10,379 nt of DNA from Methanothermococcus sp. SCGC AD-155-E23 (GTDB taxonomy: Archaea; AGJL01; Methanococci; Methanococcales; Methanococcaceae), in NCBI GenBank assembly GCA_019561615.1, contig JAHEQA010000022.1, positions 1 through 10,379 on the forward strand, written 5' to 3'. Below, piece after piece: positions 1 to 10,379 of this stretch. The notes below the pieces were generated by a model. The model did not search any database and had not been told where the DNA came from. It was given only the letters and a program-made list of their open reading frames with translations. Made by a program: the position numbers and the translations under genes. The stretch's first letter is position 1; each line of letters starts with the position of its first letter.

Positions 1-1393
1 TAGAGGTAGAGATAGGAATAAGAAGGTGATTTTAGAACATACCTCTGCAAACCCCAACGGTCCACTTCACATAGGCCATGGTAGGAACGCCATAATAGGG
101 GACAGTTTAAAGAGGATACTGGAGTTCATAGGTTATGATGTGGAGACCCACTACTATGTAAACGACATGGGGAGGCAGGAGGCTGTTGTTGTCTTCGGTT
201 TAGAGAGGTTTGAGATAGAGAAGGATAAGAAACCAGATCATGTCATAGGGGAGATCTATATAAAGGCCAATAAACTTCTAGAGGAGGATCCCCAATTGGA
301 GGAGGAGATAGGAAGGATAATGAGGGAGTACGAGAGATCCCTGGAAAATAGGGAGGATAACCCCATTGTGGAGAGATTTCAATGGGCTGTTAATTACGCC
401 TTGGAAGGTATTAGGGAGACCCTAAGTAACCTTAATATTAAACATGATACCTTTGTATGGGAGAGTGAGTACGTAAGGAACGGCATGGTAAGGGAGGTTA
501 TAAAGAGACTTATAGAGACTGGAAGGGTTTTAGAGGAGGATGGTGTGTATAAACTTGACCTCTCAGATTTTGGAATTGAGAAGAAACTTGTCTTAACCAG
601 GGCAGATGGTACCACCCTCTACTCCACAAGGGATATAGCCTATCACCTGGATAAGATGTCAAGATGTGATATAGGTATAGACGTCTTAGGTGCAGATCAT
701 AAACTTACTGCCCAGATGGTAGAGGCCTCCTTAAAACTGTTAAAGAGTAAGACCCCAAAGGTTATATTCTACGAGTTTATATCCCTGCCAGAGGGGTCCA
801 TGAGTACAAGGAGGGGGAGGTTTGTAACTTTAGATGAAGTCCTTGAGGAGGCTGAGAGGAGGGCTATTGAGGAGGTTAAAAAAAGAGGTGTTGCCAGGGA
901 TGAGGAGATAAAAGAGATAGCCCGAAAAATCGCCCTAGGTGCAGTTAGATACAACATAGTGAGAATATCTCCTGAGAAACCTATAGTGTTTAAATGGGAG
1001 GAGGCCCTAGACTTTGAAAAGGTGGGATGCCCTGTTATACAGTACGCTCATGCAAGGTGCTGTAGAATACTGGAACATGCCAGGGAGATAGGGGTAGAAG
1101 ATGAGGAACTCTTTAACTATGAGATGAAGGATCAGGAGAAGATACTTATAAAAACCCTTCTAAAGTTTCCAAAGATAGTGGAGATAGCTGGGGAGTCCCT
1201 GAAGCCCCACATTCTAGCAAACTACATGTTAGATGTTGCCCATAAATTTAACAGCTTCTATGGAAATTGCCCCATACTCAAGGAGAAAAATAGGAATATA
1301 CTATACTCCAGGTTGAAGATTGTGGAATCCACAAAAATAGTTATAGAAAATGGTCTTAAATTGTTAGGGATAGAGTGCCCAGGGAAGATGTAA
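1..1393 (+). CDS. argS: Arginyl-tRNA synthetase, 5'-truncated by the window edge
   Basis: Frame is open from position 2 ([26 protein letters not shown]...). Class I HIGH motif in the ArgRS context [31 protein letters not shown]-equivalent MSTRRG, QYAHAR and C-terminal anticodon-binding domain ending in GKM; stop TAA at 1391-1393. Confidence 0.97.
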
Positions 1394-1395
1394 AG

Positions 1396-1551
1396 TTACT
1401 TCTTAAGTTTGCACCTTCTCCAGTGTCTCATCTTTGGATGGGATTTAACCCTACCCTTGGTTTTTAGCATTACAAAGAGTGGAACTCTTCTGTTCTGTTT
1501 CAAGGCCTTGGCAAGTCTCAACTTTTTTCCAAGTGGTCTTGTAGATCCCAT
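1396..1551 (-). CDS. rpl39e: 50S ribosomal protein L39e (51 aa), not in the supplied ORF track
   Basis: Manual translation: [51 protein letters not shown]. Has the L39e signatures [15 protein letters not shown] and RHWRR. Preceded by GGTGAGGG (SD-like) in the end of the upstream gene; typical position downstream of rps19e and the PDCD5 homolog. Confidence 0.96.
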
Positions 1552-1552
1552 A

Positions 1553-2152
1553 TTATCCCTCACCTTCTTTTACCCCTATTACCCTAGATTGAACATGTTT
1601 AGGGAAGTAATCCCTGGGATCTTTGCCCCTAGCCTTTATAAGGGCCCTTATCTCACTTTCATAATCGGATTTCAGTATGGTATCACTTTCCCCCTGGGAG
1701 ATTATAAAGTATCTATCTACCAGGTATTTAATAGTTTTATGTCCAAAGCCCATAAGGGGAGTTATATACTCTATATTCTTTCTCATTTCTATACTCTGTA
1801 TCTCTGAGTGGGATAACTTAGGTACCCTGTCATCCCTTCTAATACCATCTGCTATAACCTTGTACCTATCTGCCAGTATCTCTATAACACTCTTGTGGAG
1901 GTACTGGATACCCCTAGCTGGGTATCCATCCCTGAGGATGATATCCACAGACCTTTCAATAACCTCCCTATCCAGGAACTCCACCCTATGGGGCATATTT
2001 AATATATCTGCAGTCTCCTGGGCATACTTATAGGAGTCTAAAACCCCAAAATTTACAGTGACAAGTTCAACGTCGTAACCTAACTTCTTCAAAAGTACTG
2101 CAGATAGGGAGCTATCCTTCCCTCCGCTGAAGAGGACGTAGGCCTTCTTCAT
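1553..2152 (-). CDS. PP-loop (adenine nucleotide alpha-hydrolase) family protein, conserved archaeal protein of unknown function
   Basis: N-terminal [12 protein letters not shown]-loop motif, later ADGIRRDD motif; 199 aa; lies between the PDCD5 homolog and rpl39e as in other euryarchaea. Confidence 0.85.
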
Positions 2153-2167
2153 AGGAGATATACCCTT

Positions 2168-2518
2168 TTACTTTCTGATGAACTTTATCTCTCCCTTCCT
2201 GGATTTACTCATCTCGTGAAGTTTCTCCAGTAGGGACTTAAACTCCTCGTCTGAGAGGGGTATCTTAATTCTACCCATCTGTGCCAACTGGATAAGTTGA
2301 AGTTCCACCTGGGCTGCAAATTCAGGCTTCGCCAATCTCAGCCTGGCTAATCTGGCCCTTGCAGGTTCTGTGAGTATCTGCCTCAATATCTTTCTCTTCT
2401 GTAGTTCAAACTCCTGTTGAAGTTGGAGGGCCTGCTGCTCCTCCGTAGCCATGGTACTGGCGGCCATTCTCTTCTGTAACTCCAAGAGTTTTTTCCTCCT
2501 AATTTCATCAATATCCAT
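2168..2518 (-). CDS. PDCD5/TFAR19-like dsDNA-binding protein
   Basis: DEIRRKKLLELQ N-terminus, ILRQILTEPARARLARLRLAKPEFA and VELQLIQLAQMGRI family motifs, C-terminal IKFIRK; AGGGGA SD-like element upstream. Confidence 0.93.
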   Translation of the reverse strand: MDIDEIRRKKLLELQKRMAASTMATEEQQALQLQQEFELQKRKILRQILTEPARARLARLRLAKPEFAAQVELQLIQLAQMGRIKIPLSDEEFKSLLEKLHEMSKSRKGEIKFIRK

Positions 2519-2530
2519 ACTATCCCCTTT

Positions 2531-2977
2531 TTAATATTTGGAGAGGGCTGGCTTCTCCCCTATAATCTCGTCCTTAACCTCTTTTGCCGTATTGTCTAGA
2601 AGGGACTGCCCCTTAGGGGTAACAACCCTCCCCTCTTTAGTAGTAGTTATGAGATCCAACTTCTCCAGTGCCTGGAGTGCCTTCCTTACAATGTTTCCAC
2701 TACCCTTTAAAAACCTCTCAGGTTTATGTCCCCTGTTCTTCCTACCTCCATATGCAGTTCTCAACCTCTCCACACCTACAGGACCGTCAACATATACCTT
2801 CCTGAGGATGGAGGCACATCTTACATACCACCAGTCGTCATCGTGAGGCCTCCTCTCCTTATGAGCCCCTGTCTTGACGAAGTCTACCCATTGAGGCCTC
2901 TCTATATCCATCTCCTTTAACTTTTTTGCCACCTTCTCAATAAGTTTTGATGGAGGTACATCGTAGACCGTTGTCAT
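2531..2977 (-). CDS. rps19e: 30S ribosomal protein S19e
   Basis: MTTVYDVP start, [54 protein letters not shown]; GAGGTG SD upstream of ATG. Confidence 0.98.
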
Positions 2978-3049
2978 ACTTTACACCTCTAAAAATCTAT
3001 AAAAGATTACTGTGGAAAAAGAGACAGATCTCTATATTGAAGACTAGTG

Positions 3050-3064
3050 ATATATAACCTTTAC
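3050..3064 (-). promoter_or_regulatory. Putative BRE-TATA promoter for the rps19e-rpl39e unit
   Basis: Minus strand reads GTAAAGG-TTATATAT (purine-rich BRE then TATA box) about 73 nt upstream of the rps19e ATG, starting right at the yhbY stop codon. Confidence 0.6.
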
Positions 3065-3453
3065 TAGGCTCCTCTAAATTTCTTTGCAAACTTTAACTTT
3101 TCAAACTCCTTTACATACTTACTCTGTTTTGTCTTCTTGGTGGTATACTTCTTCCAACCCTCCCTAGGTCTAAAGAGAGTTATTACATTCCCCACCAGGC
3201 TTACAACCTCTGCATCTGCCTCTAAGGCCAGTCTCTTTGCTATGTTTTCCCTGGTATCCTTCTCCAGTGCAGTCCTCCTGATCTTTACCTTTATAAGTCC
3301 CTTATCCTTTATCTGTCTCTTTACCTCGTGAATAACCTTGTCAACCCCCTCCTTTCCCACCCAGACTACTGGGGAGAGGGAATGGGATTTAGTCCTAAGT
3401 ATCTTTTTAGCCTTTGATGTTAACCTCTTAGGTGGCTGTAAATCTTCCTCCAT
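3064..3453 (-). CDS. yhbY: YhbY/CRM-domain RNA-binding protein with a basic C-terminal extension
   Basis: LRTKSHSLSPVVWVGKEGV, GLIKVKI, VSLVGNVITLFR match the CRM domain pattern; located upstream of rps19e; Lys-rich tail. Confidence 0.9.
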   Translation of the reverse strand: MEEDLQPPKRLTSKAKKILRTKSHSLSPVVWVGKEGVDKVIHEVKRQIKDKGLIKVKIRRTALEKDTRENIAKRLALEADAEVVSLVGNVITLFRPREGWKKYTTKKTKQSKYVKEFEKLKFAKKFRGA

Positions 3454-3466
3454 GGATATCCCTTAT

Positions 3467-3517
3467 AAAGTTATATATCAAAATTCTTATAGTATTGTTA
3501 CCCTTTAAATATATAAA
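3467..3517. promoter_or_regulatory. Divergent promoter region for yhbY (-) and mmp3 (+)
   Basis: 83-bp AT-rich spacer containing AAAG-TTATATAT (+, TATA 3471-3478), TTTAAATA (+, 3504-3511) and TTTATATA (-, 3510-3517). Confidence 0.55.
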
Positions 3518-3536
3518 ATTATCAGGGGAGGAAGCC

Positions 3537-5039
3537 ATGGTAAGGGTCTTTGTTAACAGCAGGGAGAAGGAGGGAAAGACCCTCAGAGATGTAATTGAAG
3601 GAGAGCCCTACATAGAGGGGGGTAATATAGTGATAGTAAAGGGGGTGAAGAAGGAGGTGAAGAGGTCCAGGAGGTACAAGATCACCACCACCAAGGGGAC
3701 AATGATAGTAGCTATAACTGAGGACTCCAAGGTTGTAGACTTCTGGAATAGGAACTATAAGAGATTTGTTGAGAAGGAGGTTAGGTGGAGAGGTATAGCT
3801 GACGTTGCCTTTGGACCCATAAGAATAGATCTGGAGATGAGTAACAAACCCCAGAAGGTTAAGAAGTGGGATGTTATTCTCAGTATATCTGGATTTGACA
3901 GAAATGAGGGGCATCTTGTATTTATCAAGAGGGATACTACCGAGATCTACGGTATTGAGAATCCAAAGATAGGGGTACTTATCGGTGGTAAGAAGGTACT
4001 CTCCAGGTTAACCCCTGAGGATAGGATACTCTCCATAGAACCTCTAAGGGAGTCAAGGGAGATAGTGGACTATCTAACAACTAGAGATCTTGATATGGAA
4101 CTTGAGGAGGGTTGGAGTATATGGACCTACTGTGAGGGGGAGTTGGAGGGACCTCCCCAGGCTGTTGAACATGTTCTTGCACTTGTAGAGGGAGGATATT
4201 TGGAGATAGGACAACATACAAACACCTTCATCGCAGACTGTAGGTTAAAGAGTCTCGAGGTAGAGGGGGAAAATACCGAGGAGAGATTTAGGGGTGCCAT
4301 TACAGTGAGGAATACCGGGGATGGTGTTGGTAAGGTGTATATATACAGGGAGGGAAGGACATCTACACCCTCACATACCCTAGTAGGTAAGATAACAAAA
4401 GGTATGGAGTTGGTGGATTTCTCAGATGAAGGTATTATAACTGTTAACCTTAAACCTGAGAGGTTGAATGTCCTTGGAATGACCCAGGCTGAGGCCTCTG
4501 AGGTGTTAAGTAGGTACGGTATAGAACATAGGAGGGAGGGGGATAAGGAGGACGATGCCATAGTGGTTGAGCAGATACCTGAGTACACCTTGGAGGTGTT
4601 AAGGTCTAAGGAGGTTATAACTAGGGGGTTGTCTCCAGATAAGATACTCTTCATAGAGATATTTGATGACAAGGCTCCAAGGACTGCCTGGTACTTTAGA
4701 AAGACAACTGGATTAACTATAAGGAGAATAGGGAAGTTGAAGGTGTACTTCAAGGTAGGGGATATGGTGATCTTTGAGAGAAATGAGAGGTACGCCCGTG
4801 GGCTGCTCCCCGAGAATACCCCATCAGATAGGGTGGAGGGGGGCTACATAGGGGTAACAAACATGGTGAGAAAGTTAAAGGGGTATATTGGAGTGAGGTT
4901 CAGCCCCAATGAGAAGTACGGTCCTACAGGGGAGACCTTCGAGGCCACCAATATAGTAGGTAGGGTTGTTAAGAACCTTGAGATACTTAAGAGGGCTAAG
5001 GTAGGGGATGAGGTCTACCTCTTTGAGGTAAGATCTTAA
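3537..5039 (+). CDS. mmp3: Methanogenesis marker protein 3 (cyclophilin-like domains), 500 aa
   Basis: Start reassigned to ATG 3537 (GGGGAGG SD; the track start at 3432 overlaps yhbY). Family motifs ITTTKG, RGAITVRNTGDGVGKVYIYRE..SHTLVG, APRTAWYFRKTTGL, LLPENTP, IGVTN, IGVR...KYGPTGE.FEATNIVG. Confidence 0.92.
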   Translation: MVRVFVNSREKEGKTLRDVIEGEPYIEGGNIVIVKGVKKEVKRSRRYKITTTKGTMIVAITEDSKVVDFWNRNYKRFVEKEVRWRGIADVAFGPIRIDLEMSNKPQKVKKWDVILSISGFDRNEGHLVFIKRDTTEIYGIENPKIGVLIGGKKVLSRLTPEDRILSIEPLRESREIVDYLTTRDLDMELEEGWSIWTYCEGELEGPPQAVEHVLALVEGGYLEIGQHTNTFIADCRLKSLEVEGENTEERFRGAITVRNTGDGVGKVYIYREGRTSTPSHTLVGKITKGMELVDFSDEGIITVNLKPERLNVLGMTQAEASEVLSRYGIEHRREGDKEDDAIVVEQIPEYTLEVLRSKEVITRGLSPDKILFIEIFDDKAPRTAWYFRKTTGLTIRRIGKLKVYFKVGDMVIFERNERYARGLLPENTPSDRVEGGYIGVTNMVRKLKGYIGVRFSPNEKYGPTGETFEATNIVGRVVKNLEILKRAKVGDEVYLFEVRS

Positions 5040-5051
5040 AAGGTGGAAGTT

Positions 5052-6236
5052 ATGAAGTGGAAGGAGGGATGTCCCTACAACCCCAGGTTAAATGTAGATG
5101 TAGATGAGTTGTATATCTACGACACCACCTTGAGGGATGGGGAACAGACACCAGGTGTATGTTTCACCAAGGAGGAGAAGTTAGAGATTGCAAGGAAATT
5201 AGATGAGTTAGGGATTAAACAGATAGAGGCTGGATTCCCTGCAGTCTCTGAGAGGGAGATGGAGAGTGTAAAGGCCATAGCAAATGCTGGCCTCAAGGCC
5301 GATATCTTGGCACTCTCAAGGGCTCTAAAGGAGGATATAGACAAGGCCCTCTACTGTGACGTGGAGGGTGTTATAATCTTTATAGCCACATCTCCTCTAC
5401 ATCTAAAGTATAAACTTCGTAAGACCCTGGAGGAAGTGGAAGAGATGGGAATGGATGCCATCGAGTACGCCAAGGATCACGGTCTCTTTGTGGCCTTCTC
5501 TGCAGAGGATGCTACGAGAACCCCTCTAGAGGATCTTATAAGGGTCCATAAAAATGCAGAGGAGCATGGTGCAGACAGGGTTCATATTGCAGATACTACA
5601 GGGGTAGGTACCCCCCAGTCTATATACTACATATGTTCAGAGTTGAGGAAACACTTAAAGAGGGCTCATATTGGGGTACACTGTCATAACGACTTTGGCT
5701 TTGCAGTGATAAACTCCCTCTACGGAGTTATGGGAGGGGCTAGAGCCATCTCCACTACTGTAAACGGTATTGGAGAGAGGGCTGGAAATGCAGCCCTGGA
5801 AGAGGTGGTCATGGCCCTCATGGTACTCTACGGTGTAGATCTAGGATTGAATATCTCTTTATTGAAGGAACTCTCAGAACTTGTTGAAAGGTACTCCAAG
5901 ATACCTGTACCAGTTAATAAACCTATAGTGGGAGATAGGGTATTCTGTCATGAGAGTGGTATCCATGTAGATGGGGTACTGGCAAATCCCTTTACCTATG
6001 AGCCTTTCCTCCCTGAGAAAATAGGTCATAGAAGGGAGATAGTCTTTGGAAAGCATTCTGGAGGCAAGGGAGTACGTGCCAAGTTGAGGGAGATGGGTAT
6101 AGAGGTATCAGATGATGTCCTTCTGGAGATTGTCAAAAGAATCAAAGAGACCAGGGAGGAAGGTATTGAGATAGATGATAAGGTGTTCAGGGATATTGTT
6201 GAGGAAGTATTAAAGGGCAGAAGGTGTTCTAAATGA
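5052..6236 (+). CDS. aksA: Homocitrate synthase AksA (coenzyme B 2-oxoacid elongation), DRE-TIM metallolyase
   Basis: CPYNP N-terminus, DTTLRDGEQTPGV, HCHNDFG, GIGERAGNA, HESGIH, GKHSG; ~394 aa and lacks the LeuA/CimA regulatory domain; closely resembles Methanococcales AksA as recalled. ATG 5052 preferred over GTG 5043 because AGGTGG SD precedes it. Confidence 0.9.
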   Translation: MKWKEGCPYNPRLNVDVDELYIYDTTLRDGEQTPGVCFTKEEKLEIARKLDELGIKQIEAGFPAVSEREMESVKAIANAGLKADILALSRALKEDIDKALYCDVEGVIIFIATSPLHLKYKLRKTLEEVEEMGMDAIEYAKDHGLFVAFSAEDATRTPLEDLIRVHKNAEEHGADRVHIADTTGVGTPQSIYYICSELRKHLKRAHIGVHCHNDFGFAVINSLYGVMGGARAISTTVNGIGERAGNAALEEVVMALMVLYGVDLGLNISLLKELSELVERYSKIPVPVNKPIVGDRVFCHESGIHVDGVLANPFTYEPFLPEKIGHRREIVFGKHSGGKGVRAKLREMGIEVSDDVLLEIVKRIKETREEGIEIDDKVFRDIVEEVLKGRRCSK

Positions 6237-6775
6237 GAAGGTTTTTAATTTTTTTTATTATATTTGGGGTGATGGTAAGCTTATCCCTGTGTATAAAACA
6301 CCCTGAAGATACCAATGAAGTAGATCTGGTGATAAAGGGACAGCCTGTTACACTTGTTTTAAGAACAACTGTAAGGGAGGCTCTTTCTACGAAGTTGATA
6401 AACACCAACGACAGTGACATTTTAAGAAGTTATCTAAATCATAAGATCATCTACCTGGAGTACAACAGGTCCCTACCTCTAGAGGAGGGAAAAATAACTG
6501 TAATAGATCTCTCTATGAAGTTAGGCTTTTTAAAACCTCTCTATGGCCATCTCATTGTGGATGATAGTGTATTTAAAAATGAGAGTGAGAGGGAAATGGT
6601 TAAGAGTAGTAACATCACCTTGATAATAAGGGTGGTTAGGGGTAACAGAAGTGCAACAATAGAAAAAGTGGATGATAGAACCTATCTAATAGAGGGGAAT
6701 TCCCTTAAAGAGTTGGACAAGGCAGAGTCTAGATTTGTCCTGGCTATATACAGGGGTATTGCAGAAAATACTTAA
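6233..6775 (+). CDS. Hypothetical secreted/lipoprotein-like protein, 180 aa
   Basis: ATGA overlap with aksA stop; MRR + hydrophobic stretch + SLSLC (Cys20) resembling an archaeal lipoprotein signal; five N-X-S/T sequons. Confidence 0.75.
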   Translation: MRRFLIFFIIFGVMVSLSLCIKHPEDTNEVDLVIKGQPVTLVLRTTVREALSTKLINTNDSDILRSYLNHKIIYLEYNRSLPLEEGKITVIDLSMKLGFLKPLYGHLIVDDSVFKNESEREMVKSSNITLIIRVVRGNRSATIEKVDDRTYLIEGNSLKELDKAESRFVLAIYRGIAENT

Positions 6776-6776
6776 T

Positions 6777-6846
6777 TTTTTAGGATTCAGATCGGGTAAG
6801 TATCATCACCCTTCAGATAACCCTCTTTTCATCATCATCCTAAAAA
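6777..6846 (-). ncRNA. Box C/D 2'-O-methylation guide sRNA with two guides matching 23S rRNA
   Basis: Minus strand: TTTTTAGGAT-G-ATGATGA (C, 6829-6835)-AAAGAGGGTTAT-CTGA (D', 6813-6816)-AGG-GTGATGA (C', 6803-6809)-TACTTACCCGAT-CTGA (D, 6787-6790)-ATCCTAAAAA. All four boxes are consensus, both guides are 12 nt, and a perfect 10-bp terminal inverted repeat closes it. Exact mature ends uncertain. Confidence 0.95.
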
Positions 6847-6855
6847 GGGGAAAAA

Positions 6856-7143
6856 ATGGAAGATCCCAGGAAGAGACTTAAGAATATAAGAAAGGAGATA
6901 GATGAGATAGACGAGAAACTTGTGTACCTTATAGCCAAGAGGATAGAGTATGGGAAGGAGATAGCCCATTTAAAGAGGGTGTTAGGTTATCCTATAGAGG
7001 ATGGGAAGAGGGAGAGGGAAATTAAAGAGAAGATATTTAAACTGTGTGAAAAATATAACTTGGACTTCCAGGTTGTTTGGAGTGTGATAAAAACACTTAT
7101 AGAGTACAGCAAAAGGATTCAGAGAGAGGAGTTAAAAAAATAA
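6856..7143 (+). CDS. aroQ: Chorismate mutase, AroQ class (monofunctional)
   Basis: LKNIRKEIDEIDEKLVYLIAKR, IAHLK, PIEDGKRE and YSKRIQ match the type II chorismate mutase pattern; 95 aa; AGGGG SD-like element. Confidence 0.92.
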   Translation: MEDPRKRLKNIRKEIDEIDEKLVYLIAKRIEYGKEIAHLKRVLGYPIEDGKREREIKEKIFKLCEKYNLDFQVVWSVIKTLIEYSKRIQREELKK

Positions 7144-7155
7144 AAAAGTTTAAAA
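7133..7155 (-). terminator. Oligo-T terminator of the S-layer gene
   Basis: Minus strand immediately after the S-layer stop reads TTTTAAACTTTTTTATTTTTTTA; tandem T-tracts are typical archaeal termination signals. Confidence 0.6.
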
Positions 7156-7160
7156 GGGGT

Positions 7161-9518
7161 TTAGTAGTTCTGGATGAGGTAGAGTGCAGCCTCTCTTGTC
7201 TTGTATCTGTCTCCCCCTGCTACTACCAGTATTCTGCCGTCTACTACCTGTAGTGTTGCTGGACTGTCGTTGTTGATGTTTATCTTACCCTGCTTCTGTA
7301 GTTCTTCACTGAGTTTGTTTGCAACTGGACCTCCTACAAGTATCAGGTACTTGTCAGTGTCTAGGGATGCCTCAGTGTCCAGTTTTGCTATTGGTGTCTT
7401 TACTGGCACTACCTCCTGGGCAGTAGCCTTGATATCTTTTAATTTTAAGGTAGTACCTAATACATTTACCTTCTCCCCTACATTTAGAACTACGTCCTTG
7501 TCTATTTCCATCTTGTACCTTGCAAATATCCTATTTGGATCACCATCGTCGGTGAACTCTAGTATGGCGTATTCATTTGGAAACGGTACCTCTCCTTTGT
7601 TGTTTATACTTCTACCACTACCCTCGTATCTCAATGCGAAACCGTAGATTCTTTTAGTTGGATCGTTTTCTACATGTAAGAATTCTGTTTTACTCCGACC
7701 TGCTTCCATATCTGAGTAATTCTCCACGAGTGCTTCATCTGTACAAGTAAGAACCCCATTCTCTAAAGTTATTGCATACAACTTCCAGTCCTTCATGAAC
7801 TCCTTACCTAACTCACACTCTTTTAGATCCTTTGCTACAATCACTGATGCATATCCAGCGTATTCTGGTACGTCTTTGTATGCCTCGTAGACCCTTATAC
7901 CTATGTTACCATATGTTAGTTCAAATGGAACCTTTTCACTCTTAGATCTTACTACTTTACCATCTTTTATAATTTCTACCTCGGCGATTACGTCTTCTTT
8001 ACCTCCACTGATTTGCTGCAATATCTTTACAACTCTTATCTCGTAACCGTTACCTAAATCCTGGCTTTTTCCTTCTCTTACAATACCTGCATATAGTTCC
8101 TTACCTATGTATATCTCATTATCGTTTACATCTATTATTCTGTAGGGTTCTCCTAGGAGTGGTATCTCCATACCTATGTATACTGGCAACAATCTACTTA
8201 AATTGTTCTCTTTATTTCTAAATATTAAAGTACCGTATACTAGATCTCCACTCCTGATTTCAAATTCATCATCATCTTCCTTGTTCACTGATGCCAGAAG
8301 GAATTCTATTGCATCTGCCTTCTTATCACTACTTACGTCATTTGGATCTGCATCGTCATCCTTTACCAGGGTGCTTAGTCTTGAGAGTCTCTGTACCTCT
8401 ATATCGGTGGTGTCGTTGTATCTAATTGTACCGTTAAACATAGCATCGGCATTTTCTAAGTTCATAACGGTAATGTTTCCATCAGATATATGCATAATCT
8501 CCATATTACCAAGAGTGTCCACTCCACTTATATTTATTGGAGTGGTTAAGTTATATATTCTGTTAATTTCTCCTCCATCAACTTGTATGTCTATATCGGT
8601 TATATTTCCAGCCAATACGCCATTTACTAGTCTAACAAGGGATCCATTAATTTCTCCTCCAGTTATTTCAAATCTTCTATATTCACTTCCATTTAACATT
8701 ACATTGACATATCCATCTGTTATGGTTCCATCTATATTAGTATTATTCCAACTTCCTATAATATTTGCCACTACTGTTGTCCCGTTAATATCCCCTACAT
8801 TGTTATCTAAACTGGCGTTAATAGTCAAGTTTATTTTCCCCCTAATTCTTCCATCATTTATAATTCCTTTAATATATCCACTTACGTTAATAGTATCTTG
8901 GTCAACATCTGTTCCGTTAATATTTCCAGAAATATTTAGACTTCCTCTTACTATTGCTCCACTCAAAATCCCCTCTCTTACTTCTGCTGCAGTGACAGCT
9001 CCCCTTACTAAATCCCCACTTGTTATCCTCATGTCTACATTCTCTAATATACCGTTAATTATACTCTGCTCCTCTATCTGGATACTTGCACTTGCATTGT
9101 GCTCTACAAGACCGTTTAGAACACTTCCCCTTCCTAAGTTGTCTGTATAGATTCTTTCAGGTGTTGTGAATATGAAGAACTGGCTACCATCGTTGTATCT
9201 ATTTAAATCGTCAGATAACTCAGTATCTGCACTTGTCTCAATGTTTAACTCCACTTTTCCATCTTCAATTACAACATCCTTGTAGCACATTGATCCTATC
9301 TTTGCGGCGATGTCTGCTGCTGATACTACGTCCATTGCAGCTGCCTTGGAACCTACTACTATGTCTACATTTGGCTTTCCATCCACAACTACGTTCTTCA
9401 TAAATTCTTTTACATCCCCTATTACTACAGTCTCTGCAGCTACCCCACTTGCCAAGGTACTTGCTACCATTGCACCTCCTACTGCAATAGCAGTTATCTT
9501 CTTCAAACTCATAGCCAT
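7161..9518 (-). CDS. sla: S-layer protein, Methanococcales type, 785 aa with a large internal extra segment
   Basis: Characteristic signal peptide MAMSLKKITAIAVGGAMVASTLASGVAA, N-terminal VVG..AAAMDVVSAADIAAKIGS and C-terminal LILVGGPVANKL / VVAGGDRYKTREAA motifs; AGGTGA SD at 9525-9530. Confidence 0.95.
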   Translation of the reverse strand: MAMSLKKITAIAVGGAMVASTLASGVAAETVVIGDVKEFMKNVVVDGKPNVDIVVGSKAAAMDVVSAADIAAKIGSMCYKDVVIEDGKVELNIETSADTELSDDLNRYNDGSQFFIFTTPERIYTDNLGRGSVLNGLVEHNASASIQIEEQSIINGILENVDMRITSGDLVRGAVTAAEVREGILSGAIVRGSLNISGNINGTDVDQDTINVSGYIKGIINDGRIRGKINLTINASLDNNVGDINGTTVVANIIGSWNNTNIDGTITDGYVNVMLNGSEYRRFEITGGEINGSLVRLVNGVLAGNITDIDIQVDGGEINRIYNLTTPINISGVDTLGNMEIMHISDGNITVMNLENADAMFNGTIRYNDTTDIEVQRLSRLSTLVKDDDADPNDVSSDKKADAIEFLLASVNKEDDDEFEIRSGDLVYGTLIFRNKENNLSRLLPVYIGMEIPLLGEPYRIIDVNDNEIYIGKELYAGIVREGKSQDLGNGYEIRVVKILQQISGGKEDVIAEVEIIKDGKVVRSKSEKVPFELTYGNIGIRVYEAYKDVPEYAGYASVIVAKDLKECELGKEFMKDWKLYAITLENGVLTCTDEALVENYSDMEAGRSKTEFLHVENDPTKRIYGFALRYEGSGRSINNKGEVPFPNEYAILEFTDDGDPNRIFARYKMEIDKDVVLNVGEKVNVLGTTLKLKDIKATAQEVVPVKTPIAKLDTEASLDTDKYLILVGGPVANKLSEELQKQGKININNDSPATLQVVDGRILVVAGGDRYKTREAALYLIQNY
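8563..8661. repeat. 15-bp direct repeat inside the S-layer extra segment
   Basis: TTAATTTCTCCTCCA at 8563-8577 and 8647-8661, 84 bp (28 codons) apart, encoding GGEIN twice. Confidence 0.7.
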
Positions 9519-9570
9519 ACCTTATCACCTGGTGTTGCATTTTTTTGACGATTATCACTGTAGTAATTCA

Positions 9571-9587
9571 TATATAAATACTTTACC
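9571..9587 (-). promoter_or_regulatory. BRE-TATA promoter of the S-layer gene
   Basis: Minus strand GGTAAAG-TA-TTTATATA, a consensus methanogen TATA box (9571-9578) with purine-rich BRE, 53 nt upstream of the ATG. Confidence 0.75.
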
Positions 9588-9600
9588 AGTCGAAATGATT

Positions 9601-9657
9601 GAAAAAATGTTTTTTTCCAAAAATAAAGATTAACGTCCATTCTTTTCAAAAAAGAAT
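9601..9657 (-). terminator. T-tract/inverted-repeat region, probable ABCE1 terminator
   Basis: Several T5-T6 runs on the minus strand downstream of the ABCE1 stop, within inverted repeats at 9601-9617 and 9639-9657. Confidence 0.4.
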
Positions 9658-9714
9658 CCTTCATAACCAAAATGTCGGGAAAATCTCCAAAATAAATAGT
9701 TATAACTCGATCCC

Positions 9715-10379
9715 TCAATCTACGTAGTAGTACTCCCCTATCTCCCTCTGATACCTGTCCATCTGACTACCCTCCTTGTTCACCCTTGGCCTTCCAGTGT
9801 CAGGGTCTCTTCTAAAGGTAATACCCATCTCCTTCAGGAATATATTGGCCCCAGTTCTCTTATCCAGGGGGGCACTACCTCTACCGTAGATGCCAGGTTT
9901 GCCAGTGAAGACCATGTACCTATCTGAGATGTAATCCTGGAAGAGTATGTCGTGATCTACTACAAACACTCCTGCCTCCTTCTCCTCCCCTATTCTCCTT
10001 ATAATCCTGGCCACAGCCAGTCTCTGCTCCACATCTAGGAAGGCTGAGGGCTCATCGATTAGATAGATATCTGCGTCCTTCATAAGGGCTGCGGCAATTG
10101 CAACCCTCTGAAGCTCCCCACCAGAGAGGTCTTCAACCTGGAAGTCCATAAGCCTGTCTATACCTAGGGGCTTTATAATCTCAGACTTATAAAATGAGGA
10201 GTCTATATTTCCAAACCTCCTTAAAAACTCCTCCACAGTCCCCTCAAACTTTATAGAGATATACTGGGGCTTATAGGATATCCTTAGATCTCTCATGGAT
10301 ACTTGCCCCTCGTCACACTGGATCTCACCTGCCAGTATCCTGACGAAGGTGGTTTTACCTATACCATTTGGTCCAAGTA
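9715..10379 (-). CDS. ABCE1/RLI ribosome recycling ATPase, C-terminal nucleotide-binding domain, 5'-truncated by the window edge
   Basis: Frame stays open beyond the track start to the window edge: LGPNGIGKTTF (Walker A), SYKPQYI, LSGGELQR signature, YLIDEP (Walker B), VVDHD, and the ABCE1 hinge ITFRRD..TGRPRVNK.GS..DRYQ..GEYYY. Confidence 0.96.
   Translation of the reverse strand, partial: LGPNGIGKTTFVRILAGEIQCDEGQVSMRDLRISYKPQYISIKFEGTVEEFLRRFGNIDSSFYKSEIIKPLGIDRLMDFQVEDLSGGELQRVAIAAALMKDADIYLIDEPSAFLDVEQRLAVARIIRRIGEEKEAGVFVVDHDILFQDYISDRYMVFTGKPGIYGRGSAPLDKRTGANIFLKEMGITFRRDPDTGRPRVNKEGSQMDRYQREIGEYYYVD

Follow-up and report, generated by a model that had tools for sequence, protein, structure and literature searches.

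The window analysed here, a stretch of 10,379 nt, corresponds to contig C22 of a 1.04-Mb genome assembly in 51 contigs, 86% complete and with 43% G+C. Its minus strand carries, in an 80-bp gap between two plus-strand genes, a locus with the features of a dual-guide box C/D sRNA, namely terminal C and D boxes, internal D′ and C′ boxes, guides of ~12 nt and a closing stem (Table 1). All four boxes are perfect, each guide is exactly 12 nt long and the two strands of the stem form 10 Watson–Crick pairs. In archaeal box C/D sRNAs, guides of ~12 nt typically separate C from D′ and C′ from D. Re-reading of the minus strand confirmed the strand, the boxes, the 12-nt guides and the 10-bp stem described in the initial annotation of this DNA.

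Table 1. Features of the sRNA locus, its surroundings in the window and the other C/D-type loci of the genome (window positions unless a contig is named)
Feature	Position	Strand	Remarks
535-aa ORF	3432–5039	+	No Pfam match
180-aa ORF	6233–6775	+	No Pfam match; flanks the sRNA gap
Box C/D sRNA gene, whole	6777–6846	−	70 nt; predicted extent, delimited by the 10-bp terminal stem
Terminal stem, 5′ strand	6837–6846	−	TTTTTAGGAT; its inner GGAT provides stem I of the C/D k-turn
Single bulged G before C box	6836	−	Sequence reading
C box	6829–6835	−	ATGATGA; invariant in 30/30 aligned homologues
D′ guide	6817–6828	−	AAAGAGGGTTAT; N5 = G6821, predicted to pair with the helix 69 cytidine (E. coli C1920)
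D′ box	6813–6816	−	CTGA; sequence reading and alignment
D′–C′ spacer (k-loop)	6810–6812	−	AGG; sequence and length vary among homologues
C′ box	6803–6809	−	GTGATGA; sequence reading and alignment
D guide	6791–6802	−	TACTTACCCGAT; N5 = C6795, predicted to pair with the helix 71 guanosine (E. coli G1949)
D box	6787–6790	−	CTGA; sequence reading and alignment
Terminal stem, 3′ strand	6777–6786	−	ATCCTAAAAA; sequence reading, fold and pair analysis
Chorismate mutase gene	6856–7143	+	Flanks the sRNA gap; the antisense of its start is the DNA upstream of the sRNA
S-layer gene, Methanococcales type	7161–9518	−	Beyond the chorismate mutase gene
Further C/D locus	C4 14100	+	
Further C/D locus	C12 4935	−	
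Further C/D locus	C27 26793	−	
Further C/D locus	C32 30667	−	Same as C41 3740
Further C/D locus	C41 3740	−	Same as C32 30667
Further C/D locus	C36 23559	+	
Further C/D locus	C46 17807	−	

The architecture was searched for with the pattern ATGATGA-N12-CTGA-N(2–10)-TGATGA-N12-CTGA. The window contains a single match, and none of 200 dinucleotide-preserving shuffles of it contains one. A looser C/D pattern is found at eight places (seven distinct sequences) in the 1.04-Mb genome and nowhere in the reversed genome. The minimum free energy fold of the locus includes the terminal stem, with a z-score of merely −1.50; C/D sRNAs usually have weak folding energy. That modest z-score, together with the presence of a 10-bp A/T-rich stem in an 80-bp gap and of a T5 run after the stop codon of the upstream ORF, could be taken to mean that no RNA gene exists here, and that the motifs are either a chance cluster or part of an intergenic terminator hairpin serving the flanking plus-strand genes. 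This reading is hardly credible given the shuffling result, and it is further contradicted by the invariance of boxes and guides across genera in which the flanking genes are unrelated (see below) and by the occurrence of a Methanococcus maripaludis orthologue among the RNA-seq-derived sRNAs of Dennis et al. 2015 (PMC4644070).

A homologue of the sRNA was detected by blastn in 37 of 40 relatives, with one strong match per genome; the three without a match comprise two genomes of 64% and 54% completeness and a member of another family. Together with the shuffles, this distribution bears out the original claim that a real box C/D sRNA is encoded at this place. The alignment A1 was built from 30 of the 38 matching loci. 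In it, the four boxes and the D′ guide core AAGAGGGTT are invariant and the guide columns are free of gaps, while 29 of the 30 sequences, across four genera, have the D guide core ACTTACCCGA without change; in the row of genome G022, the D-guide half alone is shifted. Variation is found in the base beside the D′ and D boxes, in the D′–C′ spacer and in the flanks. The inner four pairs of the stem covary, being paired in 26–30 of the 30 sequences with at least two pair types each: CG 17/UA 13, GC 17/AU 12 and GC 29/GU 1 for three of them, and GC 12/UA 11/UG 2/AU 1/other 4 for the fourth. These changes track a few clades and thus represent few independent events. The outer six pairs, formed in only 12–20 of the 30 sequences, are not maintained throughout the order, and this level of pairing cannot be told apart from that of the A+T-rich flanks.

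The genes beside the sRNA recur in 10/10 loci of the same genus versus 0/19 loci of other genera. The flanking genes being common to the genus only, the sRNA has therefore been kept independently of its context. Within the genus, the 180-aa ORF is retained beside the sRNA with 55–83% identity (tblastn). Hydrothermal-vent metagenome contigs provide a view of variation at close range: among the rows listed, differences within the sRNA occur only at 6812, a substitution in the D′–C′ spacer, and at 6842, a 1-nt deletion in the T run of the outer stem, and the boxes and guides are unchanged.

Both guides find their complements in 23S rRNA. In all 12 LSU loci examined from relatives (L002–L013, from the same genus and the same order), the sense strand contains ATAACCCTCTTA and GTCGGGTAAGTT, and the two guide complements lie 29 nt apart. 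Counted from the D′ box, the D′ guide makes 11 contiguous Watson–Crick pairs with these 23S rRNAs; for the D guide the number is 10, with a G·U at N1 (beside the D box) and a mismatch at N12. When guides were shuffled and compared with the same LSU, the run length through the fifth nucleotide was reached by 13 of 20,000 shuffled D′ guides and by 101 of 20,000 shuffled D guides. Complementarity to rRNA of at least 9 nt with a Watson–Crick pair at the fifth nucleotide, as defines the class, is thus found on 12/12 relatives' 23S rRNAs. The fifth-nucleotide rule leads to C1920 for the D′ guide and G1949 for the D guide, as deduced from a same-genus LSU aligned to E. coli K-12 rrlH (2904 nt). K-12 was chosen as the numbering reference because the copy of another E. 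coli strain (2902 nt) gave 1918 and 1947. The complementarity to helices 69 and 71, the numbering of the two sites and the distance between them, all given in the initial annotation, hold on these genes.

The organism's own 23S rRNA gene is incomplete in the assembly. The LSU match at C32:229–2027 aligns with only ~nt 1–1755 of a same-genus LSU (96.9% identity), and the 3′ part of the gene (1.2 kb, including helices 69–71) is on none of the 51 contigs; guide pairing is consequently given on relatives' 23S rRNA only. Past ~nt 1755, the sequence runs into a 140-nt unit, present in two copies up to the contig end, that repeats in inverted orientation a sequence lying upstream of the 16S gene. The coordinates of this oddity, a cut 23S gene with a repeated unit, are C32:1–2027 and 4177–4314. 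The break in the 23S gene looks like an assembly fold-back rather than an intron.

Elsewhere in the organism's genome, the D′ guide has four other perfect 12-nt complements plus many runs of at least 9 nt; for the D guide, no second match reaches 10 nt. The specificity of the D′ guide rests on rRNA context and conservation and not on uniqueness. The additional D′ complements, including the many runs of 9–11 nt, might point to other RNAs (mRNA or tRNA) as the targets of the guides in place of 23S rRNA, but they follow from the common word composition of the genome. Moreover, the D guide is without any such second match, and both guides match one and the same rRNA, 29 nt apart, in all 12 relatives, which makes a non-ribosomal role for the guides very improbable.

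Comparison with catalogued sRNAs places the locus in a known family. Judged by its sequence, it is orthologous to both Methanocaldococcus jannaschii sR3 and Methanococcus maripaludis sR104, so that the guess of a catalogued homologue in the Methanococcales proved right. Both guide cores are in the same positions in sR3, as is the D′ guide in sR104, the gene is in single copy and its distribution follows the order, as expected for a group of orthologues. The gene sequences of the predicted M. jannaschii sR1–sR8 are given in Table 1 of Bleichert and Baserga 2010 (PMC3001065), which names as its sources the Lowe lab snoRNAdb and Omer et al. 2000 (Science 288:517), and the sR3 sequence in that table is identical to the homologue detected in the M. 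jannaschii-type locus L031. According to the same paper, M. jannaschii sR2–sR4 assemble inefficiently with the core proteins in vitro. sR3 resembles the present locus in its architecture, its 12-nt spacing and its occurrence as one copy per genome, and shares with it the D′ core AAGAGGGTTA and the D core ACTTACCCGA, which implies the same two predicted targets. The differences concern the terminal stem (GGAT/ATCC extended to 10 bp in the present locus versus TGGC/GCCA in sR3), the D′–C′ spacer (AGG versus ACT), the base beside D′ (T versus G), the base beside D (T versus A) and the genomic neighbourhood, which is unlike that of sR3.

Additional file 1 of PMC4644070 lists the second catalogued relative, sR104 of M. 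maripaludis C5, which derives from RNA-seq. Its C box, D′ guide and GGAT/ATC(T/C) stem are those of the present locus. Its D′ target is predicted there to be 23S C2186 in the numbering of the alignment. The same source equates alignment A2178 with E. coli A1912; C2186 lies 8 nt after A2178 and therefore corresponds to C1920. In contrast, the D guide of sR104 is unrelated to that of the present locus and has no predicted target in PMC4644070. As for the two 10-nt guide cores, their main-text literature matches, among those listed, are unrelated primers or oligonucleotides. Altogether, the locus is an unannotated orthologue of a family known since 2000, and the original interpretation is a correct reading of an ordinary, catalogued RNA.

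In Rfam, to which the initial annotation had looked for a check, no family matches the locus at its gathering score. When thresholds were relaxed (E up to 10), 38 matches were listed; C/D families account for 35, of which 34 match, weakly, on the strand and at the place of the sRNA. The best match is RF01133 (‘sR3’), with 39.1 bits (E 8e-9) against a gathering score of 41; RF00095 (snoPyro_CD) scores 34.6 bits against a gathering score of 45, and RF01273 (sR34) is absent from the list. The gathering scores of Rfam thus miss this sRNA by 2 bits. The M. jannaschii orthologue (L031) is above the gathering score of RF01133, with 52.2 bits. However, the consensus guides of RF01133 differ from both guides of the present locus, and its score there is owed mostly to boxes, spacing and a portion of the spacer. 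The two scores, 52.2 bits for L031 and 39.1 for the window, illustrate how box-and-spacer similarity drives such short models.

The two guides differ in their distribution. A search of the 40 genomes of the group with a pattern joining C′ box, helix 71 guide and D box gave exactly one match in each of 31 genomes and none to the reversed pattern. In the Methanococcus-type genus (g4; L043, L198–L203), the helix 71 guide occurs in 0/7 genomes, whereas the 12-mer of the D′ (helix 69) guide is kept in 7/7. The D guide of this genus differs between species, with at least five forms of 11–14 nt, and in L200 the D′ box position is occupied by CTAA and the C′ box is degenerate. Among the seven species considered in PMC4644070, no guide is assigned to G2215, the position extrapolated for G1949 (C2186 + 29), and guides are assigned twice to G2216. 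These observations allow the tentative suggestion, possible rather than probable at this stage, that the helix 71 guide specifies a Gm at G1949 particular to the Methanococcales, and that this guide is lost or drifting in the Methanococcus-type genus with the helix 69 guide remaining fixed. If true, the sR3 lineage would constitute a natural gain/loss pair for studying the role of the second methylation in ribosome assembly; alternatively, it could inform on a double-guide clamp across helices 69–71, at the subunit interface. Loss of the helix 71 guide from the Methanococcus-type genus is the one modestly useful lead.

The same data raise the question of whether the D guide methylates at all. 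It could be that the D′ guide alone does so, the D guide acting as an anchor or folding chaperone on helix 71 or being on its way to loss. Such a division of labour would be in line with the 0/7 versus 7/7 distribution in the Methanococcus-type genus, with the listing of sR104 in PMC4644070, where its D guide is without a target and where G2216, and not G2215, receives guides in the seven species, and with the smaller number of Watson–Crick pairs formed by the D guide and its G·U at N1. It is nevertheless unlikely, since the D guide core is invariant in 29 of 30 sequences from four genera, its N5 forms a Watson–Crick C–G pair, its run of ten contiguous pairs goes beyond the nine pairs required in PMC4644070 and the 12-nt spacing places N5 correctly.

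The interpretation retained, and considered very probable, is that of a functional dual-guide box C/D sRNA, orthologous to M. jannaschii sR3 in a Methanothermococcus-type genome, which would direct the predicted methylations of the C1920 and G1949 equivalents. By analogy with its class, we infer that the locus is transcribed, assembled into an RNP and active at both sites. In the folded transcript, the C and D boxes would make up a k-turn, with the GGAT/ATCC stem closing it, and the C′ and D′ boxes a k-loop. Both motifs would be bound by L7Ae, and a Nop5 dimer with two copies of fibrillarin would then assemble on the L7Ae-bound motifs. Each 12-nt guide would pair with nascent 23S rRNA, and fibrillarin, using S-adenosylmethionine, would methylate the 2′-OH of the rRNA nucleotide paired with guide nucleotide five, counted upstream from D′ or D. 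This predicts a Cm in helix 69 (E. coli C1920) and a Gm in helix 71 (G1949), 29 nt apart. It has also been proposed, in PMC4644070, that simultaneous pairing of two guides may aid local folding.

Two of the three core proteins are encoded in the assembly, the genes for fibrillarin (323.7 bits) and Nop5 (238.2 bits) being adjacent on C32. L7Ae was not found in this 86%-complete assembly. The sole PF01248 match is a 101-aa ORF that reaches 32.6 bits versus a cut-off of 134.6 for TIGR03677 (eL8/L7Ae); it is probably L30e, because the adjoining ORF reads, by eye, as NusA-like. L7Ae is present in 5/5 relatives checked. In three genomes of the same genus (G011:C98, G009:C39 and G004:C2), its gene shares a contig with the sR3 orthologue, at a distance of 11–13 kb, and so far away it would here fall beyond the end of the 10.4-kb contig.

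The helix 69 cytidine is among the most widely guided archaeal sites. In PMC4644070, Sac sR20, Mka sR47 and Iho sR201 are predicted guides for the same C2186, which brings to four of seven the species in which, by prediction, this position is guided (sR104 included). The hosts of these three sRNAs belong to other orders, and their partner guides are other than that of the present locus. In Thermococcales, sR34 (RF01273) also contains this helix 69 guide word, (C/A)AAGAGGGTTAG, with CTGA or CCGA directly after it; six Thermococcus-type loci carrying the word score 70.7–80 bits to RF01273. There, however, the helix 69 guide is in the D position, unlike the D′ position observed here, and the partner guide differs. 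Among the matches listed, the helix 69 guide is also found in a C/D-like context in Nanoarchaeum equitans, Hadarchaeales, Hydrothermarchaeota, Micrarchaeaceae and Thermoplasmata. The contig scan from which these come returned at least 119 stretches, ~90 of them in bacterial or other records without C/D boxes; many of these box-less stretches, among the matches listed, look like coding sequence by eye.

In bacteria, it is TlyA that produces Cm1920 of 23S rRNA, the identical modification at the identical site, as had been noted for this locus at the outset and in agreement with PMC7317525. TlyA is a stand-alone, protein-only 2′-O-methyltransferase that recognizes the ribosomal subunit without a guide RNA, and is unrelated to the box C/D sRNA in both mechanism and ancestry. 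Cm1920 hence represents two routes, bacterial TlyA and archaeal guide RNA, to one ribosomal modification.

Regarding transcription signals, no conserved TATA-like element was seen upstream of the sRNA within its own subclade. A TTATATT word located at 6889–6883, within antisense coding sequence of the chorismate mutase gene, was considered as a promoter and rejected, being absent from the nearest relative, whose sRNA matches at 69 of 70 bases. In other genera, TATATA-like words can be seen by eye 30–50 nt upstream, in very A+T-rich DNA. In one metatranscriptome run (X14), the Logan contigs over region 6400–7300 cover 7175–7300 (part of the S-layer gene end) and ~6555–6616, and none covers 6777–6846; this is uninformative on the sRNA, because a 60-nt RNA is not expected among the contigs of a standard RNA library. 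On the plus strand, six T residues (6776–6781) directly follow the stop codon of the 6233–6775 ORF, and the stem covers five of them (6777–6781). The outer stem of the sRNA may thus double as an oligo-T terminator for this ORF.

The locus itself matters little beyond annotation, and with it the metagenome-assembled genome contains seven distinct loci of C/D architecture, the usual small guide set of Methanococcales. The other six (Table 1), each with a complete set of C, D, C′ and D′ boxes, have no counterpart in the reversed genome, and the identity of the copies on C32 and C41 suggests a duplicated contig end. Several of their guides have cores of 8–13 nt in common with M. jannaschii sR1, sR2 and sR8 as given in PMC3001065 and with M. 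maripaludis sR101–sR107 as given in PMC4644070, a few of the guides being identical.
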